From an uncultured Acidobacteriota bacterium (GTDB taxonomy: Bacteria > Acidobacteriota > Thermoanaerobaculia > Multivoradales > UBA5704): a DNA stretch of 64,000 nucleotides. The notes beneath the pieces were generated by a model. It worked only from the letters and a program-made list of their open reading frames with translations. It did no database searches and was not told the DNA's origin. The translations under genes and the position numbers were made by a program. Shown one piece after another: positions 1 through 64,000 of this stretch. Within the stretch, counting starts at the first letter, position 1. Every line of letters starts with the position of its first letter. Location of the stretch: contig OY969474.1 in the NCBI GenBank assembly GCA_963700145.1, positions 5,056,001-5,120,000 on the forward strand. Reading direction: 5' to 3'.

Positions 1-119
1 GGCACCGTTCCCGAGAAGAGCGTCTCCAGCGAGTAGCCGTACTCGCCGATGCCGGTGATGGCGAAGCGCGCCTCGTAGAGGGGCTCGCCGGGGGTAAAGC
101 TTTGCGGTGCCGTCACCAT
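1..119 (-). CDS. Hypothetical protein, N-terminal part (runs off the window)
   Basis: ATG at 119, 10 bp after the upstream stop. Open frame MVTAPQSFTPGEPLYEARFAITGIGEYGYSLETLFSGTV with GC-rich codons. Confidence 0.55.
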   Translation of the reverse strand, partial: MVTAPQSFTPGEPLYEARFAITGIGEYGYSLETLFSGTV

Positions 120-128
120 CGCGCGCGC

Positions 129-1463
129 CTAGGGGCAGCCGACCGTCTGGATCGAGTCGCTGCCGGTGAATGGATCGCCGCCCAGGGTCGCGCCGACGAG
201 GGTCGCCGTCGTGTCGCCGCACTGGATGCCGGTCGCCTGCGTCCGGAAGTGCAGCACGAGGTCGAGGTCGCCGTCGCCGTCCACGTCGGCGGGGTGGCCC
301 TTGCCGTGGGCCTCCGGCGCGCCGGCCGGGCCGGAGAAGCGCACTGTCGCGACGTCGATCGTCAGGGCGTCGAACCCCGCGTCGCTGAGCACGGCGACGG
401 GGATCACCCCGTGGCTGTTCGGGTTGACGCTGTTGGGGAAGCTCCCGGGCTTGACGTCGATCGCCACCACCGCCGGCGGCTCCGGCTCGTCCAGGGGATC
501 GAACTCGAGGAAGTTGTAGTTGCGGCCCGCCGGCAGGAAGGGGTTGCCGATCAAGGCGCCGGTGGCGAGGTCGAGCCCGAAGATCCGCCGCGTGTTCGGG
601 TCCTCGGCCTGGAAGACGCCGGCGAAGTAGAAGACGTCGTTGTTGGGGTCCAGCGCCGAGACGCCGCTCGAGACCAGGCAGCAGCCGGCGACGCCGGCGC
701 CGACCGGGGTCAGCGCCCCGGTCGCCGGGTCGATCGTGGCCAGCAGCTCGGTCGTCGTGGCGGTGTCGAAGGCGACGGTGTAGAGGGTCCCCGGGCTGCG
801 GTCGAAGCCCAGGAAGTTGTAGTTGAAGCCGGCTGGAAGCAAGGGGTTCGAGAGCACCGCCCCGGTCGCGACGTCGAGGGCGAAGATGCGCATGTCGTTC
901 GGCCCGTCGGCCATGAAGCGGCCGAAGAAGTAGGCCACGTCGCCGGCAGCGTCGAGCGCCGAGGTGCCGCTCGGCACCAGGCAGCAGCCGGCGGCGCCGG
1001 CGCCGATCGGCGTCACGGCGCCGGTCACCGGGTCGATCTCGGCCAGCACCTCGGCGGTCGCGCCGAGGTCGTGAATGATGCCGTAGAGCGTGCCGGTGCC
1101 GGGGTGGAAGTCGATGAAGTTGTAGTTGAAGCCGGCCGGCAGGACCGGCTGCGAGAGCACCGCGCCGGTCGCCGCGTCGAGCGCGAAGATGCGCTGGGTG
1201 CCCGGCGGGTCGGCCTGGAAGAGGCCGACGAAGTAGAAGACGTTGGCCGCCGGGTCGAAGGCGGAGACGCCGCCCGGCACCAGGCAGCAGCCGGCGATGC
1301 CGAAGGCGGCGTCGGTCAGCGCGCCGGTCGCGGGATCGACGACCGCCAGCCGCTCGACCGTCGTCGCCGTGTCGAAGGCCACCGTGTAGAGGGTGTCCGA
1401 GGCCTGCAGCCCCGCCGCCGTCAAGAGCCCTGCGCCCAGCACCGCCGCGGTCATCGCGCGCAT
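129..1463 (-). CDS. Secreted repeat protein: 3 x 101-aa repeats (probable beta-propeller) plus a C-terminal IDVKPGS..PNS domain
   Basis: AGGAGG upstream of ATG 1463; signal peptide MRAMTAAVLGAGLLTAAGLQA; three 303-bp repeats; C-terminal DVDGDGDLD Ca-binding-like loop. Confidence 0.8.
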   Translation of the reverse strand: MRAMTAAVLGAGLLTAAGLQASDTLYTVAFDTATTVERLAVVDPATGALTDAAFGIAGCCLVPGGVSAFDPAANVFYFVGLFQADPPGTQRIFALDAATGAVLSQPVLPAGFNYNFIDFHPGTGTLYGIIHDLGATAEVLAEIDPVTGAVTPIGAGAAGCCLVPSGTSALDAAGDVAYFFGRFMADGPNDMRIFALDVATGAVLSNPLLPAGFNYNFLGFDRSPGTLYTVAFDTATTTELLATIDPATGALTPVGAGVAGCCLVSSGVSALDPNNDVFYFAGVFQAEDPNTRRIFGLDLATGALIGNPFLPAGRNYNFLEFDPLDEPEPPAVVAIDVKPGSFPNSVNPNSHGVIPVAVLSDAGFDALTIDVATVRFSGPAGAPEAHGKGHPADVDGDGDLDLVLHFRTQATGIQCGDTTATLVGATLGGDPFTGSDSIQTVGCP

Positions 1464-1549
1464 CGCCGTTCCTCCTCGAGGGTCGAGCCGGAGGGCAGTG
1501 TACGGAGCGGCGCGGGCCGTCTGCAACCGGCGCCCGCGCGTTTGCTCGA

Positions 1550-2011
1550 TCAGTCGAGCGCTTGTGCGATCTGCGGCAGGAGCGTCGCCGGCATGCTGAT
1601 CTCGACCTCGTCGCCGTGCCCCTCGACGTGCACCTGCAGGGTGTCGCCGCGCTTGGCGATCTGCACCCACTCGCCGTGGTCGCGCACGTCGACCAGCACC
1701 ATGTCCGGCGCCTCGGCCAGCTCTTCGAACGCGGCGGCCGCCGCCGGCGCCCAGGCGTCGAGGTGGCAGGCCTTGCCGTCGACGTCCCAGGCGACGTGCG
1801 GCCCGAGCCGCACGCCGAGGAGCGCCAGCGAGACCAGCGCCGCCGGCACCGGCAGGTCGAGGTCCACCGAGCCGTCGGGGCCGGAGGAGCGGACCTGCAC
1901 GTTGACGACCCCGGCGCGCGCCACCGCCGCGGCCAGGAGCACGCCCGAGCCGACGAAGATCACCATCAGCACGACGAAGACGACGAGGACGACCTTGACT
2001 CCCTGGCTCAT
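1550..2011 (-). CDS. Hypothetical membrane-anchored protein
   Basis: AAGGAG RBS; N-terminal hydrophobic helix; 11 bp downstream of the previous gene's stop. Confidence 0.75.
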   Translation of the reverse strand: MSQGVKVVLVVFVVLMVIFVGSGVLLAAAVARAGVVNVQVRSSGPDGSVDLDLPVPAALVSLALLGVRLGPHVAWDVDGKACHLDAWAPAAAAAFEELAEAPDMVLVDVRDHGEWVQIAKRGDTLQVHVEGHGDEVEISMPATLLPQIAQALD

Positions 2012-2022
2012 GGCCTACTCCT

Positions 2023-2595
2023 TCACCGCGCCTCGGGCGCGTCGTCGATCCAAATCCGCACCCGGTCGCCGTCCCCGGAGGCGGCGACCAGCTCGCCGGC
2101 GCCGTGCCGCGCCAGTGCCGTGAAGGCGGCGGCGAGGTCGAGCTGCTCGCCGCGCCCGGAGAGCAGGGCCTCGACGACCGGCGCCGGCACCCGCACGTGC
2201 ACGTCCTCGGGGTCGTCGTCGCCCCAGCCTTCGTGGCGCACCCGCAGGTGGAGGTAGCCGCCGTGGCGCCAGGCCCAGACGGTGTCGTCGGGGTCGTCGA
2301 CGGGGATGACCCGCGCGTTTGCGCCGTCGGCGAGCGAGCGCCAGATGGCGCGCAGCTCGGCGGCGGAGAGCTCCTCGTCGCCGACCACCAGCCGTCCCGA
2401 GCGCCGCGCATCCGGCGGCACCCGCTCGGCGACGCGGGCGACGAGGGCCAGCGGCAGGTTGATCCGCACCTGCGCGCCGCCGTGCGCCTCGTCCACCCGC
2501 AGGTGGATCCAGCGGCCGGCGGTCTCCGCGCCGGCCGGCGCGGCGGCGACGCCGGCGGCGAGCGCCAGGGCCAAAAGGGTCGTCTTGCTGTGCAT
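2023..2595 (-). CDS. Hypothetical secreted protein
   Basis: GGAGGG RBS; signal peptide MHSKTTLLALALAAGVAAAPAGA; internally repeated V-x-[IV]-x-[LV]-P motif. Confidence 0.75.
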   Translation of the reverse strand: MHSKTTLLALALAAGVAAAPAGAETAGRWIHLRVDEAHGGAQVRINLPLALVARVAERVPPDARRSGRLVVGDEELSAAELRAIWRSLADGANARVIPVDDPDDTVWAWRHGGYLHLRVRHEGWGDDDPEDVHVRVPAPVVEALLSGRGEQLDLAAAFTALARHGAGELVAASGDGDRVRIWIDDAPEAR

Positions 2596-2653
2596 CAGCG
2601 GTTCCCTCCGAGAGACTAGACGAGCGGGAGTGGCCCCGGGTTTCACGTTCCCG

Positions 2654-2741
2654 TGTCATTCCGAGCGCAGCGAGGAATCTGGGGGCGGGCCGGTGAGGCG
2701 GAGCGCCCCCGCCCAGATCCCTCGCTACGCTCGGGATGACA
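2654..2741. repeat. REP-like palindromic element (copy 1)
   Basis: TGTCATTCCGAGCGCAGCGAGGAATCTGGG...CCCAGATCCCTCGCTACGCTCGGGATGACA inverted arms; second copy at 33158-33262. Confidence 0.8.
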
Positions 2742-2759
2742 TAGCTAGAATCCCTCGCG

Positions 2760-4472
2760 ATGCTCGACAGGAGGCGGTTTCTCACCGGCTCGGCCCTCGG
2801 GCTGGGCGCGGCCGCGCTGCCGGCCTGGGCGAACGGCAACGGCGGCGCGGCGGACCCGGCGGCGATCGCCCGCGGTGACCTGGCGGCGGTGGAGAAGCTG
2901 GCCGGCCTCGCCTTCGCCGACGCCGACCGCGACCTGATGCTCGAGGACGTCGCCGAGCTGCGCGCCGACTACGAGGCGCTGCGCGGCGTCCGGCTCGACA
3001 ACGCCGTCCCCCCCGCGATCCGCTTCGACCCGGCCCTCCCCGGCGCGCCGCCGCCGGCCGGCGCCTCCTCCTTCCGCCTCCTGCCGGCGCCGCCGCCCGT
3101 CCGCCCCGCCGACCCCGAGGCGTTGGCCTTCCTGCCGGCGGTGACGCTAGGGCGGCTGATCGCCTCCGGGCAGATCAGCTCGGTCGAGCTGACGCGCCTC
3201 TACCTCGAGCGCCTGAAGCGCTACGACCCGCTCCTCCTGGCGGTCGTCACCCTGACCGAGGAGCGGGCGCTCGAAGAAGCCGAGCGGATGGACCGCGAGC
3301 TGGCCGAAGGCCGCCCGCGCGGTCCGCTCCACGGCGTCCCCTGGGCTGCGAAGGACCTGCTCGCCGCCCGCGGCTACCCGACGACCTGGGGCGCCGGCCC
3401 GTTCAAGGAGCAGGTGCTCGACTACGACGCCACGGTCGTCGAGCGGCTGGGAAGGGCGGGGGCGGTGCTGGTGGCCAAGACGACGCTCGGCGAGCTGGCC
3501 TGGGGCGACGTCTGGTTCGGCGGCACGACCAAGAACCCCTGGAACCTGGAGCAGGGGTCGAGCGGCTCCTCGGCGGGGTCGGCGGCGACGACCGCGGCCG
3601 GGCTCGTCGGCTTCGCCGTCGGCAGCGAGACGCTGGGCTCGATCGTCTCCCCCTGCACCCGCACCGGCGCCACCGGCCTGCGGCCGACCTTCGGGCGCGT
3701 CCCCCGCCACGGCGCCATGGCGCTCTCCTGGACGATGGACAAGCTGGGGCCGATCTGCCGCAGCGTCGAGGACTGCGCCGCCGTCTTCGCCGCCGTCGCC
3801 GGCCCCGACGGCCGCGACCCGACGGCGACCGACGCGCCGTTCGTCTGGGGCCCGGAGCGCGACCCGCGCCGCCTGCGCGTGGGGTACACGAAGGCGCTCT
3901 TCGAGGCCGAGCCGGAAGAGGAACAGAAAGAGTGGCACGCCTTCGACCTCCAGAGCCTGGAGACGCTGCGCGGCCTCGGCGTCGAGCTCCTGCCCATCGA
4001 GCTGCCGGCGCTGCCGATCCAGGCGATGGGGCTGATCCTCTCGGTCGAGGCGGCCGCCGCCTTCGACGAGCTGACGCGCAGCGGCGCCGACGACCGCCTG
4101 GTGCGCCAGATCCGGCGCGCCTGGCCGAACGTCTTCCGCGTCGCCCGCACCGTGCCGGCGGTCGAGTACGTGCAGGCCAACCGCGTGCGGACGCTGCTGA
4201 TGGAGGAGATGGCGAAGCGCTTCGCCGCCGTGGACCTCTACGTCGCCCCCACCTACGGCGGCGACAACCTCCTGATCACCAACCTCACCGGCCACCCGGC
4301 GGTCGTCCTCCCCAACGGCTTTCGGAAAGACGGCACGCCGACCTCCATCACCTTCACCGGCGGCCTCTGGCTCGAAGCCGACCTCCTGGCCTTCGCCAAG
4401 CTCTACCAGGACGCGACCGACTTCCACCTGCGGCGGCCGCGCCTCGCGCCGCCCGCCCCGGCGCCGGCATGA
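2760..4472 (+). CDS. Amidase-signature family enzyme, Tat-exported
   Basis: RRRFL Tat motif; GPLHGVPWAAKDL, GSSGSSAGS and GSETLGSIVSP motifs. Confidence 0.9.
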   Translation: MLDRRRFLTGSALGLGAAALPAWANGNGGAADPAAIARGDLAAVEKLAGLAFADADRDLMLEDVAELRADYEALRGVRLDNAVPPAIRFDPALPGAPPPAGASSFRLLPAPPPVRPADPEALAFLPAVTLGRLIASGQISSVELTRLYLERLKRYDPLLLAVVTLTEERALEEAERMDRELAEGRPRGPLHGVPWAAKDLLAARGYPTTWGAGPFKEQVLDYDATVVERLGRAGAVLVAKTTLGELAWGDVWFGGTTKNPWNLEQGSSGSSAGSAATTAAGLVGFAVGSETLGSIVSPCTRTGATGLRPTFGRVPRHGAMALSWTMDKLGPICRSVEDCAAVFAAVAGPDGRDPTATDAPFVWGPERDPRRLRVGYTKALFEAEPEEEQKEWHAFDLQSLETLRGLGVELLPIELPALPIQAMGLILSVEAAAAFDELTRSGADDRLVRQIRRAWPNVFRVARTVPAVEYVQANRVRTLLMEEMAKRFAAVDLYVAPTYGGDNLLITNLTGHPAVVLPNGFRKDGTPTSITFTGGLWLEADLLAFAKLYQDATDFHLRRPRLAPPAPAPA

Positions 4473-5401
4473 GCCCGCGCGCCAAGCGCGCGCCCCGCGG
4501 CGGCGGCGAGCTCCTCTTCGGGGTGCACACCGTCGACAACGGCGGCATCGACATGGCGGCCCGGCGCGCAGCCGCCGCCGGCGCCCGCGCGCTGCAGGTG
4601 TTCACCGCGCCGCCGCGCTTCTACGGCGACCGCTCCAACATCCAGGCGGCGCGCGTGGCGCGGTTCCACGCCGCGCTCACCGAGGTCGGCATCGAGCGCC
4701 GGCACGTCATGGTGCACGCCGCCTACGTCCTCAACACCGCCAGCCCCGAAGAGGAGAAGCGGGAGCGCTCGGCGGCCGGCTTGGCGAAGGAGCTGGAGCG
4801 CTCGACGGCGCTGGAGGCCGGGATGGTCTGCTTCCACCCCGGCTCGGCGGGGAGCGGCGGCGACCTCGCGGCGGCGCTCGGCCGGGTGGCGGGGGCGATC
4901 GTCGCCGCCCTGCGCGCCGTCCCGGGTCCGACGCGGCTGCTGGTCGAGAACACCGCCGGCGCCGGGGCCACCGTCGGGCGCACGGCCGCCGAGGTGGCGA
5001 CGATCCTCGCCGTCGTGCCGAAGGCGCTGCGCCCGCGTACCGGCTACGGCCTCGACACCTGCCATCTCTTCGCCTCGGGGTACGACATCCGCCGCTCGCC
5101 CGCCGCGCTCGCCGCTCTCCTCGACGAGTTCGAGGCCGCCACCGGCGAGCCGCCGGCGTTCTTCCACCTCAACGATAGCGAAGGGGACTTGGGGAGCAAC
5201 CGCGACCGCCACACGCTGCTCGGCAAGGGGCGGATCGGCGTCGAGCCGTTCCGCTGGCTGCTCGCCGACCGCCGCGCCCGCGGCGTGCCGCTGATCCTCG
5301 AGACGCCGGAGAAGAACAACGAGGCGGCGGACGACGACCCGTCGCCGGACCCCTGGGACGCCGAGATGTTCGCGCTGCTGCGTGAGCTGGCGCCGGCATA
5401 G
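4469..5401 (+). CDS. nfo: Deoxyribonuclease IV (AP endonuclease)
   Basis: HAAYVLN, FHPGS, LLVENTAG, LDTCHLFASGYD, HLNDS, DRH, ILETP motifs; ATGA overlap with the amidase. Confidence 0.88.
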   Translation: MSPRAKRAPRGGGELLFGVHTVDNGGIDMAARRAAAAGARALQVFTAPPRFYGDRSNIQAARVARFHAALTEVGIERRHVMVHAAYVLNTASPEEEKRERSAAGLAKELERSTALEAGMVCFHPGSAGSGGDLAAALGRVAGAIVAALRAVPGPTRLLVENTAGAGATVGRTAAEVATILAVVPKALRPRTGYGLDTCHLFASGYDIRRSPAALAALLDEFEAATGEPPAFFHLNDSEGDLGSNRDRHTLLGKGRIGVEPFRWLLADRRARGVPLILETPEKNNEAADDDPSPDPWDAEMFALLRELAPA

Positions 5402-5402
5402 A

Positions 5403-6269
5403 ATGACCGTCATCCCGACGCGCATCCCGTTCACCGGCCTCCTGCTGCTCCTCGCGCTCGCGGCGCCCACGGCCGCCGACGTCGAGGACACGCTCAACGC
5501 CCGCTGGCGCGGCGCCTGGGTGGTGGTCAAGGTGCCGCTGCAGTCCGACTGCGCCGGCATCTACACCGACAACGATGTCGCCGGCACGCGGGTGTCGAGC
5601 CGCGGCGCCCGCCGCTTCGCCGCCGGCGAGCTGGCGCGCGTCGAGCGGATCGGCGCCAAGCGCGCCCGGCTCGACCTTTTCCTCGACGTCGCCGAGCCGG
5701 TGCTCGAGCCGCACCGGGAGGGGCCGTTCACGCTCTACGAGGAGAAGCGCTGCAAGGCGCAGCTCAAGGTCGAGCTGCCGCCCGAGGTGGTGCGCGACGC
5801 GGCGCGCGCCGAGGCGGCGGTGAGCGCGCTCCTCGAGCTGCATCCGACGCCCGAAGCGGCGGAGGCCGCCGAAGGCTGGAACCGCCGCCGGCGCGAGCCT
5901 TACCCAGAGGACTACGAGCGCACCCTCGCCGAGCACGCCGCCTGGAAGGTGGAGCAGGTCAACGCCGAGGTGCAGGAGAAGCTCGACCGGGCGAGCGAGG
6001 AGGGCATCCACGTCGCCGACCGCATCGACGACGACCCCGAGTACCTGCAGGGATTCGCGGCGGGCGTCGAGCGGGCGCGCGACAAGTACCTGAGCGACGA
6101 CTGCGAGTCGCTCCTCGACGGCAGCTTCAACAGCTTCTCCGGCTCGCCGCCCGGCGGCAAGGACCGCGACTGGGAGCGCGGCTTCGAAGACGGCCAGCGC
6201 TTGGTCTACTCGCTGGAGCTGCTGCGCCGCCTGCCGCGCTGCTTCGTCCCCGTGCCGCCGGCGCCGTGA
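5403..6269 (+). CDS. Hypothetical secreted protein
   Basis: Signal peptide LLLLLALAAPTAA; adjacent to the nfo stop; four Cys. Confidence 0.7.
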   Translation: MTVIPTRIPFTGLLLLLALAAPTAADVEDTLNARWRGAWVVVKVPLQSDCAGIYTDNDVAGTRVSSRGARRFAAGELARVERIGAKRARLDLFLDVAEPVLEPHREGPFTLYEEKRCKAQLKVELPPEVVRDAARAEAAVSALLELHPTPEAAEAAEGWNRRRREPYPEDYERTLAEHAAWKVEQVNAEVQEKLDRASEEGIHVADRIDDDPEYLQGFAAGVERARDKYLSDDCESLLDGSFNSFSGSPPGGKDRDWERGFEDGQRLVYSLELLRRLPRCFVPVPPAP

Positions 6270-7822
6270 GCCGCGGGCGCGGCGCGGCGGCGCTCGCGGT
6301 CGCGGCGATCGGGCTCGTCTATCTCTGGTTCCCCAACCTCTACCCGGCGTTCCTCTCGCCCAACGAGCTGTCGCGGGCGCTCCTGACCCGCGCCATCGTC
6401 GAGGAGCGGAGCTTCCGGCTCGACGCCGGCGTCGCGCGCACCGGCGAGTTCAGCGACCTCGCGCGCTTCGGCGGGCACTACTACTCGGACAAGGCGCCGG
6501 GAGTGTCCTTCGCCGCGGCGCCCGCTTGGGCCGCCTGGCGATGGCTCGCCGGGCCTGGCGGTCCGGACGACGACGCGCGGGCGGTGCGCGCCGGCCGCCT
6601 CGCGGTCGTGACGCTCCCGGCCCTCCTCTTCCTCGCCTGGCTGGCCCGCCGCTGGAGCGCCGCGGCCGGCGGCTTCGGCCTGCTCATGGTGCTGGGGCTC
6701 GGCCTCGGCTCGGCGTTTTTCGCCCAGGCCCTGGCGCTGACCGGACACGTTCCCGCGGCGATCCTGCTCTTCCTTGCCGCCTGGTGCGTCGCGGCGCCCG
6801 AGGCTGGGGCGGAGGCGCGGGCGGGGCGCTGGGCCGCGGCGGGGCTGCTCGGCGGCACGGCGGTGCTCGTGGACTACACCTCGGCGCTCTTCCTGGGGAT
6901 CCTGGGTGTCGTCCTGGTGGTGGAGGCGCTGCCGGCTTCAGCCGCCGGGCGGCGGGCCGGCTTGCGCGCCGTCCTCGCCTTTGCGGGTGCCGCCGCGCTG
7001 CCGATCGGCGTTCTGCTCGTCTACCACGCGGTCTGCTTCGGCGGGCCGTTCGAGCTGGCCTACGAACACATGGCGCAGCCGGCGGACCGCCTGCACCGCG
7101 GCACGGGCTTCTTCGGCCTCGGCGCGCCGCGGCCGGAGGCGCTGTGGGGTTTGACCTTCGGCACCCTGCGCGGCCTCTTCGTCCACTCGCCGTTCCTGCT
7201 CCTCGCCGCGCCCGCGGTCGTCCATCTCCGGCGGGCGGGGCGCTGGGGGCGCTGGCACACCCTGCTGGCCGCCGGCGCCCTGGCCTTCTTCGCGGCCAAC
7301 GCCTGCCTGATCGACTGGGAGGGCGGCTGGAGCCTCGGCCCGCGCTACCTGGTGCCGATCTACCCCTTCCTGCTGGAGCTGATCGTCGACGGCTACCGCG
7401 CCGCCGGCAGCGAGCGAGCGCGCGGCTTCTATCGTCTCTTCGGCGCCGCCGCGGTCACGTGGGCGATCCTCCTCCACCTCCTGGCCGTCGCCACCTGGTC
7501 CCTGCCGCCGCACTGGAGCGTCTTCCGCTTCCCGGCCCTCGAGCTCTCCTGGCACCTCCTCCGCCACGGCGCCCTCGCCCCGAACCTCGGGCTCGCCCTG
7601 GGCCTCCCGGGTTGGCTGTCTCTCCTGCCGGTCCTGTTGATGGTGCTGGCGGCGCTGGCGGTGGCGCTGCCTCGCCCCCGCCGGGCCGGCCTCGCCGCGG
7701 CCACCCTCGGCGCCGCGCTCCTCGTCGTCGCCGCCCTCGGGGCGGAAACCGGCTGGACCGCGCGCAAGAACCAGGCGGCCCGAGAGATCGCCGCCTACAT
7801 GGGCTACGCGCCGAAGCGCTAG
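6266..7822 (+). CDS. Polytopic membrane protein, GT-C glycosyltransferase-like
   Basis: Many TM helices; NE..R, YYSDKAPG and WEGGWSLGPRYL motifs; GTGA overlap. Confidence 0.65.
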   Translation: MSRGRGAAALAVAAIGLVYLWFPNLYPAFLSPNELSRALLTRAIVEERSFRLDAGVARTGEFSDLARFGGHYYSDKAPGVSFAAAPAWAAWRWLAGPGGPDDDARAVRAGRLAVVTLPALLFLAWLARRWSAAAGGFGLLMVLGLGLGSAFFAQALALTGHVPAAILLFLAAWCVAAPEAGAEARAGRWAAAGLLGGTAVLVDYTSALFLGILGVVLVVEALPASAAGRRAGLRAVLAFAGAAALPIGVLLVYHAVCFGGPFELAYEHMAQPADRLHRGTGFFGLGAPRPEALWGLTFGTLRGLFVHSPFLLLAAPAVVHLRRAGRWGRWHTLLAAGALAFFAANACLIDWEGGWSLGPRYLVPIYPFLLELIVDGYRAAGSERARGFYRLFGAAAVTWAILLHLLAVATWSLPPHWSVFRFPALELSWHLLRHGALAPNLGLALGLPGWLSLLPVLLMVLAALAVALPRPRRAGLAAATLGAALLVVAALGAETGWTARKNQAAREIAAYMGYAPKR

Positions 7823-9612
7823 ATCGCCTCCAGCTCCTCGATCATCCCGCGCACCAGGTCGAAGCCGCCCTGCCAGAAGGCGCGGTCGGTGACGTCGATG
7901 CCGGCCTCGGCGAGGATCTCCTGGGGGCGCGCCGAGCCGCCGTAGGTGAGGAGCTTCATGTAGACCGGCTTGAAGGCGTCGCCCTGCTCGCGGTAGCGGC
8001 GGTAGAGGGAGAGCACCAGGAGCTGGCCGAAGCTGTAGGCGTAGCAGTAGAAGGGCGTGTGGTAGATGTGCGGGATCGACAGCCACTCGTGCTGGAACTC
8101 GGGGGCGATGTCGAGGCTGTCGCCGAACTGCTGGTCGAGCGTCCGCCGATAGAGCGCCGAGAGGTCGTCGAGCGAGCTGCCGCCGAGGACGGCGGCGTGG
8201 GCGTCGAGCTCGAAGCGCACGAAGCTGGCCTGCCGCAGGACCGTGGCGTAGACGTCGTCGATCGCCGCGGCCAGGAGCTCGCGGCGCGCCAGCGGGTCGT
8301 CCACCTCGCGCAGCAGCCGGTCGGTCATCAGCATCTCGGCGAAGACCGAGGCGGTCTCGGCCAATGGCAGCGAGGAGTGTTGGGTGAGGATCGAATGCCC
8401 CTCGGCCAGCATGCTGTGGATGGCGTGCCCCAGCTCGTGCGCCAGGGTCGCCACGTCGCGCACCTTGCCGGCGTAGTTGACCAGCACCCACGGCGTCAGG
8501 CGCGGCAGGATCGTCGAGCAGAACGCTCCGGCCCGCTTCCCCTTGCGGATCTCGCTGTCCACGTGCCCCTCGTGGAAGACGCGCTCGGCCTGCGCCGCGA
8601 AGAGCGGGTGGAAGTCACGGAAGGTCTCGAGCACCGACTCGACCGCCTGGGCGTAGGGGATCTCGCGGTCGGAGCCGGTCAGCGGCGCGTAGAGGTCGTA
8701 GCGGCGGAGGCGCTCGACGCCGAGCCAGGCGGCCTTCAAGCCGAAGTAGCGCTGGAAGAGCGGCGCGTTCGAGAGCGCCACGTCGAGCAGCACCTCGACC
8801 GCGCGGTCGGGCACGTCGTTGTCGATGTTGCGCACGGCGATGGGGGAAGGGTAGCCGCGCAGCCCCACCTGCTCCTCGTGCCAGTCGCGCACCCGGTTGA
8901 TGTAGATCTGCCCCAGGACCGTCGCCTCCTGGCCGTAGACCCGGTAGAGCTCCTGGTAGGCGGCGGCGCGCAGCTCGGCGCGCGGCGAGAAGGCGTAGCT
9001 CATCAGCGCGTCGCGGGTCAGCGTCTTCTCCTCGCCGTCCACCGCCAGCCGGAACTCCAGCCGGTTGGTGAGCATCGAGTAGATCGTCAGCACCGCGCCG
9101 ATGCCGTTGTCGTCCTTGAGGTTGATGAGCTGCTCGGAGCGCTCGTCGAGGGTGTGGGGCTTGAGCCGCCGCAGGTCGAGGAGCCAGTGCCGGTAGTCGG
9201 GGTTCTCCTGCGGCGTCGGCAGGAGCTTCTCGGCGTCGGCGTCGTCGAGCCCCTTCCACCCCAGGGTGAAGAAGAGGATGCGGTTGTAGGCGGCGGTCAG
9301 CGCCTGCTGCACCCGGTTCTTGAGCGCCAGCGCCTCGCGGCTGCCGGTGTCCTCGGCGAAGCGGAGGGAGGCGTAGCCGCCGACGGCGGTCATCCGCTCG
9401 ATCAACCGCTCGTACTCGGCGAGGAGGGAGAGGAAGAGGCCGCGGTCGATGTCGGGGCCGAGGCTGGCGCGATGGGCCTCGAAGGCGGCCACCTCCCGCT
9501 CGAGGGCGGCGAGCCGCTCGCCCACGGCGGCCTCGCCGGCGTCCGGCAGCAGCTCGGAGAGGTCCCACCCGGAGAGCCGGTACTGCACGTCGGTGTCGCT
9601 CATCACAGTCAT
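7819..9612 (-). CDS. M3 family oligoendopeptidase (PepF-like)
   Basis: TLAHELGHAIH, LAETASVFAE, IPHIYHTPFYCYAYSFG motifs; start at 9612 or 9603. Confidence 0.92.
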   Translation of the reverse strand: MTVMSDTDVQYRLSGWDLSELLPDAGEAAVGERLAALEREVAAFEAHRASLGPDIDRGLFLSLLAEYERLIERMTAVGGYASLRFAEDTGSREALALKNRVQQALTAAYNRILFFTLGWKGLDDADAEKLLPTPQENPDYRHWLLDLRRLKPHTLDERSEQLINLKDDNGIGAVLTIYSMLTNRLEFRLAVDGEEKTLTRDALMSYAFSPRAELRAAAYQELYRVYGQEATVLGQIYINRVRDWHEEQVGLRGYPSPIAVRNIDNDVPDRAVEVLLDVALSNAPLFQRYFGLKAAWLGVERLRRYDLYAPLTGSDREIPYAQAVESVLETFRDFHPLFAAQAERVFHEGHVDSEIRKGKRAGAFCSTILPRLTPWVLVNYAGKVRDVATLAHELGHAIHSMLAEGHSILTQHSSLPLAETASVFAEMLMTDRLLREVDDPLARRELLAAAIDDVYATVLRQASFVRFELDAHAAVLGGSSLDDLSALYRRTLDQQFGDSLDIAPEFQHEWLSIPHIYHTPFYCYAYSFGQLLVLSLYRRYREQGDAFKPVYMKLLTYGGSARPQEILAEAGIDVTDRAFWQGGFDLVRGMIEELEAI

Positions 9613-9698
9613 GGTGCACCGAAAGCTGGAAGATGTTCCGGGAAACGGGAAAGCCGGGCCGGTGGCAGGGCCCGGCACTGCGCGTCGAAAGGCCGATT

Positions 9699-11252
9699 CT
9701 AAACCAGAGGACGGGTCTCGCCGAGCCCGAGGGGGAGCCGGACGGTCACCGCGGTCCCGGAGGCGGGCGCGCTCTCGACGGCGATCGAGCCTCCCAGCCC
9801 CTCGACCAGCCGCTTGCAGATCGAGAGGCCGAGCCCCGAGCCGCCGCCGCGCCCGCCCGGCGCGCCCTCGGCCTGCACGAAGCGCTCGAAGAGCCGTCCC
9901 TTGACCTCCTCGGCGATGCCCGGTCCGCGGTCGCGCACCACGAACTCCACCTCGCCCTCGAGGCTGCGGGCCGCGAGCACGACCTCGTCGCCGGGGGCCG
10001 AGAACTTGATGGCGTTGGAGAGCAGGTTGTAGAGCACCTGGGCCAGCCGGTTGCGGTCGGTGACCAGGCTGCGCGCCGCCATCATCGTCGCCGCGCGCAC
10101 CCGCACGCCGTGCAGGGCGGCGAAGCCCTGGATGCCGAGCACCGCCTCCTCGACCAGCACGGCGAGCGCCACCGGCGAGCGCTGGAAGCGCAGCTCGCCG
10201 GCCTCCAGGCGCTCGAGGTCGAGCAGGTCCTCGATCAGCCGCTGCAGCCGCTCGCCGTTGCGCTCGGCGACTTCGAGGAGCTCGCGCGCCCGCTCCCCGC
10301 CCGCCTGCAGGCCGCCGCCGCGCAGCAGCTCCACCGCCCCGAGGACCGAGGTGAGCGGGGTGCGCAGCTCGTGGCTGACGGTGGCCAGGAACTCCCGCTT
10401 GCGGCGCTCCACCTGCGCCAGCTCCGCCTGCACCTGGCGGCGCTGCAGCGCGGTGCCGAGCATGCGGGCGGTGGCCTGCAGCGCCTCGAGCTCGCTCGGC
10501 CGCCACTCGCGCTCCTCGTCCTCGGCGATGAAGACGAGCGCGCCGCGCGGCGCGCCGTCGATCTCGATCGGCACCACCGCCAGCGACCCGCCCGCCGGCA
10601 GGCGCCGCCGCACCTCCGGCGGCAGACCGCTCGCCGGCCCGTGGTAGATCCCGGCCAGGACCGGGTCGTCCGGCGCCAGCGGCGGCAGCGGCAGGCTGCC
10701 GGCGGCGCGCCGCCACGACCAGGAGATGGCCTCGACCCCCAGGCCGCCCGGTAGCTCCAGCCGCAGCTCGTCGGCCCCCGCGGCGTGGCTCAGCGACGCG
10801 AGGACGGCCGGCACCTCCTGCTCCCAGCCCTCGGTGTCGAGGAAGCGCTCGGCGGCGAAGGCGAGCGCCGCGAGCACCTTCTCGCGCCGCTCGACGGCCT
10901 CGAGCGCCCGCCGCACCTCGGTGATGTCCTCGCAGAGGGTGACGCGCGCCTGCACCCTGCCGTCCTCGTCGAGCACCGCGTCGGAGAGCAGGCGGACGGG
11001 GAACGTCCGCCCGTCCTTGGCGCGGTTGATCCCTTCACGCCGCCAGCAGGTGGGCGAGGCCGGCGGCTCGCCGCCGGCGCCGGCGACGCCGAGGGTCCCG
11101 GCCGGCTGGCCGAGCAGCTCCTCCGGCGCGTAGCCGTGCATGGCCGCCTCGGCGGGGTTCAAGTAGAGGATGCGCCCTGCGGCGTCGGCGATCGTCACCC
11201 CGATCGTCGAGCGCTCGAGCGCCAGGAGCACCAGCTCCAGCTGGCTACGCAC
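9699..11252 (-). CDS. PAS/GAF sensor histidine kinase
   Basis: PAS (YLNPAEA, KDGRTFPV); SHELRTPL, NLLSNAIKF, DRGPGI, GSGLGL; GTG start inferred. Confidence 0.88.
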   Translation of the reverse strand: MRSQLELVLLALERSTIGVTIADAAGRILYLNPAEAAMHGYAPEELLGQPAGTLGVAGAGGEPPASPTCWRREGINRAKDGRTFPVRLLSDAVLDEDGRVQARVTLCEDITEVRRALEAVERREKVLAALAFAAERFLDTEGWEQEVPAVLASLSHAAGADELRLELPGGLGVEAISWSWRRAAGSLPLPPLAPDDPVLAGIYHGPASGLPPEVRRRLPAGGSLAVVPIEIDGAPRGALVFIAEDEEREWRPSELEALQATARMLGTALQRRQVQAELAQVERRKREFLATVSHELRTPLTSVLGAVELLRGGGLQAGGERARELLEVAERNGERLQRLIEDLLDLERLEAGELRFQRSPVALAVLVEEAVLGIQGFAALHGVRVRAATMMAARSLVTDRNRLAQVLYNLLSNAIKFSAPGDEVVLAARSLEGEVEFVVRDRGPGIAEEVKGRLFERFVQAEGAPGGRGGGSGLGLSICKRLVEGLGGSIAVESAPASGTAVTVRLPLGLGETRPLV

Positions 11253-11301
11253 GTTGCTCCGAGAGTACCGCGTTCTTGTACAGTACGCCGACCAGAGCCA
11301 G

Positions 11302-12255
11302 ATGGCGCGCATCCTGGTCGTCGACGACGACCCCGACATCCTCCACCTCGTGGCCCTCGCCTTCGAGGGCGCCGGGCACGACGTGCGCGCCGTCGCCGAC
11401 CCCACCACCGCCGCGCCGCTCGCCCGCTCCGGCGCTTTCGACGCCGTCGTCCTCGACGTGCTGATGCAGCGGCGCTCGGGCTGGGAGGTGCTCGAGGAGC
11501 TGCGGCAGGACCGCGGCACCGAGCGGCTGCCGGTGCTCATGCTGTCGGCGATCGGCGACGCCCAGACCCGCGTCCGCGGCCTGCGGCTCGGCGCCGACGA
11601 CTTCCTCGCCAAGCCGTTCCACCCGGACGAGCTGGTGGCGCGCGTCGAGGGGCTGGTCGCCCGCCACGCCGCCGAGCGGCGCGGCCTGGGCGGGGACTTC
11701 GCCACCCTCACCGTCGGCGACCTGCTGCAGTCGCTGGAGGGCGCGGCGGCCTCGGGCGAGCTGGCGGTCGTGACGCCCGCGGGCGACGGGGAGCTGCGCT
11801 TCACCGGCGGGCGCTGCGTCGGCGCCGCCTTCGGCGGGCTCGAGGGGGTCGAGGCGGTCGTGGCACTCCTCGAAGAGCGCAGCGGCAGCTTCCGGCTCTA
11901 CCCGGACCGGCCGGTCGCCCCGGGCCCCGACGGACCGCTGCCGATGACCGCCATGCTGCTCGAGGCGGGGTGGATCCAGGACGCGCTGCACAGCCGCCTC
12001 GAGAGCCTCCCGCCGGAGGACCGCGCGCTGACCGTGGTGCCGGACCTCGCCGCGCCCGAGATGCAGACCGGCCTGCCGGCGCTGCCGGTCGAGACCGTCC
12101 TCGCCTGCCTCGCCGCCCGCCCCGGCACCTCGCTCGGCGAGCTCCTGGCGACGCGGCTGGCCTCCCCGGCGCGGGTCAAGCTGACCGTCGCCTGGCTGGC
12201 CGGGGAGGGGATCGTACGGGCGGCGGACGGGGAGGACGGCGCTACGGCGCGGTGA
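11302..12255 (+). CDS. Response regulator with DUF4388-like domain
   Basis: ILVVDDD, LDVLM, DDFLAKPF; then G-D-F..LTVGDLLQSL..SGEL segment; divergent from the kinase. Confidence 0.85.
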   Translation: MARILVVDDDPDILHLVALAFEGAGHDVRAVADPTTAAPLARSGAFDAVVLDVLMQRRSGWEVLEELRQDRGTERLPVLMLSAIGDAQTRVRGLRLGADDFLAKPFHPDELVARVEGLVARHAAERRGLGGDFATLTVGDLLQSLEGAAASGELAVVTPAGDGELRFTGGRCVGAAFGGLEGVEAVVALLEERSGSFRLYPDRPVAPGPDGPLPMTAMLLEAGWIQDALHSRLESLPPEDRALTVVPDLAAPEMQTGLPALPVETVLACLAARPGTSLGELLATRLASPARVKLTVAWLAGEGIVRAADGEDGATAR

Positions 12256-13327
12256 GCGAGCCCGAGGCCGCCACCCGCGCTGCCTGGCGGCCGAGGGCGC
12301 GGATCGCCGGCAGCAGCTCGGCGAAGCGCGGGTCGCGGGTCAGACCCTGGCGCCAGCGGTAGTAGATCTGCTGCGCGATGACCGCGATCTTGAAGAGGCC
12401 GAAGGCGTAGTAGAAGGGGAGGCGCGCGAGGTCGCGCCCGCTCGCCGCGGCGTAGAGGTCGGCCAGCTCGGCGCGCGAGGGCGTCCCCGGCAGCGCCGTC
12501 GGCCCGAAGGCCAGCCGCCGCAGCGCCTCGGGATCGCCCGCCTCCACCCAGTAGCCGAGCGTCGTCCCCAGGTCCATCAGCGGGTCGCCGATCGTCGCCA
12601 TCTCCCAGTCGAGGACGGCGCGGATGCGGGTGGGGTCGGCGGGGTCGAGCACCAAGTTGTCGTGCTTGTAGTCGTTGTGCACCAGGGCGGCCCCAGCGTC
12701 GGGCGGGACGTTCGCCTGCAGCCAGGCGGCCGCCTCGTCCATCTCCGGCAGCTCGTCGGTCTGCGAGCCGCGGTAGCGTTCCGCCCAGCCGCGCGCCTGC
12801 CGGGCGGCGTAGCCCTCGGGACGGCCCAGCTCGCCGAGCCCGGCGGCCCGCCAGTCGAGGGCGTGGAGGCGCGCGAGGTTCCCGATCAGCGCCTCGGCCA
12901 GGCCGCGCGCCGCCGGCGGCGGCAGCGCGACCCCGGCCGGCAGGCGGCGGCGCAGGACGACGCCCGGGACGCGCTCCATGAGATAGAACGGGAAGCCGAG
13001 GACCGCGGGGTCGGCGCAGGCGGCGAGCGGCCGCGGCGCCAGCTCGTAGACCGGCGCCAGGCGCGAGAGGATCAGGTGCTCGCGCCCCATGTCGTGCGCC
13101 GTCTTGACCTTGCTGCCGACCGGCGGGCGGCGGAGCACCAGCTCGCGCCCGCCGCAGCGGACGAGGTAGGTCAGGTTCGAGTAGCCGCTCGGGAACTGCC
13201 GCACCTCGAGCCCGCCGGCGAGGCCCAGCGCTTCGCGCAGGAAGGCGGCGAGGCGCGCCGCGTCCAGCTCCTCGCCGGGGCGCACCGGGCCCGGCGCGTC
13301 GGCGGTATCGGCCGGCGGCCCGCTCAT
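12242..13327 (-). CDS. Phosphotransferase (APH-like, acyl-CoA dehydrogenase-associated)
   Basis: GYSNLTY, VLRRPP, HNDYKHDN, LDWEMATIGDP motifs; ATGA overlap. Confidence 0.9.
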   Translation of the reverse strand: MSGPPADTADAPGPVRPGEELDAARLAAFLREALGLAGGLEVRQFPSGYSNLTYLVRCGGRELVLRRPPVGSKVKTAHDMGREHLILSRLAPVYELAPRPLAACADPAVLGFPFYLMERVPGVVLRRRLPAGVALPPPAARGLAEALIGNLARLHALDWRAAGLGELGRPEGYAARQARGWAERYRGSQTDELPEMDEAAAWLQANVPPDAGAALVHNDYKHDNLVLDPADPTRIRAVLDWEMATIGDPLMDLGTTLGYWVEAGDPEALRRLAFGPTALPGTPSRAELADLYAAASGRDLARLPFYYAFGLFKIAVIAQQIYYRWRQGLTRDPRFAELLPAIRALGRQAARVAASGSLTAP

Positions 13328-14538
13328 CGCGGCGGGTCGAAGCCGTGGCGCGCCAGCTCGGCGCGCGCCACGACCCCCTGGTGCACCTCGTCGGGGCCGT
13401 CGTAGATGCGGGCGGCCCGCTCGGAGCGCCAGAACCAGGCGAGCGGGGTGTCGTCGGTCAACCCGAGCGCGCCGTGCGCCTGGATCGCGCGGTCGAGCAC
13501 CCGTCCCAGGACGCGCGCCACGTAGAACTTGATCAGCGACACCTCGCCGCGGGCGGCGCGGGCGCCGGCGGTGTCGATCGCCCAGGCGGCGCGCAGCACG
13601 AGGAGGGTGGCGGCGTCGATCTCGGCGCGGCTGTCGGCGATCCAGGCCTGGACGAGCTGCTTGCCGGCGAGCGGCTCGCCGGGCGCCAGCTCGCGCGTCG
13701 CGGCGCGCCGGCAGAGCATCTCCAGCGCCCGCTCGCAGATCCCCAGCCAGCGCATGCAGTGGTGGATGCGCCCGGGTCCCAGCCGCGCCTGGGCGAGGGC
13801 GAAGCCGCGGCCGACGCCCGCCGCGCCGCCGAGGACGGCGGCCGCCGGCACGCGGCAGCCCGCCAGCTCCACCTCGCCGTGGCTCGGCCACCCCTCGCCG
13901 GCGTGCCCCATGACCGGGACGTTGCGCAGCAGGCGGAAGCCCGGAGTGTCGGTGGGCACCAGGAAGAGGGTGGCGCGGCCGTGCGGCGGCGCCTCGGGGT
14001 CGGTCACCGCCACGACGACGGCCAGGGCCGCGCCGTCGGCCGAGGAGGCGAACCACTTGCGGCCGTCGAGCACCCAGCCGTCGCCGTCGCGGCGGGCGGT
14101 CGTCCCGAGCCAGGCCGGGTTGGAGCCCGGCCGCTCCGGCTCGGTCATGGCGAAGCAGCTCCGCACCGCGCCGCGCGCCAGCGGCCCGAGCCAGCGCTCG
14201 CGCTGCTCCTCGCTGCCGTGCTCGAGGAGCAGCTCCATGTTGCCGGCGTCGGGAGCCTGGCAGTTGCAGGCGAAATGGCCGAGCGGGCTCCGCCCCAGCT
14301 CGCGCCCGACGAGGGCGAAGTCGCGCAGCGGCAGGCCCATGCCGCCCCAGGCGCCGGGGAGCTGCGGCGCCCAGAACCCGAGCGCCCGCGCCCGCTCGCG
14401 CGCCGCTTCCAGGGGCGGCAGGACGGCGCGCCAGCCCGCGCCCAGGAAGGTGGGCTCGAGGGGGACGATCTCCTCCTCCACGAAGGCGCGCACGCGGTCA
14501 CAGAGGGCGCGGGTGGCGTCGGGGACCGAGAAATCCAT
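13324..14538 (-). CDS. Acyl-CoA dehydrogenase
   Basis: NCQAPDAGNME, FAMTEP, GRKWFAS, RLGPGRIHHCMR, RIYDGPDEVH motifs. Confidence 0.93.
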   Translation of the reverse strand: MDFSVPDATRALCDRVRAFVEEEIVPLEPTFLGAGWRAVLPPLEAARERARALGFWAPQLPGAWGGMGLPLRDFALVGRELGRSPLGHFACNCQAPDAGNMELLLEHGSEEQRERWLGPLARGAVRSCFAMTEPERPGSNPAWLGTTARRDGDGWVLDGRKWFASSADGAALAVVVAVTDPEAPPHGRATLFLVPTDTPGFRLLRNVPVMGHAGEGWPSHGEVELAGCRVPAAAVLGGAAGVGRGFALAQARLGPGRIHHCMRWLGICERALEMLCRRAATRELAPGEPLAGKQLVQAWIADSRAEIDAATLLVLRAAWAIDTAGARAARGEVSLIKFYVARVLGRVLDRAIQAHGALGLTDDTPLAWFWRSERAARIYDGPDEVHQGVVARAELARHGFDPPR

Positions 14539-14568
14539 AAGGGGAGGCAGGAAGGGTAGCATTGGGGG

Positions 14569-16473
14569 ATGGTGACCGAGGCCCCGAGGACCTCCGAGGA
14601 GCGCTTCCGCCTGCTGGTCGAGGGGGTGGTGGACTACGCCATCTTCATGCTCGACCCCGAGGGGCGGGTGACGACCTGGAACGCCGGCGCGCAGCGCATC
14701 AAGGGCTACACCGCCGAGGAGATCCTGGGACACCACTTCTCGCGTTTCTACCCGCCGGACGCGATCGCCACCGGCTGGCCGGACCACGAGCTGGAGGTCG
14801 CCCGCACCGTCGGCCGCTTCGAGGATGAAGGGTGGCGGCTGCGCAAGGACGGCACCCGCTTCTGGGCCAACGTCGTCATCACCGCTCTGCGCGACGAGAC
14901 CGGCACCCTCCTCGGCTTCTCCAAGATCACCCGCGACCTGACCGATCGGCGCATGCAGGAGGAGATCCTGCGCCAGAGCGAAGAGCGCTTCCGCCTGCTC
15001 GTCGAGGGGGTCCAGGACTACGCCATCTTCCTCCTCGACGACGACGGGCGGGTGGCGAGCTGGAACGCCGGCGCCGAGCGCATCAAGGGGTACGCGGCCG
15101 AGGAGATCATGGGCGAGCACTTCTCCCGCTTCTATCCGCAGCAGAAGATCGCGGCGGGGTGGCCGGAGCACGAGCTCGAGGTCGCCCGCGCCGAGGGCCG
15201 GTTCGAGGACGAGGGGTGGCGGCTGCGCAAGGACGGCACCCGCTTCTGGGCCAACGTCGTCATCACCGCCCTCCACGACCGCGAGGGGCGGCCGCGCGGC
15301 TTCGCCAAGCTGACGCGGGACCTGAGCGAGCGCAAGCGGGTCGAGGAGCTGGAGAGCGGCGAGCGGCAGATGACCGAGTTCCTGGCCATGCTGGCCCACG
15401 AGCTGCGCAACCCGCTGGCGCCGATCCGCAACGCCGTCCTCGCCCTGCAGGCCGGCTCGGCCGCGGGCCCGAGCCCGGAGTGGGCGACGCAGGTGATCGA
15501 CCGCCAGGTGACGCACCTGACGCGCCTGGTCGACGACCTGCTCGACATCAGCCGCATCACCAGCGGCAAGATCGAGCTTCAGCTCGAGCCCGTCGAGGTC
15601 GCCGACATCGTGGCCCGCGCCGTCGAGTCCAGCCGGCAGCTCATCGAGGACCGCGGCCACAGCCTCGAGGTCGCGCTGCCGGAGCAGCCGTTGTGGGTCC
15701 AGGGAGACGCCGTCCGGCTCTCCCAGGTCTTCCTCAACCTCCTCAACAACGCGGCGAAGTACACCCCGGAGGGGGGCCGCATCGAGATCGGCGCGGAGCG
15801 CGACCGCGGCCAGGTGGCGATCCGCGTGCGCGACTCCGGCGACGGCATCGCGAGGGACCTGCTGCCGCGGGTCTTCGACCTCTTCACGCAGGGGGAGCGG
15901 GCGCTCGACCGCGCGGAGGCCGGGCTGGGCGTCGGCCTGACCCTGGTGGAACGGCTGGTGCGGTGCCACGGCGGCTCGGTGGCGGCGGCGAGCGAAGGGC
16001 CCGGCCGCGGCAGCGAGTTCGTCGTCCGCCTGCCGCTGCTCGAGCGGGCGCCGGCGCGCCCGGCGGTCCCAGCGCCGGAAGCGCAGGCCCAGCCGGCCGG
16101 CGGGCGGCGGGTCCTGGTCGTGGACGACAACCGCGACTCGGCGGAGACGATGGCGGTCCTGCTGCGCCTGTGGGGGCACGAGGCGCGGAGCGCCGAGCAC
16201 GGCGCGGCGGCGCTGGCGGTGGCCCAGGAGTTCCGGCCGGAGGCCGTGCTGCTGGACATCGGGCTGCCGCAGATGGACGGCTACGAGGTGGCGCGGCGCC
16301 TGCGCGCGCTCCCGGGCCTCGACGGCGTGCTGCTGATCGCGATGACCGGCTACGGCCAAGACCAGGACCGCCGCCGCGCCCGCCGGGCGGGCTTCGACCA
16401 CCACTTGGTCAAGCCGGTCGACCCCGAGGATCTGCGGCGGCTGCTGGCTCTCGCCCCGACGCTCTCTGGTTAA
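14569..16473 (+). CDS. Hybrid PAS-PAS histidine kinase / receiver
   Basis: Two near-identical PAS-PAC units (RLRKDGTRFWANV); AHELRNPL; NAAKYT; REC domain LLDIGLP..KP. Confidence 0.93.
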   Translation: MVTEAPRTSEERFRLLVEGVVDYAIFMLDPEGRVTTWNAGAQRIKGYTAEEILGHHFSRFYPPDAIATGWPDHELEVARTVGRFEDEGWRLRKDGTRFWANVVITALRDETGTLLGFSKITRDLTDRRMQEEILRQSEERFRLLVEGVQDYAIFLLDDDGRVASWNAGAERIKGYAAEEIMGEHFSRFYPQQKIAAGWPEHELEVARAEGRFEDEGWRLRKDGTRFWANVVITALHDREGRPRGFAKLTRDLSERKRVEELESGERQMTEFLAMLAHELRNPLAPIRNAVLALQAGSAAGPSPEWATQVIDRQVTHLTRLVDDLLDISRITSGKIELQLEPVEVADIVARAVESSRQLIEDRGHSLEVALPEQPLWVQGDAVRLSQVFLNLLNNAAKYTPEGGRIEIGAERDRGQVAIRVRDSGDGIARDLLPRVFDLFTQGERALDRAEAGLGVGLTLVERLVRCHGGSVAAASEGPGRGSEFVVRLPLLERAPARPAVPAPEAQAQPAGGRRVLVVDDNRDSAETMAVLLRLWGHEARSAEHGAAALAVAQEFRPEAVLLDIGLPQMDGYEVARRLRALPGLDGVLLIAMTGYGQDQDRRRARRAGFDHHLVKPVDPEDLRRLLALAPTLSG

Positions 16474-19400
16474 CCCGGCGGCGGCGCCGCCGCCGCGGGC
16501 TTGGCCTCACCCTCCAGCGGCGGTAGAGGAACGGCGGGGACCTCCCGCTCGCGTACCAGCTTGTTGAGCGCCGGCAGGTCGACGGTCCAGACCTGCTGCA
16601 GGCGCGCCAGCTCCTTGTCGATCGCCGCGACCAGCCCGTCGCGCACCGCCACCGCCTGGGCGGTCGGCGCGTTGTCGCCGGCGGCCACGGTGTCGCCGAG
16701 CGCGGCGAGCTTGTCGTTGAGGCGGATCGGGAAGTTGAGCGGATCCTGCGGGCTGCGGTTCTTGGTCTGGTAGAGCGCTTCCTCGACCGACTTCATCGTC
16801 TCGCGGATCGCCTCGACGGCCTTGGTCACCGCCTCGTCCTCCGGCTGGTCGTCGCCGAGCTGCTCCTCCAGCTCGTCGAGCTCGGCGCGCACGGCGCGGA
16901 TGCGGCCGATCTCGCGGTGGACCTGCGAGAGCTTGTCGCGGATGCCGAGGAGGAAGGCGAGCTGCGCCTCCAGGTCGGCCTGGGTGGCCGCGCCGCGCGG
17001 GTCGGCCTTCACCTCGAACGGGACGGTCACCACTTCCTTGCCGGCGGTCAGGCGCGCCTGGTAGCTGCCGGGCACGGCGCGCGGGCCGTAGATGCCGCCC
17101 CCCCAGAGGATCATCCCCTCGAAGTCCGCCGCGTCCGGGTAGCGCCCGTCCCAGACGAAGCGGTTCATGCCGGGGCTCGCCACCAGCTCGCCGACCGTCT
17201 TGTCCTTCTTCTTCTCCTTCTCTTTATTCTTCTCCGCCTCCGCAGCCTTCTCGGCCTCTTCCGGCTTCTTCTCCTCGCCCACCTCGGCCGGGGTGGTGGC
17301 GCCGGTCGCCTGCGGCGTCTGCTTCGCGCCGGGCGCGGCCGCTTCCGGCCCCTGGCTGGCCTCGGCCGGCGCGATGCCCTCGCCGGCCGGCGCCGCGGCG
17401 GGCTCCTCCCCCTTCTCCCAGGGCTTCTGTTTCCGCGCCACCACCTTCCCCTCGAAGGCGCGCACCAGCCGCCCCTGGCCGTCGAGGAACTCCAGCTTCA
17501 CTTCCGTGTCCACGGGCTGGTCGAGCCAGTAGTGGAGGAGGACACCGTTCGGCGGGTTCGTCCCCTGGTTGGGTCCGGGAGGAGGTTCCCCCTCCGCCCC
17601 GCGCATGCGCAGGCTGGGGCGCGGCGGATAGACGTGCACCGTCTTCTTCGGCGCCTCGCCCGCCAGCTGGTGCAGCGGCGTCAGGTCGTCGAGGATCCAG
17701 AAGCCGCGCCCCTGGGTGGCGGCGGCGAGGTCGCCGTCCTTCCACGCCAGGTCGGTGATCGGCACGATCGGCAGGTTGAGCTGCAGCGGCTGCCAGGCGC
17801 CGCCGTCGTCGAAGGAGACGTAGACCCCGCGCTCGGTGCCCGAGTAGAGGAGGCCGCGCCGCACCGGGTCGGCGCGCACGACGCGCGTGAAGTGGTCGGC
17901 CGGGATGCCGCGGTCGATGCGTGTCCAGCTCTTGCCGTAGTCGGCGGTCTTCCAGAGGTAGGGGCGGAAGTCGTCCGACTTGTACATCGTCGCCGCGACG
18001 TAGAGCCCGCCCTTCTCGTGCGGGCTCGCTTCGACGCTGTTGACCTGGATCCACTCCGGCATCCCCTTGGGGGTCACGGTCTGCCAGCTCGCGCCGCCGT
18101 CGCGCGAGAGGTGGACGAGGCCGTCGTCCGAGCCCGCCCAGAGGACGCCGGGCTCGAGCGGCGACTCGGCGGCGGCGAAGATCGTGCCGTAGTACTCGAC
18201 GCTGGTGTTGTCCTTGGTGATCGGCCCGCCCGAGGGGCCCATCTTGCTCTTGTCGTTGCGCGTCAGGTCGGGGCTGATGGCCTGCCAGCTCGCCCCCTCG
18301 TCGGTCGTCTTGAAGAGGACGTTGGCCGCGGCGTAGAGGGTGTCCGGGTCGTGCGGCGAGAAGAAGATCGGGTAGTTCCACTGGAAGCGGTACTTGAGGT
18401 CGGCGGCGCCGCCGCCCATCGGGTTGTCGGGCCAGGGGTCGACCGAGCGGAACGACGACGTCTCGTGGTCGTAGCGCTCGAGGTAGCCGCCGTAGGAGCC
18501 GCCGTAGACGACGTCGGGGTTCTCGAGGTCGGCGGCGATCCAGCCGCTCTCGCCGCCGGCCGTGGGCTCCCAGTCGCGCGGCCCGACGCCGCGGAAGGTG
18601 CCGCGGCTCCTGATGCGCACCGCCGAGTTGTCCTGCTGGCCGCCGAGCAGGCGGTAGGGGAAGTCGTTGTCGGTCGAGACGCGGTAGAACTGCGCCGTCG
18701 GCTGGTTGTCCTGCGGCGTCCAGGTCTCGCCGCCGTCGGTCGAGACGTTGGCGCCGCCGTCGTTGGACTCGATCATCCGCCGCGGGTCGCCGGGGTCGAT
18801 CCAGAGGTCGTGGTTGTCGCCGTGCGGGGTGCGGATGGTGGTGAAGGTCTTGCCGCCGTCCTTCGACTTGTGGAACTGGACGTTGACGACGTAGACCGTG
18901 TCGGCGTCCTTGGGGTCGGCGTAGATGCGGGTGTAGTACCAGGCGCGCTGCCGCAGGTCGCGCGACTCGTTGGTCTTGGTCCAGGTCTCGCCGCCGTCGC
19001 GCGAGCGGAAGACGCCCCCCTCGTCGGCCTCGACGATGGCGTAGACGTTCTGCGGGTCGGCGGCGGAGACGCTGACGCCGATGATGCCGAGCGTCCCCTT
19101 CGGCAGGCCGGGCTTGCGCGACAGCTCGCGCCAGGTGTCGCCGCCGTCGGTGGACTTCCAGAGCCCGGAGCCGGGGCCGCCGCTCTCGAGCGTCCAGGGG
19201 CGGCGGCGCACCCGCCAGGTCGAGGCGTAGAGGACGCGCGGGTTGACGGGGTCGAGGGCGAGGTCGACGGCGCCGGCGTCGGCGTTGACGAAGAGGACGC
19301 GCTCCCAGCTCTTGCCGCCGTTCCGGCTGCGGTAGACGCCGCGCATGTCGCTGGGGCCGAAGAGGTGGCCCAGGACGGCGGCGTAGACCAGGTCGGGGTC

Positions 19401-19874
19401 GCGCGGGTGGATGCGGAGGCGCGGCACGTGGCGCGAGTCGCCGAGCCCGACGTGGCGCCAGCTCTTGCCCGCGTCGGTCGACTTCCACACCCCGTCGCCG
19501 TGGGAGACGTTGCCGCGCACGGTCTTCTCGCCGCCGCCGACGTAGACGACGTTGGGGTCCCACTCCGACACCGCGACGGCGCCGATCGAGCCGCCGAAGT
19601 AGCCGTCCGAGACGTTCTTCCAGCTCCGCCCGCCGTCGGTCGTCTTCCACACCCCGCCGCCGGTCGAGCCGAAGTAGTAGGTCTCGCGCTGCTGCGGGAT
19701 CCCGGTCACCGCCGCGCACCGCCCGCCGCGGTACGGCCCCACCTCGCGCCAGCGCAGGGACTCGAAGAGGCGCGGGTCGGCGGGGGGCTTGGGGGCGGGG
19801 GCGGCGGCCGCCGGGACGGCAAAGGTGACGGCGGCGAGCAGAGGGAGCAGGGCGCGGCGGACGAGCGTCGGCAT
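16470..19874 (-). CDS. VPS10/BNR-repeat secreted glycosyl hydrolase-like protein
   Basis: Signal peptide; many S/T-x-D-G-G-x-[ST]-W Asp boxes; WREVGPYRGGR N-terminus. Confidence 0.9.
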   Translation of the reverse strand: MPTLVRRALLPLLAAVTFAVPAAAAPAPKPPADPRLFESLRWREVGPYRGGRCAAVTGIPQQRETYYFGSTGGGVWKTTDGGRSWKNVSDGYFGGSIGAVAVSEWDPNVVYVGGGEKTVRGNVSHGDGVWKSTDAGKSWRHVGLGDSRHVPRLRIHPRDPDLVYAAVLGHLFGPSDMRGVYRSRNGGKSWERVLFVNADAGAVDLALDPVNPRVLYASTWRVRRRPWTLESGGPGSGLWKSTDGGDTWRELSRKPGLPKGTLGIIGVSVSAADPQNVYAIVEADEGGVFRSRDGGETWTKTNESRDLRQRAWYYTRIYADPKDADTVYVVNVQFHKSKDGGKTFTTIRTPHGDNHDLWIDPGDPRRMIESNDGGANVSTDGGETWTPQDNQPTAQFYRVSTDNDFPYRLLGGQQDNSAVRIRSRGTFRGVGPRDWEPTAGGESGWIAADLENPDVVYGGSYGGYLERYDHETSSFRSVDPWPDNPMGGGAADLKYRFQWNYPIFFSPHDPDTLYAAANVLFKTTDEGASWQAISPDLTRNDKSKMGPSGGPITKDNTSVEYYGTIFAAAESPLEPGVLWAGSDDGLVHLSRDGGASWQTVTPKGMPEWIQVNSVEASPHEKGGLYVAATMYKSDDFRPYLWKTADYGKSWTRIDRGIPADHFTRVVRADPVRRGLLYSGTERGVYVSFDDGGAWQPLQLNLPIVPITDLAWKDGDLAAATQGRGFWILDDLTPLHQLAGEAPKKTVHVYPPRPSLRMRGAEGEPPPGPNQGTNPPNGVLLHYWLDQPVDTEVKLEFLDGQGRLVRAFEGKVVARKQKPWEKGEEPAAAPAGEGIAPAEASQGPEAAAPGAKQTPQATGATTPAEVGEEKKPEEAEKAAEAEKNKEKEKKKDKTVGELVASPGMNRFVWDGRYPDAADFEGMILWGGGIYGPRAVPGSYQARLTAGKEVVTVPFEVKADPRGAATQADLEAQLAFLLGIRDKLSQVHREIGRIRAVRAELDELEEQLGDDQPEDEAVTKAVEAIRETMKSVEEALYQTKNRSPQDPLNFPIRLNDKLAALGDTVAAGDNAPTAQAVAVRDGLVAAIDKELARLQQVWTVDLPALNKLVREREVPAVPLPPLEGEAKPAAAAPPPG

Positions 19875-19923
19875 GAGTCCTCCAGTTCGGATGCGGGTTC
19901 TAGCACAGCCGGCGCGAGCGGGC

Positions 19924-21342
19924 CTACTCGCTGGCGGGGAGGATCTGCAGGGACTTCAGGAACTCGATGACCGCCGCCCGGTCGCCTTCGGGCAGCGCGA
20001 AGTAGGCTTCGCGGGCGGCGCGCGCCTCGCCGCCGTGAAAGTGGATCGCCTGGGTCAGCGTGGTGAGGTCGCCGCGATGGCCGTAGGGGTCGGTGTTGCC
20101 CACGTCCCACAGGCGGCGGGTCAGGAACTGGCTGCGCGGCCGGGCCTTCGGCACCTCGGTGAAAGCGGAGCTCTGGAGCACGCCGGCGAGCGTCCCCTGC
20201 GCCACCTGCTCGTTGGCGAAGTGCTGCAGCTCCGCGTCGTTCAGCTCGTGGCGCTTGAGGTCGGTGAAGGCGCGCACCAGGACGCGGCCGTCCGGCTGCC
20301 GCTCCGGGCGGGGGCCGATGCCGTCGCGCGCGAGATCGAGCACCGCCGGGCGCCGCACCTCCTCGCGGCGCAGGTTGCCGCGCGGGTTGTAGGGACCGGG
20401 CTCGGCGAAGCGCGGGTCGGCGAGCTCCAGCGCCGGCAGGTGGCAGCCGGCGCAGCCGACGCTCGCGAAGAGCCGCTCGCCGCGCGCGGCGGCCTCGCGC
20501 CGCACCGGGTGGCTGGGGAGGAGGCGGCCGGGGGTGTCGAGCGCCGCCTGGAAGAAGACCAGCGCGGTGACGTCGCCGACGGTCAGCTCGTCGCGCACGC
20601 CGTCGCCGTCGAGGTCGATCCCGGCGCCGGCGCGCTCGACGGTCTGGATGCCGTGGTGGTGGTTAAGGGCGGTGTTGGTGAAGTCGCGCAGCGAGGCGGC
20701 CGCCCCTTTCTGGTGGAAAGGGCGGACCACGAGGTCCCAATCCACGCCCTCGATCTCGCGCGGATCGACGCGGCCGTCGGGCAGCACGGTGACGGCGCCG
20801 AAGGAGACGCCTTTGGCGCGCAGCTCCCGCCGCGCCGGGGCGCCGCTCGCCTGCGCCTCGGCGCGGGCCGCTTCGCGGGCGGCGGCGAGCTCGCCGCTCA
20901 TCTCGCGCGCCAGGAGCTCGATCAGCCCCACCCCCATGAGCGACGGCGTGTTCCGCTCGTTGCTCTGGCGCGCGTCGAGCGTCTCGAGCACCGGGTCGCG
21001 CTCCTGGGCGAGCACGAAGACGTTGGCCGCGAACTCCCCGGCGCCCCCGACGCGCGGCTGGAAGTGGCAGCCGGCGCAGGAGTTGGCGTCTGGGCCGGAG
21101 GTGCGAATGAACGGCGGCTGGGTGGGGGCGCGGGGGACGCCGTGGCCGGTCGTCGCCGGGCGCCCCTGGCCGTCGAGGGCATTGAAGCGGGCCTCGAAGA
21201 GGCGGCGGCCGTGCGCCAGGAGCGCCTCGACCGCCACCTCGCCGGCCTCGATCTTCGCCTGGTCGAGGTGCTCCTCGACCGCCGGCCGCTCGCCCAGGGC
21301 GACCGCGACGACGGAGGCGAGCACCGCCGGCCGGAGCCGCAT
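19924..21342 (-). CDS. Di-heme oxidoreductase (DHOR-like) cytochrome c
   Basis: Two CAGCH heme motifs; TPSLMGVGLIE, FTDLKRH, LWDVG..PYGHRG, HGGEA motifs. Confidence 0.82.
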   Translation of the reverse strand: MRLRPAVLASVVAVALGERPAVEEHLDQAKIEAGEVAVEALLAHGRRLFEARFNALDGQGRPATTGHGVPRAPTQPPFIRTSGPDANSCAGCHFQPRVGGAGEFAANVFVLAQERDPVLETLDARQSNERNTPSLMGVGLIELLAREMSGELAAAREAARAEAQASGAPARRELRAKGVSFGAVTVLPDGRVDPREIEGVDWDLVVRPFHQKGAAASLRDFTNTALNHHHGIQTVERAGAGIDLDGDGVRDELTVGDVTALVFFQAALDTPGRLLPSHPVRREAAARGERLFASVGCAGCHLPALELADPRFAEPGPYNPRGNLRREEVRRPAVLDLARDGIGPRPERQPDGRVLVRAFTDLKRHELNDAELQHFANEQVAQGTLAGVLQSSAFTEVPKARPRSQFLTRRLWDVGNTDPYGHRGDLTTLTQAIHFHGGEARAAREAYFALPEGDRAAVIEFLKSLQILPASE

Positions 21343-21349
21343 TGCGCCC

Positions 21350-23071
21350 CTACCGCTCCTGCTTGCGGATCACGTTGACCACGCAGTCGGCGGTCAGCGC
21401 GGTCTTGTCGATCCCCACCGTCACCAGGTGGAGGCCCGGTGTCGTGTCGCGCGGGATCTCGAGCTCGATCGTGCCTCCCCCTTCGCGGTCGGTCTCGCCG
21501 CGGTAGACGAGCCGCGGGCCGAGGAGGGCGTGGATCGGGGCGTCCGGCTTCAGCCCTTCGAGCCGCACGCTCACCCGCTCGCCGGGGCCGACGTCGTCGG
21601 CGGGGAAGCAGTGCGGAAAGGACGGGCGCTCGAGGAAGAAGGTCGGCCCCTCGCCCCGGTCGTCGAGGAGGTCGGTTGCGCCCCGGCGGCGGTCGCCGGC
21701 GACCGCCTGGACGCGCAGCGAGCCACCCATTTGGATGCCGACGAGCTGATTCGCCAGGGTGAGGCCGATCAGGTTGTGCACCGGGACCGGACCCTGGAGC
21801 TTGCCGTCCCGCGGGCGCGTGACGTACAGCGGGTGCATCACCAGCGTCTGCAGCTCGAAGCGGAACCCGTCGCGCAGCCGGACCAGCCGCCCCTCGCGGA
21901 CGGCCCAGACAGCCCCCACGACCCGCTGCCCGCGCACCTCGGCGCGCGCCACCAGGTCGACGCCGGCGAGGTTCACGTCGCCCAGGCCGAGCTTCTCCAG
22001 CGACTGCGGGTCGGCGCCGCCGTTCTTGCCGTCGGTGTCAATGAGGAACCAGTAGAGGAGGCCCCTCGCCCGCCTGGGCAGGAGGCCGAAGAGCTGACTG
22101 GTGAGCCCGACCTCCTGCTTCTTCTCGTCGAAGGTCACGCGCACCGAGGCGAGGTCGAGGTAGGCGGGCCCGTAGGAGCTCTCGCGGACGCGGTCGGGGA
22201 TGCGGTGGGCCACCACGCTGGCGGGCACGATGACCCCCGGCGGGTCCTGCTCGAGACCGGGGACGTTGAGCGCGTTGGCGCGCAGCGCCGTCACCTCGGC
22301 GGCGTTGAGGAGGATGTTGTCGAGGTCGCCGTTGCCGTCGTTGTCGGACAGGATCGGGTTCATCAGGGCGGTGTTGTCGTTGCGATGGTTCAACGACAGG
22401 GAGTGCCCCATCTCGTGGCCGGCGTCGATGTCCAGCGAGTCGGTGACCCCGAAGGGGCCGCCGCCGTTCGGCCAGACGCGGCTGGGGGAGCCGGGATGGA
22501 GGTAGCGGTTGTCGATCACCACGACACGGCCGTCGAAGGGGGTGACGCAGTTGCCGCCGATCTCGGCGCAACCCCCCCAGCCGACGATCCCGATGTAGTT
22601 CCCGGCGGCGTCGTGAAACATGTTCGCGTTGACCATGGTGATGCCGATGCCGGCCCGCCCGATGCCGTTGTAGGCGGTGTCGCAGTTGTTCACCAAGGCG
22701 TTGAACTCGACGCCCGCGACGTTGACGTCCTCGCCGCGCATGTCGCCCGGCACGCCGAGCGTCGTGTCGGGGTCGGCGATCTCCGGGAAGTCGAGGACCG
22801 TCCAGGCGTTGTTGATCGAGGAGCGGAAGGTGATGCCGGCCTGGTTCACGTAGATGGCGTCGGTGGGCCGCTCGTGACGGCGCCAGAGGATGTCGTCGGT
22901 CGCGGTATCGCCGGCGATGTTCGGCGTCGCCTCCGCCGGGCTGCCGGTGACGACGCACCAGGAGGTCGGAACGTGGAGCGTGTTCTGGCCGTTCCAGGTG
23001 CCTACGGCTTCGGCGGGGGCCGAGGCCAGGGTGACGAGGGTGAGGACGATGACCGCGGAGCGGTGTCGCAT
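21350..23071 (-). CDS. Secreted metzincin-like zinc metalloprotease with C-terminal beta domains
   Basis: Signal peptide; HEMGHSLSLNH followed by ALMNP Met-turn; GGGAGG RBS. Confidence 0.75.
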   Translation of the reverse strand: MRHRSAVIVLTLVTLASAPAEAVGTWNGQNTLHVPTSWCVVTGSPAEATPNIAGDTATDDILWRRHERPTDAIYVNQAGITFRSSINNAWTVLDFPEIADPDTTLGVPGDMRGEDVNVAGVEFNALVNNCDTAYNGIGRAGIGITMVNANMFHDAAGNYIGIVGWGGCAEIGGNCVTPFDGRVVVIDNRYLHPGSPSRVWPNGGGPFGVTDSLDIDAGHEMGHSLSLNHRNDNTALMNPILSDNDGNGDLDNILLNAAEVTALRANALNVPGLEQDPPGVIVPASVVAHRIPDRVRESSYGPAYLDLASVRVTFDEKKQEVGLTSQLFGLLPRRARGLLYWFLIDTDGKNGGADPQSLEKLGLGDVNLAGVDLVARAEVRGQRVVGAVWAVREGRLVRLRDGFRFELQTLVMHPLYVTRPRDGKLQGPVPVHNLIGLTLANQLVGIQMGGSLRVQAVAGDRRRGATDLLDDRGEGPTFFLERPSFPHCFPADDVGPGERVSVRLEGLKPDAPIHALLGPRLVYRGETDREGGGTIELEIPRDTTPGLHLVTVGIDKTALTADCVVNVIRKQER

Positions 23072-23127
23072 GGGTTGCCTCCCTTTCGCGTGATGCTGCG
23101 AAGAGAGAGGCGACCGGCCGGCAGGAA

Positions 23128-23149
23128 CGTTACAGCGCGCGCTGCAACG
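23128..23149. promoter_or_regulatory. 22-bp near-perfect palindrome, candidate operator
   Basis: CGTTACAGCGC|GCGCTGCAACG (one mismatch) between the double-HTH gene and the protease start. Confidence 0.3.
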
Positions 23150-23159
23150 CGCGTAAACG

Positions 23160-23621
23160 CTACGGGTAGTCGTCGAGCGTGTCGAAGGGCAAGCCGCAGG
23201 GGTAGAAGAGGTTGAAGACCGGCTGCTCGATCAGCTCGGCGAAGCGCAGGAGGAGAGGGCCCTGCTCCTCCAGCGGAGTCGCGCCCTCTTCGATCGCGCG
23301 GTACTCGTCGGCGGAGACCTCCATCGCGGCGGCCATCTCCTCGACGGTCTTGCCGCGGCGCTCGCGGTGCTGCCGGATCAGCCGCCCGGCCTGGCCGGGG
23401 CGGCAGTCGGCGGCGCGGCCGCTCTCGGCGAGGAGACGCGAGGTGGGCGTCTCGAGGGCGATCGCGATCTTGCCGAGGCGCGGCCCCCAGACCTCGGCCG
23501 GCGAGGCTCCCGCCTCCATCTCGGCGTAGCGCTCCTCGGGGATGCCGAGCGCCTCCGCCACCCTCTCGGGCGCCAGCTTCTTCTTCTCCCGCTCCTTGCG
23601 CAGCACGTCGCCCAGCTTCAT
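23160..23621 (-). CDS. Tandem XRE/HTH_3 transcriptional regulator
   Basis: Two XRE-like units (LRKEREKKKL..VAEALGI..YAEMEAG; IRQHRERRGKT..MAAAMEVS..YRAIEEG); GAGGAG RBS. Confidence 0.85.
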   Translation of the reverse strand: MKLGDVLRKEREKKKLAPERVAEALGIPEERYAEMEAGASPAEVWGPRLGKIAIALETPTSRLLAESGRAADCRPGQAGRLIRQHRERRGKTVEEMAAAMEVSADEYRAIEEGATPLEEQGPLLLRFAELIEQPVFNLFYPCGLPFDTLDDYP

Positions 23622-23711
23622 GGTCTCGCCCTCCTCGTCCGATGGCTACGTGCGGGGCGGCACGGGTAGGGGGACAGTACCGCACGTATGATCTCCCCGA
23701 GGAGCCCAGCC

Positions 23712-25199
23712 ATGCTCGACCGCCGGGAGTTCCTGAAGGCCGCCGCGCTCGCCGCGCTCGCCCCGGCCGCCTGCCGCCGCGCGCCGGAGGCGGGCGAGAC
23801 CCTGGTCAACGACGTCCACTCGCAGCTCAACCCGACGCGGGTCGCGGAGGTGGTGCCGGTGGGGTCGCTGGCCGACCTGCGCGCCCTGGTACGGCGCGCC
23901 GCCGCCGCCGGGCTGCCCGTCGCGGTCGCCGGCGGCCGCCACGCCATGGGCGGGCAGCAGTTCGCCGGTGGCGCGCTCCTCGCCGACACCCGCGGCATGG
24001 CGCGGGTCCTCGGCTTCGACCGCGAGCGCGGCCTCCTGGAGGTCGAGGCCGGGATCCAGTGGCCGGAGCTGATCGCCGCCTACGAGCGGCTGCAGCGCGG
24101 CGCGCCGCGCCCCTGGGGGATCGCGCAGAAGCAGACCGGCGCCGACAAGATGTCGGTGGGCGGTGCCCTGGCCTCGAACGTCCACGGCCGCGGGCTCACC
24201 TTGAAGCCCTTCGTCGGGGACGTCGAGGCCTTCACGCTGGTGGACGCGGCCGGCGAGGTGCGCCGCTGCAGCCGCACCGAGGAGCCGGAGCTCTTCCGGC
24301 TGGCGGCCGGCGGCTACGGCCTCTTCGGCCTGGTGCACGCGGTGACGCTGCGCCTGGTGCCGCGGCGGAAGCTCGAGCGGGTGGTGGAGGTGATCGACCG
24401 CGACGCCCTGGCCGGCGCCTTCGCGCGGCGGGTCGCCGACGGGTACCTCTACGGCGACTTCCAGTTCGCGGTCGATCCGCGCTCGCCCGACTTCCTCCGC
24501 CGCGGCGTCTTCTCCTGCTACCGCCCGGCGCCGCCGGACGCCCGCGAGCCGAAGCGCCAGCGCCGGCTCTCCAACGCCGCCTGGATCGAGCTGCTGCGCA
24601 TGGTGCACGAGGAGCCGTCGCGCGCCTTCGAGCGCTACGCCGACTACTACCTCTCGACGACCGGCCAGCTCTACTGGTCGGACACGCAGCAGCTCGGCTT
24701 CTACCCCGAGGGCTACCACCGGCGGCTCGACCGGCGCACCGGCGCCGACGTGCCGGCGACCGAGATCATCAGCGAGGTCTACGTGCCGCGCGCCGAGATC
24801 GCGCCCTTCCTCGCCGAGGCGGCCGACGACCTGCGCGCCAGCGGCACGCAGGTCATCTACGGCACGATCCGCCTGATCGAGCGCGACGACGAGACCTTCC
24901 TGCCCTGGGCGAAGCAGCCCTACGCCTGCATCGTCGTCAACTACCACACGCCGCACAACCGCGAGGGGATCGCCGGCGTCGCGGCGTCGTTCCGCCAGCT
25001 CATCGACCGCGCCGCCGCCCGCGGCGGCTCCTACTACCTCACCTACCACCGCTACGCGGCGCGCCGCCAGGTCGAGGCCGCCTACCCCCAGTTCCCCGAC
25101 TTCCTCCGCGCCAAGCTCGCGCACGACCCCGAGGAGCGCTTCCAGAGCGACTGGTACCGGCACTACCGGGCGATGTTCGCGGACGCGGTGCAGGCTTAA
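23712..25199 (+). CDS. FAD-binding oxidoreductase (FAD_binding_4/VAO family), Tat-exported
   Basis: RREFLK Tat motif; AGGRHAMGGQ, SVGGALASNVHGRG, GGYGLFG motifs. Confidence 0.88.
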   Translation: MLDRREFLKAAALAALAPAACRRAPEAGETLVNDVHSQLNPTRVAEVVPVGSLADLRALVRRAAAAGLPVAVAGGRHAMGGQQFAGGALLADTRGMARVLGFDRERGLLEVEAGIQWPELIAAYERLQRGAPRPWGIAQKQTGADKMSVGGALASNVHGRGLTLKPFVGDVEAFTLVDAAGEVRRCSRTEEPELFRLAAGGYGLFGLVHAVTLRLVPRRKLERVVEVIDRDALAGAFARRVADGYLYGDFQFAVDPRSPDFLRRGVFSCYRPAPPDAREPKRQRRLSNAAWIELLRMVHEEPSRAFERYADYYLSTTGQLYWSDTQQLGFYPEGYHRRLDRRTGADVPATEIISEVYVPRAEIAPFLAEAADDLRASGTQVIYGTIRLIERDDETFLPWAKQPYACIVVNYHTPHNREGIAGVAASFRQLIDRAAARGGSYYLTYHRYAARRQVEAAYPQFPDFLRAKLAHDPEERFQSDWYRHYRAMFADAVQA

Positions 25200-26746
25200 G
25201 ACTTCACGACGACCCGGCGGAAGTTGCCCACCGTCACCTGGCCGGATTGGTTCCCCGCGGCGGGGAAGTAGAAGATGTAGAACCACAGGTCGAAGAAGGG
25301 GACGTTGGTCGCGTCGGCGGCCAGGGTCAGCGAGTAGGTCTTGAACGGGCGCGACTTGCCGTCCAGCACCACGGTCACCTCCTGGATCCGCTCCCCGCCG
25401 TGTTCGGCGGTGATCACCAGATAGTCGCCGTCGGTGGCACCGGCCCAGGCGACGTCGAAGGCCAGGCCGTAGCCGTGGGAGTCCCCGCCGTTGAGGTAGC
25501 CGCCCTTGAACATCGAGTAGGTCTGCGGGCTCTGGGGCGCGCCGAAGACCAGGCCGCTCGCCGGCGTGCCGGAGACGTTGCCCTGGGTCCCCAAGGTGTC
25601 GATGGGGAGAGTGGGCGCCGAGTAGAGGAAGAGGTAGGGGGGCGACCCCGGCTGCAGGGGCCACTGGTTCTCTTGGGACGTGCCGCCCACCCACCCTTGG
25701 AGCAACGCCGGCTGGAAGGTCTTCGGCGGCGGCGGCCAGGCGAAGCCGAGGGGGGGCAGCCCGAAGGCTCGGGCCGCCGCCGCCGCGGCGCCGTACCAGG
25801 CCGCGGCGTAGGTGTGTCGGCCGCCGGGGTCGTTCCAGTCGTAGAGCTTCGAGGGATCGAGCACCGCGTCCACGACGTTCGCGAGCCGCTTCGCGCCGCC
25901 GTAGGCGACGCCGAAGTAGGAGGGGTAGTTGTCGACGAAGGTGCCGGCGGAGCCGGGGTTCGTCGGGTCGGCGATCTTCATCTGCTCGAGGAAGAAGCCC
26001 AGGAAGTTGGCGCCGTTGCCGATCTCCGTGCCCTTGCTCTCCGGCGCGTCGAGGATCGTCAGCTGGGCCACCGGGAGCCCGAGGTTCTGCAGCGTCAGCG
26101 CCGCCACGGTGACCACCTTCGAGCCGTGGCTGTGGCCGATCAGGTGCAGCCGGTTCGCTGGGTTGGTCCAGAACTGCGGCACCAGGAGGCGCAGCAGGGC
26201 GTTGGCCAGACGGATGCCGTTGATCTGCGTGTAGGCCTCGGACTGGTAGACCTCCACCAGGTCGGCGTAGGAGCCGCCGGTGGCCGAATCGTCGATCCAG
26301 GAGTAGGCGAAGACCCAGGACTTGGGATCGAACGCCTTGATCGATTGCAGCAAGCCGGTCGGGTTGACGGGCAGCGCCGGGTCGTAGCCGGAGACCGGGG
26401 TCCAGGCCCAGTCGGAGGTCCAGATGCCGCCGCTGTGGGCGTCGTCGTCCCACCACCTGAGCCGCCCCCCGTGGGCGTCGACGACCGTGCGGTAGCCCGG
26501 CGCCCAACCGTGCGCCAGGACGTAGACGTGAAATGGGCCCTCCGGGTCCGCGCCCAGCTGCCCGTCGGCCATCGCCTGGAAGTAACGGCTCGGCGACTCG
26601 CCGCTCTTGAGCGGCAGGGTGGCGCCGACCCAGAGCCCCAGCCGGGCCAGGTTGTCGAAGCAGTTGGGGTGCACCGCGGCGCCCCAGTCCGTGGAGCCCT
26701 CGCTGGGAACGGGTGGAGGTGGGGTGCAGCCCGGGGCGGCGATCAA
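25196..26746 (-). CDS. Alpha/beta hydrolase-like protein (tandem paralog B)
   Basis: AHGW, HLIGHSHG nucleophile elbow, LTILDAPE; TTG start overlapping the upstream TGA (TTGA). Confidence 0.8.
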   Translation of the reverse strand: MIAAPGCTPPPPVPSEGSTDWGAAVHPNCFDNLARLGLWVGATLPLKSGESPSRYFQAMADGQLGADPEGPFHVYVLAHGWAPGYRTVVDAHGGRLRWWDDDAHSGGIWTSDWAWTPVSGYDPALPVNPTGLLQSIKAFDPKSWVFAYSWIDDSATGGSYADLVEVYQSEAYTQINGIRLANALLRLLVPQFWTNPANRLHLIGHSHGSKVVTVAALTLQNLGLPVAQLTILDAPESKGTEIGNGANFLGFFLEQMKIADPTNPGSAGTFVDNYPSYFGVAYGGAKRLANVVDAVLDPSKLYDWNDPGGRHTYAAAWYGAAAAAARAFGLPPLGFAWPPPPKTFQPALLQGWVGGTSQENQWPLQPGSPPYLFLYSAPTLPIDTLGTQGNVSGTPASGLVFGAPQSPQTYSMFKGGYLNGGDSHGYGLAFDVAWAGATDGDYLVITAEHGGERIQEVTVVLDGKSRPFKTYSLTLAADATNVPFFDLWFYIFYFPAAGNQSGQVTVGNFRRVVVKS

Positions 26747-28287
26747 TACGTCACCACCACCCGGCGGAAGTTGCCCACGGTCACCTTTCCGGTCTGGTTC
26801 CCCGCGGCGGGGAAGTAGAAGATGTAGAACGCGAGGTCGGAGAAGGCGCTGGACACGTTGGCGGCCAGGGTCAGCGTATAGGTCTTGAACGGACCCGACT
26901 TGCCGTCCAGTACCAGGGTCACCTCCTGTCTGCGCTCCACGCCGGACTCGGCGGTGAAGACCAGGTAGTCGCCGTCGGCGGCGCCGGTCCAGGCGACGTC
27001 GAAGGCCAGGCCGTAGCCGTCGGAGAGCACGCTGTTCTTGTAGCCGCCCTTGAACATCGAGTAGGTCTGCGGGCTCGCGGGCGCGCCGAAGACCAGGCCG
27101 CTCGCCGGCGTGCCGGAGACGTTGCCCTGATGCCCCAACGTGTCGATGGGGAGAGTCGGCGCCGAGAAGACGAAGAGGTGGGGGGGCGACCCCGCGTGCA
27201 AGGGCCACTGGTTCCTCTGGGACGTGCCGCCCGCCCACTTCTGGAGCAGCGCCGGCTGGAAGGGCCTCGGCGGCGGCGGCCAGGCGAGGCCGACGGGGGA
27301 GAGCCCGTACTTCCGGGCCTCCGCCGCCGCGGCGCCGTACCAGGCCGCGGCGTAGCTGTGTTGGTCGCCGGGGTCGGTCGGGTTGTAGAGCTTCGAGGGA
27401 TCGAGCACGGCGTTGACGACGTTCGCGAGCCGCGGCGAGCCGTAGGCGACGCCGAAGTAGGAAGGGTAGTTGTCGACGACGGTGCCGGCCGAGGCGGGGT
27501 TCGTCGGGTCGGCGATCTTCATCTGCTCGAGGAAGAAGCCCAGGAAGTTGGCGCCGTTGACGCCCAGGGTGCCCTCGCTCTCCGGCGCGTCGAGGAGCGT
27601 CAGGTGGGCGAGCGGCAGCCCGAGGCTCTGCAGCGCCAGCGCCGCGACGGTGACCACCTTCGAGCCATGGCTGTGGCCGATCAGGTGCAGCCGGTTCGCC
27701 GGGTTGGTCCAGAACTGGGGCACCAGGACGCGCAGCAGGGCATTGACCAGACGGATGCCGTTGATCTGCGTGTAGGCCTCCGACTCGTAGACCTCTTCCA
27801 GCTCGCTGTAGGAGCCGTCGGTGGCCGAGTCGTCGAGCCAGGAGTAGGCGAAGACCCAGGAGGTGGGATCGAACGCCTTGACCGCTTGCAGCAGGCCGGT
27901 CGGGTTGACGGGCAGCGCCGGGTCGTAGCCGGAGACCGGGGTCCATGCCCAGTCGGCGGCCCAGACGCCGCCGGCGTGGGCGGCGTCGTCCCACCAGAGG
28001 AGCTTGCCTCCGTTGGCGTCGACGACCGAACGCCAGCCGGGCGCCCAGCCGTGCGCCACGACGTAGACGTGATACGGGCCGTCCTGCTCCGCGCCCAGCT
28101 CCCCCTCGCCCATCGCTGCGAAGTAACGGCCCGGCGGCTCGCCGCTCGTGAGCGTCTTGGTGCCGCCGACCCAAAGCCCCAGCCGGGCCCGGTTGTCGAA
28201 GCAGTTGGGATGCACTACGTCGGCCCAATCCGTGGAGCCCTCCTTCGGAACGGGTGGAGGAGGGGTACAGCCCGAGGCGGTGGTCAT
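26743..28287 (-). CDS. Alpha/beta hydrolase-like protein (tandem paralog A)
   Basis: AHGW, HLIGHSHG, LTLLDAPE; colinear with paralog B; ATGA overlap with the upstream gene. Confidence 0.82.
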   Translation of the reverse strand: MTTASGCTPPPPVPKEGSTDWADVVHPNCFDNRARLGLWVGGTKTLTSGEPPGRYFAAMGEGELGAEQDGPYHVYVVAHGWAPGWRSVVDANGGKLLWWDDAAHAGGVWAADWAWTPVSGYDPALPVNPTGLLQAVKAFDPTSWVFAYSWLDDSATDGSYSELEEVYESEAYTQINGIRLVNALLRVLVPQFWTNPANRLHLIGHSHGSKVVTVAALALQSLGLPLAHLTLLDAPESEGTLGVNGANFLGFFLEQMKIADPTNPASAGTVVDNYPSYFGVAYGSPRLANVVNAVLDPSKLYNPTDPGDQHSYAAAWYGAAAAEARKYGLSPVGLAWPPPPRPFQPALLQKWAGGTSQRNQWPLHAGSPPHLFVFSAPTLPIDTLGHQGNVSGTPASGLVFGAPASPQTYSMFKGGYKNSVLSDGYGLAFDVAWTGAADGDYLVFTAESGVERRQEVTLVLDGKSGPFKTYTLTLAANVSSAFSDLAFYIFYFPAAGNQTGKVTVGNFRRVVVTY

Positions 28288-28787
28288 GTTTTGGCCCTTT
28301 CGTTTGAATCCTCGAAGGATCCTTCGGTTTCGTACTTCACACCGGCGAAGACGATCCACAGGAAGAGGAAGCAGCCGAGCGCGTAGAGGGTCAGGAAGGC
28401 GCCGTCGATCGACAGCCAGAGCTGCAGCGTCTCCACCTTGGGCTCGTAGTAGAAGCTCGGCGCGATCGAGTCGAGGTAGCGGTAGCCGAAGGTCCCGTTC
28501 ACGAAGACGCCGAGGATCGCGACGATCGACACCCAAAGGTGCGCGGCGGCGAGCTTGACCGCGCGCGGGCTCACCGCGCCCCACTCCGGCAGCGCGCGGT
28601 ACACCAGCCCGAAGAGCGTCAGGCCGACCCAGCCGAGGAGGACGACGTGCCCGTGGACGGGCGCCCACGGGCAGGCCACCTCGACGCCGCCGTGGATGTA
28701 GTGGTGCAGCGGGCCGTAGCCCGTCCAGACTCCGAGGACGAGGAGCCCCGTCCCCCAGCGCACGAAGCGCAGCGAGATCTTTTTCAT
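28284..28787 (-). CDS. Small 4-TM protein resembling part of heme-copper oxidase subunit I
   Basis: VHGHVVLLGWVGLTLFGLVY motif; AAGGAGG RBS; four hydrophobic helices. Confidence 0.7.
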   Translation of the reverse strand: MKKISLRFVRWGTGLLVLGVWTGYGPLHHYIHGGVEVACPWAPVHGHVVLLGWVGLTLFGLVYRALPEWGAVSPRAVKLAAAHLWVSIVAILGVFVNGTFGYRYLDSIAPSFYYEPKVETLQLWLSIDGAFLTLYALGCFLFLWIVFAGVKYETEGSFEDSNERAKT

Positions 28788-28881
28788 TGGCGCCCCCTCC
28801 TTCCTCCGAGTTTGACCCACCGTGCGCCGCATGGTAAGGTCCGCCGTCCCTTTTTTGGGACGAAACTCCTGGAGCAATCCC

Positions 28882-29226
28882 ATGTTCGCAGTGATCGAGA
28901 CCGGAGGGAAGCAGTACCGGGTCCAGGCCGGGGACGTGATTGAAGTGGAGCGGGTGGCGCGAGAGGAGGGGAAGAGCGTGCGCTTCGAGCGCGTTCTCCT
29001 GGTGACGGGCGACGGCGTCAACGAAGTGGGCAACCCCCTCGTCGCCGGCGCGGTCGTCAGCGCCTCGCCGGTGGCCGAGACCCGCGGTCCCAAGATCCGG
29101 ATCTTCAAGAAGAAGCGCCGCAAGGGCTACCGCCGGACCGCCGGGCACCGGCAGGACCTGCTGCGGCTCAAGATCGACGACATCCAGCTCCCCTCGCAGG
29201 CTCCGAGCCGCGAGGACGAGCGTTAG
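28882..29226 (+). CDS. rplU: 50S ribosomal protein L21
   Basis: [14 protein letters not shown]...[14 protein letters not shown]. Confidence 0.98.
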
Positions 29227-29249
29227 GCGAAAGCAGCAGGAGACCGACC

Positions 29250-29507
29250 ATGGCTCACAAGAAGGGACAGGGCTCCAGCCGCAACGGCCGCGACTCGCAG
29301 CCCCAGAACCTGGGCGTCAAGCGCTTCGGCGGCGAGACGGTCAGCGGCGGCTCCATCCTGGTGCGCCAGCGCGGCACCAAGTTCCTCCCCGGCACCAACG
29401 TCGGCCGCGGCAAGGACGACACCCTCTTCGCCAAGGTGGGCGGCGTGGTGCGGTTCCAGGACAAGGGCCGCCACGGCAAGTTCATCCACGTCGTCCCCGC
29501 CGAGTAG
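29250..29507 (+). CDS. rpmA: 50S ribosomal protein L27
   Basis: [16 protein letters not shown]...[10 protein letters not shown]. Confidence 0.99.
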
Positions 29508-29519
29508 CCGCCCCCCGCA

Positions 29520-30542
29520 GTGATCTTCCTCGACGAGGCCGTCCTCCACGTCCGCGGCGGACGGGGCGGGAACGGCTGTGTCGCCTTCCGGCGCGAGAAG
29601 TACGTGCCGCGCGGCGGTCCCTCGGGCGGCGACGGCGGCCACGGCGGCGCCGTCTACCTGGCCGGCGAGGCGCCGCGCAACACCCTCTACCACCTACAGT
29701 TCCAGTCCCTCTACGCCGCCGAGCGCGGGCGCCACGGCGAGGGCTCGAACTGCACCGGCCGCTCGGGCGAGGACCTGGTCGTCCCGGTGCCCCTGGGCAC
29801 CCGCGTCCACGACGCGGCGAGCGGCGAGCTCCTGGGCGAGCTGCTGCACGACGGCGAGCGCCTCCTGGTCGCCAAGGGCGGCCGCGGTGGCCGCGGCAAC
29901 GCCCGCTTCGCCACCGCCACCGACCAGGCGCCGCGCCGCCACGAGCCGGGGACGGAGGGGGAGGAGCGGCGGCTGCGGCTCGAGCTCAAGCTCCTGGCCG
30001 ACGTCGGCATCGTGGGGCTGCCGAACGCCGGCAAGTCGACACTCATCAGCGTCATCTCCCAGGCCCGGCCAAAGATCGCCGACTACCCGTTTACGACGCT
30101 CGTGCCGCAGCTCGGCGTCGTCGCCGAGGGACCGCTCGCCGAGCCCTTCGTCGTCGCCGACCTGCCGGGGCTGATCGCCGGCGCGGCGCAGGGAGCGGGG
30201 CTGGGCGTCCAGTTCCTGCGCCACGTCGAGCGCTGCCGCGTCCTGGTGCAGCTCGTCGACCTGTCGCAGCCGGAAGGGAGCGCGCGCGAGGACTTCGAGA
30301 CCGTGGAGCGCGAGCTCGCGGCCTTCAACCCGGAGCTCCTGGAGCGGCCGCGGCTGGTCGTCGGCAGCAAGCTCGATGCGGCGCTCCCCGAGCGGCGCCG
30401 AGAGCTGGCGGCGCTCGCCGCCGAGCACGGCCTGCCGCATCTGGAGCTGAGCGCCGCGACCGGGGAGGGGGTGCCACGCCTGGTTTCCGAGCTGTCGCGG
30501 CGGCTGCAGGCGGCGCGCGGCCTCGCCGGGGTGACGCGATGA
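29520..30542 (+). CDS. obgE: GTPase Obg
   Basis: Gly-rich Obg domain; GLPNAGKST, DYPFTTL, DLPG motifs. Confidence 0.97.
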   Translation: MIFLDEAVLHVRGGRGGNGCVAFRREKYVPRGGPSGGDGGHGGAVYLAGEAPRNTLYHLQFQSLYAAERGRHGEGSNCTGRSGEDLVVPVPLGTRVHDAASGELLGELLHDGERLLVAKGGRGGRGNARFATATDQAPRRHEPGTEGEERRLRLELKLLADVGIVGLPNAGKSTLISVISQARPKIADYPFTTLVPQLGVVAEGPLAEPFVVADLPGLIAGAAQGAGLGVQFLRHVERCRVLVQLVDLSQPEGSAREDFETVERELAAFNPELLERPRLVVGSKLDAALPERRRELAALAAEHGLPHLELSAATGEGVPRLVSELSRRLQAARGLAGVTR

Positions 30543-31165
30543 AGCTCGGCCTCTTCGGCGGCACCTTCGACCCGATCCACCGCGGCCACGTCGAGCCGGT
30601 GAAGGCGGCGCGCCGGGCGCTGGGGCTCGACCGCGTCGTCTACCTGCCGACCGCCCTGCCGCCGCACAAGCCGAAGGCGGAGCTCGCGCCGGCCTACGCG
30701 CGCTACGCGATGGTCGAGCTGGCGCTGCTCGGCGAGGAGGGGCTCTACGCGGACCCTTACGAGCTGACGCTCGACCGGCCGGCCTACACGGTCGAGACCC
30801 TCGAACGCTTCCGGCGCGAGCAGCCGGACACCGAGCTTTTCCTGCTGCTCGGCGCCGACTCGTACCTGGAGCTGCCGACCTGGAAGCGGTGGGAGGAGAT
30901 CCTGCAGCTGGCGGAGGTCGTCGTCCTGGCGCGGCCGGGCTGGGACGTCGAGGCGGCGCTCGCCGGCGCCGGTATCGAGGACCGCGACCGGCGCGAGCTG
31001 GCGGGCTACCTCGACGAGCGCGCCGCGCTCCTCCTCGCGCAGTCGCCCGTGGACGTCTCGGCGAGCGAGATCCGCGCCCGCCTCGCCGCCGGTGAGGCGC
31101 CGCCGTCCGGGGCGCTCCACCCCCTGGTGTTAGACTACGTCCGCAAGTACAACCTCTATCGATGA
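30539..31165 (+). CDS. nadD: Nicotinate-nucleotide adenylyltransferase
   Basis: FGGTFDPIHRGH, PPHK, LGADS, SASEIR, NLY motifs. Confidence 0.96.
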   Translation: MKLGLFGGTFDPIHRGHVEPVKAARRALGLDRVVYLPTALPPHKPKAELAPAYARYAMVELALLGEEGLYADPYELTLDRPAYTVETLERFRREQPDTELFLLLGADSYLELPTWKRWEEILQLAEVVVLARPGWDVEAALAGAGIEDRDRRELAGYLDERAALLLAQSPVDVSASEIRARLAAGEAPPSGALHPLVLDYVRKYNLYR

Positions 31166-31548
31166 CGGCCGGCGCGGAAGCAATCCCAGACACCGACTCC
31201 CGAGCTCGCGACGCCGTCTCCGCGGCCCTCGACCGCAAGGCGCAGGACCTGCGCGTCCTCCACCTCGGGCGCGTCACCGACTTCACCGACTACTTCCTGA
31301 TCTGCAGCGGCACCAGCGACCGCCAGGTGCAGGCGATCGCCGACGCCATCCAGGAGCGGCTGCGCGCCGAGAAGGTCCGGCCGCTGCACGTCGAGGGCTA
31401 CAACCGCGCCCAGTGGGTGCTGCTCGACTACGGCGACCTGGTCGTGCACGTCTTCCAGGAGGAGCCGCGCCGCTTCTACGCCCTCGAGCGCCTCTGGGGA
31501 GACGCCCCCGACGTGACCGACACCTTCCGCCCCGCCGCGACCGCCTGA
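31162..31548 (+). CDS. rsfS: Ribosome silencing factor
   Basis: DYFLICSGTSDRQV, WVLLDYGDLVVHVF, FYALERLW motifs. Confidence 0.97.
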   Translation: MTAGAEAIPDTDSRARDAVSAALDRKAQDLRVLHLGRVTDFTDYFLICSGTSDRQVQAIADAIQERLRAEKVRPLHVEGYNRAQWVLLDYGDLVVHVFQEEPRRFYALERLWGDAPDVTDTFRPAATA

Positions 31549-31574
31549 GGGCGGGCGCCGCCGCCGGACCTCCG

Positions 31575-32498
31575 ATGCCCCCGGCCGCCCCCGGCCTCGC
31601 GCTGCCCGAGCTCCTCGCCGGCGCTCCGGCGCTCGCCGCCGCGCTCCCCGGCGTCGAGCGCGCCGCTGCGACCGACCTGCCCGTGCTCCTCCTGGGCGAG
31701 CCGGGGAGCGGCCGCTCGACCCTGGCCCGCGCCCTCCACGCCGCCGGCCCGCGCGCCGCGGGGCCGCTCGTCGAGGTCGACCCCGGCGCCTTTCCGAGCG
31801 CGCTCTTCGAGAGCGAGCTCTTCGGCTACCGCCCCGGCGCCTTCACCGGCGCCGAGCGCGAGAGCGAGGGGCGCGTGGCGCGCGCCGCGGGCGGGACGCT
31901 GGTGCTCGACCACGTCGAGGAGCTGCCGCTGGCCGCCCAGCCGAAGCTCCTCCGCCTCCTCGCCGAGCGCCGCTACGCCCCGCTCGGCGGCCGCGAAGAG
32001 GAGGCGGACGTGCGCTTCCTGGCGATCGCCGCCGAGGACCTACCGGCGCGCGCCGCGCGCGGGCTCTTCCGCCCCGACCTCTTCTACCGCCTGGAGGTGC
32101 TGGCCTTCCGTCTGCCGTCCCTGCGCGAGCGGCGGGAGGACCTGCCGGCGCTCGCCGAGCGCCTCCTCGCCGACTTGGGGGAACGGCTCGGCCGGCCGGC
32201 GCCGCGGCTCGCCGCCGGGGCGCTCGACTGGATGCTGGCGCACCCCTGGCCGGGCAACGTCCGCCAGCTCCGCAACGTCCTCGAGCGCGGGCTGGTAATG
32301 GCCGCCGGCGCCGAGGTGGACCCGCCGCGCCCGGAAGGGTGGGAGGGGGAGCGGCCGCGCCGGCTGGCGGCGGTCGAGGAGGCGGAGATCCGCCGCGCGC
32401 TGGCCTACACGCGCGGCCACCAGGGGCGGGCGGCGGAGCTCCTGGGGATCAGCCGCAAGTCGCTCTGGGAGAGGCGGCGGCGCCTGGGGATCCCCTGA
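31575..32498 (+). CDS. Sigma54-interacting AAA+ / Fis-HTH protein with no sensory domain and degenerate Walker motifs
   Basis: GEPGSGRS, ESELFGY.PGAFTGA, LVLDHVEEL, FRPDLFYRL, WPGNVRQLRN, AAELLGISR. Confidence 0.85.
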   Translation: MPPAAPGLALPELLAGAPALAAALPGVERAAATDLPVLLLGEPGSGRSTLARALHAAGPRAAGPLVEVDPGAFPSALFESELFGYRPGAFTGAERESEGRVARAAGGTLVLDHVEELPLAAQPKLLRLLAERRYAPLGGREEEADVRFLAIAAEDLPARAARGLFRPDLFYRLEVLAFRLPSLRERREDLPALAERLLADLGERLGRPAPRLAAGALDWMLAHPWPGNVRQLRNVLERGLVMAAGAEVDPPRPEGWEGERPRRLAAVEEAEIRRALAYTRGHQGRAAELLGISRKSLWERRRRLGIP

Positions 32499-32902
32499 TG
32501 GGCGAGCGGGTGCTGCATCCCGATCTGACCGCGGAGGAGCGGCGGAAGCTGGTCTGGGAGGGGATCGAGCGCTTCAACGCCGGGCGCTTTTACGACGCGC
32601 ACGAGTCGTGGGAGGAGGTCTGGAGGTCGACGACGCCGGAGCCGAAGGACCTCTTCCAGGGCTTGGTGCAGGTCGCCGCCGGGATGCACCACGTGCTCGA
32701 CCGCGCCGCGCCCGAGCCGGGCCGGCGAGTGCTCGGCAAGGGGCGCCGGCGGCTGGAGCCGCTGGGGGCGGTTTGCTGCGGAATGGATCTGACGGCGCTC
32801 GTCGGTGCCGTGGTTGCTTGGGAGGACTGGCTGGAGAAAGGCGCCGATCCCGCGCCTACACCGCCCTCTGTTCAGGTGCTCGACCCTACCCAGGTCCGCT
32901 GA
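32498..32902 (+). CDS. DUF309 family protein
   Basis: GIERFNAGRFYDAHESWEEVW...FQGLVQVAAGMHH; TGATG overlap. Confidence 0.88.
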   Translation: MGERVLHPDLTAEERRKLVWEGIERFNAGRFYDAHESWEEVWRSTTPEPKDLFQGLVQVAAGMHHVLDRAAPEPGRRVLGKGRRRLEPLGAVCCGMDLTALVGAVVAWEDWLEKGADPAPTPPSVQVLDPTQVR

Positions 32903-32931
32903 GGTGAGCTAAGAGGCTTGCTGCGGCCGTT

Positions 32932-33115
32932 CCGGTGTGGGGTCCCGCAGGTCTCCTCCGCGCCGGGCGCTCCTTTGTGTCCGCGCTTCGCGTGCTGGTA
33001 CAGGAGGGTGTTGCCGGCAAACACGGCGGTGGCTCCGGCGCCTCGCACGGTGGACTGCCAGGGGGGGCGGACGGAGCGCCCGGCGCTCCAGAGATCCTGC
33101 GGGCCCTAGAACCGG
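32932..33115. ncRNA. Candidate rod-shaped structured RNA (6S-like geometry) or long palindromic element
   Basis: Nested complementary blocks: CCGGT/ACCGG, CCCGCAGG/CCTGCGGG, GCGCCGGGCGCTCC/GGAGCGCCCGGCGC, GTCCGC/GCGGAC, CGTGC/GCACG, GTGTT/AACAC; about 184 nt, intergenic. Confidence 0.35.
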
Positions 33116-33157
33116 CGGTGGAGCCACCTGCGGAGAGGGTGCCCATGCCGCCCCTCC

Positions 33158-33262
33158 TGTCATCCCGAGCGTGAGCGAGGGATCTGGGGGCGGGGTGGCG
33201 CGAAGACCCACCAGCATCGCACCGCCCCCCACCCAGATCCTTCGCTCTCGCTCAGGATGACA
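33158..33262. repeat. REP-like palindromic element (copy 2)
   Basis: TGTCATCCCGAGCGTGAGCGAGGGATCTGGG...CCCAGATCCTTCGCTCTCGCTCAGGATGACA; matches 2654-2741. Confidence 0.8.
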
Positions 33263-33344
33263 AGGGGAGGGTGCTCTGTCTTTTCTCTGCCGGACGTCAC
33301 TTCAGAGATTCGAGTCATGGCGCCGCGTGATGTGCCGGGCCAGA

Positions 33345-33469
33345 GGCCCGCGAAGCGGCGCGTTCCGGTGCGGGGGCCACTGCCGTACGCGAACGAAGCC
33401 GACCTGACTCGTCCACCACTGCCTCTCCCAACCAGGAACCCGCGAAGCGGGCGCGCCTCTTCGCGGGCC
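33345..33469. repeat. Second type of palindromic element (CCCGCGAAG arms)
   Basis: GGCCCGCGAAG at 33345, CCCGCGAAGCGGGCG at about 33439, and the inverted CTTCGCGGGCC at 33459-33469. Confidence 0.45.
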
Positions 33470-33531
33470 GGGTGGCCCGGCATCTCACGCGGCACTATCC
33501 GCCCCGCGCGGAACTCCTGGGTGGGGGAAAG

Positions 33532-34578
33532 CTAAGCGCCTTGGTCGCGGGTGAGGGGCCGGCGGACGCCGCTCTCCAGCAGCGAATCGAAGAGCTCGGC
33601 AGGCAGGGAGAGGCCGGGGTGGACGTGGCGGTAGCGCTCGCGGAGGCGGCGAAGCTCGACTTCGGGGAGGCGGGCGAAGGCTTCGACGATGTCGGGGTCG
33701 AGCTGCGTCCCCGCCACCTTCTGCAGCTCCGCCACCGCCGCCGCGTGCCCGCGCGCCCGGCGGTAGGGGCGGTCCGAAGTGATCGCGTCGTACGTGTCCA
33801 CCACCGCGAAGATCCGCGCCGTCAGTGGGATCGCCGCGCCGGACAGCCCGCGCGGGTAACCTGCCCCGTCCCAGCGCTCGTGGTGCGAATAGACGATGTC
33901 GATCGCCGCCTGCTGCAGAAACCGCACCTCGGCCAGCATCTCGAAGCCCCAGCCCGGGTGCTGCCGCATCACCAGCCAGTCCCCGGTCGACAGCGGCCCA
34001 CCCTTGCGCAGCACCGCGTCCGGCACCACCATCTTGCCGAGATCGTGCAGCAGCGCCCCCCACTCGATCGACTTGAGCAGCGACCGCTCCACCCCCAGCG
34101 CCCGCGCCAGCGTCACCGCGTAGGCGGCGACGCGGAACGAGTGGCCGGTGATCTCGTGGTCGCGCGCGTCGACCGCCGTCACCACCGTCCCCAGCGCCTC
34201 GACGTACGAGCGCTCGCGCGCCTCCAGCGACTCCTCCAGCGTGCGCAGCAGCCGCCGCAGCGTGTGCTCGATCGGCTGCACCGCCGGGCCCCCGCCGGCG
34301 CTCTCGAAGTCGCTCTTGAGCTCGCCGGTGTCGGCCATGCGCGAGATCGTGGCGACCAGGCGGGAGAGGTGGAGCGCCTGCCGGCGCACCGCCAGGAAGG
34401 CGATCTGCGCGGCGAGGACGGCGCCGAGCAGGAGGACGACGACGAGGGTGCCGCGCACGCCCGGCGCCGGCTCCCCGGCCTCGGCAGCGCCGAGGCGCTG
34501 CAGCAGCAGCACGGTCTCGACCGCGAAGGCGGCGGCGGTGAGAACGAGGGCGGTAAGGCAGGCGGCGGAGCAGCGCAT
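33532..34578 (-). CDS. Membrane-anchored HD-GYP cyclic di-nucleotide phosphodiesterase
   Basis: Two TM helices; GHSFRV, LLHDLGK, HHERWDGAGYPRGL, DAITSDRPYR motifs. Confidence 0.92.
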   Translation of the reverse strand: MRCSAACLTALVLTAAAFAVETVLLLQRLGAAEAGEPAPGVRGTLVVVLLLGAVLAAQIAFLAVRRQALHLSRLVATISRMADTGELKSDFESAGGGPAVQPIEHTLRRLLRTLEESLEARERSYVEALGTVVTAVDARDHEITGHSFRVAAYAVTLARALGVERSLLKSIEWGALLHDLGKMVVPDAVLRKGGPLSTGDWLVMRQHPGWGFEMLAEVRFLQQAAIDIVYSHHERWDGAGYPRGLSGAAIPLTARIFAVVDTYDAITSDRPYRRARGHAAAVAELQKVAGTQLDPDIVEAFARLPEVELRRLRERYRHVHPGLSLPAELFDSLLESGVRRPLTRDQGA

Positions 34579-34754
34579 CCCGGGGGCTTTAAGAGAATAC
34601 GTCAATTTGCGCGATCCCTGTGGTCGGTCGTGCGCGCGAGACCCCTCCTTCTTGGCGCATGGCTCTACTGGTACGAGTGCCGCCGGGAGCGCGGAGCGGG
34701 ACGCCGTCGCCGCGGGCCGGAACTTGTTGCCTGCGCTCGCTATCATGGCGCTCC

Positions 34755-36197
34755 GTGCTCGCCCTGGTTGCCGCGGGACTGCTCGCCGCTCTCGCCCCCG
34801 CCGCCCCTCCCGCTGCACCTCGGCCCCAGTGGGTCACCGCGCCGGCCCCCGCGGTTCAAGAGATGGCGCAGGGGCTCGCCGGTTTCGGCCCCCGGCCGGC
34901 GGGCTCGGCGGCGCACGAAGCGGCCGCCGTCTGGCTGCTGGCGACCATGCGCGCCGCCGGTCTCGAGCAAGTGCGCGCCTGGCCGCTCCCCGGGCGCCCC
35001 CGGCTGCGCAACCTGATCGGCGTCGTACCCGGGGAGCCCGGCGGCGGCGAAGTTCTCCTCACGGCGCACTACGACACCGTCCCGGCGAGCCCCGGCGCCG
35101 GCGACGACGCCTCGGGGTGCGCCGTGGCCATCGCCGCCGCCGCCGAGCTGCGGCGGACGCCGCTCCGCCACACCGTCCGCGTCGTCCTCTTCGACGGCGA
35201 GGAGGACGGCCTGCACGGCAGCCGCGCCTTCCTGCGCGCCCGCGGGCAGGCCGGCCGCGACGCGACCCTCGCCGTCTTGAACCTCGAGATGTTGGGATGG
35301 CGCGAGAGCCCGGGGGCGACGATCCTCGCCTGGGGGGTGCCGCGCGACGGCCGCCTGGCGCAGCCGCCGGCCTGGCTGGTGCACGCCCTGCTGCGCGCCG
35401 GCGAGGCGGTGGATTGGCCGCTGGCGCTCACCGACCCGACGGTGCCGCTGCTCTCGCAGCTCCTCGTGCGCTCGACCCGCCCGGCCTTCGGCAGCGACGC
35501 CGATCCCTTCATCGCCGCCGGCGTGCCCGCGGTGACCGTCTCGGACAGCCCGCTCCTCGCGCTCGACCCGGCGTACCACACCGCCGCGGACACCGCCGAG
35601 CGCCTCGACGCCGCGCGCCTGGCGCGCTGGACGGAGGCGACGGCCGCCGCCGTGCGCCGGCTCGACGCCCTCGCCGGCCGGCCGGTGCCGGAGGACCGCT
35701 ACCTCGTCGGCCTGGGCCGCGTCTGGCTGCACCGCGACCTGCTCTGGGTCGGCTTCCTGCTCTGGGCGCTCCTCGTCGTGCGCGGCCTCGCCGGCCGCCG
35801 CCGCCGGCGCGACGCTCCGCCCGAGGAGCGGCTGGCGGCGCAGCGGCGGGGGCTCCCGGCGTTCGTCTTCCGCGCCCTGCTGCTCGCGGCGGTGGTGACG
35901 GCGCCGGTCTTCGCGGTGCTCCTCTGGCCGGCCGCCGCGCTTGCGGCATGGCTGCCGCGCCGCCGCGCGCTGCGCCTGCTCTGGACGGGGCTGGCGGCCC
36001 TGCCCGCCGCCGCTTACGCCGCGACGCTCCTCTACGCCTGGGGGAAGGGCCTCGTCGGCCCCTGGGCGCCGCCCCTCCCCGGCTTCGCCTTCGTCGCCGC
36101 GGCCCTCGCCGCCTTCCTCTACCTCTGCGCGCGCGAGGAAGCTGCCAGCTCCGCCAGCAGCCCGATCGCCCGGTCGCACTCCTCCTCGGAGGTGTAG
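34755..36197 (+). CDS. M28 family peptidase with C-terminal TM helices
   Basis: AHYDT, GAGDDASG, FDGEEDGLHGS, SD..PF, YHTAADT motifs; start uncertain (34620-34755). Confidence 0.82.
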   Translation: MLALVAAGLLAALAPAAPPAAPRPQWVTAPAPAVQEMAQGLAGFGPRPAGSAAHEAAAVWLLATMRAAGLEQVRAWPLPGRPRLRNLIGVVPGEPGGGEVLLTAHYDTVPASPGAGDDASGCAVAIAAAAELRRTPLRHTVRVVLFDGEEDGLHGSRAFLRARGQAGRDATLAVLNLEMLGWRESPGATILAWGVPRDGRLAQPPAWLVHALLRAGEAVDWPLALTDPTVPLLSQLLVRSTRPAFGSDADPFIAAGVPAVTVSDSPLLALDPAYHTAADTAERLDAARLARWTEATAAAVRRLDALAGRPVPEDRYLVGLGRVWLHRDLLWVGFLLWALLVVRGLAGRRRRRDAPPEERLAAQRRGLPAFVFRALLLAAVVTAPVFAVLLWPAAALAAWLPRRRALRLLWTGLAALPAAAYAATLLYAWGKGLVGPWAPPLPGFAFVAAALAAFLYLCAREEAASSASSPIARSHSSSEV

Positions 36198-37315
36198 AAG
36201 TGCGGCGCCAGGCGGATGCCCGCGCCCGGGCGGAAGTCGCAGATGACCTCGCGCGAGAGGAGCTCGCGGCAGAGCCGCTCGCCGTCGGGGTGCCAGACGG
36301 TGACGGTGCCGCCGCGCCGCTCCAGGTCGCGCGGCGAGCGCACCTCGAAGCCGGCGGCCAGCGCCGCGTCGACGAGCCGGCCGGTCAACGCCAGCGACCG
36401 CTCGCGGATGCGCCGCGCCCCGACCGCGGCGACGATCCGGTAGCCCGGCCGGCAGGCGTAGAGGGCCGGGACGTTCGGCGTGCCGGTGAGGAAGCGCCAG
36501 GCGCCGGCGGCCGGCCGGATCGGCCCGGAGCGGAAGGCGAAGGGCTCCTCGTCGGCCTGCCAGCCGGTCAGCGCCGGCGCCAGCCGTCCGGCCAGGTCGG
36601 GGCGGACCCAGAGGTAGCCCGCGCCCGGCCCGCCGCACAGCCACTTGACCGAGCCGCCGACCGCGGCGTCCACGCCCCAGGCCGCGAGCTCCAGCGGCAG
36701 CGAGCCGGTCGACTGGTAGACGTCGAGGAGGAGGAGGGCGCCGGCCTCGCGGCAGCGGCGGGCGATCGCCGCGGCGTCCTGCACCCAGGCGCTCTTGAAG
36801 AGGACGTGGGAGACGGCGACCAGGCGGGTGCGCTCGTCGATCGCGGCGAGCAGGCGGTCGGTCTCGACGCCGAGGCCGTCCTCGCCGGCCGGCACCGTCA
36901 CCACCTCCGCCCCCTTCCGCCGCTCCCCGTCGACGAGGTAGAGGAGAGTGGGGAAGTCGAGGTCGGTGGTGACGACGCGGTTGCGCTGCGGCGGGTAGTC
37001 GAGGCAGGAGAGGAAGACCCCCGCCGCGACGGTGACGTTCTGGTGCATCGAGACCTCGCCGGGGCCGACGCCGAGGAGAGGCGCCAGGAGGTCGCCGGTC
37101 GTGACCGGCATCTCCCACCACCCCTCGTGCCAGGCGCGCACGCCGCGCTCCTCCCAGGCGCGGGCGTAGGCGGCCAGCTCGGCGTGGACGCCGCGCGGCA
37201 TCGCGCCCAAGGAGTTGCTGATCAGGTAGGTGGTGCGGGCGAGGATCGGAAACTCCTCGCGCAGGGCGAGCAAACCGAGGTCCGGGCTCATCGGCTCGGT
37301 GACAAGGAGGTTCAT
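36119..37315 (-). CDS. Kynureninase-like class V PLP enzyme
   Basis: YLISNSLGAMP, DVYQS, GGSVKWLCGGPG, TGW motifs; ATGA overlap with the amidohydrolase. Confidence 0.85.
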   Translation of the reverse strand: MNLLVTEPMSPDLGLLALREEFPILARTTYLISNSLGAMPRGVHAELAAYARAWEERGVRAWHEGWWEMPVTTGDLLAPLLGVGPGEVSMHQNVTVAAGVFLSCLDYPPQRNRVVTTDLDFPTLLYLVDGERRKGAEVVTVPAGEDGLGVETDRLLAAIDERTRLVAVSHVLFKSAWVQDAAAIARRCREAGALLLLDVYQSTGSLPLELAAWGVDAAVGGSVKWLCGGPGAGYLWVRPDLAGRLAPALTGWQADEEPFAFRSGPIRPAAGAWRFLTGTPNVPALYACRPGYRIVAAVGARRIRERSLALTGRLVDAALAAGFEVRSPRDLERRGGTVTVWHPDGERLCRELLSREVICDFRPGAGIRLAPHFYTSEEECDRAIGLLAELAASSRAQR

Positions 37316-38196
37316 TCCTTCCACCCGAAGATCTTGTAGGCATTGGCCCGCAGGACCTTGCGCACCACCGCGTCAGGGAGTCCAAGCGCCAGAAAGTCCT
37401 GGATGTTTTCCCCGAGATCGCGCACCCCCGGGCTCGGCCAGTCGGTCCCCCAGAGGACCTTGTCGGCGATCTCCGGCAGGCGCGGCAGGTACTGGAGGAG
37501 CCGCTTCGGCGGGATGCCCGAGACGTCGAGGTAGACGTTGGGGTGCCGGCGGGCCAGGAAGAAGCACGTCTCCATGTAGAGCGGCCGGCCGGCGTGCGCG
37601 AGGATGAGCGTCAGGTCGGGGAAGTCCACCGCCACGTCGTCGCAGGGCATCGGGTCGGCGAAGCGGTTGCGGGCGCCGGGGAAGACCGAGGTGCCGGTGT
37701 GGACCATGACCGGCATCCCGAGCGCCTGCGCCGTCTCGTAGACCCGGCCGAGCCCGGGCAGGTCGAAGAGGTAGGCGTTGGCCGCGTGCTCCTGGTGCGG
37801 CGGGTGGACCTTCAAGCCGCGGATCCCCAGCTCGCGCAGCCGCTCCACCTCGCCGCCGGGGTCGTCGACGTGACGCGGGTGGACGCCGCCGAAGGGGATC
37901 AGCCGGTCGGGCGCGTGGCGGGCGATCCCGGCCACGAAGTAATTCACCGCCGCGGTGAAGCCCATCAGGTCGGGCGCGACGTAGTTGATCATCGCGATCC
38001 GCTCGACCCCCGCCCGGTCCATCCGCGCCAGGATCTCGTCGGGGCGCCGCATCAGCGCCGCGAGCGCCGCCTGCTCGGCCGGGTCCTTGCCGATCTTCGC
38101 CCGCGCCTCCGGGCGCATCTCCTCCCAGGGCTGGATGTGGACGTGGAGGTCGATGACCGGCACCGGCGGCCGCACGGCCGCGGCCGCCTCCCGCAC
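37312..38196 (-). CDS. Amidohydrolase_2 family metal-dependent hydrolase
   Basis: IDLHVH, GLKVHP, VHTG, LAHAG, WGTDWP motifs; GTG start abutting the upstream stop. Confidence 0.88.
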   Translation of the reverse strand: MREAAAAVRPPVPVIDLHVHIQPWEEMRPEARAKIGKDPAEQAALAALMRRPDEILARMDRAGVERIAMINYVAPDLMGFTAAVNYFVAGIARHAPDRLIPFGGVHPRHVDDPGGEVERLRELGIRGLKVHPPHQEHAANAYLFDLPGLGRVYETAQALGMPVMVHTGTSVFPGARNRFADPMPCDDVAVDFPDLTLILAHAGRPLYMETCFFLARRHPNVYLDVSGIPPKRLLQYLPRLPEIADKVLWGTDWPSPGVRDLGENIQDFLALGLPDAVVRKVLRANAYKIFGWKE

Positions 38197-38972
38197 TAGC
38201 GCCCCTTCCACTGCGCCGGCCGCTTCTCCAGGAAGGCCGCCACCCCTTCCGCCTTGTCCTCGGTCGAGAAGAGGAGGCAGAAGAGGTCGCGCTCGTAGAG
38301 GATCCCCTCCTCGATGGCCAGCCGCTGGCTGGCGCGCACCGACTCCTTGGCGATCTTGAGCGTCAGCGGGCTCCTGCCGGCGATCTTGGCCGCCAGCTCG
38401 AAGGTCTTCGCCCGCAGCTCCTCGTGCGGCACGACGAGCTCGACCAAGCCGATCTCCTTGGCCTCGGCGGCGCCGATCATGTCGCCGCTCAGGACCAGCC
38501 GCATCGCGTGCCCGAGCCCGACCAGCCGCGGCAGCCGCTGGGTGCCGCCGCCGCCGGGGATGAGACCCAGGTTGATCTCCGGCTGGCCGAAGCGGGCCTT
38601 GTCCGAGGCCACCCGCAGGTCGCAGGAGAGGGCCAGCTCGCAGCCGCCGCCCAGGCAGAAGCCGTTGATCATGGCGATGACCGGCTTGGGGAAGAGCGCC
38701 ATCGCCTCGAAGATGCGCGGCGGGCGCATGGCGTGCCGCTGGTCGAGCGGGGTGCGGCCGGCGAACTCGCCGATGTCGGCGCCGGCGACGAACGACTTCT
38801 CGCCCGCGCCGGTCAGGACGACGACGCCCACGCCGGCGTCGGCCTCCAGCTCGGCGAGGGCGGCGAGCAGCTCCTCGCGCACCTGCTCGTTGAGGGCGTT
38901 GAGCTTGTCGGGTCGGTTGAAGGTCAGCAGCGCGACGCGCCCCTCGCGCTCCAGCAGGATGGTCTCGGGCAT
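38196..38972 (-). CDS. Enoyl-CoA hydratase/isomerase
   Basis: FVAGADI, GGGCELA, GQPEINLG, PGGGGTQRL motifs. Confidence 0.95.
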   Translation of the reverse strand: MPETILLEREGRVALLTFNRPDKLNALNEQVREELLAALAELEADAGVGVVVLTGAGEKSFVAGADIGEFAGRTPLDQRHAMRPPRIFEAMALFPKPVIAMINGFCLGGGCELALSCDLRVASDKARFGQPEINLGLIPGGGGTQRLPRLVGLGHAMRLVLSGDMIGAAEAKEIGLVELVVPHEELRAKTFELAAKIAGRSPLTLKIAKESVRASQRLAIEEGILYERDLFCLLFSTEDKAEGVAAFLEKRPAQWKGR

Positions 38973-39123
38973 CGGGTCTCCTCCGGGAGAGGCTTCTGGC
39001 CGCGGAAGCTATCGCAGGGAGTGGCCGCGAGGCCATCTGGGAGCGCGCGGCGCAGGCCAACGAGGCGTGGCTTGGAGAGGGTTGCCTTGGCCGCAGGTTG
39101 CCGCCTTGTGCACGGGCATTTCA

Positions 39124-39152
39124 TTGACTTAGGTAGGAAGACCGCGTAGGAT
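39124..39152 (+). promoter_or_regulatory. Sigma70-type promoter
   Basis: TTGACT-17 nt-TAGGAT in an AT-richer patch upstream of ORF 39277. Confidence 0.55.
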
Positions 39153-39276
39153 AAAACACAGCTGTGATCTTTCAACAGGAGGTGATGATCCACTCGGTTT
39201 GAAGTGTGGGGTCTGTCTTCGGACCCCCGTTAAGGCTCTTTGAAAAACCGCTCTGAACACAAAAGGAGCCGGATCC

Positions 39277-39555
39277 ATGGATCCGCTTACGCAGTTTGGG
39301 TGGGGATTCGCTGGAAGTGTAGCCCTTGAAATCCTGCTGCTACACCGCGTGGTCAGGTCGGGAAGATCAACCCCTAGGTACTTCAGAGGCGCCCGATACT
39401 GGGTAGTCTCTCTTCTTGTTGCGGTGGTCGCTGGAACCTTGGCTGTGGCAATGCAGGTACCTACGCCGCTACTGGCAATGCAGCTCGGCATCGCTACGCC
39501 CATGATCATCAGCCGTTGGTCGAAAGAGCGCCCGCTCGCTGAGGATCGCGGCTGA
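39277..39555 (+). CDS. Small 2-3 TM hypothetical protein (atypical codon usage)
   Basis: AAAAGGAG RBS; hydrophobic segments; promoter upstream and hairpin downstream. Confidence 0.7.
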   Translation: MDPLTQFGWGFAGSVALEILLLHRVVRSGRSTPRYFRGARYWVVSLLVAVVAGTLAVAMQVPTPLLAMQLGIATPMIISRWSKERPLAEDRG

Positions 39556-39563
39556 CTCACCTT

Positions 39564-39593
39564 GAGAGCGACGGGTTCCCACCCGTCGCTCTC
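39564..39593. terminator. Perfect 13-bp hairpin between convergent genes
   Basis: GAGAGCGACGGGT-TCCC-ACCCGTCGCTCTC; only a weak U-tract. Confidence 0.5.
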
Positions 39594-39689
39594 CCGTTTG
39601 GCCCTCCGTACAATCTATGACGGCGCACGCGGCCTTCGAGGCCGGGGGAAGCGCTGATCTAGCCGATCTACGGACGGCGCCAGCCCGGG

Positions 39690-40766
39690 TCAGTCGTGCG
39701 ACGCGGGGCCCTCCACGGGCTGCAGCCGCTCCTCGGCGGCCTTGCGCGCCGCCTCCTCGCGCGCGGCGCGCTCGACCTCCTCCTGGGCGTCGTTGTGCGC
39801 CAGCCGCGCCCGCTCGCGCTCGCCGAGGTCGACGGCGTCCTCCTCGGCGCGGGCCCGCGACTCGCGGCCGCGCAGCAGGGCCAGCGCCGCCTCGCCCTCC
39901 AGGCCGAAGAGCGAGCGCAGGTTGAGGTCGCGCTGCGGGAACGGCACCTCGAGCCCGTACTTGTCGAGCGCGGTCTCGAGCGCCCACAGGTACGCGGCCT
40001 GGACCGCGCTCGGCCGCTTGGTGGCCTCGGCCGTGAGCCAGACGACGAGCTCGAAGTCGAGGCTGCTGTCGCCGAACCCGACGAGCCAGACCTGCGGCCG
40101 GCGCGGGCCTTCCAGGGCGACGGTGAAGGGCACCTCGGCGGCCGCCTCGAGGGCGGCCTTCTTGACCAGCTCCTTGTCGCTGCCGTAGGCGATGGCGAAC
40201 GGGATGCGCATGCGCCGCGAGACGTCGCCGTGCGTCCAGTTGACCACCCGGCCGACCACGAACTCCGAGTTGGGCACCAGGATGTCGACGTTGTCGTTGG
40301 TCGAGATGAGGGTCGAGCGGATGTTGATGTCCCGCACCTCGCCGTGCAGGCCCGACTCGAGCTCGACGAAGTCGCCGACCCGCACGCTGCGCTCAAAGAG
40401 CAGGATGATCCCGGAGATGAAGTTGCTGAAGATCGCCTGCAGGCCGAACCCGAGGCCGACGCCGAGGGCCGCGGCCAGCACCGCGAAGCGGCTGGTCGGG
40501 ATGCCGAGGAAGCTCAGCGCGAGCATCACCCCGATGCCGTACAGCGCGTAGGTGGCGATGCGCGAGAGCGTGTAGAAGGCGGCGCGGCTGCGCATCTCGC
40601 GCTGCCCCGCGTGCCGCGCAAAGGCGCGCTGCATCGCCCGCGACAGCGCCCAGATGGCGAGGAAGGTGAGGACGGCGGCGATCACCCCGCCGACCGAGAA
40701 GGAGAACTGCCCCAGCTCGAAGCGGTAGGCGATGACCTGCTGGAGCTGCTCGCGCACGGAGCCCAT
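39690..40766 (-). CDS. Mechanosensitive channel, MscS family
   Basis: LGVGLGFGLQ.I.SNFISG, VGDFVE, VPNS, NWT motifs. Confidence 0.92.
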   Translation of the reverse strand: MGSVREQLQQVIAYRFELGQFSFSVGGVIAAVLTFLAIWALSRAMQRAFARHAGQREMRSRAAFYTLSRIATYALYGIGVMLALSFLGIPTSRFAVLAAALGVGLGFGLQAIFSNFISGIILLFERSVRVGDFVELESGLHGEVRDINIRSTLISTNDNVDILVPNSEFVVGRVVNWTHGDVSRRMRIPFAIAYGSDKELVKKAALEAAAEVPFTVALEGPRRPQVWLVGFGDSSLDFELVVWLTAEATKRPSAVQAAYLWALETALDKYGLEVPFPQRDLNLRSLFGLEGEAALALLRGRESRARAEEDAVDLGERERARLAHNDAQEEVERAAREEAARKAAEERLQPVEGPASHD

Positions 40767-40829
40767 AGGCTCAGGCGATCCTACCCCGGCGGCTCCAGCC
40801 GGCCGTGGGCTTTTCGCTAGACTCCATTC

Positions 40830-41279
40830 GTGCGCGTCTACCTCGACCTCTGCTGCCTCAAGAGGCCTTTCGACCTGCAGGAGGAGCCCCTTATCCGGCT
40901 TCAGACCGAGGCTGTGCTGAGCATCCTCGCCCTTCCGTCCGACACCGTCGAGCTCCTTCAAAGTCCGGCTCTCGTTCTGGAGAACAGCCTCAACCCGAAC
41001 CAGCCCCGCCGTGAGGCGGTCGGCCTCTTGCTGTCGCAGGCAGTTGACATCCCACTCAACGAGACCGACCTGTCCGCGCGCATCGAGGAGATCAACGCGA
41101 GGGGCTTCAAGACCTTCGATGCCTTTCATCTCGCGTGCGCAGAGCTATCTGGCGCCGCTGCTTTTCTCACCGTAGACCTTCAACTCCTTAGACTTGGATC
41201 GCGAATGCCAGGCGAGCTTCGGGTCAAGGTCACCGACCCCGTTCAATTCATCGAGGAGGTCTCCCAGTGGAAGCAATGA
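40830..41279 (+). CDS. PIN-domain (VapC-like) protein
   Basis: RVYLDLCCLKRPFD, E, DAFHLACAE, FLTVD acidic active-site pattern. Confidence 0.85.
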   Translation: MRVYLDLCCLKRPFDLQEEPLIRLQTEAVLSILALPSDTVELLQSPALVLENSLNPNQPRREAVGLLLSQAVDIPLNETDLSARIEEINARGFKTFDAFHLACAELSGAAAFLTVDLQLLRLGSRMPGELRVKVTDPVQFIEEVSQWKQ

Positions 41280-41479
41280 TCACGAATCAGAGTGAGCTGA
41301 GGGATCGTGGGTTTCGTGCCCTCGTGGAGGCCCTGGGCTGGGCCAACGCAGTCCGATTCCTGCGCCAGTATGACCCCGGCTCAGGAAACTACACCGAGGA
41401 ACGAAGAAACCTGCTGCCGGACTGGGATGCCTCCACCCTTATCCAAAAAGCCAAAGAGGTGCAGAAGCCGCGCGATTGA
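41267..41479 (+). CDS. Small putative antitoxin partner
   Basis: Overlaps the PIN gene; G..AL...LG...A.RF..Q...G.GNYT.ER pattern; GAGGAGG RBS. Confidence 0.7.
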   Translation: MEAMITNQSELRDRGFRALVEALGWANAVRFLRQYDPGSGNYTEERRNLLPDWDASTLIQKAKEVQKPRD

Positions 41480-41526
41480 TCTGTGAGCGGCCGCCTTTCC
41501 GTGCCGTATGCTGCTCGGAGACCGAC

Positions 41527-41724
41527 ATGACCGTCGACCCCATCGTCGAGGAGCTCGATCGACTGCGCGCGGAGCAGATGGCTCGGCTCAACTTCGATTT
41601 CGGGGCGTTCTACCGCGAGCTCCGGGAGCAGCAGAGCCTACTTACGCGCCCGGCGCTGCCTCCGCCGGAGTCGTCGCCGCGGCCGCGTGCCCGGCGCACG
41701 GTCCGCCCCGCCGGCCGCCGTTGA
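41527..41724 (+). CDS. Small hypothetical protein (DPIVEE..R family)
   Basis: GGAG RBS; MTVDPIVEELDRLRAEQMARLNFD. Confidence 0.6.
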   Translation: MTVDPIVEELDRLRAEQMARLNFDFGAFYRELREQQSLLTRPALPPPESSPRPRARRTVRPAGRR

Positions 41725-41782
41725 CGCTCGATCGTGAGGGGGTTGGCTTCGGGAGGGCGTTCTCTCTGCGAGGTTGAATACG

Positions 41783-42385
41783 ATGAAACTGAGACTGCCG
41801 CTCCTCGTCGTCGCCAGCGTCTTGCTTGCCGCCGCTGGGAAGCCGAGAACCTACATGGGCTACGCGGTGCGCGAGATGCAGTTTCCGATCGCCGGTGGGG
41901 AGGTCGTGTCGTTGCCCGTGACGGACGCAGGGCCGATTCCCGCGGAGAACCGGGCCTTCAAGATCGAGGTGGCCGGATTCTCGATCACGCCTGCGCTCTT
42001 CGAGCCCAAGAGAGCGACTCTCACCTGGCAGTTTTCGCTGACTGCGAAGAGCGGCAAGGCCTTGGATCGTGTCGTCGTGGAGGAGGTGTTCCCGAGCGAT
42101 ACCGCCCAGGTGCTGGTGGACGACCGGACGCCTGCCCTCAAGCACACGGCCCGCGAGCCGGGCCCTGGAGATCGCGCCGACCGATGGCTTGGCGTTACCG
42201 CCGGCGTCGAGCCGACCTCCGCCTCGACCCCTTGGCTCTTTACCGAGAAAGCTTCGATCTTCGTCTTCCGCTTCAGGATTCACCCGGCCGGCGGTGCCCC
42301 CGTCGTTCTCTACCAGCCGGCATGGTTCTCGTCCCCCGCCAAGGAGGCGTTCAGGCAGAACATCGCGCGCATCAACGGCGGCTGA
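41783..42385 (+). CDS. Hypothetical secreted beta-rich protein
   Basis: GAGG RBS; signal peptide MKLRLPLLVVASVLLAAA. Confidence 0.7.
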   Translation: MKLRLPLLVVASVLLAAAGKPRTYMGYAVREMQFPIAGGEVVSLPVTDAGPIPAENRAFKIEVAGFSITPALFEPKRATLTWQFSLTAKSGKALDRVVVEEVFPSDTAQVLVDDRTPALKHTAREPGPGDRADRWLGVTAGVEPTSASTPWLFTEKASIFVFRFRIHPAGGAPVVLYQPAWFSSPAKEAFRQNIARINGG

Positions 42386-42604
42386 CGAAGCGAGAGCCCA
42401 CTCTAGCGGCTGGGGCGCTCGGCTAAGGGATTCTCTAGCTCCCGCAGGCTTCGGATGATCAGCGCACGTCGAGAAAGGCAGCGGCAGCGCGGCGGGTGCT
42501 CGGGAAGGGGAGGTGTCGGCTCGAGGCGTTCGCGCCTCGTGCCTGCGGGCTGGAGCTGGATTCGCTCCTGGCGACGATAAGGCAATGGGAGGAGTGGCTG
42601 AGGC

Positions 42605-42830
42605 GAGACGGAGGAGCTTCGGCTGCGCGGCGAGCGGCAGCTCCTCGACGTGGTCGAGCACCAGCGTCCCGCCCGCGGCGCGCGCCACCCGCCCCTCGCT
42701 CGCGCGCTCGGCGCCGGTGAAGGCGCCGGGGCGGTAGCCGAAGAGCTCGCTCTCGAAGAGCGCGCTGGGGAAGGCGCCGGGGTCGACCTCGACGAGCGGC
42801 CCGCCGGCGCGCGGGCCGGCGGCGTGGAGG
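42605..42830 (-). pseudogene. Internal fragment of the sigma54-activator gene (copy of 31733-31958)
   Basis: Near-identical DNA in inverted orientation, encoding LHAAGPRA.GPLVEVDPG...GAFTGA...QPKLLRL. Confidence 0.9.
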
Positions 42831-43218
42831 CCGAGGTGCGTTTCCTGCAGCAGGCGGCGATCGACATCGTCTACTCGCACCACGAGCGCTGGGACGGGGC
42901 GGGTTACCCGCGCGGGCTGGCCGGGTCGGCGATCCCGCTGGCGGCGCGGATCTTCGCGGTGGTGGACACCTACGACGCGATCACCTCGGACCGGCCCTAC
43001 CGCCGGGCGCGCGGGCACGCGGCGGCGGTGGCGGAGCTGCAGCGCGTGGCGGGCACGCAGCTCGACCCCGAGATCGTCGAAGTCTTCGCCCGTCTCCCCG
43101 AAGTCGAGCTCCGCCGCCTCCGCGAGCGCTACCGCCACGTCCACCCCGGCCTCTCCCTGCCTGCCGAACTCTTCGACTCGCTGCTGGAGAGCGGCGTCCG
43201 CAAGCCGATCGCGCGCGA
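42829..43218 (+). pseudogene. 3' fragment of the HD-GYP gene (copy of about 33545-33934)
   Basis: AEVRFLQQAAIDIVYSHHERWDGAGYP...LLESGVR; fused directly to the sigma54 fragment; no start or HD motif. Confidence 0.9.
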
Positions 43219-43238
43219 AGAGAGCTTCGGCGGCAGGT

Positions 43239-43715
43239 CTACGAATCACCACGTCGTTTCTCGAGGTCCCCCGGCGAAGGGCCACCAAAGACCACATCGC
43301 CACCCGCTGCGATGCTGCTATTCGCGGCAGCCACGGCTCGGGTTCCTTGGGCAATGGCGCCATCTCCTTCGAGGTGGGCCCACGATGCGTGCGGACCGGC
43401 CGCCTCGAGCAATCTCGCGATCTCCTCCGCGAAGCTCGGATTGGCGACAAGAAGCTCCTCGACCTGGAGTTCGAGGGCTCCCTGAGCTCGCGGATCCGTG
43501 GGCCGCCGGATCACCTCCTCCACCGCGGCGCGCCCACTCTCCTTCGCCGCCACCTGCGGTTTGAGCCGACCCCAGAGCGCCTTCGCTCCTTCCCACACGC
43601 TCTCGCCCACCTTGTGAGCGATCTCTCCCGCCATCTTCCCTCCCGCCTGCTCGAGGTACGGCAGAAGCGGCACGAGCAGGCCGGTCACTTCACGGGCCAA
43701 CGCTGCGAAGTCCAT
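43239..43715 (-). CDS. Small helical (Bell-like) protein with C-terminal amyloid-like motif
   Basis: AAAGGAG RBS; colinear with the NLR N-terminus; C-terminal LEGDGAIAQGTRAVAAANSSIAAGGDVV. Confidence 0.8.
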   Translation of the reverse strand: MDFAALAREVTGLLVPLLPYLEQAGGKMAGEIAHKVGESVWEGAKALWGRLKPQVAAKESGRAAVEEVIRRPTDPRAQGALELQVEELLVANPSFAEEIARLLEAAGPHASWAHLEGDGAIAQGTRAVAAANSSIAAGGDVVFGGPSPGDLEKRRGDS

Positions 43716-43741
43716 TGCTGTCTCCTTTCTCGCCGACAGTG

Positions 43742-44881
43742 CTATTTCTTGGGAACCAGTCCCACGGTAGTGCCACACCACGGAGGCATCTTGCCGTTGA
43801 CAACGCTGCACATCGGATCACGCGTCAGCCGGCACGAGAAGCCAACCGGGCGATCCTCCAGGCAAAGCATTCGCAGCTCGCAGAAGAGCCGGGGACCGTC
43901 CGGCGGCTGGACCCAGGGAGCGAGCTGGACTCTCTCCTGGAGGACGTGCGGAGTCCCGCTGCGCAGCGCCGCCTCCACGTCTGCCGGGGTCGGGTGCAGG
44001 ACCACTCCGCGTCCCGCGACCTCGTTAGCCGGCTTGAGAACGAAGTCGACCCGTTCCGCCCACTCCCATGCGGTCTCCGCGGTCAGATTGACCGTCTCGG
44101 GCACTAAATCCGACACCTCGCGGAGCCACGGCAAGCTGCGTTTACCTAACATGAAGAACCAGTCGGGGTGCAGAACCCAATCGCGCGGCTGCCTGCAAAA
44201 TGCCTGGAAAACCTCCTCGTGCCCGGTCAGCTCGGTTTCGACAGGCAGGACCCGGGAGTAGATGCGACGCCGGGAGCTGTCGAGCCGCCGCAGCGTATCC
44301 CACGTCAGGTCGACAATCTCGACGTCGGCAATACTCTGCAGGACCAGAAAATCGGTACGCGAGCGCTGCTGGGAAGCGTCGATGTCCACTAGCACCGAAT
44401 CTCCGACGACGGAAATCAGGTGCTCGCAGTACTCCCGCCACGATCGGTAGCTGAGAAACGGCGTGCACCCCTCGACCACTTGCTCAGTGAGGAGGTGGCC
44501 GAACCAAGGCACGACTCCCATGAACGAGGACAGGCCCTGGCATTCGAGCAGTCGAGGAATGAGCTCTCCACCGCCTCCGAGGCCGAGGGCGAAATCGAAC
44601 TGAGACAGAGATGGAATATCGCCCCGTTGGCCACCACCGCGGTATTTTTCGGGTACCCACTTAGCAGCCTCTTTCCGGTAATCATCGCAACGGATACGCG
44701 CGAAGAACGCCGACACAGCGGCAGCGAGCCAACGTGCCAGACGGCGGGAAACGAAGACCGGGCTCGCGGCGAGTGGAAAGGTGATCTCTTCACCAGTGGC
44801 GGTGGCGATCTGGTCGCGGATCCGTTGTACTGCGGCGGCATCGAAGCTGCGATTAAACCGTGCGCGATGGGAGGTGATCAT
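43742..44881 (-). CDS. ATP-grasp-like (circularly permuted / glutathionylspermidine-synthase-like) ligase
   Basis: DF...PRLLECQG, HPDWFF..GK, FVLKP...GRGV, VLQERV, ELRM motifs; ATGA overlap with the NLR stop. Confidence 0.7.
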   Translation of the reverse strand: MITSHRARFNRSFDAAAVQRIRDQIATATGEEITFPLAASPVFVSRRLARWLAAAVSAFFARIRCDDYRKEAAKWVPEKYRGGGQRGDIPSLSQFDFALGLGGGGELIPRLLECQGLSSFMGVVPWFGHLLTEQVVEGCTPFLSYRSWREYCEHLISVVGDSVLVDIDASQQRSRTDFLVLQSIADVEIVDLTWDTLRRLDSSRRRIYSRVLPVETELTGHEEVFQAFCRQPRDWVLHPDWFFMLGKRSLPWLREVSDLVPETVNLTAETAWEWAERVDFVLKPANEVAGRGVVLHPTPADVEAALRSGTPHVLQERVQLAPWVQPPDGPRLFCELRMLCLEDRPVGFSCRLTRDPMCSVVNGKMPPWCGTTVGLVPKK

Positions 44882-47800
44882 GGAGGGTGGTGCAGCATGA
44901 CGCGGAACCCGATCCCTCCGTCCCGCACTCCAGGGTCGTACCAGGAACGGTAAGCGCAGCGGATGTACCGAGGGGTGCGAACATACGAGCCCCCGCGCAC
45001 AATGCGGAACACGGTCGCGGGAGCCTCCAGGTCCTCCCGTCCGTCCGCCAAATCGTAGGGGTACTTGAACGCAATCTCCAGGGGGTCCTCTCCCCAAAGG
45101 CTGCGCGTCCACTCCCACACGTTGCCGGCCATCTCCTCGCAGCCGTAGGGGCTCGCGCCGCCGGGGAAACAGCCGACGGGGCTCGGCCTGCCGATCCCAG
45201 TCAACCCGAAGCTGGCGCGGTCGGCGTCCACCCAGTCTCCCCAAGGATAGATTCTGCCGTCGGTTCCCCGGGCTGCCTTTTCCCATTCCGCCTCTGACGG
45301 CAACGACACCCGCCATTCCCCATCCGCGAGGCGTTGCCAAAAGTCACGTCTCTCGCGATCCAGTGGCTCGCTCAACCGCCGGCCGGCCAGCTCGCGCAGG
45401 CGCTCTCCCAACCATCGGCAGTACGCGAGGGCGTCATACCAGGTGATGTAGACCACCGGCTGGTTCAGCAGGCCCGCGAGGCACTTGCGATTTTCGAGTT
45501 CGTACGCACTCCGCTCCACGAACTCGGCGAACTGCTGCACTGTCACCGGATAGCGTGCGAGGGCGCAGTCGGCGACCTGCACGTAGTGTGGCGCCATCTC
45601 GTCGTCGCAGGCGTCGGCGTCTCGCGCTCTGTCGCTGCCCATCAGAAAGGCCCCCGCGGGCAGCTCGACGAAGCCCAGCGCCGGCTCCCGCGGCAGGTAA
45701 CAAAGCTCCGGGTCGAAGCGGGAATCGCCCAGCCGGGCGAGGCTCGTACCCGCCTGCGCCCGCTCGATGGCAGCGAAACCGAGGCGACCGTCGCGGATGA
45801 GACGGAGGAGGAACCGCTGGATGCGCTCAAGCTTGAGCCGGTTCGGCTCGCTTACGGTCTCCAGGTCGGCCGACTCGGCTAGGAGCTGTCCGGCGAGCTG
45901 GGCTCCCCAGGCGTCCGCCGCACCTGCTGCTCGGTCGTCAGGTTCCCGCCAACAGAGCGCTTCCGCCAGGCTCCATACCGTCGCCGCAGATCGGCGGGCC
46001 TCCTTCGCTCCCGCCAACAGCACGACCTCTCGCCAGCGGTCGTGCTCCGCCCGTCCCAGCCCCGCCACCCGGTCGGGAAATGAATCTCCGGTCAGATGGC
46101 AGGCGGCCAAATATTCCTGGAAGGTGCGGTGGAGGAACGTGTACACCCCCACGCCGCGGGACTCGAGAATCCCGGCCCGGTCGCGCAAGTATTCCACCAG
46201 ACGCTTGGGATTGGCTTCCGGGTTGCGGCTCAAGTGCATTAGCAGCGCCACCAGCCTGCCCTCGTCGATATCTGCCGTGCCGGCGGCCCCCGCCTGCGCC
46301 GTATGGACCTCGTAGGCTAGTTGCTGGAGGGCCCCGCGGACCTTCTCCATACCGGTGTCCAGGAACTCCGTGAGACTCGGGTGGGGCTTCCCGTTTGTGT
46401 CCAGGGTTACGCGCTGCCTCTCCCATGAACTGAGTAGCAGCTCCAGGGCTTCGGCGTAGAGTTCCTCACGCCGCTGCGGCAGTTCGCCCCCACGCGAGGC
46501 GTGAAGGTTGGCCATCAAAGTCAGCAGCAGCGGACGCTCCGCTAGCTCTCGCAACCGGGGATTGCCGAGGATGGACCGTTCGAGCTGCGCGGCCTGCGCC
46601 GACGCATCTTTGGGTACAAGTTGTCCTTTAGCCGCTTGGTGCGCGTACCAGGCGCGAACGAAGCGGCGGATCTGGCCCGTGCCGAAGGGTGCGAGCACGG
46701 CCTCAGAGAATCCCGGCAGACGCCACCTCTGGTTGCGATAGGCATAGGAGCGGCTCGTGAGGAGCACGCGGCATTTGCCGAACCCTTCGACAAAGGCCTC
46801 GACCACCTGGCGGATCTGATCGCGCCGGGTGTCGGCCTCGGGCACCTCGTCGAGGCCGTCGAGCAGCAGGAGACCACCGCGGGTGAGCAGCTCCCGCTTG
46901 AGGAAGGTGCAATATTCACCGAAGCCGGCCTCTCGCAGATCGCGCTCGAGAGCGTCCCAGAGGTCCTGGGCCGTCGCCTTGCGGCCTCGCTCCGGAAGCT
47001 TCGTCGCGAGATGACGCAGCACGACCCGCACTGGCAGGAGAGGACCGTGGTCCCAGGGCTGTCGCTCTCTCTCGGCATGGCCCTGCTCATCCGGCAGCGG
47101 CGCTGTCAACCGTTCCAAGTTAATCCCCGGCAGGCCGAGCACCTCGCCCGCATGGCAGAGGGCGACAAAGCTCACGAACGTGCTCTTGCCGCTGCCTGGC
47201 TCTCCTAGGAGGACAAGGCGCTCATGTCGATTCATTTCCTCGAGAGCGGAGGAAGGACGAGATGCCATCCGGTCTCCCCGCTCGTCGGCGGCGGCGTGCT
47301 CGGCCCGGGTCGACAACGCAGTGTAGACGGCCTCGAGATTCAGCCGAGCTTCGGAATCGGGTGCCGGGGCGGACTCCGCTGCAGCCAGCGAAATGAACCC
47401 GGTCTGCTCCGCTACGCGCCGGAGATAGGCGTCGCGGAGGGCCGCTTCACCGGTGTCGGCCGCTGGCATGCCGCCGATGATCGTCTGATTCTCGATGAGA
47501 TCCCGCCCTGCGGCCCTGCTCAGGCCGCTGGCCACCACATTGCCTTCCCCCTGCGCCAACGCTCCCGAGCCGCGCAGCAGGACGCGGTAGTTCGTATCTC
47601 CCGGAGAGTTCGCAGCGAACAGCTGCGCCATCTCGGCGGCGAGACCCGCGTCGCTATCCAGGATTTTCCGCAGTTCGACCCGCAGCGCCGCCTTGAGATC
47701 CGGATCCTGCGGCGTCACCGAGAGATCCTGCGCCACCTCGACAGCTTGGGGCTTGGCCCCGATCAATGGCCAGAGCCTCGTCCAAAGTCTCTCGCCCTGC

Positions 47801-47937
47801 TGCAGAGTCTCGGTGTCGAATTCGCCGCCCTTCTCCACGCCGACCTTTTTCTCACCCAGCCCCCCCGCGCTCACGAGATCGGGCAGTAGTGGAGCAAGGA
47901 ATTCGGCGAGCGCTCGGGCGAGCTGAGAGGCATCCAT
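44878..47937 (-). CDS. NLR-like STAND NTPase: helical domain + amyloid-like motif + NACHT + FGE-sulfatase (SUMF1) domain
   Basis: LVLLGEPGSGKST, LLLLDGLDEV, PLLL, YTFLHRTFQEYLAA; FLMGS, YPVT..QF, LPSEAEWEKAARG, MAGNVWEW, RGGS, GFRV. Confidence 0.93.
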   Translation of the reverse strand: MDASQLARALAEFLAPLLPDLVSAGGLGEKKVGVEKGGEFDTETLQQGERLWTRLWPLIGAKPQAVEVAQDLSVTPQDPDLKAALRVELRKILDSDAGLAAEMAQLFAANSPGDTNYRVLLRGSGALAQGEGNVVASGLSRAAGRDLIENQTIIGGMPAADTGEAALRDAYLRRVAEQTGFISLAAAESAPAPDSEARLNLEAVYTALSTRAEHAAADERGDRMASRPSSALEEMNRHERLVLLGEPGSGKSTFVSFVALCHAGEVLGLPGINLERLTAPLPDEQGHAERERQPWDHGPLLPVRVVLRHLATKLPERGRKATAQDLWDALERDLREAGFGEYCTFLKRELLTRGGLLLLDGLDEVPEADTRRDQIRQVVEAFVEGFGKCRVLLTSRSYAYRNQRWRLPGFSEAVLAPFGTGQIRRFVRAWYAHQAAKGQLVPKDASAQAAQLERSILGNPRLRELAERPLLLTLMANLHASRGGELPQRREELYAEALELLLSSWERQRVTLDTNGKPHPSLTEFLDTGMEKVRGALQQLAYEVHTAQAGAAGTADIDEGRLVALLMHLSRNPEANPKRLVEYLRDRAGILESRGVGVYTFLHRTFQEYLAACHLTGDSFPDRVAGLGRAEHDRWREVVLLAGAKEARRSAATVWSLAEALCWREPDDRAAGAADAWGAQLAGQLLAESADLETVSEPNRLKLERIQRFLLRLIRDGRLGFAAIERAQAGTSLARLGDSRFDPELCYLPREPALGFVELPAGAFLMGSDRARDADACDDEMAPHYVQVADCALARYPVTVQQFAEFVERSAYELENRKCLAGLLNQPVVYITWYDALAYCRWLGERLRELAGRRLSEPLDRERRDFWQRLADGEWRVSLPSEAEWEKAARGTDGRIYPWGDWVDADRASFGLTGIGRPSPVGCFPGGASPYGCEEMAGNVWEWTRSLWGEDPLEIAFKYPYDLADGREDLEAPATVFRIVRGGSYVRTPRYIRCAYRSWYDPGVRDGGIGFRVMLHHPP

Positions 47938-48029
47938 CGGAAGCGGCTCTTCCTGCCTTCCTGTAGAAAGTATAAGAGTGAGTCTAGTCCGTCTCGCACT
48001 GTAAGCTCACTGTTTTGGCCGACGGCTAG

Positions 48030-48200
48030 AGAGTCCTCTACTCGGACCTGAGCGCCGAGGAACAGCGGCGGCTGTTCTGGGAGGGAATCAAGAAGTTCAA
48101 TGCGGGGCGGTTCTATCACTGGCACGACGCCTGGGAGGAGATCTGGCGGTCCACGACCCCAGAGCCGCGGGACCTCTTTCAGGGGCTGGTCCAGGAGTGA
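48030..48200 (+). pseudogene. Truncated, diverged DUF309 copy
   Basis: RVLYSDLSAEEQRRLFWEGIKKFNAGRFYHWHDAWEEIWRSTTPEPRDLFQGLVQ aligns to the gene at 32498; TAG immediately upstream and an early TGA. Confidence 0.85.
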
Positions 48201-48210
48201 CCAAGCGGCG

Positions 48211-48318
48211 GGCCTGCACCTCCACTTCGACGTCACCCGCGGCTGTCCCGACTGGGGCTGCCAGACGATCCCTGTCCGGTTCGAGAACTCGTCCGGTAAC
48301 CCGCTCCTGCAAGGGCAG
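48211..48318 (+). pseudogene. Possible C-terminal fragment of an M23 peptidase
   Basis: GLHLHFDV...QTIPVRFEN resembles the M23 HxH motif region; no start. Confidence 0.4.
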
Positions 48319-48405
48319 GAGGCGCGAGCCCTCCCGCTCGCCGCCGCGGACGATCGGGGGGCTCGGCGGATCATCCGCGACACCCGGGCGGACCGGCGGA
48401 GCGGC

Positions 48406-48699
48406 CGGGCGGATCGTCCCGGCTGTCGGGAAAGTCGTCCCGGCCGTCCGGAAAGTTATCCGAGCCGCCGGGAAAGCTATCCCGACGGCCGGGAAAGTTA
48501 TCCCGATGGTCGGGAAAGCTATCCCGGCGGCCCGGAAAGCTATCCTGACTGCCAAGAAAGTTATCCCGATTATCGGGAAAGCTTTCCCGATGGTCCAGAA
48601 AGCTATCCCGATCGCCGGAAAAGCTTTCCCGATGGCCGGGAAAGTTATCCCGACGGCTGGGAAAGCTTTCCCGACGGCCGGGAGGGTCTTCCCGAGGTC
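48406..48699. repeat. Tandem array of 21-bp quasi-palindromic repeats (12 good and about 2 degenerate units)
   Basis: Consensus CGGGAAAGYTWTCCCGAYGGY; the GAAAG core recurs every 21 bp from 48430 to 48661. Confidence 0.92.
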
Positions 48700-48709
48700 C
48701 GGGGAGTCC

Positions 48710-49474
48710 CTAGCGGTGCCGCCAGGCCGGGGGGCGCTTGGCGAGGAAGGCGGCGATGCCTTCTTCCATGTCCTCGGTGGCCGTCAGCTCTTCCAAGTAG
48801 ATCCGCTCGGCCTCGGCGAGGGCGGCGTCGAAAGGCCGCTCGCTCCCCGCCCTGACCGCCTTCTTGAGCAGGGGCGCCACGGCGGCACTCCGCTCCAGGA
48901 GGTCGGAGGTCACCCGTGCCAGCGCCGCTTCCAGGTCGTCGCCCGCCCGCCAGGTCACCAATCCCAGCCGTTCCGCCTCATCGCAGTCGAAGGTGCGGCC
49001 GGTGAGGAGGAGCTCCAGCGCCCGCCCTTCGCCCACCCGCCGCGGCAGGAGGGCCGCCGCCACCGGCGGGAAGCAGCCGAGGAGGATCTCGGGCTGGCCG
49101 AAGCGGGCGTCGTCGGTGGCGAGGACCCAGTCGCAGGCGAGGGCCAGCTCGAGGCCGCCGCCGAGGCAGTGGCCCTGGACGGCGGCGAGGGTCGGCGCCG
49201 ACAGGGCGTGGATCGCGCGGATCGCGGCGTGGAAGGCGGGGAGAGCGGCAGCGATCTTGTCGCGGGTGTGGTCCTGGACGGCGACGCCGGCCGAGAACGC
49301 CCGCCCGCCGGCGCCGCGCACGACGACGAGCTGGAGCCCCTCCGCGCGCGCCAGCCCTTCGGCGGCGGCGCGCAGGGCTTCCAGGGTCGGGAGGTCGAGG
49401 ACGTTGAGCGGCGGGCGGTCGAGGGTGAGGGTGGCGACCCGCCCGTCGCGGGCCAGGACGACGCCCTCGCTCAT
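48710..49474 (-). CDS. Enoyl-CoA hydratase/isomerase (dienoyl-CoA hydratase-like)
   Basis: DRPPLNVLD, FSAGV, CLGGGLEL, GQPEILLGCFPP motifs; ATGA overlap. Confidence 0.9.
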   Translation of the reverse strand: MSEGVVLARDGRVATLTLDRPPLNVLDLPTLEALRAAAEGLARAEGLQLVVVRGAGGRAFSAGVAVQDHTRDKIAAALPAFHAAIRAIHALSAPTLAAVQGHCLGGGLELALACDWVLATDDARFGQPEILLGCFPPVAAALLPRRVGEGRALELLLTGRTFDCDEAERLGLVTWRAGDDLEAALARVTSDLLERSAAVAPLLKKAVRAGSERPFDAALAEAERIYLEELTATEDMEEGIAAFLAKRPPAWRHR

Positions 49475-50181
49475 TGCGCGCCGAGCGCCCGCTGCGCGAA
49501 GACGCGCCAGAGCTCGCGCTGCGGCGGCAGAGGGACGAGGTCCTCGGGGTGCCACTGGACGGCGCGCAGCCACCAGCCAGTGTCCGCCGGCAGCTCGCAG
49601 GCCTCGATCAGGCCGTCGGGGGCGACCGCGGCGGTCACCAGCCCGGGGGCGAGGTCCTTGACCGCCTGGTGGTGGCGGCTGTTGACCAGCGGCGGCTCGC
49701 CGCCGAGCTGCGCCCCGAGCGCCGTCTCCGGCGCCACGACACGCAGCTCGTGGGCGAGCAGGTCCGGAGGCGTGTCCTGGTCGTGGTCGATCCCGGAGGG
49801 GAGCTGGGTGGGGAGGTCCTGCCAGAGCGTGCCGCCGAGGTAGACGTTGACGACCTGCATGCCGCGGCAGACCGCCCAGACCGGCACGCGCGCGCCGCGG
49901 GCGCCGTCGAGGAGCGCCCACTCCTGAGCGTCGAGGCCGGGTTTGACCTCCACCTGCGCGTCGGGCCGCGTCGCCTCGCCGTAGAGCGCCGGGTCCACGT
50001 CCGGGCCGCCGCAGAGGACCAGGCCGGCGGCCCTCGCGGCCAGCTCGCGGAGGCCGTCGCTGCTGCCCTCCGGGGTGATGACACGGATCCGCTCCGCCGG
50101 CACCTCCACCGCCCGCAGGGCGGCGACGTAGGTGGACGCCTTCTGGGTACTGCGCGCCGAGACCAAGACCTCGCCGCTCAC
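49471..50181 (-). CDS. Peptidase C26 / gamma-glutamyl-GABA hydrolase family glutamine amidotransferase
   Basis: GGPDVDP, VCRGMQ, VNSRHHQAV, VQWHPE motifs; GTGA overlap. Confidence 0.9.
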   Translation of the reverse strand: MSGEVLVSARSTQKASTYVAALRAVEVPAERIRVITPEGSSDGLRELAARAAGLVLCGGPDVDPALYGEATRPDAQVEVKPGLDAQEWALLDGARGARVPVWAVCRGMQVVNVYLGGTLWQDLPTQLPSGIDHDQDTPPDLLAHELRVVAPETALGAQLGGEPPLVNSRHHQAVKDLAPGLVTAAVAPDGLIEACELPADTGWWLRAVQWHPEDLVPLPPQRELWRVFAQRALGAQ

Positions 50182-51377
50182 GCCGCCCGCTCCTCTTCCA
50201 TCTCCACCAGCGCCGCCAGCCCCATGCCGCCGGAGACGCAGAGGGTGGCGATGCCGCGCCGGCCGCCGCGCTCGCGCAGGCCGTGGAGGAGGGTGACCAG
50301 GAGCCGCGCGCCGGTGGCGCCGATCGGGTGGCCGAGGGCGATGGCGCCGCCGTCGGGGTTGACCCGGTCGTGGTCGAAAGGCAGGTCCTTCAAGCAGGCC
50401 AGCACCTGGCTGGCGAAGGCCTCGTTGAGCTCGACGGCGTCGATGTCGCCGAGCTGGACGCCGTTCCGGCCCAGCAGCTTCCGCACCGCCGGCACCGGGC
50501 CGATCCCCATGATCCGCGGCTCGACCCCGACGACCTCCCAGCCGGCGAGGCGCGCCACGACCGGCAGGCCGAGCTCGCGGGCGGCGCGGCGGGAGGCGAC
50601 GAGGAGGGCGGCGGCGCCGTCGGTGATCCCCGAGGCGTTGCCGGCGGTCACCGTTCCGCCGTCGCGGAAGACGGGCTTGAGCCGGGCCAGGGAGTCGAGG
50701 GTGACGCCGGCGCGCGGGTGCTCGTCGCGGTCGATCCGCTCCTCGCCCATCCGGCCCGGCACCGTGACGGGCACGATCTCCGGCGCGAAGCGGCCGCGCT
50801 CCCAGGCGCGCTCGGCCCGCCCCTGGCTCTCCAGCGCCCAGGCGTCGGCCGCCGCGCGGCCGATCCCGGCCTCGACCGCCAGCTCCTCGGCGGTTTCGCC
50901 CATGACCAGGCCGGAGAGGGGGTCGTCGAAGCCGTCGCGGTACATGCCGTCCACCACCTCGGCGTGCCCCAGGCGATACCCCCAGCGGGCGCGCGGCAGC
51001 AGGTACGGCGTGTTCGACATGCTCTCGGTGCCGCCGGCGAGCACCACCTCGGCCTCGCCGGTCAGGATGGTGCGCGCCGCGCAGAGGACCGCCTGCAGGC
51101 CCGAGCCGCAGGCCTGGTTGACGGTGTAGGCCGGGCGGTCGACCGGCACGCCGGCGCGGTGGGCGATCTGGCGCGCGGTGTTGGGGCCGCCCCCGGCCTG
51201 GCGGGCGTGGCCGAAGATCACCTGATCGACCCGCGCCGGCTCGCAGCCGGCCCGCTCGAGCGCGGCCTTGGCCGCGGCGGTGCCGAGGTCGGCGGCCGAG
51301 AGGGCCGCCAGCGCGCCGCCGAACTTGCCGATCGGCGTCCGCACCGGCGCGGCGAGGACGATGTCGTCCGGCGCCAC
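50178..51377 (-). CDS. Acetyl-CoA acyltransferase (thiolase)
   Basis: NQACGSG, GNASGITDGA, NEAFA, GHPIGATG, LCVSGGMG motifs. Confidence 0.95.
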   Translation of the reverse strand: MAPDDIVLAAPVRTPIGKFGGALAALSAADLGTAAAKAALERAGCEPARVDQVIFGHARQAGGGPNTARQIAHRAGVPVDRPAYTVNQACGSGLQAVLCAARTILTGEAEVVLAGGTESMSNTPYLLPRARWGYRLGHAEVVDGMYRDGFDDPLSGLVMGETAEELAVEAGIGRAAADAWALESQGRAERAWERGRFAPEIVPVTVPGRMGEERIDRDEHPRAGVTLDSLARLKPVFRDGGTVTAGNASGITDGAAALLVASRRAARELGLPVVARLAGWEVVGVEPRIMGIGPVPAVRKLLGRNGVQLGDIDAVELNEAFASQVLACLKDLPFDHDRVNPDGGAIALGHPIGATGARLLVTLLHGLRERGGRRGIATLCVSGGMGLAALVEMEEERAA

Positions 51378-51379
51378 CG

Positions 51380-52855
51380 CTACTTCCCGACGAAGACCGA
51401 CTTGACCTCGGTGTAGTACTCCAGGGCCTGCCGCCCCAGCTCGCGGCCGAAGCCGCTCTGCTTGTAGCCGCCGAAGGGGGCGCCGGAGTCGTACCAGTTG
51501 TACTGGTTGATCCAGACGGTGCCGGCCTGCAGCGCCCGGGCCACCCGGTGCGCCTTGCCGACGTCGCGCGTCCAGACACCCGCCGCCAGGCCGTAGATCG
51601 AGGCGTTGGCCTGCGCCACCGCCTCGTCGGCGCTCTCGAAGGGGATGGCGACCAGGACCGGGCCGAAGATCTCCTCGCGCGCCACGGTCATCTCGCTGGT
51701 GACGTCGTCGAGGATGGTCGGCTGCATGAAGTACCCCTTGCCGCCGACGCTCGCCGCCTCGCCGCCGGCCACCACCTTCGCCCCCTCCCGCCGCCCGGCC
51801 TCGACGTAAGAGAGCACCGTCTCGCGCTGCTTGCCGGAGACCAGGGCCCCGAGGCGGGTCTTCGGGTGCAGCGGGTCGCCGGGCTCGAGCTTCTTCGTCC
51901 GCTCGACCAGGCGCTCGAGCAGCTCGCCGTGCACCGACTTCTCGACGAAGAGCCGCGAGCCGGCGGCGCAGACCTCGCCCTTGCCGTAGAAGATGCCGTT
52001 GTAGGCCCCCTTGACCGCGGCGTCGAGGTCGGCGTCGGCGAAGACGATGTTGGGCGACTTGCCGCCCAGCTCCAGGGTGAGCCGCTTCATGGTGTCGGCG
52101 GCGCCGCGCATCACCTGCTTGCCGACCTCGGTCGAGCCGGTGAAGCTGATCTTGGCGACGTGCGGGTGGGCGACCAGGGCGTTGCCCACCTCCGCGCCGC
52201 CGCCGGGGACGACGTTCAGCACTCCGGGCGGCAGCCCGATCTCGCTCGCCAGCTCGGCGAACTTGAGGGCGGTCAGCGGCGTGTAGGAGGCCGGCTTGTG
52301 GACCACGGTGTTGCCGCAGGCGAGAGCGGGGGCGATCTTCCACAGCGCCTGGATGAGCGGGAAGTTCCAGGGGGTGATGGCGGCCACCACGCCGACCGGC
52401 TCGCGCAGGGTGTAGGTGAGGACGAACGGGCCGTGGCTGGGCAGGGTCTCGCCGGCGATCTTGTCGGCCCAGCCGGCGAAGTAGCGCAGGGCGTCCACCG
52501 CCGCCGGCACGTCGACGTAGCGCGACTCGAAGATCGGCTTGCCGTTGTCGAGGGTCTCGAGGCGGGCGAAGTCGGCGTTGCGCGCCTCCAGGGCGTCGGC
52601 GATCTTCCACAGGAGGGTGCCGCGCTCGCGCGCCGACATCGTCCCCCAGGGTCCGGAGAGGGCCTCGCGGGCGGCCTCGACGGCGCGGTCGACGTCGGCG
52701 GCGCCGGCCGCGGCCACCTCGCAGAGCGGCTCCTCGGTGGCCGGGTTCTCGCTGGTGAAGGTGGCGCCGCTCGCGGCGTCCACCCACGCGCCGCCGATCC
52801 AGAGCTTGCAGGGGGGGAGGGTGGCGGCGGGCGCCGCCTGCGTCTCGGTCGCCAT
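51380..52855 (-). CDS. Aldehyde dehydrogenase
   Basis: ITPWNFP, FTGSTEVG, LELGGKSP, GEVCAAG, EEIFGP motifs. Confidence 0.96.
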   Translation of the reverse strand: MATETQAAPAATLPPCKLWIGGAWVDAASGATFTSENPATEEPLCEVAAAGAADVDRAVEAAREALSGPWGTMSARERGTLLWKIADALEARNADFARLETLDNGKPIFESRYVDVPAAVDALRYFAGWADKIAGETLPSHGPFVLTYTLREPVGVVAAITPWNFPLIQALWKIAPALACGNTVVHKPASYTPLTALKFAELASEIGLPPGVLNVVPGGGAEVGNALVAHPHVAKISFTGSTEVGKQVMRGAADTMKRLTLELGGKSPNIVFADADLDAAVKGAYNGIFYGKGEVCAAGSRLFVEKSVHGELLERLVERTKKLEPGDPLHPKTRLGALVSGKQRETVLSYVEAGRREGAKVVAGGEAASVGGKGYFMQPTILDDVTSEMTVAREEIFGPVLVAIPFESADEAVAQANASIYGLAAGVWTRDVGKAHRVARALQAGTVWINQYNWYDSGAPFGGYKQSGFGRELGRQALEYYTEVKSVFVGK

Positions 52856-53679
52856 CAGTACCCCTTGAAGCGGGGCTGCCGCTTCTCGACGTAGGCGTTG
52901 AGCCCCTCCTTGGCGTCCTCGCTCTGGAAGAGCTGCTGCTGCAGCTCGCGCTCGAGGGCGAGGGCGGTCTCGAACGGGATCTCGGCGCCGGTCTGCACCG
53001 ACCGCTTGATCCGCCCCACCGCCTTGGCGGCGCGCTGCGGCGGGCAGAAGCTCTTGGCGAAGGCGTGGACCTGGTCGAGGAAGGCGCCGCCCTCCTCGGC
53101 GTAGACGTGGTTGACGATGCCCAGCGCCTGCGCCTCCTCGAAGGAGATGAGCTGGCCGGTCGTCATCAGCTCGATCGCCTTGCTCTTGCCGACGATGCGC
53201 ACCAGCCGCTGGGTGCCGCCGGTGCCGGGCAGGACGCCGAGGGTGATCTCGGGCAGACCCACCTTGCCGGCGTCCTTCTTCGCGATCCGCAGGTCGGCGG
53301 CCATGGCGATCTCGAGGCCGCCGCCGACGGTGTGGCCGTTGAGGGCGGCGACGACCAGCTTCGGGGTCTGCTCGAGGCGGTTCAGGGTCTCGTTGGCGTG
53401 CAGGCAGAAGTAGTACTTGAAGACCGGATCGGCGCCCTGCAGCATCGAGATGTTGGCGCCGGCACAGAAGAACTTCTGGCCGGTGCCGGTCAGGACCAGG
53501 ACGTGGACGTCGGGGTCGAAGCGGGCCTCCAGGATGGCCTCGTCGAGCTGGCGCATCATCTGGTGGGTGTAGGTGTTGGCCGGGGGATCGTCGAGGGTCA
53601 GGTAGGCGACGCCTTCCTTGACCTCGTAGTGAACGAGCGTCCGCGTCTCGGTGCGCTCGGCAGTGGTGGGCTGAGCCAT
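52855..53679 (-). CDS. Enoyl-CoA hydratase/isomerase
   Basis: FFCAGANI, GGGLEIA, GLPEITLG, PGTGGTQRL motifs; GGAGGAG RBS. Confidence 0.93.
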   Translation of the reverse strand: MAQPTTAERTETRTLVHYEVKEGVAYLTLDDPPANTYTHQMMRQLDEAILEARFDPDVHVLVLTGTGQKFFCAGANISMLQGADPVFKYYFCLHANETLNRLEQTPKLVVAALNGHTVGGGLEIAMAADLRIAKKDAGKVGLPEITLGVLPGTGGTQRLVRIVGKSKAIELMTTGQLISFEEAQALGIVNHVYAEEGGAFLDQVHAFAKSFCPPQRAAKAVGRIKRSVQTGAEIPFETALALERELQQQLFQSEDAKEGLNAYVEKRQPRFKGY

Positions 53680-53785
53680 TGGTTCTCCTCCAGTCGAGAT
53701 CGCTAGGGGTGAATCGGGGCGGGTCCGCCCCGAAGGTCGGAGCCATTGTGCCACGCCGGACCGGCCGGACCCAAGAGCCGGCGTC

Positions 53786-55822
53786 TCAGCGGGCGGCGGC
53801 GGCCCGCGTGTACCTGGCGCGCAGCAGCTCGTTGATCCGTTCCTGCAGCAGCGGGAAGAGCTCGTGCTCCTTCTGCACGAGGGCGCGGAGGTAGGCCTCG
53901 TCCACCGGCAGGTCGAGTCCCTTGTGGCCGGCCCACTCGCTGGGCAGCCGCTGTCCTTTGGACCGATTGGCGAGCGGGCTCAAGGCTTCGAAGTTCTCGG
54001 TCGTGTTGAGCACCCGGAGCTGGTCCGCCTGGTCGAGCTGGGCGAACCCCGGCAGCTCCCGGATGCGGTCCACGGGGATGATGTGGTCGGCCTGCGCTGC
54101 GCCGTCGACGATTCGCCCCGGGAAGGCGGGGTCCGGCGAGCCGACGGGGAGCTTCCGCTGCGCCCACTGGCGGAGCTGCCGGGTCGGACTCTTGCCGCGG
54201 ATCCGCTTCCAGAGCTCGGCGAGCGGGATGCCGTGGAGCGACTCCTCGCGCACGACGCGCCGGCCGCCGGTCGGTCCGGTCAGCTCGGTTCCGGGAGGGA
54301 CGATCCCGTTGTCTTCGAGCTGGCGCAGGCGGGCGAGCTGCTGCTCGCGCTCGCGCTTCCGCTGCGTCGCCTCGCCGACCTCGCGCGGCCGGCGACGTTG
54401 CGGGCCGCTCTCCAGTCCCGTGACTTTGGAGGTCGAGCGGGAGGCCGGCGGCGTGCCGCGGGTGTGGCCGAGAGCCTCCAGCGGCGTCTCCAGCTCGACC
54501 GGGGCCGCGTTCTCGGCGCTGCCGCGGGAGAGGCCGCGCCCCTCGTCGGTCGGCGTGAAGCCCCGCTCGGGGAGCGCCTCGCCGGCCGCCCGGGTCTCCC
54601 GTGCGGCCTCGGCCTCGCGCGCCACTTGCCGCGGCGCCGCCACGCCCGGATCCAGCGTCCGCTCGGCGGCGGTCACCGCCTCGAGCGCTTCGGTCGTCAC
54701 CTCGGTCGCCGCTTTCGTCTGGCGGTAGAGACGCACGCCGGCGCCCAGGAACTGCACCGCCGAAAGGAGCGCCGCCGCGCCGGCGAGCAGGGCGTCGCCG
54801 TAGTCGCTCGGCCGGTCGGTCAGGGGCCGCCCTTCGCGTAGGGCCGAGGCGGCCGCCGCCATCTGGTTCTCCTGCGCGCGCTCGTAGGCGCGGTAGGCGG
54901 CCATGCCCGAGATCGCCGTGTCGAGGGCCACGAGCACGACGCCGACCGGCCCGGCGACGACCACCCCCGCCACCGCCACGGCCATGCCGGCGGTGAGGAA
55001 GAGCTGGTCCCATACGTCCTCGCTGCGCAGGCGGGCCTGCTCCACCATGAAGCGCGCGAAGAGCTGAGGGTCGATCGCCGGGTGGCCGAGCAGCCCCAGC
55101 TCCGCGAGGCCGCTCAAGACGATCGGGGGGTAGCGCCAGACGTGCTCGTGGGAAGCCTCCAGGCTGGCGCCGAAGCGGTCGATGCCGCTGCGGGCGTCGA
55201 GGAAGACGCCGTCGAGCGTGGCGCGCGCCGCCTCCTCGCCGTCGGCGAGGGAGCGGAAGATCTCGAGGCGGCGCGGGTGGGCGCCGAGGATGCGCGCCAG
55301 CTCGTCGTCGAGCAGCGCCGCCGCTTCCCGCTCGCGCGCCTCGCGCGCCGCCGGCGGCTCGAACTCCTGGCCGGCCGGGGCCCGCCCCCCCACCTGGACC
55401 GGGAACTTGATGACCTTCGCCGGCAGCGCGGCGAGGACCTGGAAATACTGCGTCGCGGCGCCGCGCAGCCCGGCGAGGGTGCCGGGCTCGCGAAGCCGCG
55501 CCTCGAGGCGGTCCAGCGTGACGCGGTGGTCGTCGAGCGTCGTCCTCAACCAGGCGAGCGCTTGGCGCTGGGTCGCCTCGGCCAGGGGGACGAGGTCGGC
55601 GAGGTAGGCGAGACCGCTCGTCTCCGGCGACGGCGCGCGGTAGACCCGCGACAGGACGGCGCTCCAGAGCGCGGCGAAGGGGGCCCCGGCGGCGCTGCGC
55701 GGGAGGGGCGCGAGCTTGGCCTCGCCGTAGGCGATGCGCGCCACCTCGACGAGCCGTGCGGCAGCCGCCGCGAGGTCGAGCGGTGTCCCCCGCTCGCCGT
55801 TGCCGATGAAGGGGGCCGACAA
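53786..55822 (-). CDS. Polymorphic-toxin-like protein: hydrophobic helices, linker, C-terminal HNH-like nuclease
   Basis: FLTAGMAVAVAGVVVAGPVGVVLVAL and ALLAGAAALLSAV segments; C-terminal ADHIIP...N...NFEALSPLANRSKG; TTG start uncertain. Confidence 0.7.
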   Translation of the reverse strand: MSAPFIGNGERGTPLDLAAAAARLVEVARIAYGEAKLAPLPRSAAGAPFAALWSAVLSRVYRAPSPETSGLAYLADLVPLAEATQRQALAWLRTTLDDHRVTLDRLEARLREPGTLAGLRGAATQYFQVLAALPAKVIKFPVQVGGRAPAGQEFEPPAAREAREREAAALLDDELARILGAHPRRLEIFRSLADGEEAARATLDGVFLDARSGIDRFGASLEASHEHVWRYPPIVLSGLAELGLLGHPAIDPQLFARFMVEQARLRSEDVWDQLFLTAGMAVAVAGVVVAGPVGVVLVALDTAISGMAAYRAYERAQENQMAAAASALREGRPLTDRPSDYGDALLAGAAALLSAVQFLGAGVRLYRQTKAATEVTTEALEAVTAAERTLDPGVAAPRQVAREAEAARETRAAGEALPERGFTPTDEGRGLSRGSAENAAPVELETPLEALGHTRGTPPASRSTSKVTGLESGPQRRRPREVGEATQRKREREQQLARLRQLEDNGIVPPGTELTGPTGGRRVVREESLHGIPLAELWKRIRGKSPTRQLRQWAQRKLPVGSPDPAFPGRIVDGAAQADHIIPVDRIRELPGFAQLDQADQLRVLNTTENFEALSPLANRSKGQRLPSEWAGHKGLDLPVDEAYLRALVQKEHELFPLLQERINELLRARYTRAAAAR

Positions 55823-55849
55823 TCGACGCGCTCCGGGTCGCTCGGGCGC

Positions 55850-58408
55850 CTAGCCGTCGTCGTCGTCGTCGTCGCCGTTGTCGCCGCCGCCGCCGGCGGG
55901 CGGCGACGGCTCGTCGCCGACCGCGTCGTGCCAGGCGGCGTGGTCCCCGGCCGACCCGGCGCCGGCGCCCACGACGATCACCTTGGCGATGTCCGGGTCG
56001 TAGGCGGCGGGCTCGTCGAGGAGGGCCTGACGCCGCTCGTTCTTGGCCTCCGCCGTCCTGAGGTCCGCCCAGGCCTTGAGCACGTCGATGTAGCGGTGGG
56101 CCCGCTTGAAGGGCTCCAGCGCGGCCCCCTCGCCGGCGTCGATCCGCAGGTAGAGGTTGTTGGAGTCCACCAGGAACCGCCGCGTGCCGTTGCGGCGGTA
56201 GAGGTAGAGGGCGTACTCCTCGACGCTCAGCGCGCCGCGGGCCAGCCGGTCGGGAGCGTAGGCGACGAGGCCGTCCGGCCGCGCCAACGGCTTGCCCAGC
56301 GCCGGGAGATAGGAGAGCACGTCGATCACCAGGTCCTGCGGCGGCGCCGCCAGCAGCGCCGGATTCTGCGCCGCGACCTCCTGCGCCTCGTGCCGGAAGG
56401 CGTCGAGCGCCGGATCGCGCAGCCGCCGGTCCGGCCCGACGTAGGGACCGCGCAGGATGGCGAAGACGTGCTCCAGGCGCAGCGGTGGGAACGGGAAAGG
56501 ATCGACGTGCCCGCCCGGCACCTCCACTTCGAACGCCGGCTCGCGGCGCGGCCCTTCGGGCAGCGCGTGCACGGCGAAGACGGCGTAGTTGCCGACGAAG
56601 CCGAGCGGCCCGGTGGGATCGATCAGCTCCCAGAGCGGAGCGTCGCCGCCGGCCGGTGCCCAGCCCCCCTGGAAGTCGGGCAGCCAGGCCAGCGGCACGC
56701 GCCGGTTCTCCTTCTTGTAGCGCAGCATGCGCTGGTCGGCGTCCTCGTGCGCCCAGATCGCCCGGCAGTAATGGAGGACGTGGTCGCGCAGGTGCCGGCG
56801 CAGCCGCCCCCGCCGGATGCCGCGCAGGCGGTTGGCGCGGTCGCGGGCGGTGGAGTCCTGGAGGTGCTGACGGAAGGCGCGGAGGGGCTCGGCGTAGATG
56901 TCGGGGAGGGTCAGCGCCTGGTTGGCGGCGGCCGCCTCGTTGAACTGGGCGAACTTGCCGGTGGCCGTCTGGAGCATGCCGCGGAACGGGTTGTCGGCGG
57001 CGCCCGGGGCGACCCCGAGCGCGTCGTCCTCCTCGACGTCCTGGATCAGCTCGTTGAGCACCGCCCGCAGCGACTCGTCCAGCAGCGCCTTGGCGAGGAT
57101 CCAATCGTGGCGCCGGATCCAGGCGTCGTCGATCTCGCCGGGCGTGGGGACGTGCTCGGCGACGAAGAGGACCGACTGTACCTCGCCGAGGTAGGTCCAG
57201 ACCTCGTACTGGTGCTGCATGCGGTGGTACTCGTAGGTGATCGCGATCTCGTTGTTGGGGTTGACGATCTCCGAGGAACTCTCGTGCTCGACGGTCTCCT
57301 CGGCCTCGGTCGAGACCACGACCTTCGTCTCCCGCCGCATCTTGCTCGCGGTCTTCTGCATCGACTCGCTGAGGTGCGAGCTGGTGCGGCGGCTCTTCTC
57401 CTCTTGGTTGCCGCCGAGCGTGGTCTGCGACCGGGCGCCGATGCCGAAGAACTTGCCTTCGACGGTGAGGTCCTGGTTCCAGCGGAAGGTGTCGCTCGCC
57501 TCGCGCACGACCTCCGAGGAGTCCTTGGTCGAGTCGGTGGTCTCGGTCGTGGTCTCGGCGGCGGTGACGGTCTCGAGCGTGCTGACCTGCTTGCGGCGGC
57601 GCACGATCTTGGTCACCACCCGCTCCCGCTGGCCGGGGCCGAGCGGGACGGTGCGGACCACCTCCCCCTTCTGCCGACCCAGCGGCCGCCAGTGCTGGCG
57701 GTAGACGATGCGCAGCCCGAGGTTGATCGAGCGCGGCGGGAAGATTTCGAAGGGGTGGTCGGAGGCGACCGGGTCGGGCTCGAGGGAGGCCAGCGCCGCC
57801 TTGGCCAGGTGGTCGAACTCGACGAGGAAGTTGAGCAGCGGAAAGGGCTCGTTGTAGGGGAAGAACGGGCGCCAGTCCTCGATCTTCCGCAGCAGCGCGC
57901 GGTAGAGGAGGTCCTCGAGCGTGGCGGCGTTGCCGCCGCGGCTGGTGAGCTCCGCATACGCGCTCAGCAACTGCGGCAGCGCGGCGTCGCGCAGCCCATG
58001 GTCCCGGTGGCGGAAGTAGATCGTGTCGAGCAACGTGTGCAGGACGGCACGGCGGCGGTCCCAGTAGACGAGGTCGCGGATCGCTCGCCAGGCCGCCCGC
58101 TCGATGATCAGCAGGAGCCCGGTGACCTGGGCGAGCTGCGCCTCGGAGGCGCCGTTCTCTTCGAGCGGGCGGAGGTAGAGCAGCGACTCGTCGGTCAGCC
58201 CCGCGGCGGCGTCGCCGGCCGCCTCTGCCGGCGTCTCGTAGCCTTGCCCGACCGGCAGCAGGAAGTCGTAGAAGGCGAAGTCGTGGACGGCGACGTCGTC
58301 GAGCGTGTGGTGCGAGAGATCCGGCGGGTCGAGCGTTGGCCGCAGGCGCCCCAGCTCCTCCGCGAAGTGGCCGAGGTCGGTGCCGGGTCCTGCGTTCTCG
58401 GCGGGCAT
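55850..58408 (-). CDS. Large hypothetical protein with a central Ser/Thr/Glu-rich putative pore-forming region
   Basis: GGAGGAG RBS; TGATG overlap; core YRQHWRPLG...GEVVRTVPLGPG...TETTTETTDST...NPNNEIAITYEY. Confidence 0.75.
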   Translation of the reverse strand: MPAENAGPGTDLGHFAEELGRLRPTLDPPDLSHHTLDDVAVHDFAFYDFLLPVGQGYETPAEAAGDAAAGLTDESLLYLRPLEENGASEAQLAQVTGLLLIIERAAWRAIRDLVYWDRRRAVLHTLLDTIYFRHRDHGLRDAALPQLLSAYAELTSRGGNAATLEDLLYRALLRKIEDWRPFFPYNEPFPLLNFLVEFDHLAKAALASLEPDPVASDHPFEIFPPRSINLGLRIVYRQHWRPLGRQKGEVVRTVPLGPGQRERVVTKIVRRRKQVSTLETVTAAETTTETTDSTKDSSEVVREASDTFRWNQDLTVEGKFFGIGARSQTTLGGNQEEKSRRTSSHLSESMQKTASKMRRETKVVVSTEAEETVEHESSSEIVNPNNEIAITYEYHRMQHQYEVWTYLGEVQSVLFVAEHVPTPGEIDDAWIRRHDWILAKALLDESLRAVLNELIQDVEEDDALGVAPGAADNPFRGMLQTATGKFAQFNEAAAANQALTLPDIYAEPLRAFRQHLQDSTARDRANRLRGIRRGRLRRHLRDHVLHYCRAIWAHEDADQRMLRYKKENRRVPLAWLPDFQGGWAPAGGDAPLWELIDPTGPLGFVGNYAVFAVHALPEGPRREPAFEVEVPGGHVDPFPFPPLRLEHVFAILRGPYVGPDRRLRDPALDAFRHEAQEVAAQNPALLAAPPQDLVIDVLSYLPALGKPLARPDGLVAYAPDRLARGALSVEEYALYLYRRNGTRRFLVDSNNLYLRIDAGEGAALEPFKRAHRYIDVLKAWADLRTAEAKNERRQALLDEPAAYDPDIAKVIVVGAGAGSAGDHAAWHDAVGDEPSPPAGGGGDNGDDDDDDG

Positions 58409-59364
58409 CAGTCGTCTCCTCCCTCGCCTTCCGGGGCCGGCGGGGCGACCACCGGCCGGCGCGTGCGGTACCAGGTGTAGAGCGGGCCGGGACCGGCTCC
58501 GCCGCCCGCGGCGGCCGCCGCCTCGGGACCGGTCTCGGGCGCGGCGAGCGCCGCCGACGAGCGCGGCACCAGCAGGTGCACGACCCGGCGCTCGGGATCG
58601 AGCTGGAACGCGGCCCCGCCGGCGGCGGCCAGGGCGGCGTCCGGCTCGGCCCAGCGGACGCCGCCGAAGGCCACCGGTTGGGGTGCTGCTCCGGCGCCCT
58701 CGCGGAAGCGGAAGCCGCGCGTCTCGGGGTCGTAGGCCAGAGCGGCTCCGGGTGCGACGTCGCGGCCGTGGACATGAACCGGAGCGCGGAGGTCGAACCC
58801 GAGGGGTGGGCGGGGGCGCTGGGCGGGCTCGCCCCGCGGGCGATCGGGCACAGGGGCCGGTCGAGCAGGCCGGTCGTCCGGCTCGCCTGCCGCGCCGCGT
58901 GCCGGTGCCCGCAGGGCGCGCATCCGCGCCAGGAGATCCGCGCTCGCGGCCGCCGCGGCCTCCTGCGCGCCGCCCGGCGGCACGGCGCCGGCGGCGAGGA
59001 GGCGCGCCGAGCGGACGCGGAGGAGGAGCTCCTCCTCGGCGCCGGCCGCGGGCCGCAGAGGGTGGGAGCGGTGGAGGGGGTGCGACGTGACGAACGGCTC
59101 GTCCTCGGGCGCCTGCACCTCGAGAGCGACGGCCGGAGACGCGCCGAAGAGCCTGCGTCGCGGCGCGTAGCGCAGCTCGAAGCGGCCGTCGGCCCCGGTG
59201 AGCGCCGAGCCGAGACGCCGGCCGCGCTGGACCGGCGCCTCGTCCTCCGGGCCCTCCTTGGCGTTCCGCGCCGCCCCGGCCTCGATCTCGTAGGCGACGA
59301 CGAGAAGATCGGGCAGCGGCGCTCCGCTCTCCCGCACCACGACTCTGCCCCGCAAGGTCTGCAT
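58408..59364 (-). CDS. Protein with an N-terminal prealbumin / carboxypeptidase-regulatory-like domain
   Basis: LRGRVVVRESGAPLPDLLVVAYE...LGSALTGADGRFELRY; GGGAGG RBS; no signal peptide. Confidence 0.7.
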   Translation of the reverse strand: MQTLRGRVVVRESGAPLPDLLVVAYEIEAGAARNAKEGPEDEAPVQRGRRLGSALTGADGRFELRYAPRRRLFGASPAVALEVQAPEDEPFVTSHPLHRSHPLRPAAGAEEELLLRVRSARLLAAGAVPPGGAQEAAAAASADLLARMRALRAPARGAAGEPDDRPARPAPVPDRPRGEPAQRPRPPLGFDLRAPVHVHGRDVAPGAALAYDPETRGFRFREGAGAAPQPVAFGGVRWAEPDAALAAAGGAAFQLDPERRVVHLLVPRSSAALAAPETGPEAAAAAGGGAGPGPLYTWYRTRRPVVAPPAPEGEGGDD

Positions 59365-59471
59365 CCGCGGCCCCTCCCGCACCCGCGGCGCTCCGCGCCG
59401 CGGCTCCGTGCGCAGTCCTGTCCACGTCGCCGCTACAGGCGACGCGGCGGGCCGATCGTTACGAGGGGGGC

Positions 59472-60548
59472 TTAGCCCCCGATTTCCATGAAGCTGACGA
59501 GGTTGCCGTAGTTGCCCTGGGTGAGCATGTGCTCGGCGGGCTTCTCTTCCAGCAGGCGGAGGATCTCGGCCTCCAGGGCGGCGCCGGGGTCGGCGGCGGC
59601 GAGGAGCGGGCGGAGGGGGTCGACGCGGTCGGCGAAGAGGCAGAGGCGGAGCTCGCCGCGCGAGGTCAGGCGCAGGCGGTTGCAGTCGGCGCAGAAAGTG
59701 TGGGAGAGCGGGGTGATGAACCCCACCGCGCCGGCCGCCCCCGGGATGCGGTAGGCCTTCGCCGGCCCGGTCCGGTGGTGCGGGGTGGCGAAGGGCACGA
59801 GGGCGCCGTGGCGGGCCTCCACCCGCGCCTTGACCGCGTCGGCCGAGAGGAACCGCCCCGGCTGCAGGTGCCGATTGCTCGCCGTCGGCATCATCTCGAT
59901 GAAGCGGACGGTGAGCGGGCGGGTGAGCGTCAGGTCCACCAGGGCGTCGAGGTCCGCCGGGTCGCCGTCGGCCAGGAGCACCGCGTTGAGCTTGACCGGG
60001 TCGAGCCCGGCCGCCAGCGCCGCCTCGATCCCCGCCCAGACCTCCGACAGGTCGCCGCGCCGGGTCACCTCCCGGAAGCGCTCCGGGTCGAGGCTGTCGA
60101 GGCTGACGTTGACCCGGTCCACCCCGGCCGCCTTGAGCGGCGCGGCCAGCCGCGCCAGCTCGGTGCCGTTGGTCGAGAGCGAGAGGTCGTCGAGGCCGGG
60201 CAGGGCCTTCAGGCGGCGCGCGATCTCCAGGATGTCCTTCCGCACCAGCGGCTCGCCGCCGGTCAGCCGCACCCGCCGGATCCCCAGCCGCACCAGCGCG
60301 CCGACCATCGTCTCGATCTCCTCGGGCGCCAGGAAGTCGCGGTCGCCGAAGGGGAACTCGGCGTCCTCGGGCAGGCAGTAGGTGCAGCGCAGGTTGCAGC
60401 GGTCGGTGACCGAGACCCGCAGGTAGGTGAGCCGGCGCCCGAAGGCGTCGACGAGCCGCGTCGGGTCGGCCTCCGCCGCGGGCGGGGCGACGCGCGGCGG
60501 CGCCCCCGGCAGGGGGGGCGTGGCGCGGAGGACGGGGAGGCGGCTCAT
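59472..60548 (-). CDS. moaA: GTP 3',8-cyclase
   Basis: YLRVSVTDRCNLRCTYC, LTGGEP, FCADCNRLRL...LCL, C-terminal IGG. Confidence 0.97.
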   Translation of the reverse strand: MSRLPVLRATPPLPGAPPRVAPPAAEADPTRLVDAFGRRLTYLRVSVTDRCNLRCTYCLPEDAEFPFGDRDFLAPEEIETMVGALVRLGIRRVRLTGGEPLVRKDILEIARRLKALPGLDDLSLSTNGTELARLAAPLKAAGVDRVNVSLDSLDPERFREVTRRGDLSEVWAGIEAALAAGLDPVKLNAVLLADGDPADLDALVDLTLTRPLTVRFIEMMPTASNRHLQPGRFLSADAVKARVEARHGALVPFATPHHRTGPAKAYRIPGAAGAVGFITPLSHTFCADCNRLRLTSRGELRLCLFADRVDPLRPLLAAADPGAALEAEILRLLEEKPAEHMLTQGNYGNLVSFMEIGG

Positions 60549-60681
60549 GCTCGGGTTCCTGTGCCGCGATTCTACTCGCCGCAGGCTATTTGTCGCGTAA
60601 AGCGGCGCGAGCGGCACCTCAGTGTAGAATCCCCCGAGCGCAGTGTCCCCGCACGACGCACCCCCCGCCAGACCAGCCCGC

Positions 60682-61470
60682 ATGATCACCGGGTACAACA
60701 CCGACGTCCGTCACAACGACGTCCTCTTCCACGTCCAGACCGAGGACAAGGGGGTCGGCAACCCGCTCATCGAGAGCCTGGTCTACGTCGGCGGTCAGGT
60801 GCTGGCGAGCAAGCGGACGAGCTACGCCGACCTGCTGGCGGAGGGGAAGGACGAGAAGTCGGTCATGGCGATGATGGACCACCAGCACCGCACCATGATC
60901 GCGGCCATCCGCCACGGCAAGTTCGCCGACAAGGTGGGCGAGGGGCACCTCGACCGCTCGCCGGCGCCGGTGCCGCTCGACGCCGCCCCGGCGCCGCCGC
61001 CGCTGCGCTCGGCGGGCACCGGCCCGCTGGTCCGTCCCGCCGGGCTGGGCACCGGCCCCCTTGTGGCGCCGCCGCCCCTCGCCCCTGCCGTCCCACGCCC
61101 CCCGGCCGCCGAGCGCGCCGCGGAGCGCTCGCTCGACCAGGTGATCCTGGAGTACCTGACCAACGAGGCGGACCAGGAGCAGCTCTTCCTCTCGGTCGAG
61201 GGGGACTCCGACCTCGCCGCCGGGCGGCGGGTGGAGCTGGCGCTGCGCGCCCAATCGAGCAAGAGCGGCCAGCCGGTGCCCGGGACGCAGGTCTCGGTGC
61301 GGATGATCTCGACCGTCGCCGAGCCGCGCGCCCTGGCCGCCGGCCGCACCGACGAGCGCGGGGCGGTGGCCCTCGCCTTCGAGATCCCGGCGCTCGGCCG
61401 CGGCACGGCGGCGCTCATCATCACCGCCGTCTCGCCGATCGGGCGCGCCGAGCTCAAGCACCTGCTTTGA
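60682..61470 (+). CDS. Conserved hypothetical protein (MITGYNTDV..FHVQTED domain, Pro-rich linker, Ig-like tail)
   Basis: GC3-rich frame; TAGAAT -10-like element upstream; TTGA overlap with thiS. Confidence 0.75.
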   Translation: MITGYNTDVRHNDVLFHVQTEDKGVGNPLIESLVYVGGQVLASKRTSYADLLAEGKDEKSVMAMMDHQHRTMIAAIRHGKFADKVGEGHLDRSPAPVPLDAAPAPPPLRSAGTGPLVRPAGLGTGPLVAPPPLAPAVPRPPAAERAAERSLDQVILEYLTNEADQEQLFLSVEGDSDLAAGRRVELALRAQSSKSGQPVPGTQVSVRMISTVAEPRALAAGRTDERGAVALAFEIPALGRGTAALIITAVSPIGRAELKHLL

Positions 61471-61679
61471 GCACCATCCTGCTCAACGGCGAAGCCCGCC
61501 CGTTGACTCCCGGCGCCAGCGTCCTCGACCTCGTCACCGAGCTGGGCCGCCATCCGCGCGCCGTGGCGGTCGAGCTCAACGGCGCGATCCTGCCGCGCGA
61601 GACCTGGGCCGACCGGCGCCTCGAGCCCGGCGACCGCGTCGAGATGGTGCACTTCGTCCAGGGCGGCGGCAAGGAATAG
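61467..61679 (+). CDS. thiS: Sulfur carrier protein, ThiS-like
   Basis: ILLNGE, VAVELNG.I, GDRVEMVHFVQGG followed by GKE. Confidence 0.88.
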   Translation: MSTILLNGEARPLTPGASVLDLVTELGRHPRAVAVELNGAILPRETWADRRLEPGDRVEMVHFVQGGGKE

Positions 61680-61696
61680 CGCGGTGCCGGCCGGCG

Positions 61697-61726
61697 TTGA
61701 GCGGGCGGAGGGAGTGCGTGTACACT
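61697..61726 (+). promoter_or_regulatory. Putative tRNA operon promoter
   Basis: TTGAGC-18 nt-TACACT followed by a GC-rich discriminator, 11 bp before the tRNA. Confidence 0.45.
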
Positions 61727-61737
61727 CCGCCGTCGCT

Positions 61738-61813
61738 GGGCCGCTAGCTCAATTGGTAGAGCAGCAGACTCTTAATCTGCGGGTTCGGGGTTCGATTCCC
61801 TGGCGGCTCACCA
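61738..61813 (+). tRNA. tRNA-Lys (CTT)
   Basis: GGGCCGC acceptor; GCAGA-CTCTTAA-TCTGC anticodon arm; GTTCGAT T loop; encoded CCA. Confidence 0.97.
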
Positions 61814-61843
61814 TCCCCATCCCGACCCGTCCCGGTCCAACCT

Positions 61844-61932
61844 GCGAAAGTGGCGGAACTGGCATACGCGCTAGACTTAGGATCTAGTCCCGAGCGATCG
61901 GGTTGGGGGTTCGAGTCCCCCCTTTCGCACCA
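61844..61932 (+). tRNA. tRNA-Leu (TAG)
   Basis: GCGAAAG/CTTTCGC acceptor; CTAGA-CTTAGGA-TCTAG; long variable arm; encoded CCA. Confidence 0.97.
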
Positions 61933-61982
61933 ACCTTCCGTTCACCCGTTCAGCGAGCCCGGCATCGCATAGGATCGTTTCG

Positions 61983-63272
61983 ATGAGCGTCGTGGTGTCC
62001 GTCGAGGACGTTGGCCCCTGCCGCAAGCAGCTCAAGATCGCCGTGCCGGCGCCGGCCGTCGAGGCCGAGACCGAGCGGGTGATCCAGGACATGGGCAAGC
62101 GGGTCAAGATCCCCGGCTTCCGCAAGGGGAAGGTGCCGGCGGAGCTGGTGCGCCGGCGCTATCAGAAGGACATCGAGCACGAGGTCGTCGAGCGGCTGCT
62201 GCCGCGCTACTGGCGGCAGGCGCAGGCGGAGAGCGACATCGACCCGCTGCTGCCCCCCGAGGTGGACGAGGTCGAGGAGCTGCAGCCCGGCCGCGACCTC
62301 ACCTTCACCGCCACCGTCGAGACCCGGCCGCGCATCGAGCTGCACGGCCTGAGCGACTTCGACCTGCCGTCGCCCGAGGTCGAGCCCGGGACGGTGGAGA
62401 TCGAGGAGGCGCTCGAGGACGTCCGCAAGCAGGTCGGCACCTGGGTGCCGGTCGAGCGGACGGCGGCGCGCGGCGACCTGGTGAGCCTGGAGGTGCGCGA
62501 GGCGCGCCCCGAGGGCGAGTGGTCCGAGCCGCAGGCGACCGAGGTGGAGCTGGGCGACCCGCGGATCTGGGAGGAGCTGGCCCTGGCCGTCACCGGCCTC
62601 GGCGCCGGCCAGGAGACGACCTTCACCCGCCGCGAGCAGCACGGCGACCACGAGCACGAGAAGAGCTACCGGGCCGCCGTCGTGGCGGTCAAGGAGCGCG
62701 ATCTGCCGCCCCTCGACGACGAGCTGGCGACCCGCGTCAGCCCGGAGCTGCAGAGCCTCGAGGAGCTGCGCTCGGCGCTGGTCGCGCGCCTGCGGGCGCA
62801 GAAGACCGAGCAGCGACGCGAGGAGCGGCAGAAGGCGCTCCTCGACCAGCTCCGCGAGCGGCACCCGCTGGAGCTGCCGCAGCGGGTCGTGGACCGGGAG
62901 GTCGAAGGGCTGGCGCGCGACTACGCCGAGGGGCTGGTGCGGCAGGGCGTCGACCTGGAGCGCTCGCGGATCGACTGGCAGGAGGTCACGGCCGGCCTGC
63001 GGCCGCTCGCCGAGCGCCGGGTCCACGCCCGGCTCCTCCTCGACGCCGCCGCCGAGTCCGAAGGCGTGGCGGTCGAGGAGACCGAGTTCGAAGGCTTCCT
63101 CGCCGCCCTCGCCCGGGCCCAGGGAACTTCGACCCCGTCGTTGCGCAAGGCCCTCGACGAGCAGGGCCGCCTGGAGACCCTGCGCGGCCAGCTCCGCCGC
63201 GACAAGACGATGCGCCACCTGCTCGGCGAATTGCCGGCGCCGGCCGAGGCGGTCGCGGCCGAACCGACGTAA
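61983..63272 (+). CDS. tig: Trigger factor
   Basis: [10 protein letters not shown] motif; classic tRNA-Leu-tig-clpP order. Confidence 0.95.
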
Positions 63273-63295
63273 GAGAGAGGAAGGACGCAGAAAAC

Positions 63296-63883
63296 ATGCT
63301 GATTCCGATGGTCGTCGAGCAGACCAACCGAGGCGAGCGGGCCTACGACATCTACTCGCGGCTGCTCAAGGACAACATCATCTTCCTCGGCCGCGGGGTG
63401 GACGACGACACCGCCAGCCTGATCATCGCCCAGATGCTCTTCCTCGAGGCCGAGAACCCGGAGAAGGACATCTCGCTCTACATCAACTCGCCGGGCGGCT
63501 CGATCAGCTCCGGCATGGCGATCTACGACACCATGCAGTACATCAAGCCGGACGTCGCCACCTACTGCGTCGGGCAGGCGGCCTCGATGGCCGCGGTGCT
63601 CCTCGCCGCCGGCGCCAAGGGGAAACGGACGCTCCTGCCCAACAGCCGGGTGCTGATCCACCAGCCCTGGCTCTCGGGCCTCCAGGGGCAGCAGTCCGAC
63701 ATCGAGATCCACGCCAAGGACATGTTCATCATGCGCGACCGCATGGACGAGATCCTGGCCTTCCACAGCGGCCGGACGAAGGAGGAGGTGCACCGCGACA
63801 CCGAGCGCGACCGCATCCTCTCGGCGACGGAGGCGGTGGAGTACGGGCTGGCAGACCGCATCATGGTCCGCAAGCGGGCCTGA
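63296..63883 (+). CDS. clpP: ATP-dependent Clp protease proteolytic subunit
   Basis: [35 protein letters not shown] motifs. Confidence 0.98.
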
Positions 63884-64000
63884 GCAGCGCCCGCCAAGTC
63901 CGCGCAAACCCCGGCCGGGAATGGGCTTTCCGGCCGGCCGCGTTGTATGCAGGTAAGGTTGACAGAGCCTGGGATCACCCCTAGCATCGACTTGCCTGTC

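Follow-up and report, generated by a model that had tools for sequence, protein, structure and literature searches.

Three genes, all on the minus strand, occupy positions 43239-47937 of the window, the 64,000-nucleotide stretch of an uncultured acidobacterial genome (contig OY969474.1) analysed here. They encode an NLR of 1019 aa (44878..47937), a circularly permuted ATP-grasp ligase of 379 aa (43742..44881) and a stand-alone Bell-like protein of 158 aa (43239..43715). All three ORFs are full-length, without frameshift or internal stop, and their spacing is as the initial annotation had described it, with the NLR stop codon (TGA, 44880-44878) overlapping the ligase start (ATG, 44881-44879) by 4 nt in the form of an ATGA, and 26 nt separating the ligase stop (TAG, 43744-43742) from the start of the small gene (ATG, 43715-43713). 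A Shine-Dalgarno-like AAGGAG (43722..43727, minus strand) lies 6 nt 5' of the latter. Terminator-like sites inside the operon number four, compared with 2.7 ± 1.7 in shuffled sequences, and hence are not above chance; given this and the 4-nt overlap, the ligase is probably co-transcribed with its neighbours. The three co-directional genes are also, as first noted, of lower GC content than their surroundings (NLR 66.8 %, ligase 62.7 %, small gene 66.9 %), and their GC3 values of 0.78, 0.73 and 0.73, respectively, compare with 0.90-0.99 in most of the flanking housekeeping genes.

The triad resides within a segment of approximately 7.5 kb that is missing at the syntenic site of one same-genus genome; the edges of this island almost coincide with the limits of the triad, and the small-protein family, sought with profile A2, is found in none of the four same-genus genomes. 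At its 3' end, the small gene borders directly on a chimeric gene fragment of the HD-GYP type (42605..43218, plus strand), recognized by Pfam and by mapping to same-genus genomes. The HD_5 match of this fragment covers profile positions 96-170 only, and its halves, 42605-42836 and 42829-43218, fall at different, non-colinear sites in those genomes, so that the fragment marks the edge of the island as the scar of a rearrangement. Upstream of the NLR, a second, short gene fragment (48045..48193, plus strand), which from its translation we take to be 'DUF309-like', matches two same-genus genomes, G002 (82 %) and G003 (74 %), and is inverted relative to the HD pieces. The initial annotation had left room for an already catalogued system; the locus matches none in PADLOC.

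The NLR and its small partner

The NLR begins with a Bell-like helical domain (residues 1-110; 47608..47937, minus strand), paralogous to the small protein by BLASTP and matching the small-family profile A2 at E 3.8e-43. This domain is followed by a G/A/Q-rich motif (residues ~115-150; 47488..47595, minus strand), a candidate amyloid/beta-solenoid signalling motif that also occurs in the tail of the small protein. Next comes a NACHT NTPase module (residues ~230-515; 46393..47250, minus strand), defined by Pfam NACHT (37.6 bits, compared with a cut-off of 26.7), NPHP3_N and P-loop matches that span residues 230-433, by an NCBIfam EruA-like stretch at residues 348-514, and by intact Walker A (GEPGSGKS, from residue 245) and Walker B (LLLLDGLDE, at residue 356) motifs. 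The C-terminal sensor is an FGE-sulfatase/C-type-lectin-fold (FGS/CLec) domain (residues 755-1013; 44899..45675, minus strand; Pfam, 166 bits, 1.4e-48), and so the NACHT-FGS architecture proposed at the outset is borne out. Over almost its entire length, the protein is 46-51 % identical to NLRs of related genomes, and the last ~40 residues of its sensor correspond to the variable region that diversity-generating retroelements (DGRs) target in those NLRs. A 99.7 % identical NLR (P0015) is located on a separate 18.8-kb contig, and this gene is thus maintained beyond a single assembly.

The small protein consists of a six-helix domain (residues 3-105) and a disordered G/A/Q-rich tail (residues 106-158), as judged from its translation and an AF2 model that has a pLDDT >90 for most of residues 1-100 and low confidence in the tail. 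Its suspected colinearity with the first ~150 residues of the NLR is far beyond chance, amounting to 34 % identity over 149 residues when aligned with NLR residues 1-148 (BLASTP, E 1e-18); the two are the sole copies in the 5.46-Mb genome. Between small-protein residues 113-142 and the NLR motif, 14 of 30 positions (47 %) are identical. The small protein is covered by no Pfam family, its model found no counterpart among solved structures (Foldseek best E 1.0; VIA best Z 5.2), and a Pfam EAD model is touched by just one of 40 family members (EAD10, E 7e-6). The family itself is large, comprising 1056 representative clusters at E<=0.001. Among the best 150 of these, 124 are shorter than 200 aa and five are 774-1041 aa in length, the long members being, by Pfam, NACHT-FGS proteins (P0027, P0104 and P0114) or NB-ARC-TPR proteins (P0145 and P0150). 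The family occurs either stand-alone or N-terminally fused to NACHT or NB-ARC NLRs. Of 40 aligned members, 33 have aspartate or glutamate as their second or third residue, ahead of a hydrophobic helix, and the window protein, whose nearest relatives are P0016 (64 %) and a G062 protein (59 %), keeps the conserved columns.

The ATP-grasp ligase

The ligase has no match in Pfam, NCBIfam or PADLOC, and its assignment to the ATP-grasp enzymes, which the initial annotation had made, is confirmed by fold. For its AF2 model (pLDDT 73.5), the top Foldseek matches in the PDB are human and yeast glutathione synthetase, Escherichia coli YgiC/YjfC, GspS, 3n6x and Cp1B (E 7e-13 to 1e-10, probability 1.00, TMq 0.45-0.56), with sequence identity to solved structures being only 10-16 %. 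The correct length of the ORF is 379 aa, although the database copy (P0004) was called at only 259 aa; nine of ten homologs align across all 379 residues. The family is rare (11 matches among 5.8 billion clusters). The window copy keeps all 73 invariant columns of the family alignment. The lysine of V-L-K-P and the glutamine of L-Q-E, which we presume to serve in ATP binding, are conserved. The window copy sits on a long branch, carries 10 of the 57 single-deviant columns, and has glycine in place of an asparagine that does not vary among 10 orthologs and nine paralogs. Its catalytic competence is uncertain.

Close orthologs occur in two of 200 relatives (G089 and G130), and a scan of 185,579 species genomes returned the same two loci. 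These provide the genomic context for two of the ten other homologs, the remaining eight being metagenome proteins (P0006-P0014). At both loci, the ligase is accompanied by an NRPS C-A-T-TE module, a PGM1-like pre-ATP-grasp protein, a Lys/Orn N-monooxygenase and a CP-ATP-grasp-like partner of 469/476 aa (40 % identity), and neither locus contains an NLR or a small gene. This context fits small-molecule amide-bond formation.

Related loci and the retroelement slot

Of 201 genomes, 49 have a match to profile A2, and clusters of an NLR and a small gene are common in this acidobacterial family, where the sensor is hypermutated by a DGR that lies between the two. The initial annotation had not recognized the arrangement of a receptor with its own helical domain; yet approximately 20 such all-in-one NLRs exist in related genomes, and all-in-one Bell-NLR homologues figure in Dyrka et al. 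(bioRxiv 10.1101/2020.01.06.895854). Among seven related loci, all contain an all-in-one NLR, which in six stands beside a stand-alone small gene, and in four an NLR with the motif alone at its N-terminus adjoins the small gene. Such motif-only NLRs, which often come after the small gene as a second NLR, gave seven matches among the related genomes and recur in many of 28 metagenome loci that have a small-family gene.

In relatives, the slot that separates NLR from small gene either is empty or, in at least seven genomes, holds a DGR (a reverse transcriptase [RT] and a template repeat). An RT occupies this position in four of the seven loci (Pfam RVT_1, E 2e-13 to 1.4e-17). In a further three genomes, G080, G069 and G083, the coordinates likewise place an RT upstream of the small gene, at a distance of 157-178 nt; that of G083 is decayed. 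In G062, whose small protein is 59 % identical to that of the window, the order is NLR-avd-TR-RT-small-NLR2. The related FGS domains carry variable/template repeat (VR/TR) pairs, in which the mismatched positions coincide with adenines of the template (14/14, 15/18, 16/18 and 14/14). The ligase of the window occupies the slot that avd-TR-RT holds in relatives. The two metagenome loci with the small gene closest to that of the window (55 %) show an NLR-FGS ending directly before it, with no gene between. The window's own genome yielded neither a DGR RT nor a second copy of the 3' end of the NLR gene that could act as a template, and hence the window NLR is not being diversified; no remnant of an RT or of a second NLR was found within the window.

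The proposal that an enzyme is wired between receptor and partner is not upheld by these loci. A ligase-family HMM gave no match in the seven related NLR/small-gene loci or in the 28 metagenome loci, and in none of 48 other related genomes with the small family does a ligase match lie, by coordinates, near a small-family match. Since the triad is conserved nowhere else in the data searched, and both ligase orthologs lie in NRPS clusters, the reading of a new three-part system is not supported. Among the genomes and loci searched, we infer that the ligase at this locus is a one-off, lineage-specific insertion.

Relationship to known systems

The closest likeness is to the Bell/BASS pairs, as Dyrka et al. 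describe them (bioRxiv 10.1101/2020.01.06.895854): a ~100-aa all-helical domain that has an acidic residue at position 2 and begins with a hydrophobic helix, and a short C-terminal motif of the small protein that recurs at the N-terminus of the adjacent NLR. The 47 % motif identity of the window pair falls inside the 43-56 % given there for cross-seeding BASS pairs, and the classical two-gene form (small protein plus motif-only NLR) is present in relatives. In the window, however, the motif (reading G-x-G-A-I-A-Q-G...) sits behind a full helical domain, a motif-only NLR was not found, the sensor is FGE-sulfatase/CLec rather than TPR or WD repeats, and a ligase gene lies between the partners.

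With its central NACHT and C-terminal FGS/CLec, the NLR also resembles the DGR-diversified NACHT/STAND-CLec 'antigen sensor' loci (Dore et al. 2024, PNAS, PMC10907252; for FGS domains, Kaur et al. 2020, eLife, PMC7159879). The homologous NLRs of related genomes are genuine targets of DGRs, having adenine-directed VR/TR mismatches and an adjacent RT, whereas the window's genome lacks both RT and template repeat. A small helical domain shared by an NTPase N-terminus and an adjacent product recalls the EADs of NTP-dependent conflict systems, which are proposed to couple the two by homotypic contact (Kaur et al. 2020, PMC7159879); EADs, however, act as adaptors and are joined to a distinct effector enzyme, and the stand-alone protein of this locus contains no further domain. 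Finally, the ligase shares its fold (probability 1.00) with circularly permuted ATP-grasp amide ligases, i.e. eukaryote-type glutathione synthetase, GspS/YgiC/YjfC, 3n6x and the E-64 ligase Cp1B, and differs from them in its lack of a Pfam or NCBIfam match, its low identity and its small family of 11 clusters, within which it alone is without the asparagine kept in every other member examined.

Interpretation

Pairs of an NLR and a small Bell-like partner form a widespread bacterial family, of which the NLR and the small gene of this locus are an unexceptional example. We consider it reasonably probable that the locus is a Bell/BASS-type NLR module for cell death or defence in which the retroelement has been lost and a ligase has been acquired as a passenger. 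The helical domain of ~105 aa, the acidic position 2, the hydrophobic first helix and the shared G/A/Q-rich tail fit this reading, and to that extent the earlier suggestion of a defence or programmed-death circuit is supported; its ligation step, lacking a conserved triad, is not. By this mechanism, binding of a ligand by the FGS sensor would lead the NACHT module to oligomerize, bringing the N-terminal domains and motifs together; the NLR motif would then template the matching tail of the stand-alone protein, and the freed Bell-like helical domains would attack the membrane, such that the infected or non-self cell dies.

That the locus is instead an inactive, decaying remnant of a rearrangement which removed the retroelement and a second NLR seems unlikely. 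The flanking gene fragments and rearranged copies, the missing DGR RT and template repeat, and the long branch and deviant columns of the ligase agree with decay, and the decayed RT beside the small gene in G083 indicates that NLR/small-gene clusters do erode. Nevertheless, the three ORFs are full-length, the NLR Walker motifs are intact, the small protein retains its family's conserved columns, and the near-identical P0015 exists on another contig. We regard as slightly less likely still a single three-gene system in which the ATP-grasp enzyme replaces the retroelement as an accessory of the pair and catalyses a ligation; its target could be the Bell-like tail or the NLR, or it could produce a small amide by which the response is gated or executed. 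The 4-nt overlap, the 26-nt gap with its good Shine-Dalgarno sequence, the absence of terminator-like sites above chance, a full-length ligase ORF with the family's invariant residues, and the similar low GC3 of all three genes within island edges near the triad argue for such a system, and the longer ligase branch could reflect a new function. Against it, the arrangement is a singleton, with the ligase lacking an NLR or small gene in both ortholog loci and being absent from the related and metagenome loci; its conserved partners are biosynthetic (NRPS module, second ATP-grasp-like protein, N-monooxygenase); the invariant asparagine has become glycine; no fused long forms were found, although this is weak evidence; and a literature search found no link between ATP-grasp enzymes and NACHT anti-phage defence.

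A further alternative concerns the small protein, which could be a regulator or decoy that caps or buffers the NLR N-terminal domains against accidental firing, much as, by analogy, domain-only inhibitors may do for death-fold assemblies. Because the NLR has its own helical domain, a separate effector is not strictly needed, and the window's genome yielded no motif-only second NLR of the kind with which the small gene is paired in relatives. This role is nonetheless quite improbable, as the small protein most often pairs with a motif-only NLR in relatives and metagenomes, which is the Bell/BASS receptor/effector layout, and a Bell-related protein acts as the death effector in the Bab/Agp antiphage system, according to Ibarlosa et al. 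2024 (bioRxiv 10.1101/2024.11.07.622273).

One set of observations sits uneasily with the view of the ligase as a passenger: its ORF is intact and retains the invariant columns of its family, the 4-nt overlap couples its translation to that of the NLR, and its GC3 is reduced like that of both neighbours. On these grounds, the three genes may have arrived together as one unit, an outcome that is not predicted for a purely accidental passenger.

Organization of the locus

In a genome that consists of a single, high-GC contig of 5.46 Mb, the triad lies on the minus strand and comprises an NLR gene (44878-47937, an ORF of 1019 aa), an ATP-grasp ligase gene (43742-44881, 379 aa) and a small Bell-like gene (43239-43715, 158 aa). 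The account of three co-directional, lower-GC genes in the initial annotation is confirmed; the genes run head to tail, the ligase ATG overlaps the NLR TGA (ATGA, 44881-44878), and the small gene, with AAGGAG upstream, starts after a gap of 26 nt past the ligase stop. GC3 is 0.78 for the NLR gene and 0.73 for both the ligase and the small gene, versus 0.90-0.99 for most neighbouring housekeeping genes, the reference set being the enoyl-CoA hydratases, MscS, thiolase and aldehyde dehydrogenase that flank the triad.

The NLR is tripartite, with a Bell-like domain (residues 1-150), a NACHT region (~230-515; PF05729 at 37.6 bits, cut-off 26.7) and an FGE-sulfatase domain (755-1013; 166 bits, Pfam). 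Its Walker A (GEPGSGKS at residue 245, pattern GxxxxGK[ST]) and Walker B (LLLLDGLDE at residue 356, pattern hhhhDGhDE) motifs are intact, and by profile, motifs and architecture the protein is a NACHT-type STAND NTPase. The NCBIfam antiphage NACHT models fall far under cut-off on the NLR (EruA, 33.5 bits vs 1000). The comparison with PADLOC proposed in the initial annotation placed none of the triad proteins in a catalogued defence system: PADLOC-DB 2.0 has no significant model for any of them, the best E-values for the NLR being 0.014 and 0.029, and the other two proteins giving no match. When the NLR N-terminal region was queried among proteins of 560-1784 aa, the sole match was a near-identical database protein (P0015).

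The Bell-like domain

The proposed colinearity of the small protein with the first ~150 aa of the NLR holds, in that the small protein aligns to NLR residues 1-148 with 34% identity (BLASTP, E 1e-18), and the two are true paralogs; they are also the only two copies of the domain in the genome. An exhaustive HMMER search of representative proteins recovered 1056 family members at E<=0.001, 254 of them at E<=1e-10. Among the best 150, 124 are shorter than 200 aa, and five proteins of 774-1041 aa begin with the same domain, followed in Pfam terms by NACHT-FGE-sulfatase (P0027, P0104 and P0114) or NB-ARC-TPR (P0145 and P0150). The family alignment consists of a conserved part of ~105 residues and then a G/A/V/Q-rich tail with a G-x-G-A-I-A-Q-G core; in an AF2 model built from 40 sequences, helices span residues 3-22, 28-36, 38-55, 59-70, 75-91 and 93-105, with pLDDT mostly >90 across residues 3-105, and the tail is unstructured and of low confidence.

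Several of these features recall the Bell domains described in passages of Dyrka et al. (bioRxiv 10.1101/2020.01.06.895854), where an early acidic residue and a hydrophobic N-terminal helix serve as the criterion. An aspartate or glutamate stands at position 2 or 3 in 33 of the 40 family members, with a hydrophobic helix next, and both window copies begin with MD and hydrophobic residues. The tail of the small protein shares 14 of 30 residues with NLR residues 119-148, a motif identity within the 43-56% range that passages of the same study give for cross-seeding BASS pairs. Additionally, as in the criterion of motif-sharing neighbours for Bell/BASS pairs, NLRs with motif-only N-termini (a short G/A/Q-rich motif alone) adjoin small genes in relatives and metagenomes. 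The YadA_head beta-roll repeat is weakly matched by 14 of the 40 tails (best E 5e-4). The small-protein model found no convincing fold in the PDB (Foldseek, best E 1.0), its best VIA-align wide match (Z 5.2) lay amid helical-bundle noise, the family profile against PDB sequences gave nothing below E 0.37, and Pfam, NCBIfam and PADLOC yielded chance-level matches at most. The name 'Bell-like' is preferred to 'Bell', since the model is without a solved-structure match and the shared features, not the founding Bell sequences, formed the basis of comparison. Assignment to EAD10 or HetE-N, the latter an ESM Atlas lead with a share of 15%, was dropped because each model is touched by just one of the 40 members.

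Related clusters and the retroelement slot

The small-family profile is positive in 49 of 201 related genomes and in none of four from the same genus. In all seven related NLR/small loci that were fetched there is an all-in-one NLR, i.e. one with its own Bell-like domain and motif ahead of NACHT and FGE-sulfatase (FGS), and its NACHT region is 30-56% identical to that of the window. In six of the seven a stand-alone small gene follows this NLR after a gap, and in four a motif-only NLR adjoins the small gene. Four of the seven have a reverse transcriptase (RT; RVT_1) as the gap gene, and the NLR 3' end is partly duplicated ahead of it. The mismatches between variable region (VR) and template repeat (TR) fall at template adenines in 14/14, 15/18, 16/18 and 14/14 cases in these four loci, and such adenine-biased copies are the signature of a diversity-generating retroelement (DGR). 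In three further genomes, coordinates place an RT 157-178 nt upstream of a small gene, and an RT profile is positive in 86 of the 201 genomes overall. The gap is filled differently elsewhere, with the small gene directly after the NLR in one genome (G037) and a second NLR between first NLR and small gene in another (G012). In one of the three genomes with an RT placed by coordinates, at G083:C31:37394-38129, the DGR RT beside the small-family gene is split and interrupted by stop codons, an instance of retroelement decay inside such a cluster.

The small protein most similar to that of the window (59%) belongs to the related genome G062, in a cluster ordered NLR-avd-TR-RT-small-NLR2, where avd is presumed from a reading of the sequence. 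Nearly the whole window NLR can be aligned with the first NLR of the relatives' NLR/DGR/small clusters, at 46-51% identity. Since the small protein and the NLR of the window thus match G062-type clusters and their first NLR, the ligase occupies exactly the place that the retroelement takes in the relatives. The RT profile finds no DGR-type RT in the genome or the window, the 191 nt at the NLR 3' end have no template copy in the genome (next-best match, 17 nt), and the window holds no remnants of an RT or a second NLR; the absence of avd from the window is read solely from the lack of RT and TR. The space between receptor and partner can be viewed as a plastic 'accessory slot', filled by a DGR in many relatives, by nothing in others and by the ligase here.

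Clusters made up of an all-in-one NLR, avd-TR-RT, a small gene and a motif-only NLR occur at four fetched loci, namely L048 (G028:C107), L049 (G134:C4), L050 (G062:C106) and L051 (G165:C26), in which DGR-hypermutated NLR sensors are apparently wired to Bell/BASS-like partners. In L050 (4192-4314 vs 4858-4978) the first NLR has a VR that exceeds the TR by 2 nt, so that the NLR frame stops at 4291, before the VR end; the target may be frameshifted, or the difference may have arisen during assembly of a heterogeneous VR. NACHT-FGS/CLec proteins figure as DGR targets in passages of Kaur et al. 2020 (PMC7159879) and Dore et al. 2024 (PMC10907252), the latter also mentioning N-terminal extensions without characterized domains, and 'all-in-one' Bell-NLR homologues are mentioned in the text of Dyrka et al. 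(bioRxiv 10.1101/2020.01.06.895854). A search of the open literature gave no description of DGR-hypermutated NLR sensors combined with Bell-like partners; the papers that pair DGR, NLR and 'amyloid' use the last word once each, and the supplementary tables of Dyrka et al. and Dore et al. may already list members of the family.

Search for a second triad

The search for the same triad in other genomes, which had been proposed along with the three-part system, recovered no second example in relatives, in the species scan or in metagenomes. The ligase HMM has no match in the seven fetched loci. In the other 48 genomes with a small-family match, no ligase-family match lies near it, the closest pair by coordinates being ~48 kb apart (G028). 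Likewise, no ligase match came from the 28 metagenome loci that carry a small-family gene; their commonest layout is a small gene followed at once by a motif-only NACHT-FGS NLR, and the two small genes nearest that of the window (55%) each have an NLR-FGS gene ending immediately ahead.

The ligase and its family

Curated models do not name the ligase, as there are no Pfam families at E<=1 (including CP_ATPgrasp_1/2, GSP_synth and GSH_synth_ATP), only chance-level NCBIfam matches and none in PADLOC. A model built from the family alignment (pLDDT 73.5) matched 67 PDB chains at E<=0.001 in Foldseek, the top ones (8fbz, 7uk8, 3n6x, 1m0w and 9cjn) at probability 1.00. The fold matches include human and yeast glutathione synthetase, E. 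coli YgiC/YjfC, GspS, 3n6x and Cp1B, the last of which belongs to the amide-forming pathway of E-64 according to part of PMC12568646. ESM Atlas leads also point to 'circularly permuted type 2 ATP-grasp' or GSP_synth (15%). The middle protein is therefore predicted, from its match to circularly permuted ATP-grasp ligases, to have a glutathione synthetase/GspS-like, circularly permuted ATP-grasp fold, and the label 'ATP-grasp ligase' is right as a fold assignment.

The family is rare, a word-indexed search of 5.8 billion clusters returning 11 relatives with the window's own gene included. An initial metagenome scan based on the ligase alignment recovered no relative, and longer fused forms were likewise not found, which is weak evidence. 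A database copy of the ligase (P0004) has 259 aa and begins at Met121; the start that overlaps the NLR stop is nonetheless the real one, as shown by homologs that align across all 379 residues. Another database protein, P0014 (262 aa), may be shortened like P0004.

The window ligase is full-length, keeps every invariant column of the family alignment and retains K283 (VLKP), Q315, R337 and R351. At column 363, all 10 orthologs and all nine paralogs examined have Asn, while the window copy has Gly with Asn one position earlier; it is also the deviant in 10 of the 57 columns that have exactly one deviant sequence. A FastTree phylogeny with the paralogs as root places the window copy as sister to the G089-type ligase, with a root-to-tip distance of 0.78 vs 0.50-0.55 for the rest of its clade (three members), a long branch that fits either relaxed constraint or a new function. 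A complex prediction for the ligase and the small protein scored 0.00 in a run without controls and counts neither way on binding.

A pattern scan covering 185,579 species, each represented by one genome, identified orthologs at two loci, with 66% and 50% identity, and a profile search of 200 relatives returned the same two and no further close ortholog. One (L001) is in G089, of the same family, and the other (L002) in G130, of the same order; neither contains an NLR or small-family gene (tblastn; profile). Both have a CP-ATP-grasp-like partner (469/476 aa, 40% identity). A C-A-T-TE NRPS module is present in L002, with homologous stretches in L001; a PGM1-like pre-ATP-grasp protein accompanies the L001 ligase, and a Lys/Orn N-monooxygenase lies directly downstream in L002. 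Over L001 5083-9140 and L002 62-10498 there are NRPS modules together with up to three ATP-grasp-type ligases, and these acidobacterial clusters are candidates for hybrid NRPS/ATP-grasp pathways to peptides or siderophores. Within the bacterial family, 86 of 91 genomes also encode a remoter paralog (29% identity). In the window's genome it lies at C1:1834572-1835741 (L015 8567-9769) and adjoins a GCS2-type carboxylate-amine ligase, and synteny there and in G046 extends to an unannotated protein of ~380 aa; further paralog contexts were drawn from L016 and L017. This uncharacterized two-ligase operon is apparently of a housekeeping nature, and its product is possibly a gamma-glutamyl peptide or thiol. 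Because of these NRPS, ATP-grasp and carboxylate-amine ligase neighbours, the family looks like one of small-molecule or peptide amide ligases of metabolism.

Genomic setting

In G004, a genome of the same genus, ~770 bp separate the MscS gene from a downstream stretch that is homologous to the window from 48309 onward, and for this reason about 7.5 kb (about 40.8-48.3 kb) is specific to the window's lineage, a size that is stated approximately because the flanks are rearranged relative to same-genus genomes. The segment holds the triad between gene fragments, with two HD-GYP-type pieces (42605-43218), whose joined order is absent from three same-genus genomes, on one side, and a short conserved fragment (48045-48193) upstream of the NLR. 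The boundaries of the foreign-looking part almost match those of the triad, and this fit together with the common low GC3 is the best argument that the three genes arrived together. A long ORF (42650-43564) that extends antisense into the small gene is probably not genuine as a full-length gene.

Just downstream of an enoyl-CoA hydratase gene, and ~440 nt upstream of the NLR start, is a tandem array (48375-48725) of ~13-16 copies of a 21-nt unit, each palindromic (TCCCG-N5-CGGGA overlapping GGGAAA-GC-TTTCCC). The array is kept at the syntenic site of G004, which has similar arrays elsewhere (C41 and C58), and Rfam assigns it to no family; across the whole window, Rfam identifies two tRNAs only.

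Implications for NLR signalling

The initial annotation proposed a new three-part immune system. Its NLR/Bell-like pair is supported, as a module of known kind, the locus belonging to the classes of Bell/BASS-type NLR modules and NACHT-FGS sensors. A new system that includes the ligase is unsupported, given that the arrangement occurs once and that the ligase family has its home in other contexts; the ligase is an insertion seen in one genome only. A literature search found no link between ATP-grasp and NACHT in anti-phage defence, and among the top-ranked matches, judged by their listings, no ATP-grasp operon with STAND or conflict-system effectors. It is improbable that an ATP-grasp ligase of secondary metabolism was captured into the slot, replaced the DGR and gained a role in the circuit, and the slight chance left to a three-component reading is owed to the island edges and shared low GC3, which favour joint arrival. 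A captured ligase might add residues to the Bell-like or NLR tail and so set the firing threshold, or might instead make a small amide product upon activation. If that were true, it would be the first enzymatic ligation coupled to prokaryotic NLR/amyloid-type signalling, and a functional ligase would give NLR signalling an additional step, post-translational or metabolite-based.

For the receptor-partner pair itself, a course of events can be proposed by analogy at every step with Bell/BASS and with Bab/Agp, in which, as part of a preprint describes (bioRxiv 10.1101/2024.11.07.622273), a Bell-related protein is an amyloid-activated death effector in phage defence. A ligand would be sensed by the FGS/CLec domain, the NACHT module would oligomerize, the clustered N-terminal motifs would template the tail of the stand-alone protein, and the helical domains would attack the membrane. 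The remaining interest of the locus is mostly evolutionary, residing in the plasticity of the slot and the linkage, in this acidobacterial family, of DGR-diversified sensors to Bell-like partners, and DGR/NLR/Bell-like clusters of the L048-L051 type may merit more attention than the locus of the window itself.
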